Origin: a virus
Taxonomy: Duplodnaviria > Caudoviricetes
Direction: 5' to 3' (one strand)
Length of the DNA: 39,307 bases
IMG/VR virus record: IMGVR_UViG_3300020712_000011
Span: 1 to 39,307 of that record
Part shown: positions 1-39,307 of the stretch, one piece after another
How positions within the stretch are numbered: position 1 is the stretch's first letter
Layout: each line of letters opens with the position of its first letter
The notes under the pieces: generated by a model
Told to the model about the DNA's origin: nothing
Databases searched by the model: none
Seen by the model: only the letters and a program-made list of their open reading frames with translations
Position numbers and translations under genes: made by a program

Positions 1-1
1 G

Positions 2-526
2 GTAACAGTTGTTTGTGAGCCAGGTAATCATGGAAGAATTGGAAAACTTGGCGAACTTCCAAAAGATGTGAACTGGGACAAGTTGGTCTATATGTTTGCT
101 GGTCAAGCTCTCAAAGGCGAGAAACGACTTACTTGGCAAATGTCCAAGGAAGATATTCAGCGCGTAGAGATTGGCAACTATAAAGCCCTGCTTATTCACG
201 GCGATGAAATCCGCTGGGGTACTGCCTCAACGATTGTCAGGTTTGCTGACCGCTGGAAGTCAGGGGCTTACAAGTTCTTTGATGAAGTGGACAAGATTAC
301 CAAGGGATTTGATTTCAGAGATTTATACATTGGTCACTTCCACCAGCACCAATCATGGAACATGGCTAATGGTGAAGGGCAGGTCTTTATGAGCGCAGCG
401 GTTGAATCCGGTAATCGTTACGCTAGAGATTTACTTGCTTCCAATGGCGAGCCTTCTCAGCGTTTGCACTTTGTGGACCCTGAGCGTGGGCGCGTAACAA
501 GCGAATATCGGTTGTGGCTATCGTGA
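2..526 (+). CDS. Metallophosphoesterase (calcineurin-like), 5'-truncated
   Basis: Frame is open from base 2 (VTVVCEPGNHGRIG...). Has GNHG, HGD and GHFH motifs. Confidence 0.8.
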   Translation, partial: VTVVCEPGNHGRIGKLGELPKDVNWDKLVYMFAGQALKGEKRLTWQMSKEDIQRVEIGNYKALLIHGDEIRWGTASTIVRFADRWKSGAYKFFDEVDKITKGFDFRDLYIGHFHQHQSWNMANGEGQVFMSAAVESGNRYARDLLASNGEPSQRLHFVDPERGRVTSEYRLWLS

Positions 527-539
527 AGGGTTGGTACTG

Positions 540-1451
540 ATGCGTGCGCGAATCCTTGTAGGCGATGTTCGCACTCGCTTATCAGAAATCCCCGATCAAT
601 CTGTTCAATCTTGCGTTACTTCGCCGCCGTATTGGGGACTTCGTGATTACGGTGAAGATTCCCAAATAGGACTTGAGCAATCTCCTACCAAGTATGTTGA
701 AGAACTTGTCAAAGTGTTTCAAGAAGTTAAACGAGTTTTGCGTGATGATGGCACTCTTTGGCTCAATTTGGGAGATTCTTATAGCGGTAGCGGCAAAGGG
801 CCAAGTGGCAATTTGGGAAAGACCCATGATGAGCGCAACATGGAAGAAAAGCACTCGGCAATCGTTCCCGATGGGTTAAAACCCAAAGACCTTGTTGGCA
901 TCCCTTGGCGCGTAGCCTTTGCTCTACAAGCCGATGGTTGGTATTTGCGCCAAGACATCATTTGGGCGAAACCAAATCCAATGCCGGAATCTGTTACGGA
1001 TAGATGCACCAAATCTCACGAGTACCTGTTCCTTTTGAGCAAATCGTCCAAGTATTTTTATGATAACGAGGCGATAAAAGAACCTACCACCACAAGAGAT
1101 GATAATGAACGGGATAGAGATTCCACCAAATTAAACAATGTACCCGGACGAACTCGCATGGCTGGATTGAAAACTAATGACTACGAAATGCGCAATAAGC
1201 GTGATGTATGGACTATCAATACGAAACCTTTTAAGGGAGCGCACTTCGCCGTTATGCCAGAAGCGTTAGTTGAACCTTGTATTTTGGCTGGGAGTAAAGA
1301 AGGTGACACAATCCTTGACCCATTTAGCGGGTCGGGAACGGTTGGCTTGGTGGCACTTACCAACAATCGAGAGTATCTAGGGGTTGAGTTGAACCCGCAA
1401 TACGCCGAAATGTCCGTTGAACGCATTGGATTAGGGGCAGAACTTGGATAA
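540..1451 (+). CDS. DNA N4-cytosine/N6-adenine methyltransferase (beta class)
   Basis: VTSPPYWGLRDY catalytic motif before the LDPFSGSGT SAM-binding motif; ATG at 540 preferred. Confidence 0.92.
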   Translation: MRARILVGDVRTRLSEIPDQSVQSCVTSPPYWGLRDYGEDSQIGLEQSPTKYVEELVKVFQEVKRVLRDDGTLWLNLGDSYSGSGKGPSGNLGKTHDERNMEEKHSAIVPDGLKPKDLVGIPWRVAFALQADGWYLRQDIIWAKPNPMPESVTDRCTKSHEYLFLLSKSSKYFYDNEAIKEPTTTRDDNERDRDSTKLNNVPGRTRMAGLKTNDYEMRNKRDVWTINTKPFKGAHFAVMPEALVEPCILAGSKEGDTILDPFSGSGTVGLVALTNNREYLGVELNPQYAEMSVERIGLGAELG

Positions 1452-1556
1452 AGAATTGCGCGAGCTGACACTCATCGCTATAAGAAGATGGGAAATGCGG
1501 TAGCAGTACCAGTTGTGGATTTTCTTATTAAGAGGCTTCTTCATCCATCTCTTTGA
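1452..1556 (+). pseudogene. Vestigial C-terminus (motif X) of a C5-cytosine methyltransferase
   Basis: In frame after the MTase stop: RIARADTHRYKKMGNAVAVPVVDFLIKRLL..., matching the RYKxxGNAVxVPV motif. Confidence 0.7.
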
Positions 1557-1860
1557 TTAACCATTCCCAAAGTTTTGGATTTTGTTTCAAAGTATCCATA
1601 AAATGAAACCCCACGATGTCGCAGACTTCTTCTTCATTGAAGCGTTTTCTGTCATGGATTGGGGTTTCAGCTATTACCGCATGGGTAATTTCGTGCATAA
1701 GAACTCTTAAAAGTTTGTCGTCTTGCATAGAAGGCGAAATATGAATTGTGTTGTTATCTGGGTCGCATAGCCCGTTATTGTCATCTGAAACATAGTCGTA
1801 CCGCACCTTGTATCTTTGCCCAAAAATCTTGATCGAAGTGGGGCGGTTATTGGGAGCCAT
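1528..1860 (-). CDS. Small zincin-like HExxH metallopeptidase-fold protein
   Basis: LMHEITHA motif with a downstream EE helix. Confidence 0.65.
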   Translation of the reverse strand: MAPNNRPTSIKIFGQRYKVRYDYVSDDNNGLCDPDNNTIHISPSMQDDKLLRVLMHEITHAVIAETPIHDRKRFNEEEVCDIVGFHFMDTLKQNPKLWEWLIKEMDEEAS

Positions 1861-1895
1861 GCGCCAATCTTACCTTGCGACACGGAAAGTAATGC

Positions 1896-1931
1896 TTGAC
1901 AATAAAGATTACGCTCCGCTAGATTACGCTC
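1896..1931 (+). promoter_or_regulatory. Sigma70-type promoter with tandem AGATTACG boxes
   Basis: TTGACA(1896)-18-TAGATT(1920); AGATTACGCTC repeated at 1906 and 1921; followed by a hairpin and GAAAAGG RBS. Confidence 0.75.
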
Positions 1932-1967
1932 AATGGGTCATAAGACCCCCAACAGAAAAGGTGCAAA

Positions 1968-2615
1968 ATGAGTGAAAAAGTAGTAAATCCAGTAAGTAAG
2001 ATGCTGGAGCCGTTTCCAGCCAATGAAATCAACCAGATTCCCAAGGGTGGAATCCAGCTTGATTATGTAGGTCACGCTGCCCTGACCAAGCGATTGCTTG
2101 AAACCGACCTAGAATGGTCGTGGGAGCCTTTTGCCGTAGGCGAGGATGGATTGCCTAAGTTGGATGATAAAGGCGGTCTATGGATACGCCTGACGGTCTG
2201 TGGCATTACTCGTATCGGCTATGGAGATTCCGGAAACTCCAAGGGAACCAATGCAGTTAAGGAAGCCATTGGAGATGCTTTGCGTAATGCTGGCATGCGC
2301 TTTGGGGCAGCCCTTGATTTGTGGCACAAAGGCGATCTCTTTGACCTTACTGAATCGCGTGGCAATGGCACACCAGAGAAGGTTAAAGCTGATAAGCCAG
2401 CACCCCGTAATGTTGAAAAGCCAACCCACACAGATGCCCAAATTGCCCGCGCACATGTTCTAGTTACATCCATTAAGGCTCATACCGATGTTGAGAAGTT
2501 GCGGAAGTTGTGGTCTGAATCCACCGAATTTTTGGATATTCCCGTTGATGGAACAACACTCAAGGATGCAATCAATTCTCAGGTTTACTACATTAAAGAA
2601 AATGAGGAAGCATGA
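1968..2615 (+). CDS. Rad52/Sak-like single-strand annealing protein
   Basis: YVGHAALTKRLL..WSWEP and KEAIGDALRNAGMRFG motifs; next to an exonuclease. Confidence 0.75.
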   Translation: MSEKVVNPVSKMLEPFPANEINQIPKGGIQLDYVGHAALTKRLLETDLEWSWEPFAVGEDGLPKLDDKGGLWIRLTVCGITRIGYGDSGNSKGTNAVKEAIGDALRNAGMRFGAALDLWHKGDLFDLTESRGNGTPEKVKADKPAPRNVEKPTHTDAQIARAHVLVTSIKAHTDVEKLRKLWSESTEFLDIPVDGTTLKDAINSQVYYIKENEEA

Positions 2616-2908
2616 ACGGAGAAGATTTAGCCAATTTTGGCACACGCATTGCCCTTATTGAGAAATCCCTCTGGTCATCAGATGCCGAACTTTGGTTTAT
2701 CAAATTGGATAAGGGAACACGCTTTACTTCAGAAGATTTGATCGAGGCAATTGGATTACCAGGAGAAGGAACCATCAACTCCAACAATGCGGTTGGAGCA
2801 AAGATGCGCGAATGGTCGCATGATGGCTCAATCTCTCGCGTGGGCTTTCAACGCGCTACTCGCCTCACTTCTCATGCTCGCGCCATTGCTTTATGGGAGA
2901 AATTATGA
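2612..2908 (+). CDS. Hypothetical protein, possibly winged-helix
   Basis: ATGA overlap with neighbouring genes. Confidence 0.6.
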   Translation: MNGEDLANFGTRIALIEKSLWSSDAELWFIKLDKGTRFTSEDLIEAIGLPGEGTINSNNAVGAKMREWSHDGSISRVGFQRATRLTSHARAIALWEKL

Positions 2909-3588
2909 GCGAAGAAACCAATGACTTTCTCTATCGTTTTCTTACCGAAGCCCTGACCGCGCAAGACAATAATCGCTCGCGCTCTAAGCAAATAGAGATT
3001 GGACCCTCTCAACTTGGCGGTTGCCGTAGGCAGGTGTATTACCAACTTACGGGTAAAGAGGAAACCAATTCTCCAGAGAAGTTGCCAGCAATTTTGGGAA
3101 CTTTCATTCATGCCGGAATTGCGGAAGCAATCAAGCGCGAAGACCCATTTGGTGACAACTTGCTTATCGAGCAAGAGATAGATGCTTTTGGGATGCCAGC
3201 TCACACCGACCTTTACATTAAAGATAAACGATTAGTTGTGGACTGGAAAACCACCACAAAGGCAAGCCTTCGCTATTTCCCTAGCGATCAACAAGTATGG
3301 CAAGCGCAGGTTTATGCTCATATTCTCAAAGAGAACGGGCATGACCCATTGACAGTCGCACTTGTAACGATTCCCAGAGATGGCAAGATGGGGGACATAC
3401 TGGTTCATTCTGAACCTTATGACCCAGTCAAGGCGGAGGCTGCCTTTGCGTGGTATGAAGAAGTTAAACAAGCATCTATTGACAAAATTGTTCCTGCTCC
3501 AGAAAAACCGCGCCATTTTTGTAAGTTCTATTGCGCTTATTACGATGAAAGCGGGGATATTGGGTGTTCTTCCATGAGGCGGGGATAG
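2905..3588 (+). CDS. Cas4-like PD-(D/E)xK exonuclease
   Basis: GPSQLGGCRR, GTFIH, D..VVDWKT, QAQVY and C-terminal CxxxC/C Fe-S cysteines. Confidence 0.85.
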   Translation: MSEETNDFLYRFLTEALTAQDNNRSRSKQIEIGPSQLGGCRRQVYYQLTGKEETNSPEKLPAILGTFIHAGIAEAIKREDPFGDNLLIEQEIDAFGMPAHTDLYIKDKRLVVDWKTTTKASLRYFPSDQQVWQAQVYAHILKENGHDPLTVALVTIPRDGKMGDILVHSEPYDPVKAEAAFAWYEEVKQASIDKIVPAPEKPRHFCKFYCAYYDESGDIGCSSMRRG

Positions 3589-3920
3589 ATTGGGAGCAAG
3601 CCGCATGTGTGGGTTTGCCATTCAATTACTTTTTTGACCCCGAAGAAAGTCGGGAAGCGTTCAAAGAGATGATGTTGATTCGCCCCGTTTGCATGGCTTG
3701 TCCTATTCAAATGAAATGTTTGAAATGGGGATTCGAGCAGGAGGAGTTTGGCGTATGGGGCGGATTGACTGAAGCTGAAAGAGATTCCTTTAGGGGAAGT
3801 TTGCGAGTAAAGGGTTTGAAGGAAAAAACTTTATTTGTGCTTAACCAATATGGAATCACCGAAGATATGGTCAATGAAGTTGTCGCTCCTAGAGTGAAAA
3901 AAAGGATTTACAATGACTGA
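3564..3920 (+). CDS. whiB: WhiB family transcriptional regulator
   Basis: W..AAC...CxxCP...C and GVWGGLTEAER signature. Confidence 0.9.
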   Translation: MFFHEAGIDWEQAACVGLPFNYFFDPEESREAFKEMMLIRPVCMACPIQMKCLKWGFEQEEFGVWGGLTEAERDSFRGSLRVKGLKEKTLFVLNQYGITEDMVNEVVAPRVKKRIYND

Positions 3921-4335
3921 ACAACCCTTTGGGGAGTTTTGGAATACTTACCCAATTCGCAAGAATGTTGTCGCAGCCAGAGAGTCGTGGCGTATTGCTA
4001 TTAAGAAAGTTTCCCCCGAAACGATCTTAGAAGCCATCAAGCAGTACGCCAGCGACCCTCACCGCGACCCTTCCTATACTCCTTTTCCGGCGCGTTGGCT
4101 CGATGAAGAACGCTGGCTTGATGGCCCAACTCCGCCACGCAAACTTAGTGAACAGGAAGCCAAGGAATACGAAATCGAACAAGCGAGGATTCGTGATGAA
4201 CGCGAAAGATTGCGTTCTGCTCAGATAGCACAGGAATTACAACAAGCGAAAGAGAGAAGCGTACCTATGCCAGAGGCAATCAAGGCGGAACTTATAGCCA
4301 AAGGAATTAAGAGGATTAACCATGAGCAAGGCTAA
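3913..4335 (+). CDS. Phage replication initiator-like protein
   Basis: FGEFWNTYP.RK...PARWL...RWLD pattern seen in phage replisome organiser C-terminal domains. Confidence 0.5.
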   Translation: MTEQPFGEFWNTYPIRKNVVAARESWRIAIKKVSPETILEAIKQYASDPHRDPSYTPFPARWLDEERWLDGPTPPRKLSEQEAKEYEIEQARIRDERERLRSAQIAQELQQAKERSVPMPEAIKAELIAKGIKRINHEQG

Positions 4336-4693
4336 ACAAAAAGGCACTTCGGCTGAAACTGCTTTTGTTAAGAACGCGCAAGTAAAAGCCATGTTTCCTG
4401 ATGTCGAACGCAGAGCCTTAACGGGCGCACTCGATCAAGGAGATATTGCTGGATGTGGCAATCTCGTATTTGAAATTAAGAACCAAAAAACCTATTCAAT
4501 CCCAGCGTGGCTCAAAGAAACAACGGCTGAAACGATCAACGCGGGGGCAGAATTTGGTTTCCTCATAGTCAAACCTAACGGGGTTGGGCTTGATTCGGTA
4601 GGCGATTGGTGGATGATTCAACGGGTTTCTGACGGGTTGGATTTGCTAAGAACCGCTGGTTATTCACTTGACACAGATTACGGCAAGGAATAG
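4322..4693 (+). CDS. Holliday junction resolvase (PD-(D/E)xK, actinophage type)
   Basis: MSKAKQKGTSAE, DQGDI and FEIKN motifs. Confidence 0.75.
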   Translation: MSKAKQKGTSAETAFVKNAQVKAMFPDVERRALTGALDQGDIAGCGNLVFEIKNQKTYSIPAWLKETTAETINAGAEFGFLIVKPNGVGLDSVGDWWMIQRVSDGLDLLRTAGYSLDTDYGKE

Positions 4694-4700
4694 ATTACGC
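4668..4700 (+). promoter_or_regulatory. Sigma70-type promoter with tandem AGATTACG boxes
   Basis: TTGACA(4668)-17-TAGATT(4691); AGATTACG at 4675 and 4692; hairpin GGAGC-ATCA-GCTCC, then GAAAAGGTGCAA as at 1955. Confidence 0.75.
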
Positions 4701-4739
4701 AGTAACGGAGCATCAGCTCCCCAAGAGAAAAGGTGCAAT

Positions 4740-4868
4740 ATGGAATGTGTATTTTGCGGAACCAAAGGTGGTTTCGCTAATCAGGTAGTTATTTATTTGG
4801 CTGGCGATGGTACTGGAATTGCCGAGTGCGATTGGTGCAATGCCGGAGCAAGGTCGGTGAAAAAGTGA
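4740..4868 (+). CDS. Small Zn-finger protein (CxxC...CxxC)
   Basis: MECVFCG...ECDWC with a strong RBS; this start is preferred over 4668. Confidence 0.6.
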   Translation: MECVFCGTKGGFANQVVIYLAGDGTGIAECDWCNAGARSVKK

Positions 4869-5134
4869 CTTCAATTCTTGGTTCGGGCGACCCTGCTTTC
4901 TACCATTCAAACCGCGATTCTGCGGAAGCTGAACGCGAACTTCAAATCAAGTACGAGGATTCCATTTTCAATGATGGTCGCCGTTCTTGCTATGACTGCG
5001 AAAATGTCCATGACGGTGAATCAATGATTGACTGGGAAGCCGAAGGTTATGTTTGGAAACTTTGCCCATCGTGTTCTTGGAGCAGAAATCAAGAAGCCAT
5101 GTATGGCAAGACCTTATCAACCCAACAATTCTAA
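4865..5134 (+). CDS. Hypothetical Zn-binding protein
   Basis: GTGA overlap start; two CxxC motifs. Confidence 0.55.
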   Translation: MTSILGSGDPAFYHSNRDSAEAERELQIKYEDSIFNDGRRSCYDCENVHDGESMIDWEAEGYVWKLCPSCSWSRNQEAMYGKTLSTQQF

Positions 5135-5206
5135 GCGAGGGGTTGAAATGACCGACCTAGAGATTGTTCAAGGAGCGCAAGCCAAAGCGATAATGGGGGT
5201 AACGGA

Positions 5207-5476
5207 ATGACCCAACCCACTCACGATGAAGTTATAGCGTGGATTGATGAGCGAATCGCCAAATTAAATGAGGTAATTAACAACCCTTGCGCTTGGGGCA
5301 TTGAAACCGAGATTGAATACCGCGCCTCTCTCCTAGCCAACCGAGATGTGTTGGTGAGGCATGAGGGAAAGTCAGATGAAACCGAATCTTGGTGCGTGGA
5401 ATGTGGTGAGTTTAAGTATTACTTCCCCTGCCCTACCTATCTAGACATAGCCCAACGATTAGACGAGGTGATGTAG
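5207..5476 (+). CDS. Hypothetical protein (CxxC...PCPT)
   Basis: Motif common in actinophage small proteins; coupled to neighbours. Confidence 0.55.
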   Translation: MTQPTHDEVIAWIDERIAKLNEVINNPCAWGIETEIEYRASLLANRDVLVRHEGKSDETESWCVECGEFKYYFPCPTYLDIAQRLDEVM

Positions 5477-5734
5477 GTGAGGCACAAATTAAACATTGAC
5501 GAAAGTTATCTTACTCAATTATTAAGTGGCAAGAAAACCTTTGAGGTTCGCCTAAATGATAGAGGCTACAACGCTGGCGATACTTTGGAATTTCACGACC
5601 CAAGTTGCCTAAGACTAGGCCCTGATTGTCGCAAGTATGTCTTTGATGTTCTTTATGTTTATTCTGGGATAGGACTTCAACCAAATTATGTAGTCATGTC
5701 CGTAGCCCTACAACAAAGCGAGATGGAGAAGTGA
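5477..5734 (+). CDS. ASCH/PUA-like (DUF3850-type) protein
   Basis: H.L.I...SGKKTFEVRLNDRGY..GD.L motif. Confidence 0.8.
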   Translation: MRHKLNIDESYLTQLLSGKKTFEVRLNDRGYNAGDTLEFHDPSCLRLGPDCRKYVFDVLYVYSGIGLQPNYVVMSVALQQSEMEK

Positions 5735-6012
5735 GTTACCTAAAAGATTTACCCTGCGCGGGTTGTGGAACCGAAATCACTTACTACTTCCCCGATAAAC
5801 CAACGGCGCATTATTGCTATTGTGAGTTTCGGCATGAGATTGGCGAGCAAATAGCGCGGGAGATTGAGGCTGAGTGCAAACAAGGCGGTGCGATGGCTTG
5901 TGGAATTTCTGGAAATTATCAATGCTCTTGTTCTGGAGCCGTCGCTATCGCTAAGCGTGAACCTAATCAAGTAACTAAAGATGCTATTGAGGAAGCGAGG
6001 AAGATGAAGTGA
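5731..6012 (+). CDS. Cys-rich hypothetical protein
   Basis: GTGA coupling; EQIAREIE motif. Confidence 0.55.
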   Translation: MSYLKDLPCAGCGTEITYYFPDKPTAHYCYCEFRHEIGEQIAREIEAECKQGGAMACGISGNYQCSCSGAVAIAKREPNQVTKDAIEEARKMK

Positions 6013-6182
6013 ACCTAACTAAGCGAATCCTCAGCGATGAGGAAGTCCGGCAGATAAGAGCTGAATATCGAGTTGAGAAGGGGAATACGGTGGGATTGGT
6101 TGAGTTGGCTAAGAAGTTTGGGGTGAGCCAAAACACCGTGAGAGAAATTGCTAAACGCAATAGATATGAGGATGTTGCTTAA
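6009..6182 (+). CDS. Small HTH protein (57 aa, not in ORF track)
   Basis: MNLTKRILSDEEVRQIR...LAKKFGVSQNTVREI; overlaps both neighbours. Confidence 0.7.
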   Translation: MNLTKRILSDEEVRQIRAEYRVEKGNTVGLVELAKKFGVSQNTVREIAKRNRYEDVA

Positions 6183-6376
6183 TGACTTACTCAATTATTT
6201 CTGAGGGGTTACTACTTTCAGAACCTTTATACATAGGGTTAATTCCTTGCTCTGATTGTCCTGAACAAATTGCTATAGATCGTGAATTTCATAGAACTAC
6301 ATGGGTCGAAGCGAAATGTCCTGATTGCTTTTGTATCAATTATCGGATGTTTGGAGCCAAAAATGCCTCATTATGA
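6182..6376 (+). CDS. Small Zn-ribbon protein
   Basis: Two CxxC pairs; TAATG coupling. Confidence 0.5.
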   Translation: MTYSIISEGLLLSEPLYIGLIPCSDCPEQIAIDREFHRTTWVEAKCPDCFCINYRMFGAKNASL

Positions 6377-6536
6377 CTTCAAATGTCCTGATTGTCAGGG
6401 TTTCTCCACCGTCTATTTCACAATAGATGACATACACTCAGTCGAGTGTCCTAAGTGCCATGTTCAAATGAACAAGGTATTCCAAGCAACACCTAGTCAC
6501 TTCAAAGGAACAGGATGGGCAAAAAATGACCGATAG
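6363..6536 (+). CDS. FmdB-family zinc-ribbon protein
   Basis: MPHYDFKCPDC...CPKC...FKGTGW. Confidence 0.8.
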   Translation: MPHYDFKCPDCQGFSTVYFTIDDIHSVECPKCHVQMNKVFQATPSHFKGTGWAKNDR

Positions 6537-6768
6537 AAAGCCGTTTAAGCCAGACCCTACGGCGGTAGGTGAGCAAGTTAATGGACTCATGCTCTATGTG
6601 CATAATCGAGTTGCACAAGATATTCAAAGCGCGATTGCCGCTTTAATCTTAGAGCCTTACCCTGGGTTGCTTGACCTTACACCAGAAGCAATTTACACTC
6701 AAGCATTGCAGAAAGCTCGGGACATTGCTGCAAGTTTTGTGAAGGATACCGTCACTCTCAAAAAATAA
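6526..6768 (+). CDS. Hypothetical protein
   Basis: ORF in the operon. Confidence 0.55.
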   Translation: MTDRKPFKPDPTAVGEQVNGLMLYVHNRVAQDIQSAIAALILEPYPGLLDLTPEAIYTQALQKARDIAASFVKDTVTLKK

Positions 6769-6778
6769 GGAGCATGAA

Positions 6779-6874
6779 ATGGATGAAAAGATCAATCGTT
6801 GCCCCAGTTGTGGGGGCTATATCTACGCCACGAACGCTTGCTTTGTCTGCATTAAGGAGAGAAGCGAGAAATAA
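6779..6874 (+). CDS. Tiny Zn-finger protein (31 aa)
   Basis: MDEKINRCPSCGG...CFVC; AGGAG RBS. Confidence 0.45.
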   Translation: MDEKINRCPSCGGYIYATNACFVCIKERSEK

Positions 6875-6886
6875 ATAAAGACATCT

Positions 6887-7261
6887 TTGCGCTTCCTTGT
6901 AGTCGCCGGATTATCGGTTGGAATCGTATTCGCTAGTGCAGCGCAAGCCTTGGAACCTAAATTGCTGGTGGTTAAGCTCCAGCCAAGGGCTTTCGCTAGA
7001 ACTTTAATTTCCGCAAAAGAGTTTTCCTGCCTGGATAAACTCTGGAAGGCTGAAAGTCATTGGAACGCAAAGGCTAAAAACCCTAGTTCTGGTGCTTACG
7101 GCATAGCACAATTCATGCCGCAAACTTGGAAAAACTACAATTTAGTCAAAACATCTAACCCATACAAACAGATTACTTATGGGTTACACTACATTCAAAT
7201 GCGCTACGCGGGTTCAGCTTGCTTGGCGTGGCAACATGAACGCAATTACAACTGGTACTAG
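6887..7261 (+). CDS. Secreted lytic transglycosylase (SLT/Rpf-like)
   Basis: Signal peptide; CL..LW..ES.WN, AYGIAQ and YI..RY motifs. Confidence 0.85.
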   Translation: MRFLVVAGLSVGIVFASAAQALEPKLLVVKLQPRAFARTLISAKEFSCLDKLWKAESHWNAKAKNPSSGAYGIAQFMPQTWKNYNLVKTSNPYKQITYGLHYIQMRYAGSACLAWQHERNYNWY

Positions 7262-7272
7262 AAAAGGAAAAA

Positions 7273-7635
7273 ATGAACAATTTAACTATTACAGGAAACC
7301 TTGGTAAAGACCCCGTATTGACCTTCACAAATGATAACAAGGCGGTTGCTACCTTCTCCATCGCCGTATCCCAGAATGTCCGTCAGGGCGATTCTTGGGT
7401 TGATGGGCCTACTTTGTGGCTGAAGGTTACATTCTTTGGTGCGATTGCAGAACGCATTGTGGATAGATACAAGAAAGGCGATACCGCTACCGTGTCCGGC
7501 AAACTCGTTTATGAGGAATACAAGAACGCTGATGGAGAAGAAAAATCAGGGTTGAAGATTCTCGGCAACGAAATCGAGAAGGTAGATCGCGCTAAGGTCG
7601 AGGCAACTGCCAAGTCAGATAAGGCTCCATTCTAA
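7273..7635 (+). CDS. ssb: Single-stranded DNA-binding protein
   Basis: ITGNLGKDP, OB fold and C-terminal APF. Confidence 0.92.
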   Translation: MNNLTITGNLGKDPVLTFTNDNKAVATFSIAVSQNVRQGDSWVDGPTLWLKVTFFGAIAERIVDRYKKGDTATVSGKLVYEEYKNADGEEKSGLKILGNEIEKVDRAKVEATAKSDKAPF

Positions 7636-7820
7636 TGAGTGAAGAACTTTGGTCTAGCCTTCAGGTAATCGAACACTTAAAAATCAATCTCAATAATTTA
7701 CGGCAGTTGCAATCTCGCAAGACAATTACCTGGAAGAAGAAAGTTGGAAAGCAAGTTTTCTATGATGCTGCCGAAATCCGAGCGTATCAAATCAAGCGCG
7801 AAGCCCGTAAGCAAGAGTAA
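7635..7820 (+). CDS. Small MerR/excisionase-like HTH protein
   Basis: LWS..QV.EHL.I..NNLRQ...GKQVFYD pattern. Confidence 0.6.
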   Translation: MSEELWSSLQVIEHLKINLNNLRQLQSRKTITWKKKVGKQVFYDAAEIRAYQIKREARKQE

Positions 7821-7829
7821 AGTTGGGGC

Positions 7830-8024
7830 ATGTTGGTTGTCGAAGATGAATCACTAGCCGAGATAGATGAAGCTCTCGGCAACCTTCAGCGCGATCTTTC
7901 TAGTGATACCTACGGAAACAGAATGAATTGGCGCAAGCGCGAGATGTTGTTGTGGAGCATAGATAATTTGCTCGATGCAAGGAGTGAGTTAGTCCAAAAA
8001 TTAAAAAATGCTGCCAATGAGTGA
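7830..8024 (+). CDS. Hypothetical protein
   Basis: Last gene of the rightward operon; IDNLLDAR motif. Confidence 0.55.
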   Translation: MLVVEDESLAEIDEALGNLQRDLSSDTYGNRMNWRKREMLLWSIDNLLDARSELVQKLKNAANE

Positions 8025-8079
8025 GTTCTACCTAATAACAGTCCAATAATTTTTTCGCAGCTTGAGTGAGTTCTGCCTA
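7982..8079 (+). repeat. GAGTGAGTT direct repeats
   Basis: At 7982, 8019 and 8064; the latter two extend to TGAGTGAGTTCTRCCTA. Confidence 0.7.
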
Positions 8080-8104
8080 GTGTCAGGCAATTAAATTTGC
8101 CTCA

Positions 8105-8167
8105 CTAGACTTTATAGTCAATTTTGTCTAATCTTTACGGTTAGACTTTTTTCCGTTTTTTGTCTAA
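8105..8167. promoter_or_regulatory. Two tandem TAGAC-N15-GTCTAA inverted-repeat sites
   Basis: 8105-8131 and 8141-8167; same 15-nt spacer as the copies at 11281 and 15389. Confidence 0.7.
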
Positions 8168-8195
8168 GTCTCTTCTATCTCTTTACGGTTAGGGC

Positions 8196-8492
8196 TTACT
8201 CTTCACTCTCCCATCCATGCCGGTCCGGATCGCATAAGTGCCCGCATGAATAGCAGACATAAGCGCCGCTAAGCCATGTTCGATAACCGAATCGACCTAG
8301 TGAGTCAATAAATAACCCGGACTCGTTAACGCTTACGCGCTCGCCGTTACCGGCATATCTCGGACAGTCGAAATAAGGGAGATCTTCCGAGTCTCCCGGA
8401 TCTTCGCATAGGCAGAAGCCGAAGCGCTGGAGCTGCGTCGAGTGAGTAAGCTGCGCTAGGTCGCTCCATGAGATCGAGTCGGCGGCGATCAT
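8196..8492 (-). CDS. Cys-rich hypothetical early protein
   Basis: Coupled to the upstream gene; CxC and CxxC motifs. Confidence 0.6.
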   Translation of the reverse strand: MIAADSISWSDLAQLTHSTQLQRFGFCLCEDPGDSEDLPYFDCPRYAGNGERVSVNESGLFIDSLGRFGYRTWLSGAYVCYSCGHLCDPDRHGWESEE

Positions 8493-9052
8493 GCGTTAAC
8501 TCCGGCGGGATGATCGACTTTCCCGGAAAGTAGGAAAATATCCCCGGCTTCTGCGATATCTTCTCTTGCGTGAGCTTCGCTAGTCCACTCTTCGATCCAC
8601 TTATAACCGTACTTTTCTAAATTCCGGCAGATCTTAAGATAGGACTCGCGAAATTCTTCGATCCCGTCGCTTATCTCTTCTCCTTCCGCGTCGAATAATT
8701 CCGGGGTAACCGTGTAACCGTGCGAGTAGTGATTAGAATTCCGCTTAAATTCTGCGTAAATAGCCGAATCGGGCCAGGATAAGCCGGGGGCCGTCTCTTT
8801 ATTTACTCGACCGGAGAAGCTAACCCCGTCTCCCTGGCTATAGCTTAGGGAATAAGAGATCTTAAGATCATCCGCGCCAGGTAGATCATAAGCGCCGGTA
8901 ATCTCGCGGGCTAATTCTTCGAGCATAGACTCTTCGAGAAGATAGTCCGGGATCTCCATATGGAGAGAATATCGCCATGCTTCTAGGGCCTTTTCTTGCG
9001 CTTCGGGAGATAATTCCTCGAAGCTATAGCGGGTTATTGTGTACTCTTTCAC
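8489..9052 (-). CDS. Acidic early protein (YSFEELSPEAQEKA family), possible anti-defence/DNA mimic
   Basis: Very Glu/Asp-rich; GAAAGG RBS; function inferred from context only. Confidence 0.55.
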   Translation of the reverse strand: MKEYTITRYSFEELSPEAQEKALEAWRYSLHMEIPDYLLEESMLEELAREITGAYDLPGADDLKISYSLSYSQGDGVSFSGRVNKETAPGLSWPDSAIYAEFKRNSNHYSHGYTVTPELFDAEGEEISDGIEEFRESYLKICRNLEKYGYKWIEEWTSEAHAREDIAEAGDIFLLSGKVDHPAGVNA

Positions 9053-9093
9053 TTTATTTTCCTTTCACTCACTCATAAGCCGATCCTATGAGC

Positions 9094-9143
9094 TAGTGCG
9101 CGGCGAGAGGATCGCACTCTCGTGTAGGCCACTAGGCCCGCGC
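9094..9143 (-). ncRNA. tRNA-like intergenic element 1 (no anticodon arm)
   Basis: GCGCGG-GCCTAGTGGCCTACA-CGAGAG-TGCGATC-CTCTCG-CCGCGC-ACTA. Confidence 0.6.
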
Positions 9144-9150
9144 TGCCGGG

Positions 9151-9792
9151 TTATTTATTGCGTACCGGCATAAGTAGGCCGCGCCACTTAATAGAGTCGT
9201 GAGGGATCTCGACCGTTACCGGCTTATTTTCGCCGTGAAAGGTAAATTTATTCATCCCGGCTTTATTCGATCCCGGCACTTTCGCGAAGCTCGCTAGGAA
9301 TTCCGCGTTACATGAAAACTCCGAGAGTGCTATCTTCTCGCTATCCCATAGCTTTTCGAGAGTCTCGGGACCAGGAAAATTAGCGCCTGGGAGATAGATC
9401 GAGAAACTATCCCCGGGAGAATCAAGAGAAGCCGCGCTAATTGATACGGTAAGAATATCCCCGGCCTTAAATAGATTAACCGTTACCGACTTAAAAGTGC
9501 GCTTAGGTAGGGCCTTAAGCGCTGCGAGGATCTTCTTAATGCTCGCTAGTGGGATCGTAAGCGCTTCGAGATCTCCAGACTCAAGAGAAGTCTCTCCGAT
9601 AATAGCTCGAAATCTATCGGTAGCGGTTACTCTTAACTCTCCATCGATTACTCGAATATTTACGCCGTTAAGCGCGGTTAGATCGTCTTTCGGATGAGCT
9701 GCGACCGAAGCGCCGGCGAGTAGATCGCGAAATAGATCCGCGCTAATTGTTACTCCGGTATTTACTTTATTTTCTGCGAGTGTGCTATTCAT
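9151..9792 (-). CDS. DNA polymerase III beta-clamp-like protein (short)
   Basis: LNGV.I......L.VTATDRFR, FP, FNxxFL-like and GLLMPVR end motifs; 213 aa. Confidence 0.7.
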   Translation of the reverse strand: MNSTLAENKVNTGVTISADLFRDLLAGASVAAHPKDDLTALNGVNIRVIDGELRVTATDRFRAIIGETSLESGDLEALTIPLASIKKILAALKALPKRTFKSVTVNLFKAGDILTVSISAASLDSPGDSFSIYLPGANFPGPETLEKLWDSEKIALSEFSCNAEFLASFAKVPGSNKAGMNKFTFHGENKPVTVEIPHDSIKWRGLLMPVRNK

Positions 9793-9834
9793 CGTTTAAC
9801 CTTTCGATAATCTCCCGGGCCGATCCCTAGGAGA

Positions 9835-9881
9835 TAGTGCGCGGGGAGTGAGTTGAACACTCCCGAGCCGCCGGGCCGCGC
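9835..9881 (-). ncRNA. tRNA-like intergenic element 2 (no anticodon arm)
   Basis: GCGCGG-CCCGGCGGCTCG-GGAGTG-TTCAACT-CACTCC-CCGCGC-ACTA. Confidence 0.6.
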
Positions 9882-9888
9882 TGCTTAC

Positions 9889-10050
9889 TTAATGGGGAAA
9901 TAGAAGATCCTTGCAGAATTGCGACATATTCTCGACCGGGACTCGACATCCTTTCGGAGTTGTGTAGTAATTAAGTAAATAAATAACCCCGAGAATAAGC
10001 GCGGCGATAAGTAAGGCCCGGAGTCGCTTCCCGCGTCGAGTGAGCTTCAC
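9889..10050 (-). CDS. Small membrane protein (53 aa, not in ORF track)
   Basis: MKLTRRGKRLRALLIAALILGVIYLL... with one TM helix. Confidence 0.65.
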   Translation of the reverse strand: MKLTRRGKRLRALLIAALILGVIYLLNYYTTPKGCRVPVENMSQFCKDLLFPH

Positions 10051-10623
10051 TTAGTAACTCCGAAAATAATGGCCCGATACTTCGAAAATATCGTGCATAA
10101 GATCGCGAGCGAAAGACTCATAATCGAAGTAACGCGCTAAGAACTCCGGCGCATCGTCTAGCAGCCCCGTGCCGGAGATATATTCCTCCGCCATATCTTG
10201 ATCGCTCGAATATTCTCCAATATAACTATCGCGCATAGTCTCGAGATCGAATTCCATCCCGTTACTTAGCCAGGCGATAACTATTTCGCGCTCATCGTCT
10301 CTAATTTCTGCGAGCTGCCGCGCTGCTTCTGCTGCTTCGCTAGTGTTGCACTCTCCGGTAATAAGTCCGAGAAAATTCTCATGATCCATCACCGAGAATT
10401 CATCGCCGAAGCACTTCACGCAGCGATAAGCCGAATACTCTCCGACCGTTTCCATAGTTGCAATGCCGGCAGACTCGAGATCGTCGCACTCGACTCCATC
10501 GATCCACTTACCGAATAATCTCCCGGAGTTGTAACACGATAAACAGCCTACCCATGCGCGGGGAGTGAAGCTATCTTCATCAGTACCAATTGCAAGAATT
10601 ACGCCGGTATCTAGTGCGCTCAT
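10051..10623 (-). CDS. ardA: Antirestriction protein ArdA
   Basis: WVGCL.CYN.G.L.G.W N-terminus, YIGEY and YFDYESFARDL C-terminus; highly acidic. Confidence 0.88.
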   Translation of the reverse strand: MSALDTGVILAIGTDEDSFTPRAWVGCLSCYNSGRLFGKWIDGVECDDLESAGIATMETVGEYSAYRCVKCFGDEFSVMDHENFLGLITGECNTSEAAEAARQLAEIRDDEREIVIAWLSNGMEFDLETMRDSYIGEYSSDQDMAEEYISGTGLLDDAPEFLARYFDYESFARDLMHDIFEVSGHYFRSY

Positions 10624-10624
10624 A

Positions 10625-10774
10625 TTATGCGCCTACCTTTACGCCGCCGAATTTAATCGCCATACACTCCGGATAAGTACCGGTAAAGATTATACGGTAA
10701 GTATTTCGCGCCACTTCATCGCCGCAGACGATAATATTTCCGAATTTATTCGCTTGTGCCGTGTAGATCTTCAT
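10625..10774 (-). CDS. Small hypothetical protein (49 aa), first gene of the early operon
   Basis: MKIYTAQANKFGNIIVCG...; GAAAGG RBS. Confidence 0.6.
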   Translation of the reverse strand: MKIYTAQANKFGNIIVCGDEVARNTYRIIFTGTYPECMAIKFGGVKVGA

Positions 10775-10825
10775 AGCTTAACCTTTCGATAGTCGGCTAG
10801 GACTCTCCCTAGCTCGTTAGGCATC

Positions 10826-10855
10826 ATTCTAGGGCCATAGATTACGGATGCGCAA
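10826..10855 (-). promoter_or_regulatory. Leftward early promoter
   Basis: TTGCGC-18-TAGAAT with an AGATTACG box (10839-10846) in the spacer; leader hairpin and RBS follow. Confidence 0.65.
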
Positions 10856-11085
10856 GTATCACGGGGATAAATTCGCCGGTAATCGGCCCGGGATTAGATC
10901 AAAATAGCCCGCATTGGGTAGATATTCGCCAGAGAATGGTGTCTGTATCTGGTGTCAAGGTTTCCCCTAATCGGTGGCTTAAGCTGCTATCTGGTATCGG
11001 CGGGCAGGATTGGAGGGTTCACGCTCAATCGGGGGATAATTGGAGGGTTTGGGGGATTACTCAATTTTCCACCCAATCCCGACAT

Positions 11086-11127
11086 ATTCACCACTTAACC
11101 ACTCAAAACCCATTCACCACTTAACCA
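11086..11127 (+). repeat. 16-bp direct repeat ATTCACCACTTAACCA
   Basis: 11086-11101 and 11112-11127, in the non-coding putative genome-end region. Confidence 0.75.
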
Positions 11128-11280
11128 TTACCTATTGATGATCAATCTTTTCTGCTTACGGTTCATTCAAGTGTCAGACTTTAATTCTTCACCACTCATT
11201 CAACCACTATCACTCACCTATTCTGCTAGGTATCTTCCCAAGTGTTACCAGCATCGTATCTCTCAACCTTTACTTAACAC

Positions 11281-11307
11281 TTAGACTATTCTGCTTACTT
11301 TGTCTAA
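11281..11307. promoter_or_regulatory. TTAGAC-N15-GTCTAA site
   Basis: Exact half-sites with a 15-nt spacer. Confidence 0.65.
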
Positions 11308-11764
11308 CCTTTGACTGGGTGAGTGCCGAGGGTGGGTCGGCGCGTATTTTTGATTATCACCCTATCACTCATATGTCATGGCGTAATCTATTCACACCGC
11401 TACTCAAGGTCAGTTGCTTTGAAGAACGCTATTAAGTAATTCATTTCAATCAATCTTTGTTTTCAGATGTACGCTCTTATCGCGTGGTGACAAACCAAAC
11501 CACCCCACACACTCACTAGCGTTTTGCCTCTCTAAAGTTTAGATTCGTGCCTAGCCCGAAGTTACGCTTTCATGTAATCATCTAGTTGGGTTACTCGGGC
11601 GTAGGTAACTTGTGTTACGCCTACCAGATGATCTCGCTTCTAAAGGAAGCTAATCTTTGATAACTCAACCAAGGCTTTTGAGCAGGAGCAGGTTGCCTCA
11701 TCTAACGAGGATTAGAGCCGGTGCGAAACGGCCTCAGACTTTCATAGAGCTAGTCTGACAACTC

Positions 11765-11956
11765 TTACCTTGATAGCCGCTTTTTATTGCGGTTTGTTTC
11801 CTTCAAGGCACTTGAGAATAGCATCTTTTTCTCTGCCTTGCTTAGATCATTCCATGTTTTAGCGTTTGGGTCTATACGAAGTTTATCTGGTATAGAGCGT
11901 TGGACACCCATGACCGCACCCATCTTAGCAGACAGGGATAACTTCTCTCTAGCCAT
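11765..11956 (-). CDS. Small basic hypothetical protein
   Basis: The ATG at 11956 avoids overlap with the divergent gene. Confidence 0.4.
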   Translation of the reverse strand: MAREKLSLSAKMGAVMGVQRSIPDKLRIDPNAKTWNDLSKAEKKMLFSSALKETNRNKKRLSR

Positions 11957-12010
11957 AAGCAAAACCTTATCACAAGTGCTAGGATTTAGATTACTTACGA
12001 AAGGAAAATC

Positions 12011-12232
12011 ATGGGCTACATTAAAAGACTTTTCGGTAATGGTAGAAGTGTGTATGAGTGGGATGGTATTCACACCCCAGCAGTAAATACCAATGCTTCA
12101 TTTGAAACAACAATCCTTAAGGAAGTTATTGCTGAAAAAGAAACTGATTACTCTCAGCTACAACTCAACAGAGAAGATTTGATTACAGTCCTATCACGCA
12201 TAGCAGATGCGCTAGAGGAAATCGCGTACTAA
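12011..12232 (+). CDS. Hypothetical protein
   Basis: AAGGAA RBS; RIADALE motif. Confidence 0.6.
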   Translation: MGYIKRLFGNGRSVYEWDGIHTPAVNTNASFETTILKEVIAEKETDYSQLQLNREDLITVLSRIADALEEIAY

Positions 12233-12233
12233 G

Positions 12234-12452
12234 TTGGAAGAACATACTCATAAGTATTTTGTTATCTGCCCTAGATGTAAGTGGGAGTCTGAGCATTATC
12301 CGTGTCCAGATGGAGTAATGATTGCTTTGGGGATTTGGACAAAGGACTTAGTAGATCATGTCAAAACAAAACATAGAATTTATTATGCCTATTCAGGTAT
12401 AAAGAAAACCAGCATCAAAAGTAAGGTACTGTGTAGTTGTGACAGGAGCTAA
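12234..12452 (+). CDS. Small Zn-finger hypothetical protein
   Basis: CxxC...H...H; overlaps the terminase start. Confidence 0.5.
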   Translation: MEEHTHKYFVICPRCKWESEHYPCPDGVMIALGIWTKDLVDHVKTKHRIYYAYSGIKKTSIKSKVLCSCDRS

Positions 12453-15369
12453 TCTACGCGTTGATGATGAGCGTTGGCGTAAATATGCCAAAGCAATCAA
12501 AGATGGACATTCCCAGCGTACTGCCGCAAAGATGGCTGGCATTAGCCACTCAACAGTTATGCGCCAGTATCGCACTCCCACATCTCGCCTTAACCGCGTT
12601 CTTGGAGAAGCAGGGTTTGAATCTGCCGGCGTTATCAACATTGAAAAGATTAAAGGCGATGCCGAAAAAGCAATCAATGACTTCGGGTATTTTCGCCAAC
12701 GCTACTTTGCTCGCTCGACTTCTCCTTGGGCTGAGGAAGCAGCGTATAAAGTTCTTGCTTTAGCCGAAAGCCCTAACAAGGAATATGTAGTTGTAAACTG
12801 CCCACCTGGTGTTGGTAAAGCCCTAGCATTAGATACTCCTATTGCTACACCTCAAGGATGGACAACGCAAGGTGCGCTTAAAATTGGAGATGAACTTTTT
12901 GACGAGAACGGTCAAATCTGTCGAGTCACAGGGAAATCTGAAATCTTTACAGATAGAGATTGCTATCAAGTAAAAACGGATGATGGCTGTAGCGTAATCG
13001 CTGATGCAGAACATGAGTGGTCTGTGCGATTAGATGGTCATGGGCAATATAACTCATTTTCAATTCCTTATTACAAAGGCAAGACTGGGCCTAAACCATC
13101 TAAGGATGGTCGCCAAATTCACACGACAAAATCTCTCGCCAAATCACGAAGTAAGCGTCCTCAATTACAGGTAGCAAAGGCACTTAACTTACCTGATGTT
13201 ATCCTTCCCTTAGACCCTTATGTTTTAGGAGCATGGCTTGGGGATGGACATGCTAACGGCGCACGCATAACAACACACCCAGATGATACGGAGATTTTAG
13301 ACCGTATTTCTTCTGCTGGATATACCGTTGAGAAGCAAGGTTATATGCTCTACTCAATTACAGGTTCCAAGAAGTATGCGAAAGATAGTTTGACAGCGCA
13401 TCTTCGCCAAGCTGGGGTCTATGGAAATAAACATATTCCTCTTGAGTATTTCAGAGCATCGCACCGCCAGCGACTCGCACTACTTCAAGGGTTAATAGAT
13501 ACAGATGGAAGCGTTAGCGAAGGCGGCTTAATCGAGTTCTGTAATACAAACCCAAATTTAGCATTTGGAGTTCAAGAACTTGTCCACTCGTTAGGCGCAA
13601 AGGCAAGCATCTCCGAGTCGCGTGCTATGTTAAATGGTAAAGATTGTGGTCCACGGTGGAGAGTTACCTTCTACCTTAAGGACGGAGCGTATCTATTAAG
13701 AAAGCGGATACGCACTCGTAATGGCGTTCGCACTCCTAGTCGTTATCTCACCGTTACTAAGGTTGATTCAGTTCCTACTCAATGTATCCAAGTAGATTCA
13801 CCCTCCCACCTTTACCTCGCAGGTAGAGGGTTAATGGTTACTCATAATTCCACATTCTTTACCCATGATCTTCCAGTATGGCTTGCCGTTCGCAATCGCG
13901 CTCGCCGTACCATGATTGGTTCTCGTACCGCAGGACAGGCAACCAAATACACAGGTCGTATTCGCCGTACCTTTGAACGCGTAACCCCAGTCAAAGCCGA
14001 CCCAGTTCTATTGGAAAAGGGTTTAGCTAAAGATGCTGAATCCACGCTCATTACAGACTTCGGTAGGTTCAAACCTTCCAACTCTGATCTTTGGCGGCTA
14101 GATGAATTTATCTTGGCTCAAGATGGTGGAGTTGCGGTAGATGATAAAGAACCAAACTTTGTTGCCTACGGAATGGATTCTGGATTTTTGGGTGGTCGCT
14201 TTGATACCGTTATCTGGGATGACCTTGTAGATAAGACAAATATCCGCACAGTTGAAGCCCGCGAGAATTTGATTAACTGGTGGGAAACTGAAGCTGAAAC
14301 TCGTCTTGACCCTGGCGGTCTTTTGATTTTACAAGGGCAGAGAATGTCGCCCGATGACCTTTACCGATACGCGCTTAATCTCGTAGATTGGTCAGAAGAA
14401 TTTGAAGAAGAACCAGAGAAGGCTCCCAAGAAGTATCACCACATTATTTACAAAGCGCACTATGATGACTTATGTGAAGCAGAAAATAACGGGGGTGTTC
14501 ATCATGGTAACTACCCTGATGGGTGTTTGCTGGATAGTTACCGTTTGCCCTGGCGTGAATTATCACGGGTAAGAAAAAGCAAACTCGATAAGTTCCTTAC
14601 CCTTTATCAGCAAGAAGATGTAGATGCCGAAGCCTCTCTTATTCAGCAAGCATGGATTGACGGGGGCATTGACAAAGACGGGGTTCAATCTCAGGGATGC
14701 TGGGATGCCACCAGAAACATCGGCAATTGGCCTAAAGGAGTTATGGGGTATTCGGTTGTAACCGCCGACCCATCTCCGACAAAATATTGGGCAGTTCAAT
14801 GGTGGGCTTATTCCCCTGATACCAAAATGCAACACCTTGTTGATTTAGCCCGAACCCCTATGGAAGCACCTGACTTCCTTGATTACAACCAAGACACCCG
14901 AACCTATACGGGACTTTTAGAAGAATGGTGGGTTCGTTCTAACGATCAAGGTCACCCTTTTACCTACCTCATAGTGGAGGCAAACGCGGCTCAACGGTTC
15001 ATGTTGCAATATGACCATTTTAAGCGGTGGTCTGCTATTCGTAATGTGAACCTAGTTCCCCATCAAACAAACCGGAACAAATCTGATGAATCGTACGGAG
15101 TTCAGACATTAGCCCCGCACTACAAAGCTGGTCGCGTTCGCTTCCCTGGCGGTGGAACTTACCTTGAGTCTAAAGCCGTTATGAAGCCAATGGTTAAGGA
15201 ACTTATTCAATGGCCTGAAGGTTCTACCGATGACACGGTTATGGCGCATTGGTTCTTGATTTGGAACGCACCCCATCTCTTTGATGGAAATAATGGACAG
15301 GTCTATCAATTCTCCAATCGCCCAGCGTGGGTACAGAGAAATGCTAATCGCTTCAAGCGAGGCGTCTAA
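12439..15369 (+). CDS. terL: Terminase large subunit with N-terminal HTH and intein
   Basis: Walker A PPGVGK|ST split by the intein; Walker B VIWDD; nuclease ADP, VEAN and DDTVMA motifs. Confidence 0.93.
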   Translation: MTGANLRVDDERWRKYAKAIKDGHSQRTAAKMAGISHSTVMRQYRTPTSRLNRVLGEAGFESAGVINIEKIKGDAEKAINDFGYFRQRYFARSTSPWAEEAAYKVLALAESPNKEYVVVNCPPGVGKALALDTPIATPQGWTTQGALKIGDELFDENGQICRVTGKSEIFTDRDCYQVKTDDGCSVIADAEHEWSVRLDGHGQYNSFSIPYYKGKTGPKPSKDGRQIHTTKSLAKSRSKRPQLQVAKALNLPDVILPLDPYVLGAWLGDGHANGARITTHPDDTEILDRISSAGYTVEKQGYMLYSITGSKKYAKDSLTAHLRQAGVYGNKHIPLEYFRASHRQRLALLQGLIDTDGSVSEGGLIEFCNTNPNLAFGVQELVHSLGAKASISESRAMLNGKDCGPRWRVTFYLKDGAYLLRKRIRTRNGVRTPSRYLTVTKVDSVPTQCIQVDSPSHLYLAGRGLMVTHNSTFFTHDLPVWLAVRNRARRTMIGSRTAGQATKYTGRIRRTFERVTPVKADPVLLEKGLAKDAESTLITDFGRFKPSNSDLWRLDEFILAQDGGVAVDDKEPNFVAYGMDSGFLGGRFDTVIWDDLVDKTNIRTVEARENLINWWETEAETRLDPGGLLILQGQRMSPDDLYRYALNLVDWSEEFEEEPEKAPKKYHHIIYKAHYDDLCEAENNGGVHHGNYPDGCLLDSYRLPWRELSRVRKSKLDKFLTLYQQEDVDAEASLIQQAWIDGGIDKDGVQSQGCWDATRNIGNWPKGVMGYSVVTADPSPTKYWAVQWWAYSPDTKMQHLVDLARTPMEAPDFLDYNQDTRTYTGLLEEWWVRSNDQGHPFTYLIVEANAAQRFMLQYDHFKRWSAIRNVNLVPHQTNRNKSDESYGVQTLAPHYKAGRVRFPGGGTYLESKAVMKPMVKELIQWPEGSTDDTVMAHWFLIWNAPHLFDGNNGQVYQFSNRPAWVQRNANRFKRGV
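12820..13848 (+). mobile_element. Class 3 intein with LAGLIDADG homing endonuclease (343 aa)
   Basis: Starts ALALDTP and ends VTHN/S; W (AEHEW), C (TQCIQV) and T (THN) triad; LGAWLGDG and LQGLIDTDG motifs. Confidence 0.92.
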
Positions 15370-15388
15370 AGATTATTAGTGGTAACAT

Positions 15389-15415
15389 TTAGACAGTTAT
15401 TTCTCCATTGTCTAA
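15389..15415. promoter_or_regulatory. TTAGAC-N15-GTCTAA site
   Basis: Intergenic, directly after the terminase. Confidence 0.65.
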
Positions 15416-15432
15416 CGAATTGAGATACCCCC

Positions 15433-15663
15433 ATGGCAACAAATTTAAGAAAGACTACTAAAGCAACTCCAGCACAAAACAAGAAGATGAACACGCCTTC
15501 TGAAATTAAAATCAATAGCCCAAAGGCTAAAGATTCTGGAAAAAAAACTGCCCCTAAAGCCCCAAGTAATCTTCAGACAAAATCTCTTGGCGCAAAGCAA
15601 GGTTCATTTGGTGGCAAATCAGCTAAAAACCCTAACACTAAAAAGATTGTTAAGAGCGTTTAA
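15433..15663 (+). CDS. Small Lys-rich protein
   Basis: Very basic, low complexity. Confidence 0.6.
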   Translation: MATNLRKTTKATPAQNKKMNTPSEIKINSPKAKDSGKKTAPKAPSNLQTKSLGAKQGSFGGKSAKNPNTKKIVKSV

Positions 15664-15824
15664 TGAAAAAGCACCCTGGCTTCAAAGCCGTACAAAATTC
15701 AATTGCCAAAAAAGAAGGCGTATCAAAGAAGGCTGCTGGAGCGATTCTTGCTTCTGCTACCCGCAAGGCTTCACCAGCGGCAAAGAAAGCCAATCCAAAT
15801 CTCAAGAATGTTAAAGGAAAATAA
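15663..15824 (+). CDS. Small Lys/Ala-rich protein (53 aa, not in ORF track)
   Basis: MKKHPGFKAVQNSIAKKEGVSKKAAGAILAS...; TAATG coupling. Confidence 0.7.
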   Translation: MKKHPGFKAVQNSIAKKEGVSKKAAGAILASATRKASPAAKKANPNLKNVKGK

Positions 15825-15980
15825 ATGGCTACCAAGAAAAAGTGGACAGAAAAATCTGATGACAAATCAGATAAGAAGGCTGGCATCAAAGACGGCTCAA
15901 AGCGCGACATGGCACTTGATAAGAAGCGCGGTTTGCCAAAAGATGTTGTTATGAAGAACGCAAAGAAAAAGTCCAAGTAA
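15825..15980 (+). CDS. Small Lys-rich protein (51 aa, not in ORF track)
   Basis: MATKKKWTEKSDDKSDKKAG...; AAGGA RBS. Confidence 0.65.
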   Translation: MATKKKWTEKSDDKSDKKAGIKDGSKRDMALDKKRGLPKDVVMKNAKKKSK

Positions 15981-16023
15981 GGGCATTAGTTTCATTCAAG
16001 TTGTTTTAGTAGAAGGATAAATA

Positions 16024-17787
16024 ATGCTCGGTCCATCTATCGAAGAAATCTCGGCAATGCTTTTAGAACGCCAAGGTATTCGCGGTCCAGTTCTTAATGC
16101 AATGCGCGAATTGCGAGATACCTACAATGGCGATCTCGTTATTCCGCTACCCGAATTAGATAGGGTGGATAAGTCCTATGTTGCTAATCTGATTACAACA
16201 GGACTTGACCAATCGGCTATGCGTATTTCATCTACCATGCCAAGTGTTTTTTATCCTCCAGTTGAAGAAGGCAATCGCCCATCTGAGAAGAGAGCCAATA
16301 CTCGCATGCGAGCCACCCTTGGTTGGTGGGAAACAAACAATATGCAATTGAAGATGCGCCGTAGGGCAAGGCATTTAATTGGCTACGCATCTAGCCCAGT
16401 TGTTTTGCGCCCAGATAAAAAATGGGGTGCGGCTCGTTGGGATATTCGTGACCCACTTAATACCTTTCCTTCCGATGGTGGCGACCCAGACCAGATAACC
16501 CCAGACAATTGCATCTTCACCTACACGCGCTCTCGCACTTGGCTTAAAACTCGCTACCCCGATGCTGAATCTCGTTTGCGTAGAAATGAAAAAACTAAAG
16601 ATTCAGACATGATTAACATGGTTGAATACCATGATGGTGAAGTTATGGTTCTCCTTGCCAATTCATCTGTAAGTGCTTCACAATGGGACACCAAAATAAC
16701 TGGAACTCCTAGCGTTGAATTAGAACGCGTTGCCAATCGAACTGGTCTTTGCATGGTTGTTTCCCCTGGAAGAATTACTTTAGATCGCCCAATGGGTCAA
16801 TTTGATTCTTTAATCGGCATGTATGCCCTTCGCGCCAAGCTGACTGCCCTTGAAGTAACCGCCGTAGAGCGTGGCATCTTTCCAGATACCTACCTTATTT
16901 CGCGCCCTGGTGAAACTGCCAAGTTTATTGCAGGTCCTTATGATGGTCGTTCCGGTCAAGTGAATGTAGTTTCTGGTGGAGACATCCGCGAGATGACAAC
17001 TCAACCAAGCCCAGCAACTAATAACCTTATTAACACGATTGAACGCGCTGAACGCGTTGCTTCTGGTACTCCTGCCGAATTCGGTGGGGAATCTACATCA
17101 AACATCCGAACAGGAAAGCGCGGTGATTCGATTCTATCTGCGGTAGTTGATTTTCCTATTCAAGAATCACAGGAAATCCTTGCTGCTTCTTTACAAGAAG
17201 AAAACAAGCGAGCAATCGCTATTGCTAAAACTTATTTTGGCAATGAACGCAAATCGTTTTATGTATCTGCTCGTAACGCAAAAGGACATGTTGATTATGT
17301 CCCTAACAAAGATTTTGAAAACGATAACAACATTGTTGCCTATTCCCACTCTGGTTCAGACATTAACGGGCTTATCGTTGCATTAGGTCAGCGCGTAAGT
17401 ATTGGAATCATGTCAAAGCAAACTGCACAAGAAATTGACCCAATGATTGAAGATGCGGAAAAAGAAAAAGAACGCGTTATCGCAGAAGGTTTGGAGCAAT
17501 CGCTTTTGCAATCAATCCAAGCACAAGCCCAACAAGGCGCAATTCCACCAGCAGATGTAGCAGCAATTGATGTTGAGGTAAGAAAAGGCGCAACCCTTGG
17601 GGAAGCAGTAACGAAAGTTCACGAAGCGGCTCAAAAACGCCAAGCCACACCTGCTCCTGCTGGCGCACCTGAAACACAACCTGGTCTTGCACAACCCGGA
17701 CAAGGGGCAGAGCAACCTGCGCAAGGCGCACCTGCGCCACAAGATGTCGGTTCATTCTTGGCTTCACTTAGCAATGGAGGTAAGTAA
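16024..17787 (+). CDS. Portal protein
   Basis: 587 aa downstream of the terminase; helical; Q/P/A-rich tail typical of podoviral portals. Confidence 0.75.
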   Translation: MLGPSIEEISAMLLERQGIRGPVLNAMRELRDTYNGDLVIPLPELDRVDKSYVANLITTGLDQSAMRISSTMPSVFYPPVEEGNRPSEKRANTRMRATLGWWETNNMQLKMRRRARHLIGYASSPVVLRPDKKWGAARWDIRDPLNTFPSDGGDPDQITPDNCIFTYTRSRTWLKTRYPDAESRLRRNEKTKDSDMINMVEYHDGEVMVLLANSSVSASQWDTKITGTPSVELERVANRTGLCMVVSPGRITLDRPMGQFDSLIGMYALRAKLTALEVTAVERGIFPDTYLISRPGETAKFIAGPYDGRSGQVNVVSGGDIREMTTQPSPATNNLINTIERAERVASGTPAEFGGESTSNIRTGKRGDSILSAVVDFPIQESQEILAASLQEENKRAIAIAKTYFGNERKSFYVSARNAKGHVDYVPNKDFENDNNIVAYSHSGSDINGLIVALGQRVSIGIMSKQTAQEIDPMIEDAEKEKERVIAEGLEQSLLQSIQAQAQQGAIPPADVAAIDVEVRKGATLGEAVTKVHEAAQKRQATPAPAGAPETQPGLAQPGQGAEQPAQGAPAPQDVGSFLASLSNGGK

Positions 17788-18299
17788 TGCCACGCGGGGG
17801 AAAGCGTTCTGGCAAGGTTGGGGTTCAATACGCCAATCGTTCTGATTTGCGTGGAGCAAATGTAGTTTCAGCGCAACCCGTTAATACCGCTTTGTCAAAG
17901 TTGGCTAACACTACTGTTCCTGGACAACAGTACGGACAAGCCAAAGCACAACTCGATGCACAAAAAGCAGTTCCTATGGGTGGCGTACCTGCTCCACTTT
18001 CTTTACCAGCGCAACAAGCAGGGGTAAGCCAAGGCGCACCTCAAGGCTTGCCTTCCATGCCACCAGTCACACCTCTTTCTCAACCAACCGATCATGGGCT
18101 ACCAATCACAACAGGTATTCCAAATAGCCCTGGTGCTGGACCTGAAGCCATGATGCAAACTGTTCAAACTAGCCCAGCGCAACAAGCTCTGGCTCAATTA
18201 AATTCTTTGGGTAACAATGTGTCCCCACAAGTTGCTTTTGTGCGTAACTACCTTGCCATGCAAGCACAAAACCAATCCCCTCATGGAACGGCTATTTAA
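17787..18299 (+). CDS. Pro/Gln-rich virion-associated protein
   Basis: Coupled to the portal; low complexity. Confidence 0.6.
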   Translation: MPRGGKRSGKVGVQYANRSDLRGANVVSAQPVNTALSKLANTTVPGQQYGQAKAQLDAQKAVPMGGVPAPLSLPAQQAGVSQGAPQGLPSMPPVTPLSQPTDHGLPITTGIPNSPGAGPEAMMQTVQTSPAQQALAQLNSLGNNVSPQVAFVRNYLAMQAQNQSPHGTAI

Positions 18300-21200
18300 T
18301 TGGCTAATCAAACGCCACCAGTACCACCAGCATCCGCGCCTCAAGTTAATACTTACACACCTGCTGGCGATGGAATCTTAAATAACCCAAGTGCCACTTC
18401 ACTTGCCGATTTTATTAACAATGCCCATGCATCTGGATTTGGAAACATAGACCCAAATATCACAACAACCATTGGGCAATCAATGGGTAACAATAACGGG
18501 GCAAAAACTGTTTTAACAACTATTAAAAACGGATTAGCCGTACCCAATAAAACTTCGCAATACCTTTATGAGCCATCTGCCATGAATCCTACGCAGACAA
18601 TTAGCAAGGTAGTTCAAGACCACATCATCAATACTGGACTTCAAACTTTTCATGCTAGTTCAATTGCTCAACTTCAACAAAAGATTTCAGATGCCACTTT
18701 TAACGGCATTAAGGGTGGTTATTCCCCTGGGCTTCCTATCAATGGAGTTTGGAACAATGATTGGAACAATGCCCTTTATCAATACCATCAAGACCAAATA
18801 AATCAACCTGGCGTTGGAACCTTCAGCGCACGAAATACATTTAATACAATTTTTGGCGAATCGTGGTTGAGCCATGCAATCCCGCTTGTTGCCAGCGTTA
18901 TTAAATCTATTCCTGGAGATGTTCTTAAAGGCTTGGGTGATGGATACAAACTTACCGCCGATGCCTATACCGCACTTGAAAACTTTGTAGGCAATAGCCA
19001 AACTGGAAATGAAGCAAGGGCAACAACCACAGATATTGCAAATCATTTAGCAAACGCTGGAAGAATTGCCGAAGGACAAAAAACCCTTACCAATGTCGAA
19101 TACGCAAATCAAAGCAACGCAGAAAGTTTGCTTAACATTGCATCTGCGGCTATGGCTCTTTCAAGCATCGGCAAATTGGGCGAAGGCGCAGTTGGGGCAG
19201 TTAAAGGTGGCATCGCGGTTGGCAAAGAAGCTGGGGCAACTAACGCTGCCAAAGCCCTTGTTACCGACATCGGCCCACAAAAGCCAGAAGGTATTGCCAA
19301 CTGGATTATGAACTCAGTATTGCCTGAAACCGCTACTGGCAATCGCCTTGCTTTTACCAAATGGCTTCACAATGTCCCAGCCACTAAAGGTTTAGTTAAT
19401 GGCTTAGATAAAGCCGCAACTGAAGGACATAAGGCTTACACGACCCTTCGTTCTGTCGCCGCAACCCCTTATCGCCTCCCAGTAGTAGGAATCGCTGGCA
19501 AGATAGCGCAAGATACTTCCGTTGCTGGAATTAAACTTGGGCTTCAAGGTCATGCCGAAAATTGGATGGGCGACCCTAACGGAACTGCCGCCTATTCACT
19601 CGACCACTTAACTCCCATTGCTGGCAATCTTGGAAACGCACTTAACATTATTCAATTGGGGGCGCATGCTCCAGCATGGAACGCTGGCGGTCCTTCGTTT
19701 GAAGTTGGTCAAAAAATAGCCAATATTCATCAACAACTTTCTGATGCGCTCAATAGCACAGGGGTTATTTCTGGTTATGAACGCGGTACTGGGGCTAATT
19801 TCCTTGATGAAGTCAATAAACTTAAAAATGCTGGCATTGAAGATGCTTACGCAGTTCGCTCCCAACAACTTTCTAGCAAATATCTTGATAATGCCGCAGC
19901 GCACTCAGCGCAATCAGTTACCAATACGGCAATTCAAAAAGGTTTAATTGATGGAATTAACGCCGACCAACGCCTTCGTTATTTACAAAATGCACAATCG
20001 GCTATTCGCAATAACCCAAGCCTTCTTCAAGAAGCGTTACAAAGTTATGCGGCAAAGCCTATGCAATGGGAAACCGACTTAGCAAAGGAAATGCAAGTTT
20101 CCCAAGAAGATGCCCGCACCGCACTTGGTCATGGACTTGAAAACCTTACCCAAGCGCAATTGCTTTTCAAACAACATGTTTTGCCTAACCTTTCTAAATT
20201 TACTACCCCAGCCAGCCTTGCTGGTGAAGATACATCATGGATGTCGGTTGATTCCCCAGCGATACCCGAAGATGCCGTATCTAAGTTAATGTCCCCAGAG
20301 GATATTGCCAAAGCAAATAAAGAATCTGCCACACCTATCGCATCTAATCAAATAAAGCGTATCCAAGCTCTTTTGCGCGATAAGGGAATTACAGATAAAG
20401 AATCACGCATTGCTTATCTCAATAAGTTTTTACAACGCACAGACATTACCTCAACTAAGAATCTTAATAGCGGTGAAGCAGATCGCCTTATTAAGAGTTT
20501 AGTTCCCAAATCACCAACCTTGCGTGATGCTCAAAATGCCTCACTTTCTGATGCCGCACTTCCATCTCATTTTGGTCTTTCAAGAATTGAATCTCTCCAT
20601 GCGCCTCAGGTACAAGCATTGGCTACAAAATACTTTGCTGAACTTGAAAAAGCAAAGCCCGGATTTAAGGCTCCCGAAACCTTAGATAACCTAGAACCTA
20701 CCAGCGGTGATAATTTTGGTGCAAATGCTCAAGCATCCGTACTTCCCAAAACATTTGACCCTAAAACCGCCACAACCGCTGAATTAAAACTTCGTGTTAA
20801 TGTTGAAAAAATTTTAGGCACAGAACTTGGTCGCAATATTAGAGATTTGCAATATGTACCAACACAAGACCTTATTAAGTTAATGGTAGAAAAATCTACT
20901 TGGCTTGCTTCAGATGCCCACCTTCCTGCCGATGGCTCCCTTGATGAAGTAAACAAAATGATTAACGACCTCGGTTACAAGATTAACTATGGAACAGATG
21001 TCGGTCATAACTGGACAGACCCAACTCTTTCTAGTGACTTACTCGGCGAAAGCCGTAATGATTTTCAAAAACTTGCGGATAAACTGGGACTTAACTTGGC
21101 TCAATCTGACCCATCTTTAGCCGCGCAAGCTGGGCGTACCGCCGCAAATAAAACCCTTCAAAACGCAATTACAAAAATTATTGCTAAGGGAAATAACAAT

Positions 21201-23618
21201 TTACCACCTTGGGCTACTGGCTCACGCCTTATGTCTTACGCCCAAGACATTATTAAGCCAACCGTTAGCGGTCCGGCAAAGTATTACATGGACTTGATGA
21301 ATAGTCCTTTGGGTAAAGCCGCATCCCTTCGCATTGGCGTAGGAAGCGTATGGAGCAAGGAAGTTAATAAGTTAATTGGAACCACAGTTAAAAATCTTGA
21401 TGGTTCCGATTGGACATTGGCTACTAAAGACCAAGCCGCCGAATACATCAAAACCACAATCGCTTCAGCCAATACCCCACAAACTTGGTTGAAGAAAGAC
21501 TGGATGACCGCCATGACCGCCAAAGGCGATGATCGCGGAATGATTCTTAATAACAAAGGCTTTGAAACACAAGCCGTTGGACTTAGCACAAAAGAAGCAA
21601 GCGACCTTTGGTATGCCATGCAAAAGGGTTTGCGTTCAACCCCGCATTACATCAATGGCATTAACCCCCTTAGCCGTTTAATGAATTCTTCATTTGGGCT
21701 TGCCAATGTTCCACTCTCCGTTAATGGTCATAGAATTCTTGACCTTACTGGCAAAATTCAACCAGCACTTATCAACGCCCGTTACTCATATTCACCACTT
21801 CAAGCGTGGCTTCGCGTTGCCAAATCAGCCGTTAAGGGTGTCAATGAGTCAATGCCGATTTCCTACAACCCAGCCGCATCTCTCAAGGAACTTGGGGCAA
21901 AGGTGGAAGCCGATGCTTATGCTTTGGCAGATAAAGTTTATGGCACAGATAAAAACGCTCAAGAAGTAGCAGATTTTACAAACAAAGAATTTGATTCCAA
22001 AGACCTTGCCAATATTTACAACCCACGCGCCACCCTTGCTCGCACAGTTCACTATGTAGCGCAGAACATGAAAGAGGAAAGACTTAATTGGGCTTCGGAA
22101 AATCCCGAACCTTCTTTCTTAAAACTTAAAATAGAAACTCCATCAGAAGGAATTAAAACAAAACAAGGTAATTCTACAAATAATTACAAAATTTCTTTTG
22201 TTCATAAAAAAGATGGTGAAGAAGTCGCTTCTTTAATGTGGAACAAAAATACAGGCGAAATACAAATGATTCATACCGACCCTAATTTTAGAGAAATGGG
22301 TTTAGCAAAAAGTATGTTGTATAGCGCAATAAAAGTGGCAAAAGAAAAAAAGATACAACCTCCTGTACATTCATCTCTTTTGACTGACATGGGAAAAAAA
22401 TGGTCGGCACAATTTCCTACTGATTCTTATACTCAATTTAACGATGCGGAACTCGCCGAACTCAAGGCTCGCGTAGATGCCATTAACAATTACGGAAATC
22501 GCACCGCAGCCGAAAAATCCGTTAATGCTTTCTTTTTCCCATTTTCATTTGAAAAGACCGTTGCCCGTGAACTTGGTGGCGCACTTTTAGATAACCCATC
22601 ACTTCGTATGATGACTGCTACTGCTATCGCTGCCTACAATTCATCTGACGGGCAAAAGACAAAGGCTTGGATGGAAGCCAATTTGCCATTGTTCAAAGAA
22701 GCTGAGAAATTAAATCCTTACTATCATGGTGTTGGCCCAGGCGGTTTCGGTGGAATTAACAAAACCCCATATTCGGTTGCCGAGCAATTTTTATACGGTG
22801 GGAAAACCAGCACAAGTCTTAACGGGGTATCTGATGCCGATAAGTTAAGTCTATTTGTTCACATGCTCATGCCAAAGCCAATTACTACCAAGGCTTCGGC
22901 TACCGCCATGCTTGCCCTTGTTCCAGCATTGAAAGATTTATCTACCAATGTCATTGGCTACAACCCTTCTTCCAACGCACCTGCCAATTGGGGTGGCGCA
23001 CTTAAAGATTCAGCCAAAACTTTATGGTGGGAAGCAGGAAGCGCAATTACCAAACTTTCACATGGTCAAATCTTTGGTCACGCCAATACCGACAATTGGC
23101 AAAACCAAGGTCATCTGCCTTACCAAGAACAACAGACAAAGGCTTGGGATTTGCGTTCCAAGATCATCACCTACGCTTCCCAAGCGTTAGATGCCAACCG
23201 TCATGGTGGGCAATTCGCATGGCCTGATACATTCCCAGCAGGTTTCGCTGGTCAAAAAGTAGATATGACAAGCCTTAATAATCTTGTTCACCATGTCTAT
23301 CCAGCCTATGACCCATCTAAAGCCTTTACTGCAGTAGCAAATAAAACAACTGCTATTTCAGAAGAACGCGTGGCAATTGCCAGCAACAAGACTCCTGGCA
23401 TCTTGCCGTATTTCAACGCCTTCGTAACTCAAAGTGATAAACTTCAAGCGTATATTCAAAAGAATTCACTTAGCCCAAATTTCGACCCAGCCCCAATTGC
23501 TCCATACATGGATGAATTGCGACAAGCCGCCGCAAAGTTGGCATCACGCGATGCTACTTTCCCAACTTTCTATGCCAAGTATTACGCTTCTAAATATGGT
23601 CCATTGAAAGGATTATGA
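18300..23618 (+). CDS. Large internal virion (ejection) protein with PG-binding-like and GNAT-like segments
   Basis: 1772 aa, Ala-rich; position between portal and scaffold. Confidence 0.6.
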   Translation: MANQTPPVPPASAPQVNTYTPAGDGILNNPSATSLADFINNAHASGFGNIDPNITTTIGQSMGNNNGAKTVLTTIKNGLAVPNKTSQYLYEPSAMNPTQTISKVVQDHIINTGLQTFHASSIAQLQQKISDATFNGIKGGYSPGLPINGVWNNDWNNALYQYHQDQINQPGVGTFSARNTFNTIFGESWLSHAIPLVASVIKSIPGDVLKGLGDGYKLTADAYTALENFVGNSQTGNEARATTTDIANHLANAGRIAEGQKTLTNVEYANQSNAESLLNIASAAMALSSIGKLGEGAVGAVKGGIAVGKEAGATNAAKALVTDIGPQKPEGIANWIMNSVLPETATGNRLAFTKWLHNVPATKGLVNGLDKAATEGHKAYTTLRSVAATPYRLPVVGIAGKIAQDTSVAGIKLGLQGHAENWMGDPNGTAAYSLDHLTPIAGNLGNALNIIQLGAHAPAWNAGGPSFEVGQKIANIHQQLSDALNSTGVISGYERGTGANFLDEVNKLKNAGIEDAYAVRSQQLSSKYLDNAAAHSAQSVTNTAIQKGLIDGINADQRLRYLQNAQSAIRNNPSLLQEALQSYAAKPMQWETDLAKEMQVSQEDARTALGHGLENLTQAQLLFKQHVLPNLSKFTTPASLAGEDTSWMSVDSPAIPEDAVSKLMSPEDIAKANKESATPIASNQIKRIQALLRDKGITDKESRIAYLNKFLQRTDITSTKNLNSGEADRLIKSLVPKSPTLRDAQNASLSDAALPSHFGLSRIESLHAPQVQALATKYFAELEKAKPGFKAPETLDNLEPTSGDNFGANAQASVLPKTFDPKTATTAELKLRVNVEKILGTELGRNIRDLQYVPTQDLIKLMVEKSTWLASDAHLPADGSLDEVNKMINDLGYKINYGTDVGHNWTDPTLSSDLLGESRNDFQKLADKLGLNLAQSDPSLAAQAGRTAANKTLQNAITKIIAKGNNNLPPWATGSRLMSYAQDIIKPTVSGPAKYYMDLMNSPLGKAASLRIGVGSVWSKEVNKLIGTTVKNLDGSDWTLATKDQAAEYIKTTIASANTPQTWLKKDWMTAMTAKGDDRGMILNNKGFETQAVGLSTKEASDLWYAMQKGLRSTPHYINGINPLSRLMNSSFGLANVPLSVNGHRILDLTGKIQPALINARYSYSPLQAWLRVAKSAVKGVNESMPISYNPAASLKELGAKVEADAYALADKVYGTDKNAQEVADFTNKEFDSKDLANIYNPRATLARTVHYVAQNMKEERLNWASENPEPSFLKLKIETPSEGIKTKQGNSTNNYKISFVHKKDGEEVASLMWNKNTGEIQMIHTDPNFREMGLAKSMLYSAIKVAKEKKIQPPVHSSLLTDMGKKWSAQFPTDSYTQFNDAELAELKARVDAINNYGNRTAAEKSVNAFFFPFSFEKTVARELGGALLDNPSLRMMTATAIAAYNSSDGQKTKAWMEANLPLFKEAEKLNPYYHGVGPGGFGGINKTPYSVAEQFLYGGKTSTSLNGVSDADKLSLFVHMLMPKPITTKASATAMLALVPALKDLSTNVIGYNPSSNAPANWGGALKDSAKTLWWEAGSAITKLSHGQIFGHANTDNWQNQGHLPYQEQQTKAWDLRSKIITYASQALDANRHGGQFAWPDTFPAGFAGQKVDMTSLNNLVHHVYPAYDPSKAFTAVANKTTAISEERVAIASNKTPGILPYFNAFVTQSDKLQAYIQKNSLSPNFDPAPIAPYMDELRQAAAKLASRDATFPTFYAKYYASKYGPLKGL

Positions 23619-24490
23619 TGCCTAAAACTCCTAAGTCAGGTGGTTCAGGAACTCCCGATGCGGGATTGGCTGGTGGCTTTACCACCCTTCCTGGAACTTC
23701 AACCGCCGACCCTACGGGCTGGACTGCCGCATCCAAGGCAGAACTTGATACGACTGGACTCAACATTCCTGGGCTTTCGGGCAAAGCCACAGGAGCGCAA
23801 ATTTTTGCGGCTCTTGAATCTGCTGCAAAAACTAATGCTGGAAGAGGAAAGATTTGGGGCGCAATTCGCCCACTTATCGCAGTTGGCAACTCTTATACCA
23901 AGGCACAGGCTCACGCAAATTGGTCATCTGCCGATGTCACCGCACTTCAAAAATACATTGCAGCTTGGAATAACTACAACACCACCAACCCATCTACCCC
24001 TGCAACCCTTGGCTCATGGGTCAATCTGACCAAAAATACGACTGCCACTACTGGTGCTTCCGTTGGTCAAACTCTCAACTTGGTCACAACTACCCCAGTT
24101 AGCGTTCCAGCCCAAGCCGATTTAACTTCGGTTGCCCAACAAGCCTTCGCCTCAACCCTTGGTCGCTCTGCTTCCCCCAAAGAAGCCGCCGACTTTGCCA
24201 AGAAATATCAGGAACTTATTCTCTCCTATGGCTCTTCCAAAGATTTGGCTAAGGTTTCACAGTCGTTCCAAGCCCCAAGTAGCCCTATTCAGTTCCAGCA
24301 AAGCGGTCAAGCCCCTCAATCGGGTGCGCCTATTCCAAGTATGACTTCTGGCGTTAATGCCGTCACAGCCCCTCCTACGGCTTCTGTTGCGGCTTCTAAC
24401 TACGCCGCCCAGACCAACCCAACCGAAGCATCGGCTCAAGCCGCTTCAGATGGCCTTAATCAGTTCATGTCCATGTTGAAGGGCGCATAA
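23615..24490 (+). CDS. Putative internal virion protein
   Basis: Ala/Ser/Thr-rich; LGRSAS..EA motif; context. Confidence 0.5.
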   Translation: MMPKTPKSGGSGTPDAGLAGGFTTLPGTSTADPTGWTAASKAELDTTGLNIPGLSGKATGAQIFAALESAAKTNAGRGKIWGAIRPLIAVGNSYTKAQAHANWSSADVTALQKYIAAWNNYNTTNPSTPATLGSWVNLTKNTTATTGASVGQTLNLVTTTPVSVPAQADLTSVAQQAFASTLGRSASPKEAADFAKKYQELILSYGSSKDLAKVSQSFQAPSSPIQFQQSGQAPQSGAPIPSMTSGVNAVTAPPTASVAASNYAAQTNPTEASAQAASDGLNQFMSMLKGA

Positions 24491-25561
24491 ATGGCAACCC
24501 GTATTAACTCACCAAAACCTAAAGTCCCTACGGGTACTGGCATAATTTCGGCTAAAACTATCGCCGGCGTTGTCCCTCGAACCAATTTTGACCAAGCAAC
24601 GCAAGATTTCCTTAATCAAAACTTTGGCTCAGTTGCGGCTTGGTATAACACCGCAAATATCGGAGACGTTCTCAAAGCAGCCTTGGTTGCTGGCAAAGGT
24701 GGAACCGCCCTTCAAGGTGAGGCTTACGCTGACTTTATCCGTACCCATGCGGCAGATGCCAACGGCGATGTTATCTATGACCCTAAAAACTCTTGGTGGA
24801 ACAACAACGCTAAAACAATCCGCGATGCTCAAGCCCAAAAAATTACAGACCCAGCCACTTACAATGCTGGAGTCAATGGAGTTCTTACTTCTTCGGTTAA
24901 TCCTGTAGCCACAGAACTTGGAATCCAACTTAGCCCAGATGCTCTTAATTCTGTTGCCGAACAAGCCTACATAAATGGCTGGACTTCAACTGACCAGATT
25001 AAAGCCGCGCTGGTTAGCCAATATCATTACAATCCACTTGCTACTGCTACCCAAGGCGGAACTCTTGGCAAGACTATTGCCGACCTTTCCGCCATTGCTA
25101 GTAACTATGGAATCCCACTTCCTAAAGACCCAATGCAAATTGAAAGTTTCATTAAGCAAATTGTTGCCCCTGGAAATCAGAATCCAGCTCTCGGTGGCAA
25201 TGCTGAAGAAATCTTTACTGAATACGCTAAAAACCAAGCGAAGGCTTTGTATCCTTGGATGTCAAGTGCCATTGATAACGGCATCAGCGTTAAGTCCTAT
25301 CTCACACCTTATCAAACGCAGATTGCTAACACCCTTGATATTTCCCCAGATTCGATTAACTGGCAAGACCCTAAGTGGCAAGGTTTAATCAATATTCCAG
25401 ACCCAACCAAGCCCGGTCAAACCACCCAAGCCAACATGACTCAAGTAATGAAAACCATTAAGACAGACCCTCAATACGGGTGGAATTACACCAACGCGGC
25501 TAAAACACAAGCCTCAGACTTTGCAAGCCAACTTAAGACTATGTTCGGATTACAGGGGTAA
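24491..25561 (+). CDS. Putative internal virion protein
   Basis: Context and composition. Confidence 0.5.
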   Translation: MATRINSPKPKVPTGTGIISAKTIAGVVPRTNFDQATQDFLNQNFGSVAAWYNTANIGDVLKAALVAGKGGTALQGEAYADFIRTHAADANGDVIYDPKNSWWNNNAKTIRDAQAQKITDPATYNAGVNGVLTSSVNPVATELGIQLSPDALNSVAEQAYINGWTSTDQIKAALVSQYHYNPLATATQGGTLGKTIADLSAIASNYGIPLPKDPMQIESFIKQIVAPGNQNPALGGNAEEIFTEYAKNQAKALYPWMSSAIDNGISVKSYLTPYQTQIANTLDISPDSINWQDPKWQGLINIPDPTKPGQTTQANMTQVMKTIKTDPQYGWNYTNAAKTQASDFASQLKTMFGLQG

Positions 25562-25564
25562 ATC

Positions 25565-26830
25565 ATGGGAACTAAAACGAAATCTACCGCAACCCCTCCT
25601 TCCATTGCTCAATTAGCGGCTAACCAAGCAACCATTCTTGCTAATGCCACAAAAGGCGCGGCGGCGGCTAAAGCGCAACTTGCCTCGGCTCAAGCAGATC
25701 AAGCCAGTCAGATTGCTTCCAATACTGCTCTCGCGGCGCAAACAGGGGGAACCGTCAATCCTGCTACTGGCCACATCACGCCAAAGGCGGTTAGTCCTGC
25801 TCCAGTAAATCCAGTAAATCCTTTGGCTAAGGGAACAGTTGTCGGAACTCCCCAAGTTATTAAAAATGCAGATGGAACTATCACCACAGTTACCACAGTC
25901 GCAGATGGCAATGGTGGATTTACGAGTTCGCAAACAACTTCTGGAACACCAACATTTACCCCTTCAGCAAGTGATGAATCTGCTATCGGGGCAATTACAG
26001 ATGTATTAGGTTCTGCTGGTCTTGGTTCAGTTGCTCAAACCGCATGGGCGCAATTGAACTCTGGAGTTCCAGCCTCTCAAATCATTTCAGATATTCGATC
26101 AGGAAATCCGATTTACGGAAACGCTTATGCTCAACGCTTTCCTGGCATGGCGGCTCTTGCGGCTAAAGGTCAAGCAATCAATGAAGGTACATATATCAGT
26201 CTTGAAAAAAGTTACACAGAGGTATTGAAATCTGCTGGTATCCCTAGCGGAACTTTTGATACAACCGCCTATATGGGAAATTTGATTGCTAATAACATCA
26301 ACCCAACAGACCTTCAATCCCGTGTAACGGCAGCCCAAAATAGCGTTCTTTCTCTTGACCCAAATATTCGTCAATACGCTTTGGACACCTACGGACTTGA
26401 TTCAGGTCATCTTGCGGCATGGGCATTAGACCCAAGCCAAGCCTTGCCAAAAATCCAACAACAGGCTCAAGCCATGCAAATCGGTGGCGCGGCTCTCCAG
26501 CAAGGATTTAATGGCGCAGGAGCCAACGGGGAACTTACTACTGCCCAAGCTGAAGCACTTGCTAACCAAGGTATTAGCCAATCTCAGGCGCAAGCAGGGT
26601 TTAGCAACTTGGCTCAAGAAACCCAATTTGAAACCCAGTTACCTGGAGATGTGGCAACCGCCCTTAGCAACCAACAACTTATTAACAGTCAATTCAAGTC
26701 CAACGGTTCAGATGTTCTTGCCTTCCAGCACCTTCAACAACAGAAGGTTAATGAGTTCAACCAAGGCGGAGCAATTGCGGCTGATTCAAGCGGAGTTAAG
26801 GGAATTGGCGCAAGCAATCTAACTGCTTAG
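25565..26830 (+). CDS. Putative internal virion protein
   Basis: Ala/Gln-rich; context. Confidence 0.5.
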   Translation: MGTKTKSTATPPSIAQLAANQATILANATKGAAAAKAQLASAQADQASQIASNTALAAQTGGTVNPATGHITPKAVSPAPVNPVNPLAKGTVVGTPQVIKNADGTITTVTTVADGNGGFTSSQTTSGTPTFTPSASDESAIGAITDVLGSAGLGSVAQTAWAQLNSGVPASQIISDIRSGNPIYGNAYAQRFPGMAALAAKGQAINEGTYISLEKSYTEVLKSAGIPSGTFDTTAYMGNLIANNINPTDLQSRVTAAQNSVLSLDPNIRQYALDTYGLDSGHLAAWALDPSQALPKIQQQAQAMQIGGAALQQGFNGAGANGELTTAQAEALANQGISQSQAQAGFSNLAQETQFETQLPGDVATALSNQQLINSQFKSNGSDVLAFQHLQQQKVNEFNQGGAIAADSSGVKGIGASNLTA

Positions 26831-26833
26831 GTT

Positions 26834-26862
26834 TAGACAAAAGAACGCGTTATGTGTATTCT
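26834..26862 (+). promoter_or_regulatory. Promoter for scaffold/capsid genes
   Basis: TAGACA-17-TATTCT with a TG extension. Confidence 0.5.
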
Positions 26863-27081
26863 TTAATTGCGCTCCTGAAAAGTTCTAAGTCTATTCCTCG
26901 TCTAGTTAGAGCCACCAAGAGGAATCGCGGCTCCGTTCGCCGCTATAACAATGAATGAGGCAATGAGGGCTTGCCCCGCGTATTGGTTAAGCGGTGTCAG
27001 GTTCGGTTACGACCACCTTAAACACTAACCCTGCCTAAGTGCTTTCCTAGTAACTTAGCGATACAGAATTGGAAAACAATC

Positions 27082-27588
27082 ATGTCAAATGAAAATGACG
27101 ATTTCGAAAATGAAGAATTAGAACTAGAACAAAATAACGAACAAAGTGGAGATACTGCTCTACTGCGTGACTTGAGAAAGCAAGCCAAAGATGGCAAGCA
27201 AGCCAAGCGTGAGGCTGAATTAGCCAAGCAAGAGGCAGATGCGGCTAGGCGTGAACTTGCTCTATTGAAGTCAGGCATTGACATCAACTCTCCAACTGGA
27301 AAGTTATTTGCTAAGTCCTATGAAGGTGAATTGACAGCAGAAGCAATCAAGGCAGAAGCGGAACAGTATGGCTTAATCGCCACTTCTGAAACCCAATCTG
27401 TTAAAGAGGAATTAAGCGCAATTGATCGCGTATCAAATGCCTCCGCTGGTTCTCAGGCTTTCATTGCACCTTCAGCACTTGATGATATTCGCAATGCGGA
27501 TTCACCAGAGGCAGTTCTGGCTATTGTTTCAAAACTCGGTATCCCAATTTCAAATGAGCAACCTCAATCTGGATTCATCCGAATCTAG
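27082..27588 (+). CDS. Capsid scaffolding protein
   Basis: Acidic N-terminus, coiled coil, directly before the capsid gene. Confidence 0.75.
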   Translation: MSNENDDFENEELELEQNNEQSGDTALLRDLRKQAKDGKQAKREAELAKQEADAARRELALLKSGIDINSPTGKLFAKSYEGELTAEAIKAEAEQYGLIATSETQSVKEELSAIDRVSNASAGSQAFIAPSALDDIRNADSPEAVLAIVSKLGIPISNEQPQSGFIRI

Positions 27589-27615
27589 TCCTCATTTCCG
27601 AAAGAAGGCGAATAA

Positions 27616-28803
27616 ATGGCTTTAACCCAAGTTTCTTCGCTTGATCTCTCGAAGGCCGCGTATGAGCAAATTGCTTACTATGCCCTTCGCCCAGAGCTTT
27701 ATTACGATGCTCTTGTAGAGGTTAAGTCCACAGATGCTACCAATCGCGGTGTATCTGTAACATTCACAATCGCTTCCGACCTTGCTGAAGCATCAACAGC
27801 ATTGACAGAAACTTCAGACATCACTCCAGTAGCGATGGCTGACTCATACATCACCGTTACTCCTCTTGAATACGGTAACGCAATCCAACTTACTGCCAAG
27901 CTCGGTGCTACCGCGTTTATGGAAGTAAACCCAATCGCCGCACAGGTTGTTGGTTGGAACGCTGGTATCTCAACAGACGGCATCGCTCGTACTGCTGCTG
28001 GTACAGGTACTCAGGTTGCCTACTCAGGCGCAGTTGCAGGTCGTACATCTCTTGCTAAGACAAATACTCTTGTAGGTTCAGATGTCCGTAATGCAGTTGC
28101 TAAGTTGCGTAAGCAGAATGTCGCAACATTCAACGGCATGTATAAGGGTCTTATCCACCCAGATGTTTCCTACGATTTTCGTGGCGCAACAGGTGGAACT
28201 AACTGGTCTGACCCACATGTTTATTCCGACCCATCAGGTATCTACAATGGCGTGATCGGTAACTTCCAAGGCGTACAGTTCATGGAAACACCACGCGCAC
28301 CATTCTTCTCTGACGGTGGAACAAACTCATACACAATCTCAACGATTGCCGTTACTTCAAATGTGGCTACAATCACCACATCTGCTGCACACGGTCTTTC
28401 AGTTGGTGACACACTCACCATCTCAGGTGCTACCGCTACATCTGGTACTGGTTCAACTTCACAACTTGGCTTCAACGCTCAGTTCACAGTTACAACCGTT
28501 CCAACAACCACAACTTTGACATTTTCAGTTCTTGGATTGTCAAATGTGAACGCTGGTACTTCATTGACACTCGTTGTCAACGCAGTAGATGTGTACGGAA
28601 CCTTGGTCTTGGGTCGTCAGGCTCTCGCTAAGGCTTTCTCAACCGGTGGCGGTTATGGAATCCAACCAATCTTGGTTGATATTCCCGTCATTGACACACT
28701 CCGCCGCTTTACTGGAGTTGGCTGGAAGCACTTTGTCGGGTATGCTCCATTCCGTCAAGCTGCTTTGTTCCGCATTGAATCTGGTTCTTCAATCGGACAG
28801 TAA
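27616..28803 (+). CDS. Major capsid protein (HK97 fold, N4-gp56-like) with inserted beta domain
   Basis: LTE...T..EYGN, IHPDV.YD, IGNFQGVQFMETP and D.L.RF..VGWK motifs; biased codon usage. Confidence 0.88.
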   Translation: MALTQVSSLDLSKAAYEQIAYYALRPELYYDALVEVKSTDATNRGVSVTFTIASDLAEASTALTETSDITPVAMADSYITVTPLEYGNAIQLTAKLGATAFMEVNPIAAQVVGWNAGISTDGIARTAAGTGTQVAYSGAVAGRTSLAKTNTLVGSDVRNAVAKLRKQNVATFNGMYKGLIHPDVSYDFRGATGGTNWSDPHVYSDPSGIYNGVIGNFQGVQFMETPRAPFFSDGGTNSYTISTIAVTSNVATITTSAAHGLSVGDTLTISGATATSGTGSTSQLGFNAQFTVTTVPTTTTLTFSVLGLSNVNAGTSLTLVVNAVDVYGTLVLGRQALAKAFSTGGGYGIQPILVDIPVIDTLRRFTGVGWKHFVGYAPFRQAALFRIESGSSIGQ

Positions 28804-28811
28804 GTAACTTA

Positions 28812-28849
28812 GGGGAGTCACCCGCTTAACCTTTCTCGGGTGGTTCCCC
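28812..28849 (+). terminator. Stem-loop after the capsid gene
   Basis: GGGGAGTCACCCG...CGGGTGGTTCCCC; weak U tract. Confidence 0.6.
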
Positions 28850-28872
28850 GTTCTACTTTAGGAGCGTGACAA

Positions 28873-29190
28873 ATGGCAACTTTTACTCCCCCAGCGAGAA
28901 CCTTTGTTCCCGTTATTACGGATAACACCCCAGAGTTTCAAAAGCGACCTTTTGCTTATTTCACGCCTTCGATTCCTAAAGGCAATAATGTGTGGATAGA
29001 TACCAACAATGTTGTATCTGAAACCCAACCTCCGCTTTGGGTAGCCCAAACTTATTACAACGCAAATGGCTCTATTGCCTCAAGTAGCCCTGGCGTTAAA
29101 GCCGTTTATTATGGCGGTCATTCCTATACAATTAGTGACAGCGAAGTTCAAATTCTGACAAACGCTGGTTACGGAGCGTACATAAGTTGA
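28873..29190 (+). CDS. Hypothetical virion protein
   Basis: AGGAG RBS; Y.GGH.Y.I...E...L..AGY motif. Confidence 0.6.
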   Translation: MATFTPPARTFVPVITDNTPEFQKRPFAYFTPSIPKGNNVWIDTNNVVSETQPPLWVAQTYYNANGSIASSSPGVKAVYYGGHSYTISDSEVQILTNAGYGAYIS

Positions 29191-29603
29191 AAACTGAAAC
29201 TACAACAGTTTGCGCTCATTCCAATTTTAAATTTTCATCCAAAGATGGCTGGATATGTAAGAATTGCTATAAACCACTTACCGAAGATGAACTTCCACAC
29301 CGCGAAGGCTTTCCCATGCTCGGTTTTGGAGATTTAAGAGATAGCGTAAAGGCAGTTAATGATCGTGAAGAACGCTGGCAAAAAGATATGCCAGCCTACA
29401 AACGCCTTCGTCAGCAAGGGTATCAACCCAAGGGAATTGATGGAGCCGCCCGTATTGAAGCTGGAGCCACAACCCGTTTTGAGATTGAATCAGGTCAAGT
29501 CCTAGAAGGACAAACTAAGAAAATCGAAGCCGCAGTAGAAGCAATTGAACATGTAACAGGCAAATCCATTTATGACCCTAACACAACGGCGGTAAATCTA
29601 TGA
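29187..29603 (+). CDS. Hypothetical protein
   Basis: Coupled ORF; N-terminal Zn-finger-like residues. Confidence 0.55.
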   Translation: MKTETTTVCAHSNFKFSSKDGWICKNCYKPLTEDELPHREGFPMLGFGDLRDSVKAVNDREERWQKDMPAYKRLRQQGYQPKGIDGAARIEAGATTRFEIESGQVLEGQTKKIEAAVEAIEHVTGKSIYDPNTTAVNL

Positions 29604-30490
29604 CAACTGTTCAAAATTGGATTGACCAGACTCGTTCTTATTTAATGAGTGGTTATGTTGAAAATCGTAATCAACTTGCTCTTGCTTATACCGCAGGTAG
29701 CGGAACCCTTACATTTGCTCAATCTACTGATGGTATCCGCTCCGGTACGCGCCTTTCTATTGGAACCAATACTTTTTATGTCTGGTCTATTTCAGGTTCA
29801 ACTGCCAGCGTATTGGCTGGAGAAGAAGGTTCAACCGATGCTAATGCGGCTATTGGAACTCTTGTTCGTGTTGCCCCACGCTTTACGGGCAACGACATTC
29901 TCAATCAATTAGGCAATGAGATAAATGATTTGTCATCTCCCACCAATGGTCTTTATGGAATCCAAACTTACGATTTCACTTACAATCCGATTCTAACGGG
30001 TTACGACCTTAGCCCTATTGCCGATCAATTGATTTCCATTTATGAAGTTAAGTATTTGACTCCTGGACCTGCCCACGACAACCCACGCATTTCCAATACC
30101 AAGTGGCGTTTGAACCGCAATGCAGATACGGCACAATTCCCATCTGGAATCTCACTTCAATTATTTTCTCCTGGTTATGCAGGTTTTGGCGTTCGAGTTG
30201 TTTACAAGGCAAACCTCACAATGCCAACTACCACCTATGCCAATGTCGCTTCTACTGGATTGCAAAATACGGCTTTTGATATTCCTCCACTTGGAGCTGC
30301 AATTCGCTTGATGGAAGGGCGCGAAATTAAGCGCGACTTTACCGAAGCACAGGGCGATACTCGCAGAGGAAGTGAAGTTCCAGCAGGAGCAATCATGCAA
30401 TCTTCTAATGGACTTCAGCAATTACGCGCTCGCCGTATCGCAGCAGAAGCCGCAAAATTGGAAGCCTTGTACCCAAGTTATAGGAGTTAA
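29600..30490 (+). CDS. Head-tail adaptor / tail tubular protein A-like
   Basis: Size and position before the nozzle-like gene. Confidence 0.55.
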   Translation: MTTVQNWIDQTRSYLMSGYVENRNQLALAYTAGSGTLTFAQSTDGIRSGTRLSIGTNTFYVWSISGSTASVLAGEEGSTDANAAIGTLVRVAPRFTGNDILNQLGNEINDLSSPTNGLYGIQTYDFTYNPILTGYDLSPIADQLISIYEVKYLTPGPAHDNPRISNTKWRLNRNADTAQFPSGISLQLFSPGYAGFGVRVVYKANLTMPTTTYANVASTGLQNTAFDIPPLGAAIRLMEGREIKRDFTEAQGDTRRGSEVPAGAIMQSSNGLQQLRARRIAAEAAKLEALYPSYRS

Positions 30491-30492
30491 GC

Positions 30493-32355
30493 ATGACAAT
30501 TTCGCCATCGCTTTCCTATGACACACCTTTTAGACCAGCGGTTCCTTTTTACTCTGGAAGTTCTACTTCTTCCAATGTTCCTTGGCCTTATCCCGTAGCA
30601 CTTGATGGTCACCCTTACATGCTCCAATGGGACAAAGATTCAATCGGAGTATGGGGAGCAAAATTCAAGCGCGAAACATTGCCGCTTGTTCGTAACCAAG
30701 CCGATAACTCTAATACCCCTGGAGAGCAATCTATCTCCCCCGAACAACTATGGCGCAGAAGTCAAGATACATGGTTGGGTGGAGAAGGTCAGACCTACCT
30801 TGATCGTGCTACATCACTACTCAATCGCTATAACGATTCAATAGGAATTAACCCTTGGAATCCTTGGCAACTTTCCCTTCTTAATGACACATCTCGCGTT
30901 TATACTTCGGCAAATACTGGGCTTGCTTGCTTAAACACGGGAACCAATGTGTACATCATTGATGGAACCGCTCTTAAATACACCTCAGATATGTCCACAT
31001 TTACCAGCGTGACTGGCATGACTGGCTCACCAGTATCTATGGCTTCTGATGGCGCAACCATTTATACGGCGAATAGTTCAAACGGCATTTACTCTGGAAC
31101 ACTCGGCGGAGCATCTGTTTCTTCTTTCGCAACCGGAACTGTTACCTTGGTTCGCTATACCAAGTCACGCCTTATGGCGGCTGGTGGTGGCAAACTTTAC
31201 AATGTTCTTTCTAGCGGAGCATTGCCTACTGCACTCCTTGACCTTTCGGCTCGCAACTTTACTTGGGTAGATATTTGCGGTGGTCTTAGCCAGATTTATG
31301 CGGCTGGATACGCTGGAACTAAATCCATTATTTATCGAACCGCAATCCTTTCTGATGGAACCGCACTTGCAGTTCCTACCGTTGCGGCTGAATTACCAGA
31401 TGGAGAAATCGTTCGTTCGATTGCTTCCTATCTTGGTTATGTTCTTATTGGAACCGATAAGGGCGTTCGTTTTTGCCAAGTCAATTCAGATGGCTCGCTG
31501 ACTTTGGGTGGAATCATCACAACTAGCCAACCCGTTTATTGCTTTGAGCCACAATCTCGCTTTGTCTGGTATGGCTTGTCCAACTACGATGGCAATAACT
31601 CTTTCTTGGGTCGCATGGATTTGACCACCTTTACCAACACTCTAGTTCCAGCCTACGCAGCCGACCTTCAAGCCTATTCTCAAGGCGCGGTTCGCTCGGT
31701 TATTACCTTTAATAACAAAAGGTATTTCACCGTTGATGGCTATGGATTGGTCGGGGAAACTAGCACTCCAGTTGCTTCTGGAACTTTCGTCAGCGGAGTT
31801 ATTTCCTACGGTCTTTCAGACCCCAAAGTTGCTATGTATGTGGACATTAAACATGAGCCACTTAAAGGCTCAATTCAAGTAGGCATTATTGCCGATACTT
31901 CCGATCAATATGCGGCGGCTACAAATGCCACAACTATTGGAACTTCAAGCGTAGTGGGAAGTGTATCTCCTACTTATGCTTTCCCCGCTGGTCAGCTTGT
32001 AGGTGAGAACTTTCAGATAGTTCTTACCCTTAATTCCGATGGCACAAATAGTCCCGTTTTGACTCGCTGGATTTTGCGCTCCATGCCAATTCCGATTAGA
32101 ACGGCTCAATGGAATGTTCCGATTATGCTCTTTTCAACAATTACGGTTGGCGATAAAGATTGGGCAGTTAAAGTTCCAGATGAACTCACTCACCTTTATG
32201 ACCTATGGCAATCACAGAAGGTCTTTACTTTCCAAATGGGATTTGAAACCTACCAAGTGGTACTCTATGACTACCAATGGTTGCCTGAAATAGTGAATAT
32301 TCACGGGGAAACAGAAGGAACATTCTTTGCTCAACTTAAAGAGATAGCGGGTTAA
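30493..32355 (+). CDS. Tail nozzle / tubular protein B-like (beta-propeller)
   Basis: 620 aa beta-rich with propeller-like repeats. Confidence 0.55.
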   Translation: MTISPSLSYDTPFRPAVPFYSGSSTSSNVPWPYPVALDGHPYMLQWDKDSIGVWGAKFKRETLPLVRNQADNSNTPGEQSISPEQLWRRSQDTWLGGEGQTYLDRATSLLNRYNDSIGINPWNPWQLSLLNDTSRVYTSANTGLACLNTGTNVYIIDGTALKYTSDMSTFTSVTGMTGSPVSMASDGATIYTANSSNGIYSGTLGGASVSSFATGTVTLVRYTKSRLMAAGGGKLYNVLSSGALPTALLDLSARNFTWVDICGGLSQIYAAGYAGTKSIIYRTAILSDGTALAVPTVAAELPDGEIVRSIASYLGYVLIGTDKGVRFCQVNSDGSLTLGGIITTSQPVYCFEPQSRFVWYGLSNYDGNNSFLGRMDLTTFTNTLVPAYAADLQAYSQGAVRSVITFNNKRYFTVDGYGLVGETSTPVASGTFVSGVISYGLSDPKVAMYVDIKHEPLKGSIQVGIIADTSDQYAAATNATTIGTSSVVGSVSPTYAFPAGQLVGENFQIVLTLNSDGTNSPVLTRWILRSMPIPIRTAQWNVPIMLFSTITVGDKDWAVKVPDELTHLYDLWQSQKVFTFQMGFETYQVVLYDYQWLPEIVNIHGETEGTFFAQLKEIAG

Positions 32356-32357
32356 TA

Positions 32358-33731
32358 ATGGGTGCAAGAGTCTACACGGGTGCGGCAACCCCCACCACTA
32401 TTACAAGTTCGATTACGAATGTATCCACCAGCGTAACAATTGCTTCCGCAACTAACTGGCTTACATCTGGGCAATTTTCCGTTGTCATTGATCCCGGACT
32501 AGCTGGTGAAGAAAAGTGCCTTGCTACCCTTTCTGGAACAACCCTTACTTTCGTTACTCGCGGTTATGACAATACAACCGCAGCATCTCACAACTCTGGT
32601 GCGGTAATTTATCCAGTCCCTACCGCAATTGATTTTTCGGAAGCGAACACCCATGTAAACGCTTCTAGCGCAGTTCATGGAATTACTGGTTCCGTTGTCG
32701 GCACAACTGATACTCAAACCCTCACCAACAAAGACCTGACCGATTCGACCAACAAGATTAACTGGTCTGCTTTTGCCGGCAAAAACGCCATCATCAACGG
32801 CGGAATGGATATTTGGCAACGCGGTACTTCGTTTAGCGGAATTGGAAATTTGACCTACACCGCAGACCGTTGGTTCACCGAAACAGGTGGAACTGCGAAT
32901 GTGACTCAACAAACCTTTACCGCTGGCTCGGCCCCAGTATCGGGATACGAAGGCACTTACTATCTTCAATACGCAACCGCGACAACAAATAGCGTTCACG
33001 GAATTGACCAAAAGATAGAAGATGTTAGAGCGTTTGCAGGGCAGACAGTAACCATCTCCGCTTGGATGAAAGCAACTGCGGCAACAACAATAACCGTTAT
33101 CGCAAGTCAGTTTTTTGGAAGTGGTGGCTCTACACAGGTTGATGCTGGTTCAACAACTTGGACTTTGGGTACATCTTGGCAGCGCTACACATTTACTGTT
33201 GCGATTCCTTCAATTTCAGGAAAAACAATCGGAACAGGCTCGGCTCTCAATATCCGCTTCCTCAATCTTACAAACGCTTCATTCACTTTCCAACTTTGGG
33301 GCGTACAAATGGAAGCAGGTTCGGTGGCAACTGCCTTCTCCCGCGCTGGTGGCATACTTCAGGGGGAGTTAGCCGCTTGCCAGAGGTATTACTGGCGAGA
33401 AAACTGGGATGCACAAACTACTTATGCAATTTTTGGACAAGGCTCAGCAACTTCAACAACTATTGCATATTGCCAAACAGCGTTTCCAGTTCAGATGCGA
33501 GTGAAACCAACTGCTATTGATTTTCCTGCGGTTGGCACCTATTTTCAATGTCTAGATGCAACCGCAGGTGGCGCAACAATGACCGCACTTTCTTTTGACG
33601 TAAATCAAACAACTTCATCATTAGGGTTTCTTGTTGCAACTGTTGCATCAGGTCTTACTCAATTTAGGCCTTATGTTATTCGTGGTCTAAATTCAACCGC
33701 CGCTTACTTAGGATGGACTGCCGAACTATGA
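32358..33731 (+). CDS. Tail fibre / receptor-binding protein
   Basis: VTRGYDNT.A..H, TQTLTNK, KN.IING..DIWQRGT carbohydrate-binding-like module and ELAACQRYY. Confidence 0.8.
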   Translation: MGARVYTGAATPTTITSSITNVSTSVTIASATNWLTSGQFSVVIDPGLAGEEKCLATLSGTTLTFVTRGYDNTTAASHNSGAVIYPVPTAIDFSEANTHVNASSAVHGITGSVVGTTDTQTLTNKDLTDSTNKINWSAFAGKNAIINGGMDIWQRGTSFSGIGNLTYTADRWFTETGGTANVTQQTFTAGSAPVSGYEGTYYLQYATATTNSVHGIDQKIEDVRAFAGQTVTISAWMKATAATTITVIASQFFGSGGSTQVDAGSTTWTLGTSWQRYTFTVAIPSISGKTIGTGSALNIRFLNLTNASFTFQLWGVQMEAGSVATAFSRAGGILQGELAACQRYYWRENWDAQTTYAIFGQGSATSTTIAYCQTAFPVQMRVKPTAIDFPAVGTYFQCLDATAGGATMTALSFDVNQTTSSLGFLVATVASGLTQFRPYVIRGLNSTAAYLGWTAEL

Positions 33732-33880
33732 TAGAAATTACGAAAGACCAATGGGGCAATGAATATGTAACCATTGAAAATGATGGCAATTTTACTGTTA
33801 TGCTCAAGTCAACTTACGATGCTCAACAAGCATCTGACACACTCCCATCCAACTCTTCAACACCACAGGCAGGTAACTAA
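33728..33880 (+). CDS. Small tail-fibre-associated protein (50 aa)
   Basis: ATGA overlap; MIEITKDQWGNEYV...MLKSTYD. Confidence 0.55.
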   Translation: MIEITKDQWGNEYVTIENDGNFTVMLKSTYDAQQASDTLPSNSSTPQAGN

Positions 33881-34044
33881 TGAGCAGAGCGCAGAGTCGG
33901 TCGCAAGGGTTGAGCAGAATACAGGCAGAGGCTACGGCTCAGGCTAATTTCACGGCGCAGTTGGCGGCTACTAATGCGAAGTTAGAGGCGTTGGGGCTGA
34001 CGGCTCAGGATATTGGAACGCTATTAAACGCGGCTAAAGCGTAA
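33880..34044 (+). CDS. Small protein (54 aa) with AKLEALGLT end
   Basis: TAATG coupling; may be a remnant. Confidence 0.45.
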   Translation: MSRAQSRSQGLSRIQAEATAQANFTAQLAATNAKLEALGLTAQDIGTLLNAAKA

Positions 34045-34066
34045 TACATAACCGAAAGGCGCAACC

Positions 34067-34342
34067 ATGTTCAAGGCAACAGTAAGCGATGGCTTGCTTA
34101 ATCAAGCTAATTTTTCCGGAGCTATCTATTACTACATGGCGGTTGGAGCAATGGTATTGGGTTCACTTGGTTGGTTTGTAAAACATGCTCACAACATGGA
34201 TGCCCGACTTAAGAGAATTGAATATGCTTTGTTTAACAATGGCAAAACTGGTCTAATAAATAAAATGGACATTCTTTTGGAAAACCAACAATCAATTAAA
34301 CTGGATGTCGAGGTCTTGAAAGATCGTAATGAGCGCGAATAA
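34067..34342 (+). CDS. Membrane protein (TM + coiled coil), lysis-associated
   Basis: One TM helix, then NNGKTGL..K. Confidence 0.55.
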   Translation: MFKATVSDGLLNQANFSGAIYYYMAVGAMVLGSLGWFVKHAHNMDARLKRIEYALFNNGKTGLINKMDILLENQQSIKLDVEVLKDRNERE

Positions 34343-34640
34343 AATAGATCAATTATTTCAAAAAACCGCAGATTTTGCTTCTGAGTTTTGTGGTACTCCT
34401 TTATTTTTAGGGATGCACTTATTTTGGTGGATTTTATGGTTCATTTTCAGACCAGAACATTTTCCATTTAACTTTCTCACCATGCTCCTTTCCCTTGAGG
34501 CAATCGTGCTTGCTATTTTGATTCTCAATTCATCTAATCGCCAAGGCGAATTTGACCGCGCAATTATTCAAAGAGATGTGGATTTAGATGCTCAAACTCA
34601 CGCAACAATTGGAAAAATCTGGGAAAAAATGAATGAATAA
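34329..34640 (+). CDS. DUF1003-like membrane protein
   Basis: FPFNFLTMLLSLEAI.L..LIL...NRQ...D. Confidence 0.75.
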   Translation: MSANKIDQLFQKTADFASEFCGTPLFLGMHLFWWILWFIFRPEHFPFNFLTMLLSLEAIVLAILILNSSNRQGEFDRAIIQRDVDLDAQTHATIGKIWEKMNE

Positions 34641-35118
34641 TTACGAACCACGCGAGGGAGATTTTGGTGTTATTAAGAGTCGCGGAGTATTTGCTCGCCT
34701 TATCCAAGTCGGAACTGTATCTCGGTGGAACCACGCCTTCATTTATATCGGAAACGGCAAGATTGTGGAAGCCAATCCCAAAGGAGTAGAGGTAAGTGAT
34801 GCTTCCAAGTATCCCCTTATCGCGTGGAATCGCCATGAGGAATTAACAGACTTAGACCGCAAATTGATTGTGCAACATGCAGTTGAACAAGTTGGGAAAC
34901 CTTACAATTTTCTTATTATTTTCAACCTTGTTCTGCGTATTTTGGGTTTGAGAGTTTTGGCTAATACTCATTTTCTTTACAAGTTAGCCCAAAAAGAAGG
35001 TTATATCTGCTCAGAATTGGTAGCCGAGGCGTATGCTATGGCTAGATGCCCAGTCACAACAAAGGCTCCAGACCTTTGCACTCCTGGCGATTTGGCAGAA
35101 AGATTGGTGTACGCGTGA
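34633..35118 (+). CDS. Permuted papain-like (YaeF/YiiX, NlpC/P60) amidase
   Basis: GD, WNHAFIY, GKPY, ICSELVA and TPGDL motifs. Confidence 0.85.
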   Translation: MNNYEPREGDFGVIKSRGVFARLIQVGTVSRWNHAFIYIGNGKIVEANPKGVEVSDASKYPLIAWNRHEELTDLDRKLIVQHAVEQVGKPYNFLIIFNLVLRILGLRVLANTHFLYKLAQKEGYICSELVAEAYAMARCPVTTKAPDLCTPGDLAERLVYA

Positions 35119-35627
35119 TTAAACTCGTTCTTTCCGACCCGCATAATTACTACAAAGACCGACAAGGCCACCGCATTAACCGCATTTTTTTTCATAGAAC
35201 TGCCATTCGCGGTGATACTGCTATTGGTGAAGGAAAGTATTTTGCTTCCCATAATGTAGGGGCAAGCGCACATTATTTCATTGACCTTGCAGGAAACATT
35301 GTTCAAAGCGTTCCCGATCACGCAACTGCCTACGCGGTTGCCCAACTTGATGAAAACTTTGGTTCTATCTCCATCGAGTTTACTGGACTCAATGACACGC
35401 CTTTAACTCAATCTCAGATTAAGTCAGCAATTTCTCTTATTCGGGGCAACGCATTTCTTAAATCCGTACAACCTCACCGCCTTGCTATTTCTGAAATTAC
35501 ACCACGCATTGTCAGCGGTTACGCAAATCACGCTGATGTGACAACGGCTTATTCAATTTCGGGCGGACATACCGATAAAATTAACGAAGCGGAAATCGAA
35601 ACTATTCTTAAAGGAGTCGCAGCGTGA
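35115..35627 (+). CDS. Endolysin, N-acetylmuramoyl-L-alanine amidase (Amidase_2)
   Basis: FFHRTA, ASAHYFID, SISIE and H..V...HTD; GTG start at 35115. Confidence 0.85.
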   Translation: MIKLVLSDPHNYYKDRQGHRINRIFFHRTAIRGDTAIGEGKYFASHNVGASAHYFIDLAGNIVQSVPDHATAYAVAQLDENFGSISIEFTGLNDTPLTQSQIKSAISLIRGNAFLKSVQPHRLAISEITPRIVSGYANHADVTTAYSISGGHTDKINEAEIETILKGVAA

Positions 35628-36298
35628 CAACGCTCTACCTAACAAATGACACACTATCAGCCACAGATTTTCAAACAGTAGTAGATAGCGTTAAGTGGTT
35701 TGCCCCACTTGTTGCACAGGCTTGGAACTTGCCCCCAGTTACAGTTACCACAACTCCGACTACTGGAGCTTGGGTTGTCAATGTAACCAATAAGAATCGT
35801 CATGTAAATGCAGGGGCTTACCATGTGGATACCGCTGGAATCCCAACGGCATGGTGTTCTTTAGCCGCAGTTAATAACAAAATTGGTGGCTATTACGCTC
35901 CGGCTCGTTTTGGGCTAATCAAAAACTTTTTGGGTCGTTGGGTAAAGTCCACTACCCCTACCAGCCTTGCTCGCTATTCCAGCGGAGTAGTCACAGATGT
36001 TTGCCATGAAGTAGCCGAGATGCTGGTAGATAGCGCAATTTCCAACTTCTCAGCCCCCGATTCCCAAGGTCGCGATTGGCTCGTTGAAACCTGCGATCAT
36101 GTTTTCAATACATTCCAAGTTCATTCCATAGGTTCAACCGTATGCGTATTTCCCAATTTCACCACGCCAAACTTCTATAAAGTAGGCGCATCTGCCCCTT
36201 ATGACTTCTTGGGAGTCGTCAAGGCTCCTTTCACCATGACCCCTAGCGGGTACGCTTTTTACAAAGGTCCAAATGGCACTTTGATAAAAGTGGCGTAA
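35624..36298 (+). CDS. Zn-metallopeptidase-like protein
   Basis: AGAYH, CHEVAEM..D and E.CD motifs. Confidence 0.55.
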   Translation: MTTLYLTNDTLSATDFQTVVDSVKWFAPLVAQAWNLPPVTVTTTPTTGAWVVNVTNKNRHVNAGAYHVDTAGIPTAWCSLAAVNNKIGGYYAPARFGLIKNFLGRWVKSTTPTSLARYSSGVVTDVCHEVAEMLVDSAISNFSAPDSQGRDWLVETCDHVFNTFQVHSIGSTVCVFPNFTTPNFYKVGASAPYDFLGVVKAPFTMTPSGYAFYKGPNGTLIKVA

Positions 36299-36328
36299 GA
36301 TTACGAAACCATCTAGCAAAGGAATACT

Positions 36329-36601
36329 ATGAAATTCAAAATCCCTAGTTCGGTAATTAAGTCTTATTGGCATGCTTATATCGGTATTGCCTTGACCTAC
36401 GGCTCTGATTATCTGTTCAAACTCGCCAATAGCGACAAGCCTAAATTCCATGCCGCAGTTTTTGGTTGGGGTTTGCTTGGAGCAGTGGGTGCACCTGCCA
36501 CTCGCGCTCTTGTAGCAAAATGGCCTTTCCTATCCCCTCTTGCACTTCGCCTAGCTACCAAGGTAGCCGAGGAAGCAAAGACTCCAACTCCGACTGTTTG
36601 A
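36329..36601 (+). CDS. Holin-like membrane protein
   Basis: Two hydrophobic segments; end of the lysis cassette. Confidence 0.5.
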   Translation: MKFKIPSSVIKSYWHAYIGIALTYGSDYLFKLANSDKPKFHAAVFGWGLLGAVGAPATRALVAKWPFLSPLALRLATKVAEEAKTPTPTV

Positions 36602-36712
36602 GGTACAATTTATGGATACGCAACCTTCTGATTCGCTCCTAGCGGGGCTTTCAATCGTAGTAGATGCAGTAGTGACTAAAGCGCAACCGCAACCTGAAAC
36701 CAAGGAGCAAGA

Positions 36713-37099
36713 ATGACAGTCGGACTCTCGCCAACACTTTTGGCAAACAAATGGCTTAACATGCTCAACGGAACGGCTTTTGCCTCTGCTCCTACCGCTT
36801 GTTACATTGAATTGCATATTGGCGACCCTGGCGTAAACGGAACGACAAACCCTTCAGTAGTAACAACTCGCCAAGCAGTTACTTGGTCAGCCGCTTCTGG
36901 TGGCGCACTTACGCTCTCCAACTCTCCATCATTTACCATGACTGGAACTGAAACCATCTCCCATGTTGCCGTTTGGGATGCTTCGACTTCAGGTAACTTT
37001 TTGTTTTCATCTGCACTTACCGCCTCCAAGTCGGTTGTTGCTACGGATGTTTTGACATTTACCACTTTCGGAGTTTCCTTTACACCTATCGCCGCGTAA
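36713..37099 (+). CDS. Small virion structural/tail protein
   Basis: YIELH.GDPG..G, H.AVWDA.T.GN.L motif common in tail-region proteins. Confidence 0.7.
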   Translation: MTVGLSPTLLANKWLNMLNGTAFASAPTACYIELHIGDPGVNGTTNPSVVTTRQAVTWSAASGGALTLSNSPSFTMTGTETISHVAVWDASTSGNFLFSSALTASKSVVATDVLTFTTFGVSFTPIAA

Positions 37100-37111
37100 G
37101 GGGCTTAACTC

Positions 37112-37285
37112 ATGGCATCCCCAATTTATGATTGCTCAGTTCGTACTTCCGTTGTCGCTTCTGGCGGTGCGTTAGTTCAACTCGTACCACCAGCCGCCGC
37201 ACCTGCTGCAACTCCACTCCCATTCTGTATCTTCAACACAGGTATAGGTCAGATTGCGGATGTAACGCTCTCCTGGACTGAGTAA
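37112..37285 (+). CDS. Small hypothetical protein (57 aa)
   Basis: AAGGGG RBS; MASPIYDCSVRT...DVTLSWTE. Confidence 0.45.
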   Translation: MASPIYDCSVRTSVVASGGALVQLVPPAAAPAATPLPFCIFNTGIGQIADVTLSWTE

Positions 37286-37288
37286 TTC

Positions 37289-37471
37289 ATGGCGGTGACC
37301 CAAGGGGGAGCCTTTGGTAATAAAACTCTTACCAATATACCTGCACAAACTCCCCCTCAAGTCGTTTCAACCACCCGCATATATCTACCAGATGCCAACG
37401 GCATCAACCTTAATAACGCTGATACGCAAAGCCCTATTGCCTTTTCTACAACTTCCAATACTCAGCAATGA
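37289..37471 (+). CDS. Small hypothetical protein
   Basis: ATGA overlap with the next gene. Confidence 0.45.
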   Translation: MAVTQGGAFGNKTLTNIPAQTPPQVVSTTRIYLPDANGINLNNADTQSPIAFSTTSNTQQ

Positions 37472-38388
37472 GCACTTCCAACCTAGCCCATCAACTTGTA
37501 GTCATTGATTACCATTCAAGTTTTTATGGTTCTGGCACAAGGGCTTTCTACAATGGCGGTGTTTTGGTTTATGCCAAAATCGCAAGCGTTACTTCACAAA
37601 CTACTTTTGGTACAACATCTACCGCAGTTCGCAAACCTCAAGCCCAAGATTCAACGGCAATTACCTTTGGAACAACTTCAACTGCCAAGAAAATTCAAAG
37701 CCCATCAACTAGCCCTAGCACTACTTTTACCACAACCGTTACTGCAAAACTCACCAAATCAGTTCAAGTAAGTTTTGCTATTACCGAATCAACAACTGCA
37801 ACTGCCAAGAAAACTCAAACCGTTGCAACCACTTTTCCAATTACAGTTACTGGAAATGTAACCGTCAGGAGAAATCTCAGCACCGGAACTTCCCTGCCGA
37901 TCACGGTAAATAGAACTCCAACTACAGCTTCCCTCTATCACCCACAAGTCACCTTTACGATTACCGCTGGTACAACTTCAGCTGCCAACAAATTCAAAAT
38001 GGCTCAAACCACTTTGGGCGTAACTGCCACCACTACGCAAACCGCTAAAAAGGTAATGGGAATTGCTACCAATTTGGCAATTACCGCTAACCGCACCTCT
38101 CAAGCAGGGCGCGTTATCAATGCCCTTGCCAACCTTGCTATTTCTACCGCGTTGCTCACAACAGTCAAAAAGTCGAACCCGATTACCGACCATAAGATTG
38201 TTGCCTACTCTGAGGTTTCCCCAACCCTTTGGGTGGATACAACAGGTGATATTTTCTGGTCTGCCCAGATGGGCGATCAACTCAATTACGCCGCAGTTAT
38301 TCAAGATAAGAGGCGAACTGCTATCCTTGGCACAAGGCTTTGGTCGGCTTTAATCTCCAATAGGCTCTGGAACGGACAAACCCAATGA
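37468..38388 (+). CDS. Thr-rich fibre-like protein with ~20-aa repeats
   Basis: Recurrent (L/F)xIT...T.TAKK units every 20 aa. Confidence 0.65.
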   Translation: MSTSNLAHQLVVIDYHSSFYGSGTRAFYNGGVLVYAKIASVTSQTTFGTTSTAVRKPQAQDSTAITFGTTSTAKKIQSPSTSPSTTFTTTVTAKLTKSVQVSFAITESTTATAKKTQTVATTFPITVTGNVTVRRNLSTGTSLPITVNRTPTTASLYHPQVTFTITAGTTSAANKFKMAQTTLGVTATTTQTAKKVMGIATNLAITANRTSQAGRVINALANLAISTALLTTVKKSNPITDHKIVAYSEVSPTLWVDTTGDIFWSAQMGDQLNYAAVIQDKRRTAILGTRLWSALISNRLWNGQTQ

Positions 38389-38678
38389 CAAATGTGTACC
38401 CACTAGGTAGCGTTGAATTTCAACCTATTCTCGTTACCCGCGATAATGTGGTCATTACTTCTGGCGTTTCCTTTGCCGTTATATCGCTTAATACTGCCCC
38501 TAAGAGTAGCGATTGGTTCTCAGCCACAGTCTTACCTACCGCAGCCTATCCAAGCGGTGCTACGGGCTTCCTGACAGGTTCTTATGGGGCTGGAACTTGG
38601 GCAGTATGGGCGCAGGTTTCCGATTCCCCAGAAACTCCAATTATCAATTGCGGGACTTTTCAAGTATCCTCACTTTAG
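38385..38678 (+). CDS. Small Ig-like virion protein
   Basis: G.W.VWAQV.D.PETP motif. Confidence 0.55.
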   Translation: MTNVYPLGSVEFQPILVTRDNVVITSGVSFAVISLNTAPKSSDWFSATVLPTAAYPSGATGFLTGSYGAGTWAVWAQVSDSPETPIINCGTFQVSSL

Positions 38679-38693
38679 TCGTAGAGATTCGAG

Positions 38694-38722
38694 AAATCCC
38701 CTCAGAAATGGGGGGATTTTTT
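38694..38722 (+). terminator. Rho-independent terminator ending the late operon
   Basis: AAATCCCCTCA-GAAA-TGGGGGGATTT followed by T-run. Confidence 0.8.
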
Positions 38723-38791
38723 ATTGCCCAAATGCTTCACAAATTCATTTAATCTGTTACGCTCTGTTCAACCAATAGAAAGGGTTGAACT

Positions 38792-39052
38792 ATGAAAGAT
38801 AAGGTTGAGGAAATCCTCAAAGAACGGCAACTGCAATACGGCGATGCAGAGGTTAATTTCGCCACCGTTGGTCGTATCTGGGGTGCGCTTACCCATCAAG
38901 ACGATTTAAGTCCCGTTGAAGTGGCAACCTTTATGATCGCATGGAAAATGGCGAGAGCGTTTGCCAACCCATCACACGAAGATTCTTGGCACGATCTTGC
39001 TGGTTATGTCACTCTTGCCACCGAAATCGCTTCCCAACTTTGGGAGGCTTAA
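38792..39052 (+). CDS. DUF6378-like phage protein
   Basis: ER..QYG...NF...W...K.AR...H.DSW.D.AGY. Confidence 0.8.
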   Translation: MKDKVEEILKERQLQYGDAEVNFATVGRIWGALTHQDDLSPVEVATFMIAWKMARAFANPSHEDSWHDLAGYVTLATEIASQLWEA

Positions 39053-39055
39053 CCG

Positions 39056-39298
39056 ATGAGCCTTGTAGATGATCTCGATAATGATGAATTATTCCGTCAC
39101 ACTAACGGCGGTAAATGTACCTTTTGCGTATTTCTTAAAAATCTTGATAAAGCCTCACTTGCTAAGATAAATGAAAGATTGGCTAGGGAAGATACAACAA
39201 GTGCTTCCATTGCTAGAATTCTTAAAAAGAACGGCATTGAAATTAAGGAAGGCGTAATTTCACGCCATCGGCGCGGAGATTGTGCGGGTGCCAAGTGA
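39056..39298 (+). CDS. Small HTH/Zn protein
   Basis: CxxC...IARIL...RHRRG.C. Confidence 0.6.
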   Translation: MSLVDDLDNDELFRHTNGGKCTFCVFLKNLDKASLAKINERLAREDTTSASIARILKKNGIEIKEGVISRHRRGDCAGAK

Positions 39299-39307
39299 GC
39301 CTAGAAG

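What the first reader, a model, noticed from the sequence alone, without database searches (positions are those of the whole stretch)
8190..10935. Compositionally rewritten anti-restriction 'leading region': CA/TG depleted, 4-bp palindromes enriched
Seen: in this block CAA/TTG almost vanish and CCA/TGG often survive only where Trp or Met codons force them. GATC, CCGG, TCGA, CGCG and AGCT are dense (about 15 GATC by eye in 8196-9150), while the virion genes carry very few. Both edges look sharp. The block encodes ArdA, a known Type I RM DNA mimic, and is transcribed inward from the probable genome end. Known: the first-entering DNA of T7 and T5 carries anti-restriction genes and is depleted of restriction sites. 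Inference: this is first-injected DNA selected to lose asymmetric CA/TG-containing targets (Type I/IIG/III, BREX or Ssp-like CCA). The palindrome excess is either a by-product of that or a decoy/host-methylated 'self' signal. Enrichment, rather than depletion, of palindromes is the unusual part.
Basis: partly seen in the sequence, partly recalled or inferred. Interest (0 to 1): 0.85.

Follow-up and report, generated by a model that had tools for sequence, protein, structure and literature searches.

The report
Phage entry DNA dodges Type-I restriction
In an uncultured lake phage and its relatives, a swappable 3-kb block of early genes has lost about 28% of the adenine-thymine pairs spaced 7-9 bases apart, the spacing that Type I restriction sites share whatever their letters, which likely marks the first-injected DNA as purged against a whole enzyme class; this copy of the block has also lost CA/TG and filled with short palindromes, while sister copies have been stripped of them.

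Summary
It is symmetric between strands and matches no donor examined. In 8130-11103, an A followed by a T 7, 8 or 9 bases later occurs 370 times against 516 (z about -8). T...A is normal, and so is the rest of the genome (1.00 +/- 0.04). That spacing matches the two methylated adenines of Type I sites in a published motif table. All 18 classified modules at this slot next to terL show it (0.63-0.88). The slot comes in two exchangeable types on 94-99% identical backbones. P (7, like this window, ArdA in 4) is CA/TG-poor and palindrome-rich. N (11, no ArdA) is stripped of CCGG, GGCC, AGCT, ACGT and GCNGC. Best reading: first-entering DNA under pooled Type I restriction pressure, with Type II pressure deciding the type. 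The genome ends and the host are not shown, and a 1.3-1.5-fold palindrome excess remains unexplained.

The parts
8130..11103 (.). Segment depleted of A...T pairs 7-9(10) bases apart (Type I site geometry); also CA/TG-poor and rich in CCGG, GATC, TCGA (P-type module)
   Evidence: 370 vs 516, z -8.2 to -8.8 under 2- to 5-mer-preserving shuffles; 309 other windows of the same length range from 0.89 up, mean 1.00
8098..11013 (.). Exchangeable slot: replaced by a different N-type module in sister record G001, whose flanks are 94-95% identical
10625..10774 (-). 49-aa first gene of the leftward operon (g49); in 6 of 7 P modules and 0 of 11 N; function unknown
   Evidence: model pLDDT 82, only weak MbtH-like fold matches with E >= 0.3
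10051..10623 (-). ArdA-family anti-restriction protein, acidic (40 D/E vs 12 K/R); in 4 of 7 P modules and 0 of 11 N
   Evidence: PF07275 E 4.6e-22; phrog_2059; PDB 2w82 E 3.5e-10
9889..10050 (-). 53-aa protein with a hydrophobic stretch (g53); homologues in both module types
9151..9792 (-). Truncated beta-sliding-clamp-like protein, 213 aa, with no Gln
   Evidence: PF02767 E 7.8e-8; TIGR00663 below cut-off
8489..9052 (-). Acidic 187-aa protein (phrog_5162; 38 D/E vs 17 K/R), uncharacterised; candidate second anti-defence protein (inference)
8196..8492 (-). 98-aa Cys-rich acidic protein (g98), last gene of the operon; homologues in both module types
8126..8146 (+). Terminator-like hairpin where the rightward replication genes meet the leftward block (left edge)
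   Evidence: consensus match only
12439..15369 (+). Terminase large subunit, with a LAGLIDADG-bearing insertion of about 1030 bases that is absent in the sister record; fixes the block's position next to the packaging genes
531..1451 (+). Phage N4/N6 DNA methyltransferase (SPPY motif), present here and absent from N-type sister G001; target unknown

Best explanation
The block has lost A...T pairs spaced 7-9(10) bases apart, the spacing of the two target adenines in Type I restriction sites, most likely because it is the first DNA to enter the cell and is exposed to many host Type I specificities before ArdA or other early proteins are made. Shown: the deficit, its orientation, its restriction to this slot, and its recurrence in relatives. 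Inferred: (1) packaging starts near terL and runs rightward, so this block is packed last and enters first, transcribed inward; (2) each host strain carries a different HsdS, so repeated loss of individual sites sums to loss of the only feature they share, the A-N6-9-T scaffold; (3) modules that cycle through hosts without 4-cutter Type II systems (P type) go further and drop the most-targeted adenine contexts, CA and AC, plus words like GAAC, CTGA and ACAG that may be Type III/IIG targets. TG to CG and CA to TA or CG then rebuild CCGG, TCGA and GATC, which the rest of the genome avoids; (4) modules that meet Type II 4-cutters (N type) cannot take that route and purge the palindromes instead. 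Modules move between backbones by recombination.
For: Signature: 370 vs 516 in the block, with T...A 499 vs 518. By distance 6-12: 1.11, 0.79, 0.62, 0.74, 0.83, 0.91, 1.12. With the protein kept, 321 vs 397 (z -7.5); with codon order shuffled, 444, so the amino-acid order is shifted too; the core shows 3215 vs 3257. Only the A-then-T pair among 16 base pairs is low. Published gapped motifs (PMC4752239 Table S4, first 30 of 234 rows, 28 distinct, my hand count) have A-to-T distances 7, 8, 9, 10, 11 in 7, 9, 8, 3, 1 cases. 18 of 18 classified slots give 0.63-0.88 and the 15 with enough flanking core give 0.94-1.02; pooled after removing a duplicate, P 2502/3388 and N 3240/4558. 10 of 10 more distant phage ArdA loci have 0.53-0.76 in the ArdA kilobase, several fading downstream; some of these records are near-identical. 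8 of 8 GenBank phage records (7 isolates, one uncultured) are lower in their early or ArdA part than elsewhere, weakly (for example ProddE 0.84 vs 0.93, T7 0.91 vs 0.96). Adenines in CA and AC are the most purged partners in both types (N 0.58 and 0.55; P 0.62 and 0.62) and TA the least in P, matching the P-type shift. Selection rather than hypermutation: synonymous changes that create CA/TG 36/305 vs neutral 56/303 (p 0.024), opposite in the core. Sister pairs G000/G001 and G002/G003 carry opposite module types on 94-99% identical backbones, and G000 and G002 share the P module at 93% on 67-75% backbones. The same genes carry Type II words in P and almost none in N. Candidate hosts hold HsdS in 16 of 151 and C5 methyltransferases in 40 of 151 genomes, with Type I, II and IV genes in variable islands. 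PMC12455610 shows experimentally that only early-injected Type I sites matter in Murciavirus.
Against: Genome ends were not mapped: only contigs were available, the depth step near 11,000 is explained by alleles merging, and no TerL relative with known ends was found. The host is not identified; the family searched is a guess from WhiB, ArdA relatives (19 of 20 cellular hits are Actinomycetota), genome size and rhodopsin. Among close relatives, synonymous changes that create A...T pairs were not measurably rarer (18/116, 20/134, 9/71). N modules show the same A...T deficit without ArdA and without much CA loss, so Type I pressure alone does not explain the P type. At trinucleotide level the match between N pair-depletion and P word loss is weak (rho 0.39-0.40, p 0.12-0.14; -0.05 for one framing). 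CCGG and GATC are chosen beyond 2- and 3-mer expectation (105 vs 68 with TCGA; context odds ratios 11.7-16 in the window, 2.4-3.4 pooled). 4 more distant slots left out of the classes give 0.88-1.01, and only 5 of 15 distant terL relatives have a kilobase at or below 0.76. Type IIB and other Type I-like bipartite systems share the geometry.
Confidence: 0.72

Rival explanations
1. Type I purge as above, but the P-type palindromes (CCGG, GATC, TCGA, AATT) are positively kept as methylation marks, written by the previous host or by the phage's own methyltransferase, that let entering DNA pass as self or act as decoys.
For: Residual excess after 2- and 3-mer control (105 vs 68; 94 vs 70 in the codon-aware model). 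NCC|GG 19:4 vs 11:27, GAT|C 16:2 vs 3:6, G|ATC 12:2 vs 8:18. CCGG is high in all 7 P modules (154/59 pooled). The window has a methyltransferase insert that its N sister lacks. Candidate host islands hold DruM-, DrmMII- and DruE-like genes.
Against: GATC and TCGA are high in only about 3 of 7 P modules. Sites are neither clustered nor clearly regular (CV 0.77-0.92 vs 0.96 +/- 0.15). Adenines in GATC/TCGA are still short of partner T (0.198 vs 0.251 expected; other A 0.178), so they are not much released. P sister G002 has neither methyltransferase family. GCGC and CGCG are high in both types, as expected for words with no adenine.
Confidence: 0.2
2. The P-specific loss (CA/TG, GAAC, CTGA, ACAG, CAAA) comes from a second, separate class of asymmetric system (Type III, IIG, MANTIS-like, BREX or phosphorothioate), not from a deeper Type I purge. 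This is compatible with the main reading of the A...T deficit.
For: GAAC 23/133, CTGA 14/133, ACAG 26/133 in P against 214/164, 67/164, 91/164 in N, on both strands. 13 of 25 distinct Type III 5-mers from Table S4 (rows 1-60 of 84, hand look-up) are below 0.6 of core against a 0.30 baseline (p 0.017). 9 of 151 candidate hosts have Mod-sized N6/N4 frames (my reading).
Against: 9 of the same 25 Type III words are enriched above 1.2. Many IIG motifs seen contain words enriched in P. No DndD over the cut-off and no full-length PglZ in 151 genomes. No strand bias, the route described for Type III and MANTIS evasion.
Confidence: 0.4
3. The block is a recent import that carries a donor's general composition.
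For: The module is exchanged horizontally and its edges coincide with the swap boundaries.
Against: No examined source has this composition throughout: 9 phage records, 18 cellular ArdA loci (CA 0.89-1.26), 10 candidate host stretches (CA 1.11-1.24, TA about 0.6). A general composition cannot give an orientation-specific deficit at 7-9 bases that unrelated gene sets share. Homologous genes differ by module type.
Confidence: 0.04
4. Local mutation bias (for example CpA deamination) or selection on mRNA structure or RNase targets.
For: TA rises as CA falls; block mRNA folds slightly better than synonymous permutations (-24.9 vs -23.4 kcal per 100 nt).
Against: GC is higher, not lower, and CA is also lost to CG (CCA to CCG, TCA to TCG). 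Loss of CA/TG is only 1.3 times the neutral rate while gain is reduced. Depletion is strand-symmetric, and folding equals that of trinucleotide shuffles. Neither process predicts A-N6-8-T.
Confidence: 0.04

Closest known systems
Murciavirus (Autographiviridae) early-injected region and Type I system Mme2I (PMC12455610; abstract, one results section and discussion read)
   Same: Type I sites matter only in first-injected DNA; the early region is variable and holds anti-defence genes.
   Different: There it is one known motif in one host, shown by escape mutants. Here it is a sequence-independent deficit of the A-to-T spacing shared by the class, strong enough to shift amino-acid order, plus two exchangeable compositional types.
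T5/BF23 first-step-transfer region (PMC10644984; passages read) and T7 early region with Ocr
   Same: Sites in first-entering DNA decide restriction; anti-restriction genes come first.
   Different: Two-step injection and terminal repeats are not shown here. T7 has only a faint A...T deficit (0.91 vs 0.96). Palindrome enrichment in the entry region was not in the passages read.
Genome-wide restriction-site avoidance in phages (Rusinov et al. 2018, PMC6286503; abstract read)
   Same: The backbone and the N modules avoid Type II palindromes.
   Different: That survey reports no avoidance for Type I and IIG sites. Here Type I-type avoidance is strong but confined to 3 kb and visible only through the spacing.
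Leading region of conjugative plasmids (PMC13478746; abstract and one results section read)
   Same: First-entering DNA, GC-richer, with anti-restriction genes such as ArdA.
   Different: That study tested short palindromes and 5-6-bp targets and found no systematic depletion; bipartite spacing was not examined in the section read.
ArdA family (Tn916 Orf18, PDB 2w82); ArdA-like gene in Nanopelagicales phage E7 (PMC10202952; passages read)
   Same: Pfam and PDB sequence match, strongly acidic, phage-borne.
   Different: Cys-rich N-terminal part; inhibition of Type I enzymes not tested; E7 was not compared with this phage.

Membership tests
First-injected (leading) anti-restriction region | Lies at the genome end that enters first | not testable with these tools
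   Only contigs could be laid. Indirect: position left of terL, inward transcription, the same layout in Dinger and Daredevil records, signal strongest upstream and fading downstream in some distant loci.
First-injected (leading) anti-restriction region | Encodes an anti-restriction protein | tested here: met
   ArdA PF07275, PDB 2w82. Met for 4 of 7 P modules, not for N modules.
First-injected (leading) anti-restriction region | Locally depleted of restriction targets relative to the rest of the genome | tested here: met
   Type I geometry 0.72 vs 1.00. In N modules also CCGG 8/62, GGCC 6/62, ACGT 1/82, GCCGC 0/29. Not met for Type II palindromes in this window.
Type I RM target avoidance | Deficit of A then T at the inter-adenine distance of Type I sites, in that orientation only | tested here: met
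   Distances 7-10 low, 6 and 12 normal, T...A normal; published distances 7-11 (by eye).
Type I RM target avoidance | Depletion of the actual host motifs | not testable with these tools
   Host and its HsdS specificities unknown; candidate family has HsdS in 16 of 151.
Type I RM target avoidance | Ongoing purifying selection on A...T-creating changes | tested here: inconclusive
   18/116, 20/134, 9/71, no significant trend; a small per-pair effect is expected.
ArdA family | Profile match over the family cut-off | tested here: met
   79.7 bits vs cut-off 27, profile positions 1-153 of 155.
ArdA family | Acidic DNA-mimic surface; inhibits Type I enzymes | tested here: inconclusive
   40 D/E vs 12 K/R; no structure or activity tested.
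BREX / Dnd / Ssp target avoidance | System present in plausible hosts | tested here: not met
   DndD over cut-off 0 of 151; PglZ matches all partial in frames of about 370 aa; PAPS-reductase hits mostly 300-345-aa frames that I read as CysD, 2 weak others. Host family is a guess, genomes may be incomplete, Ssp genes were not searched directly.
Type III / IIG target avoidance (P type) | Known motifs preferentially depleted | tested here: inconclusive
   13 of 25 below 0.6 (baseline 0.30) but 9 of 25 above 1.2.

The most novel reading that the evidence does not exclude
These phages keep a balanced pair of exchangeable entry cassettes that encode, in DNA composition, two answers to host restriction. 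Both erase the class-wide Type I spacing. One also erases Type II palindromes; the other packs CCGG, GATC and TCGA on purpose, as methylation self-tags or decoys read by an undescribed host mechanism. A-N6-8-T depletion would then be a general, annotation-free marker of first-injected DNA and of Type I pressure in any phage or plasmid.
Probability: 0.25. Interest if true: 0.93.

Novelty: new variant of a known kind. Interest (0 to 1): 0.8.

Why it matters
Type I site avoidance is reported as absent from phage genomes (PMC6286503 abstract), and leading-region effects have been shown one motif at a time. A deficit in the adenine spacing common to the whole class reads out pooled Type I pressure without knowing any host motif. 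It can be scanned in any genome and would locate the entry end of uncultured phages. The two module types on near-identical backbones make the trade-off between escaping Type I and Type II systems testable, and they point to small early genes (g49, the 187-aa acidic protein, the acidic N-module proteins) as candidate new anti-restriction proteins. I did not find the spacing signature in print: library searches returned no such report, but the library lacks most subscription papers.

Tried and rejected
Terminus mapping: two read-laying runs gave contigs only, with no end pile-ups; no long direct repeat in the window; TerL search of isolates gave 3 weak hits with no known ends; TerL found nothing in genome contigs. 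In G016 the signal is strongest in the last 800 bases and resets at the record start, but its 127-base end repeat is probably an assembly overlap, so I give it little weight. mRNA structure and strand-specific RNase targets were rejected. Donor composition was rejected. CA/TG loss is not general to ArdA regions: absent in Dinger, Pasto, Jormungand and Daredevil. A link between module type and phage methyltransferase is suggestive only: C5 enzyme in 6 of 8 N records and 1 of 5 P records, several incomplete. Fold searches for g49 and the 187-aa protein named no function, nor did the Atlas; a ProddE 'putative antitoxin' shares only a short SYSQGD stretch. No tRNAs for host linking. No clear sigma-70 promoter for the block (4 sites found vs 6.9 by chance). 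A duplicate: L019 proved to be the same module as L127, so pooled P numbers count it twice; key numbers were recomputed without it and hold. A Fisher test used a wrong ArdA count (5/8); the right one is 4 of 7 vs 0 of 11, p 0.011. P and N were assigned by me after seeing the data; 4 of 22 distinct slots were left unclassified (more distant, no terL in the locus). One correlation failed (a zero count). Hiraoka 2019 (PMC6329791, passages) lists no methylated motifs for its 7 draft Actinobacteria genomes, which are incomplete; it gave no host motifs to test.
Full report
Setting. The window is a whole 39.3-kb virus record found in freshwater metagenomes (24 of 24 listed runs). It encodes WhiB, SSB, RusA-like and exonuclease genes, a terminase, a capsid and tail genes, so it is most likely an actinobacterial phage. 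The block holds six leftward genes: g49, ArdA, g53, a truncated beta-clamp-like gene, an acidic 187-aa gene and g98. They lie between the rightward replication genes and terL.

1. The observation. The bias is not due to amino acids or codon preference: CA/TG is 152 against 234.5 when the block's own synonymous codons are permuted, and 43 against 125.5 at codon junctions. It is present in non-coding DNA, it affects both strands, and Gln is rare (1.1% vs 4.5%). Only CCGG, TCGA, GATC and GCGC clearly exceed the codon control; AGCT, GGCC and 6-bp palindromes do not. Public contigs bridge both edges of the stated block.

2. The slot is polymorphic. Loci were gathered by terL and by the conserved 61-aa gene left of the block, not by block content; ArdA and g49 searches added more. 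63 loci with the slot collapsed to 21 distinct ones. I added two that lacked the anchor, and one proved a duplicate, leaving 22. Seven resemble the window (P: CA 0.51-0.73, TA 1.2-1.4 where tabulated). Eleven are opposite (N: CA 0.85-1.04, CCGG 8/62, GGCC 6/62, AGCT 12/82, ACGT 1/82, GCCGC 0/29, GCAGC 0/33). Four distant ones were left unclassified. G000 (P) and G001 (N) are 94-99% identical over most of the backbone, as are G002 (P) and G003 (N), while G000 and G002 share the P module at 93% on backbones of 67-75%. Three gene families occur in both types and carry Type II words in P (5-11 per gene) but 0-2 in N. ArdA is in 4 of 7 P and 0 of 11 N; g49 in 6 of 7 and 0 of 11. Modules share ancestry, so these are not fully independent.

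3. The hidden signal. A lag-8 autocorrelation led to a direct test. An A followed by T at 7, 8 or 9 bases is depleted in the slot, and T followed by A is not. In the window the count is 370 against 513-517 in shuffles that keep 2- to 5-mers (z -8.2 to -8.8). No other window of that length in the genome falls below 0.89 (309 windows). With the proteins fixed, 321 stands against 397 (z -7.5); shuffling codon order gives 444, so residue order has shifted too; core genes show no such gap. All 18 classified slots show it (0.63-0.88), and their cores do not (0.94-1.02, 15 measured). In Table S4 of Blow et al. (PMC4752239; I saw rows 1-30 and 121-150 of 234 gapped motifs), the methylated A and the T opposite the second methylated A lie 7, 8, 9, 10 and 11 apart in 7, 9, 8, 3 and 1 of the first 28 distinct motifs. 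This is a hand count and may be off by one in a few rows. The window's deficits at those distances are 0.21, 0.38, 0.26, 0.17 and 0.09, with none at 6 or 12. The dip also sits on ArdA in 10 of 10 more distant phage loci, faintly on the early parts of 8 of 8 GenBank phage records, and upstream of terL in 5 of 15 distant relatives; it is weak or absent around three g49-only loci.

4. How it likely works. By the last-in-first-out rule (established knowledge, not tested here), DNA just left of the packaging start enters first. Dinger and Daredevil carry ArdA in leftward genes near their right ends. Murciavirus escape mutants show that only early-injected Type I sites restrict, and T5-like phages behave alike. 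If host strains differ in HsdS, each host removes different sites, and the sum is loss of the shared A-N6-9-T scaffold. A family of small rhodopsin-bearing actinobacterial genomes (unnamed by the tool; acI-like by my inference) carries HsdS in 16 of 151 and C5 methyltransferases in 40 of 151. Among ten single-contig members, seven have a C5 enzyme, two have a Type I system instead and one has neither. This gives the two regimes that the two module types would need, but the link to this phage is not shown.

5. Why P is CA-poor and palindrome-rich. The adenines most short of a partner T are those in CA and AC, in both types, and these are the dinucleotides that P loses outright. Replacing TG by CG and CA by TA or CG creates CCGG and TCGA. 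In the window's genes GATC+CCGG+TCGA number 94, against 28 with backbone codon usage, 50 with own-codon permutation, 58 with a dinucleotide model and 70 with codon, 2- and 3-mer terms. Most of the excess is therefore release and by-product, but 1.3-1.5-fold remains. In distant loci L095, L099 and L101 both word sets are depleted together, so palindrome gain is not forced. Synonymous differences among close relatives favour selection over hypermutation for CA/TG and are uninformative for A...T pairs. GAAC, CTGA and ACAG are far lower in P than in N, which may mean a second system; Type III motifs fit partly, BREX and Dnd were not found in the candidate hosts.

6. Comparison and novelty. Loss of restriction sites from first-entering DNA is known. 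What I did not find in six library searches is class-wide avoidance of the Type I spacing, or exchangeable palindrome-rich and palindrome-free entry modules. Rusinov et al. report no Type I avoidance genome-wide (abstract), and a 2026 preprint repeats that asymmetric sites are not uniformly avoided (passages). Earlier notes from this scan describe restriction-type words packed into likely entry regions of other phages. They are unchecked and were used only as a lead for the self-tag rival.

Verdict. Real, stronger than first described, and a new variant of a known kind. Confidence 0.72 in the overall mechanism; higher that the spacing deficit reflects Type I-like systems, lower for the account of the P type. 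Interest 0.8.

Noticed in passing
window 12816-13844 (inside terL): LAGLIDADG-bearing insertion of about 1030 bases, probably an intein; absent in sister G001 and skipped in contigs of two runs.
   Followed up: partly
window 18300-23618: 1772-aa virion-region protein with weak RecT-like and GNAT hits; 22079-22455 differs in sister G001. Possibly an injected multi-domain anti-defence protein.
   Followed up: no
window 9040-9160 and 9790-9895; also 9788-9830 vs 10770-10812: Repeated intergenic elements in the block that fold into hairpins on the mRNA strand; one 10-base word recurs twice here and in close P relatives. Possible processing or promoter elements.
   Followed up: partly
G003:29021-30188, G004, G007, G008, G010, G011, G013: C5 DNA methyltransferase split into two adjacent ORFs in the four records read, present or absent between sister genomes; in 6 of 8 N records and 1 of 5 P records.
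   Followed up: partly
L111, L015, L016, L007 slot genes: N modules encode several strongly acidic unknown proteins (for example L111:2129-2890, 49 D/E vs 22 K/R; L015:6987-7568) with no Pfam match: candidate new DNA mimics standing in for ArdA.
   Followed up: partly
window 11040-11300: C/A-rich non-coding strand with a short tandem repeat (11073-11124) right of the block, polymorphic among runs; a candidate place for the genome end or origin.
   Followed up: partly
G016 36800-38542; L023 and L030 upstream of terL: Very strong A...T(7-9) dips (0.22-0.57) in more distant phages, without the CA/TG loss in G016.
   Followed up: partly
window 10624-10777: One run holds a contig that skips g49 entirely, so g49 is itself a mobile piece.
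   Followed up: no
whole backbone of the window: 6-bp palindromes are about five-fold below chance (3.2 per kb in coding DNA) and ACGT is almost absent genome-wide.
   Followed up: partly
L222-L231 (candidate host islands): A conserved chromosomal position in small actinobacterial genomes holds changing defence genes: C5 methyltransferases, SNF2/DruE-like helicases, Type II and Type IV nucleases.
   Followed up: partly

What the first reader, a model, noticed from the sequence alone, without database searches (positions are those of the whole stretch)
9094..9884. Two anticodon-less tRNA-like elements punctuating the early operon
Seen on the transcribed (-) strand at 9094-9143 and 9835-9881, each a few nt after a stop codon. 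Each has a 6-bp acceptor-like stem (GCGCGG/CCGCGC) stacked on a 6-bp arm, giving 12 bp as in the tRNA acceptor+T helix. The 7-nt loops are T-loop-like (TGCGATC, TTCAACT), the linker is short and GG-containing like a D-loop (CCTAGTGG), and the 3' end is ACTA, resembling ACCA. The arm sequences differ but both pair perfectly (CGAGAG/CTCTCG vs GGAGTG/CACTCC). Known: RNase P and RNase Z recognise the acceptor/T-arm elbow, and T7 early mRNA is cut by RNase III. Inference: these are tRNA-mimic mRNA processing signals, or released small RNAs that decoy tRNA-targeting defences. Standard tRNA finders would likely miss them.
Basis: partly seen in the sequence, partly recalled or inferred. Interest (0 to 1): 0.85.

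Follow-up and report, generated by a model that had tools for sequence, protein, structure and literature searches.

The report
Mini-tRNA cut marks in phage mRNA
Two 45-letter RNA elements shaped like the elbow and acceptor end of a tRNA, but with no anticodon, sit just after stop codons in this phage's likely early gene block; they belong to a widespread phage family for which I found no description, and because related phages carry predicted self-cutting ribozymes in the same gaps, they most likely recruit host tRNA-trimming enzymes to cut the long message into protected single-gene pieces.

Summary
Both elements are real (9098-9143, 9839-9881, minus strand). Each lies 7 nt after a stop codon and is followed by a hairpin and a ribosome-binding site. 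They belong to a phage family of mostly 41-50-nt anticodon-less mini-tRNAs: 128 distinct elements in 46 lineages, none in shuffled DNA, no Rfam family. Unconstrained T-stem positions pair in 25 of 28 viral hits against 3 of 119 cell-genome hits. T-loop G55 goes with AG and U55 with GG in the short D-like loop, the signature of a tRNA elbow. Cultured phages carry them (L5, SWU2, George; VanLee has 13). In close relatives the same gaps hold type II hammerhead ribozymes or long hairpins instead, which points to RNA cleavage as the job. In L5 a longer tRNA-like cousin ends about where the published stable Pleft RNA ends. Best reading (0.68): host tRNA-maturation nucleases cut, most likely on the 3' side, giving end-protected early mRNAs. 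No RNA data show cutting of these copies. ACTA is not a CCA mimic. The scan noted similar elements before on other phage DNA; I found no paper on the family.

The parts
9098..9143 (-). Mini-tRNA element A: 6-bp acceptor (9143-9138 with 9103-9098), 3-4-bp D-like hairpin with loop TAGT (9134-9131), 6-bp T stem, T-loop TGCGATC (9116-9110). Cannot form 7/5.
9094..9097 (-). Discriminator-like A and following CTA of element A; likely 3' cut site (inferred)
   Evidence: family flank statistics
9072..9092 (-). Hairpin after A, loop ATCGG closed by G-C, ahead of the ribosome-binding site of the 187-aa gene; predicted 5' end of the downstream mRNA
   Evidence: same loop with other stems in L286, L278, L345
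9144..9150 (-). 7-nt spacer between the clamp-gene stop and element A
   Evidence: family peak at 6-9 nt
9179..9184 (-). Second GCGCGG in the last codons of the clamp-like gene, predicted to compete with A's 5' acceptor strand in ribosome-free RNA
9839..9881 (-). Mini-tRNA element B: 6/6 or 5/7 helix, D-like hairpin with loop CGGC (9873-9870), T-loop TTCAACT (9857-9851)
9835..9838 (-). Discriminator-like A and following CTA of element B
9811..9834 (-). Hairpin after B, loop ATCGG closed by G-C, ahead of the ribosome-binding site of the clamp-like gene
9882..9888 (-). 7-nt spacer between the 53-aa gene stop and element B
10051..10623 (-). ArdA anti-restriction gene (190 aa)
   Evidence: PF07275 E 5e-22; phrog_2059
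9889..10050 (-). 53-aa gene of unknown function, conserved in relatives; precedes B
9151..9792 (-). Sliding-clamp-like gene (213 aa) between B and A
   Evidence: PF02767 E 8e-8
8489..9052 (-). 187-aa gene of unknown function after A
   Evidence: phrog_5162
8190..10930 (-). Six-gene minus-strand block (49, 190, 53, 213, 187, 98 aa) with about 10-fold depletion of a set of asymmetric 4-mers; inferred early, first-entering operon

Best explanation
The two elements are anticodon-less mini-tRNAs predicted to fold a tRNA elbow on a 12-bp acceptor/T helix, and they likely make the host's tRNA-maturation nucleases cut the phage's presumed early polycistronic mRNA, most likely just 3' of the discriminator, which would leave the upstream message ending in the compact tRNA-like fold and the downstream message starting with a hairpin. 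Shown: the sequences, their position 7 nt after stops, helix covariation in the family, the 18/55 covariation, and replacement by hammerheads or long hairpins in orthologous spacers. Inferred: transcription of the block as one early message; cleavage; the side of the cut; the enzyme (RNase Z, or RNase E followed by trimming; RNase P may also cut the 5' side and release a ~45-nt RNA); and the benefit (stable, independently translated mRNAs for early anti-defence and takeover genes). The 6-9-nt spacer is read as the room a terminating ribosome needs in order not to melt the fold (ribosome geometry recalled).
For: Helix covariation where the search did not require pairing: T stem 25 of 28 viral vs 3 of 119 cell-genome hits; acceptor and T stem both >=5 bp in 31 of 72 D-loop-anchored hits. 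Elbow covariation at lineage level, G55 with AG 11 of 12 and U55 with GG 25 of 34 (one further lineage had no readout), p 1e-4; loop-based p 0.008. A and B each show one of the two types. Orthologous spacers in 14 related blocks hold a mini-tRNA, a type II hammerhead or a 13-26-bp hairpin. L278 (imperfect mini-tRNA) and L291 (hammerhead, 36.8 bits, E 1e-5) share both flanking genes at 53% and 63% identity. The window's B slot holds a hammerhead in L291 (30.4 bits). A hammerhead cuts between its upstream and downstream hairpin, the place that matches the 3' side of the mini-tRNA. Hammerheads flank ardA and cleave in vivo in Agrobacterium (PMC3088659). In L5 a longer tRNA-like element ends at 51,134, next to the published end of the stable Pleft RNA (51,140-51,190; no terminator; PMC5712189). 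Spacer of 6-9 nt in 35 of 63 elements vs 18 of 190 real tRNAs. The 3' flank copies CCA-less tRNA genes (C74); the Latilactobacillus phage copies have U74. Hairpin-type acceptor+T substrates are cut by RNase P (PMC11143913), and t-elements direct such cuts in plant mitochondria (PMC1920247).
Against: No transcript ends are known for any mini element. All four hammerheads score below the Rfam cut-off of 37 bits. The L277 and L278 elements are imperfect. B. subtilis RNase Z works poorly with long 5' extensions and is inhibited by C74 (PMC1874595, PMC3161902), so a lone RNase Z cut is doubtful. A 7-bp acceptor was proposed as needed for RNase P cleavage of Y RNAs (PMC4201824), and 35 of 73 representatives cannot form 7/5. 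The L5 evidence is for a larger, 92-nt cousin, at RNA-seq resolution, and Kampy has an abundant right-end RNA with no element found. The downstream hairpin is not universal (z < -2 in 30 of 68, vs 18 of 68 upstream), and 10 of 68 lie inside a mechanical same-strand open frame. D29 lacks L5's mini element and still grows. A's acceptor is predicted to be displaced in naked RNA.
Confidence: 0.68

Rival explanations
1. The fold is only a passive barrier: decay nucleases chew back to it, so it stabilises upstream message segments without being a specific cleavage signal.
For: L5's stable RNA accumulates upstream of its tRNA-like element. Plain long hairpins fill many of the same slots. The spacer fits a fold that must survive on a translated message.
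Against: A barrier does not need a fixed 12-bp length, a T-loop, an elbow or R73-C74. Hammerheads in the same slots are cleavage devices.
Confidence: 0.12
2. RNase P and a 3' nuclease excise the element, CCA is added, and the released ~45-nt RNA is the functional product, a decoy for host defences that attack tRNA ends or elbows.
For: The 3' flank is that of CCA-less tRNA genes. VanLee has 13 copies. Neighbours include ArdA.
Against: A decoy would not be replaceable by a hammerhead or a hairpin. It would not need a fixed distance from stop codons. It has no anticodon loop for anticodon nucleases, and G3-U70 occurs in 1 of 128.
Confidence: 0.1
3. The element acts on uncut RNA, as an antitermination or pausing signal, or by recruiting ribosomes for the next gene through elbow contacts.
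For: Always in sense orientation between a stop and a ribosome-binding site in the cultured phages examined. The elbow is also read by the ribosome and T-box RNAs (PMC4919913).
Against: Does not explain the tRNA-like 3' flank or the exchange with hammerheads. Read-through recoding is excluded in the window by in-frame stops and a frame change.
Confidence: 0.07
4. They are DNA-level sites (attachment-site remnants, operators) or chance hairpins.
For: A T arm plus 3' acceptor strand is what tRNA-targeting attachment sites carry (recalled). Folding z-scores are modest.
Against: The 5' acceptor strand and the D-like loop co-vary with the 3' half; G-U pairs are tolerated on one strand; copies within one genome differ in sequence; 0 hits in shuffles.
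Confidence: 0.03

Closest known systems
t-elements of plant mitochondria (Forner et al. 2007, PMC1920247; passages read)
   Same: Non-coding tRNA-like folds with a T arm whose ends mark mRNA ends, attributed to RNase Z and RNase P.
   Different: Organelle, about 70 nt, degenerate cloverleaves. These are mostly 41-50 nt, have no anticodon arm at all, a 6/6 helix, and repeat between phage genes at a fixed distance from stop codons.
Type II hammerhead ribozymes between genes of phages and mobile elements (Perreault et al. 2011, PMC3088659; passages read; Rfam RF02276)
   Same: Same genomic role and, in this phage family, the same spacers; also found beside ardA.
   Different: Self-cleaving. The window's elements have no hammerhead core and would need host enzymes.
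RNase III processing stems of T7 early mRNA (recalled)
   Same: Host nuclease splits a polycistronic early message; 13-26-bp hairpins fill the same slots in relatives.
   Different: Recognised as a long duplex, not as a tRNA elbow.
Phage T4 rnaC (species 1) RNA
   Same: Phage non-coding RNA with a canonical T arm near its 3' end.
   Different: 139 nt with long extra arms, inside a tRNA gene cluster. It resembles the long cluster A element more than the minis.
Bacterial Y RNA YrlA (Chen et al. 2014, PMC4201824; passages read)
   Same: tRNA mimic with D, T and acceptor-like parts, also in phages.
   Different: Encoded beside Ro60 and carries a Ro-binding stem. No Ro60 hit among the 51 window ORFs scanned and no Rfam match.
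P1/P7 C4 RNA, tmRNA tRNA-like domain, plant-virus 3' tRNA-like structures (named in PMC11143913 and PMC4810235; passages read)
   Same: Non-tRNA substrates of tRNA-processing enzymes.
   Different: Larger, with antisense, tagging or aminoacylation roles; no G3-U70 or encoded CCA here.

Membership tests
tRNA gene (RF00005) | Anticodon arm | tested here: not met
   12-15-nt linker only; ARAGORN 0, Rfam none
tRNA gene (RF00005) | T arm with 7-nt T-loop and 12-bp acceptor+T stack | tested here: met
   6/6 rather than 7/5
tRNA gene (RF00005) | D-loop/T-loop elbow | tested here: met
   By covariation only: G55 with AG, U55 with GG; no structure
t-element (tRNA-like mRNA processing signal) | Non-canonical tRNA-like fold with a T arm next to an mRNA | tested here: met
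t-element (tRNA-like mRNA processing signal) | Element ends coincide with mapped transcript ends | not testable with these tools
   No RNA holder listed; only the larger L5 cousin has a published approximate end
Bacterial RNase P substrate | 12-bp ruler, elbow, G+1, R73-C74 | tested here: met
   Both window copies; features from PMC11143913; family counts
Bacterial RNase P substrate | 7-bp acceptor stem | tested here: not met
   Neither window copy; 35 of 73 representatives cannot form 7/5
Bacterial RNase P substrate | Cleavage at +1 | not testable with these tools
   Needs an assay
Y RNA (YrlA) | Ro60 gene nearby and Ro-binding stem | tested here: not met
   No Ro60 hit in 51 ORFs; no Rfam hit
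tmRNA tRNA-like domain | G3-U70 alanine identity pair, CCA and a tag reading frame | tested here: not met
   G3-C70 in both copies; G3-U70 in 1 of 128; ARAGORN found no tmRNA
Hammerhead ribozyme type II (RF02276) | Catalytic core around a three-way junction | tested here: not met
   None in the window; present in relatives L284 and L291
T4 rnaC-type stable RNA | About 140 nt, within a tRNA gene cluster | tested here: not met

The most novel reading that the evidence does not exclude
Phages of Actinobacteria and some Firmicutes use the smallest known tRNA elbow mimic as a general mRNA punctuation device, freely exchangeable with self-cleaving ribozymes and RNase III-type stems. A single host cut leaves early mRNAs ending in a tRNA-like, possibly CCA-tailed, 3' end that host tRNA-processing enzymes treat as finished tRNA. 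The same device, in a longer form, defines the unexplained 3' end of the very abundant Pleft RNA of mycobacteriophages L5 and D29, whose essential segment overlaps it.
Probability: 0.4. Interest if true: 0.9.

Novelty: new variant of a known kind. Interest (0 to 1): 0.78.

Why it matters
It would add a third, host-enzyme-driven way of cutting phage early messages, next to RNase III stems and ribozymes, and show the three swapping in the same spacers. It gives a natural minimal tRNA elbow, with a G18-U55 to A18-G55 switch, for structural work. It is testable at once because cultured phages on laboratory hosts carry it (L5, SWU2, George, VanLee, Dagobah). It also offers a concrete answer to a stated open question: how the 3' end of the abundant, stable Pleft RNA of cluster A mycobacteriophages is defined (PMC5712189). 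A 45-nt portable processing and stabilising cassette could be useful for gene expression in actinobacteria.

Tried and rejected
Rfam on the window and on 14 family loci gave only real tRNAs and one chance snoRNA hit. blastn of element A or of a gut-phage element against cultured phages gave chance hits only. The clamp protein found one relative; the terminase found 40 loci. The GTDB pattern scan covered 12 of 64 parts and was chance-like, with one convincing element in a Senegalimassilia contig. A second pattern was not found in 401 genomes drawn from the phylum of a Mycobacterium genome. My idea that C74 is a special block against RNase Z was dropped: real CCA-less tRNAs in the same loci have C74 too. 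The -1 argument against RNase P is weak: U-1 is not required, C-1 is common in mycobacteria, and my tRNA control mixes hosts. Stop-codon read-through was rejected. No promoter or terminator consensus explains the spacers. A MAFFT alignment misplaced the 5' acceptor strands, so no covariance model was built. The pair tables are paired by construction and are not used as evidence. The Dedrick supplement search showed only the head of the probe table, and figures are not held, so Northern bands could not be matched to the L5 element. The HFTV1 preprint concerns an ordinary viral tRNA.

Full report
OBSERVATION. The window is a near-complete 39.3-kb phage record with WhiB, terminase and head genes; an actinobacterial host is inferred from WhiB. 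A six-gene minus-strand block at 8196-10774 encodes ArdA and a clamp-like protein. A scan that asks only for a T-loop on a 12-bp split helix finds these two and nothing else in the window (60 shuffles: mean 0.03, maximum 1). ARAGORN and Rfam miss them. Each starts 7 nt after a stop codon and is followed, 1-4 nt after the discriminator-like A, by a hairpin with loop ATCGG and then a ribosome-binding site. Caveats: folding z-scores are -1.6 and -2.8, and in naked RNA a GCGCGG in the last codons of the clamp gene is predicted to displace A's 5' strand; a translating ribosome would cover it (inference).

A PHAGE FAMILY. An exact pattern fixing the acceptor and T-loop but not the T stem gave 67 viral loci and 28 distinct elements. 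All five free T-stem positions pair in 25 of 28. The near-identical pattern on cell genomes gave 3 of 119, as chance predicts (12 of 64 parts scanned). A pattern fixing only the two loops gave 72 distinct hits, 31 with both stems at least 5 bp and many different acceptor sequences; the other 41 include real tRNAs and chance matches. A strict scan of 414 sequences (2.0 Mb) gave 128 distinct elements and 0 in one shuffle, in 230 loci and 46 lineages. I dropped 53 hits (36 distinct) that overlapped relaxed ARAGORN calls; 10 of the 36 overlapped default calls and most of the rest look like family members. The 120 genome-contig loci were left out of that scan. A related pattern was not found in 401 genomes drawn from the phylum of a Mycobacterium genome. 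Cultured phages carry the element: blastn matched 132 records, mostly Mycobacterium, Arthrobacter and Gordonia phages (E up to 5). Of eight regions fetched, it was found in SWU2, L5, George, Mulciber, VanLee, Dagobah and a Latilactobacillus phage, and not in D29, where it is deleted. In VanLee 13 of 13 spacers of 50 nt or more in the run of small genes hold one (12 by scan, one by eye and by pattern). Of 107 flanking ORFs, 30 matched PHROGs: ArdA, clamp-like, amidoligase, superinfection exclusion, SSB and unknowns, with no head or tail family.

THE ELBOW IS LIKELY REAL. T-loop position 55 is U or G. Among 107 elements whose D-like loop was not in the search pattern, the first Y-R-G of the linker has A in 11 of 12 G55 lineages and G in 25 of 34 U55 lineages, with one lineage lacking a readout (Fisher p 1.2e-4). 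The same readout on the 3' flank shows no such split. By predicted hairpin loops, GG is present in 1 of 13 G55 and 10 of 18 U55 lineages (p 0.008). This is what a G18-U55 to A18-G55 swap with a kept G19-C56 would give (inference; numbering recalled). A has TAGT with G55; B has CGGC with U55. Exceptions exist, mostly longer loops holding both AG and GG.

ENDS AND SPACING. Where no pattern fixed the flank (33 representatives), position 73 is a purine in 28, 74 is C in 29, 75 is C in 3, and ACCA occurs once. Real CCA-less tRNAs in the fetched loci also have C74 (212 of 236), so the flank copies ordinary CCA-less tRNA genes and is not a CCA look-alike. All four Latilactobacillus phage copies have U74, a one-lineage hint of matching to the host. 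Position -1 is a pyrimidine in 23 of 73 elements and 245 of 329 tRNAs, but the control mixes hosts and U-1 is not required. The spacer to the upstream stop is 6-9 nt in 35 of 72 representatives (63 had a stop within 60 nt) and 5 or less in 3; real tRNAs give 18 of 190. A downstream hairpin is common, not universal (30 of 68 with z below -2, against 18 of 68 upstream), and 10 of 68 fall inside a mechanical open frame.

WHAT SITS IN THE SAME SLOT. Among 40 terminase-linked loci only 2 had strict elements. Reading the spacers of 14 blocks showed why. After the 53-aa gene family (slot B; family defined by single linkage) the window and L287 have a mini-tRNA, six relatives have 13-20-bp hairpins, L291 has a type II hammerhead (30.4 bits), and L286 has no gap. 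Between the clamp and 187-aa genes (slot A) L290 has a 17-bp hairpin. After another gene family, L286 has a perfect and L277 and L278 imperfect mini-tRNAs, while L284 and L291 have hammerheads (28.9 and 36.8 bits). L278 and L291 share both neighbours, at 53% and 63% identity. All four hammerheads have intact cores but score below Rfam's cut-off, and none is tested. Published hammerheads flank ardA and cleave in vivo (PMC3088659). Exchange with a self-cleaving RNA is the strongest argument that the slot is for cutting. A hammerhead cuts between its upstream and downstream hairpin, which maps to the 3' side of the mini-tRNA (inference).

A PUBLISHED RNA END. In L5 a 92-nt cloverleaf-like element with a 6-bp acceptor, a T arm and no normal anticodon loop spans 51,226-51,135, with the discriminator at 51,134. 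Homologues with covarying D and T stems were found in 11 of 14 regions scanned, 8 of which were picked as blast hits; Kampy, George and SWU2 lack it. Dedrick et al. report a very abundant, stable RNA of about 500 nt from Pleft whose 3' end (51,140-51,190) is unexplained and has no terminator, and a non-deletable segment 51,195-51,407 that overlaps the element's 5' half (PMC5712189). The match is within RNA-seq resolution and concerns a larger cousin, so it is supportive, not proof.

MECHANISM. Best reading (0.68): host tRNA-maturation nucleases read the elbow and helix and cut the early message, most likely just 3' of the discriminator, leaving both pieces with structured ends. The enzyme is open. 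B. subtilis RNase Z dislikes long leaders and C74 (PMC1874595, PMC3161902); mycobacterial RNase E cuts 5' of C (PMC10641625); RNase P cuts acceptor+T hairpins (PMC11143913) but may need 7 bp (PMC4201824). Rivals: passive barrier 0.12, released decoy 0.10, action on uncut RNA 0.07, DNA site or chance 0.03.

NOVELTY. It works like plant t-elements and like phage hammerhead or RNase III punctuation, but it is a member of none of the families tested. Seven paper searches returned no description of the family; the library lacks most subscription journals, and bioRxiv supplements were closed. Earlier notes of this scan report similar elements in other phages; none for this genome or sequence. Papers seen: passages of PMC4919913, PMC3161902, PMC11143913, PMC10673834, PMC1874595, PMC4626039, PMC1920247, PMC4201824, PMC10641625, PMC3088659, PMC4810235 and bioRxiv 2026.09.13.751334; passages and one section of bioRxiv 2025.11.21.689395; passages, two parts of the results text and a supplement search of PMC5712189. 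T7 RNase III processing and ribosome geometry are recalled. Verdict: real, new variant of a known kind, interest 0.78.

Noticed in passing
window 8190-10930: The block is about 10-fold depleted of a set of asymmetric 4-mers (13 vs 130 per kb) and enriched in palindromic ones such as CCGG and GATC; several relatives show the same bias, others none. It looks like avoidance of asymmetric restriction sites in first-entering DNA. ACCA and GTTC are among the depleted words, which may shape the elements' loops and flank.
   Followed up: partly
window 8105-8131, 8141-8167, 11281-11307, 15389-15415, weaker at 26833 and 33664: Operator-like inverted repeat TTAGAC-N15-GTCTA at six places; 11 strand matches against 0.28 expected.
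   Followed up: no
L291 4011-4069 and 3183-3242; L284 4336-4389 and 3531-3586; also L348, L412, L448: Type II hammerhead ribozymes directly after stop codons in early blocks, below the Rfam cut-off.
   Followed up: yes
L537 9136-9227 (L5 record 51,135-51,226) and homologues in L539, L541, L544-L551: [quoted passage not shown]
   Followed up: partly
window 9072-9092 and 9811-9834; L286, L278, L345: The downstream hairpin keeps the loop ATCGG closed by G-C while its stem changes, even after a long hairpin in place of a mini-tRNA. The reason is unexplained.
   Followed up: no
window 10770-10812: A 43-nt stretch at the head of the block resembles the hairpin and ribosome-binding region after element B (77%) but has no mini-tRNA before it.
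   Followed up: no
L537 8480-8800 (L5 between genes 89 and 88): Two short unannotated reading frames with ribosome-binding sites lie between stoperators upstream of L5's mini element.
   Followed up: no
L538 4648-6572 (Latilactobacillus phage TMW 1.46 P1): Four mini elements punctuate the lysogeny module around the superinfection-immunity and integrase genes, so the family is not limited to lytic early genes.
   Followed up: partly
L542 12854-14470 (Gordonia phage VanLee): An annotated Ro-like RNA-binding gene lies about 5 kb from the array of 13 mini elements.
   Followed up: no
window 12439-15369: The 976-aa terminase ORF matches two terminase profiles end to end, and no cultured phage covers 80% of it.
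   Followed up: no
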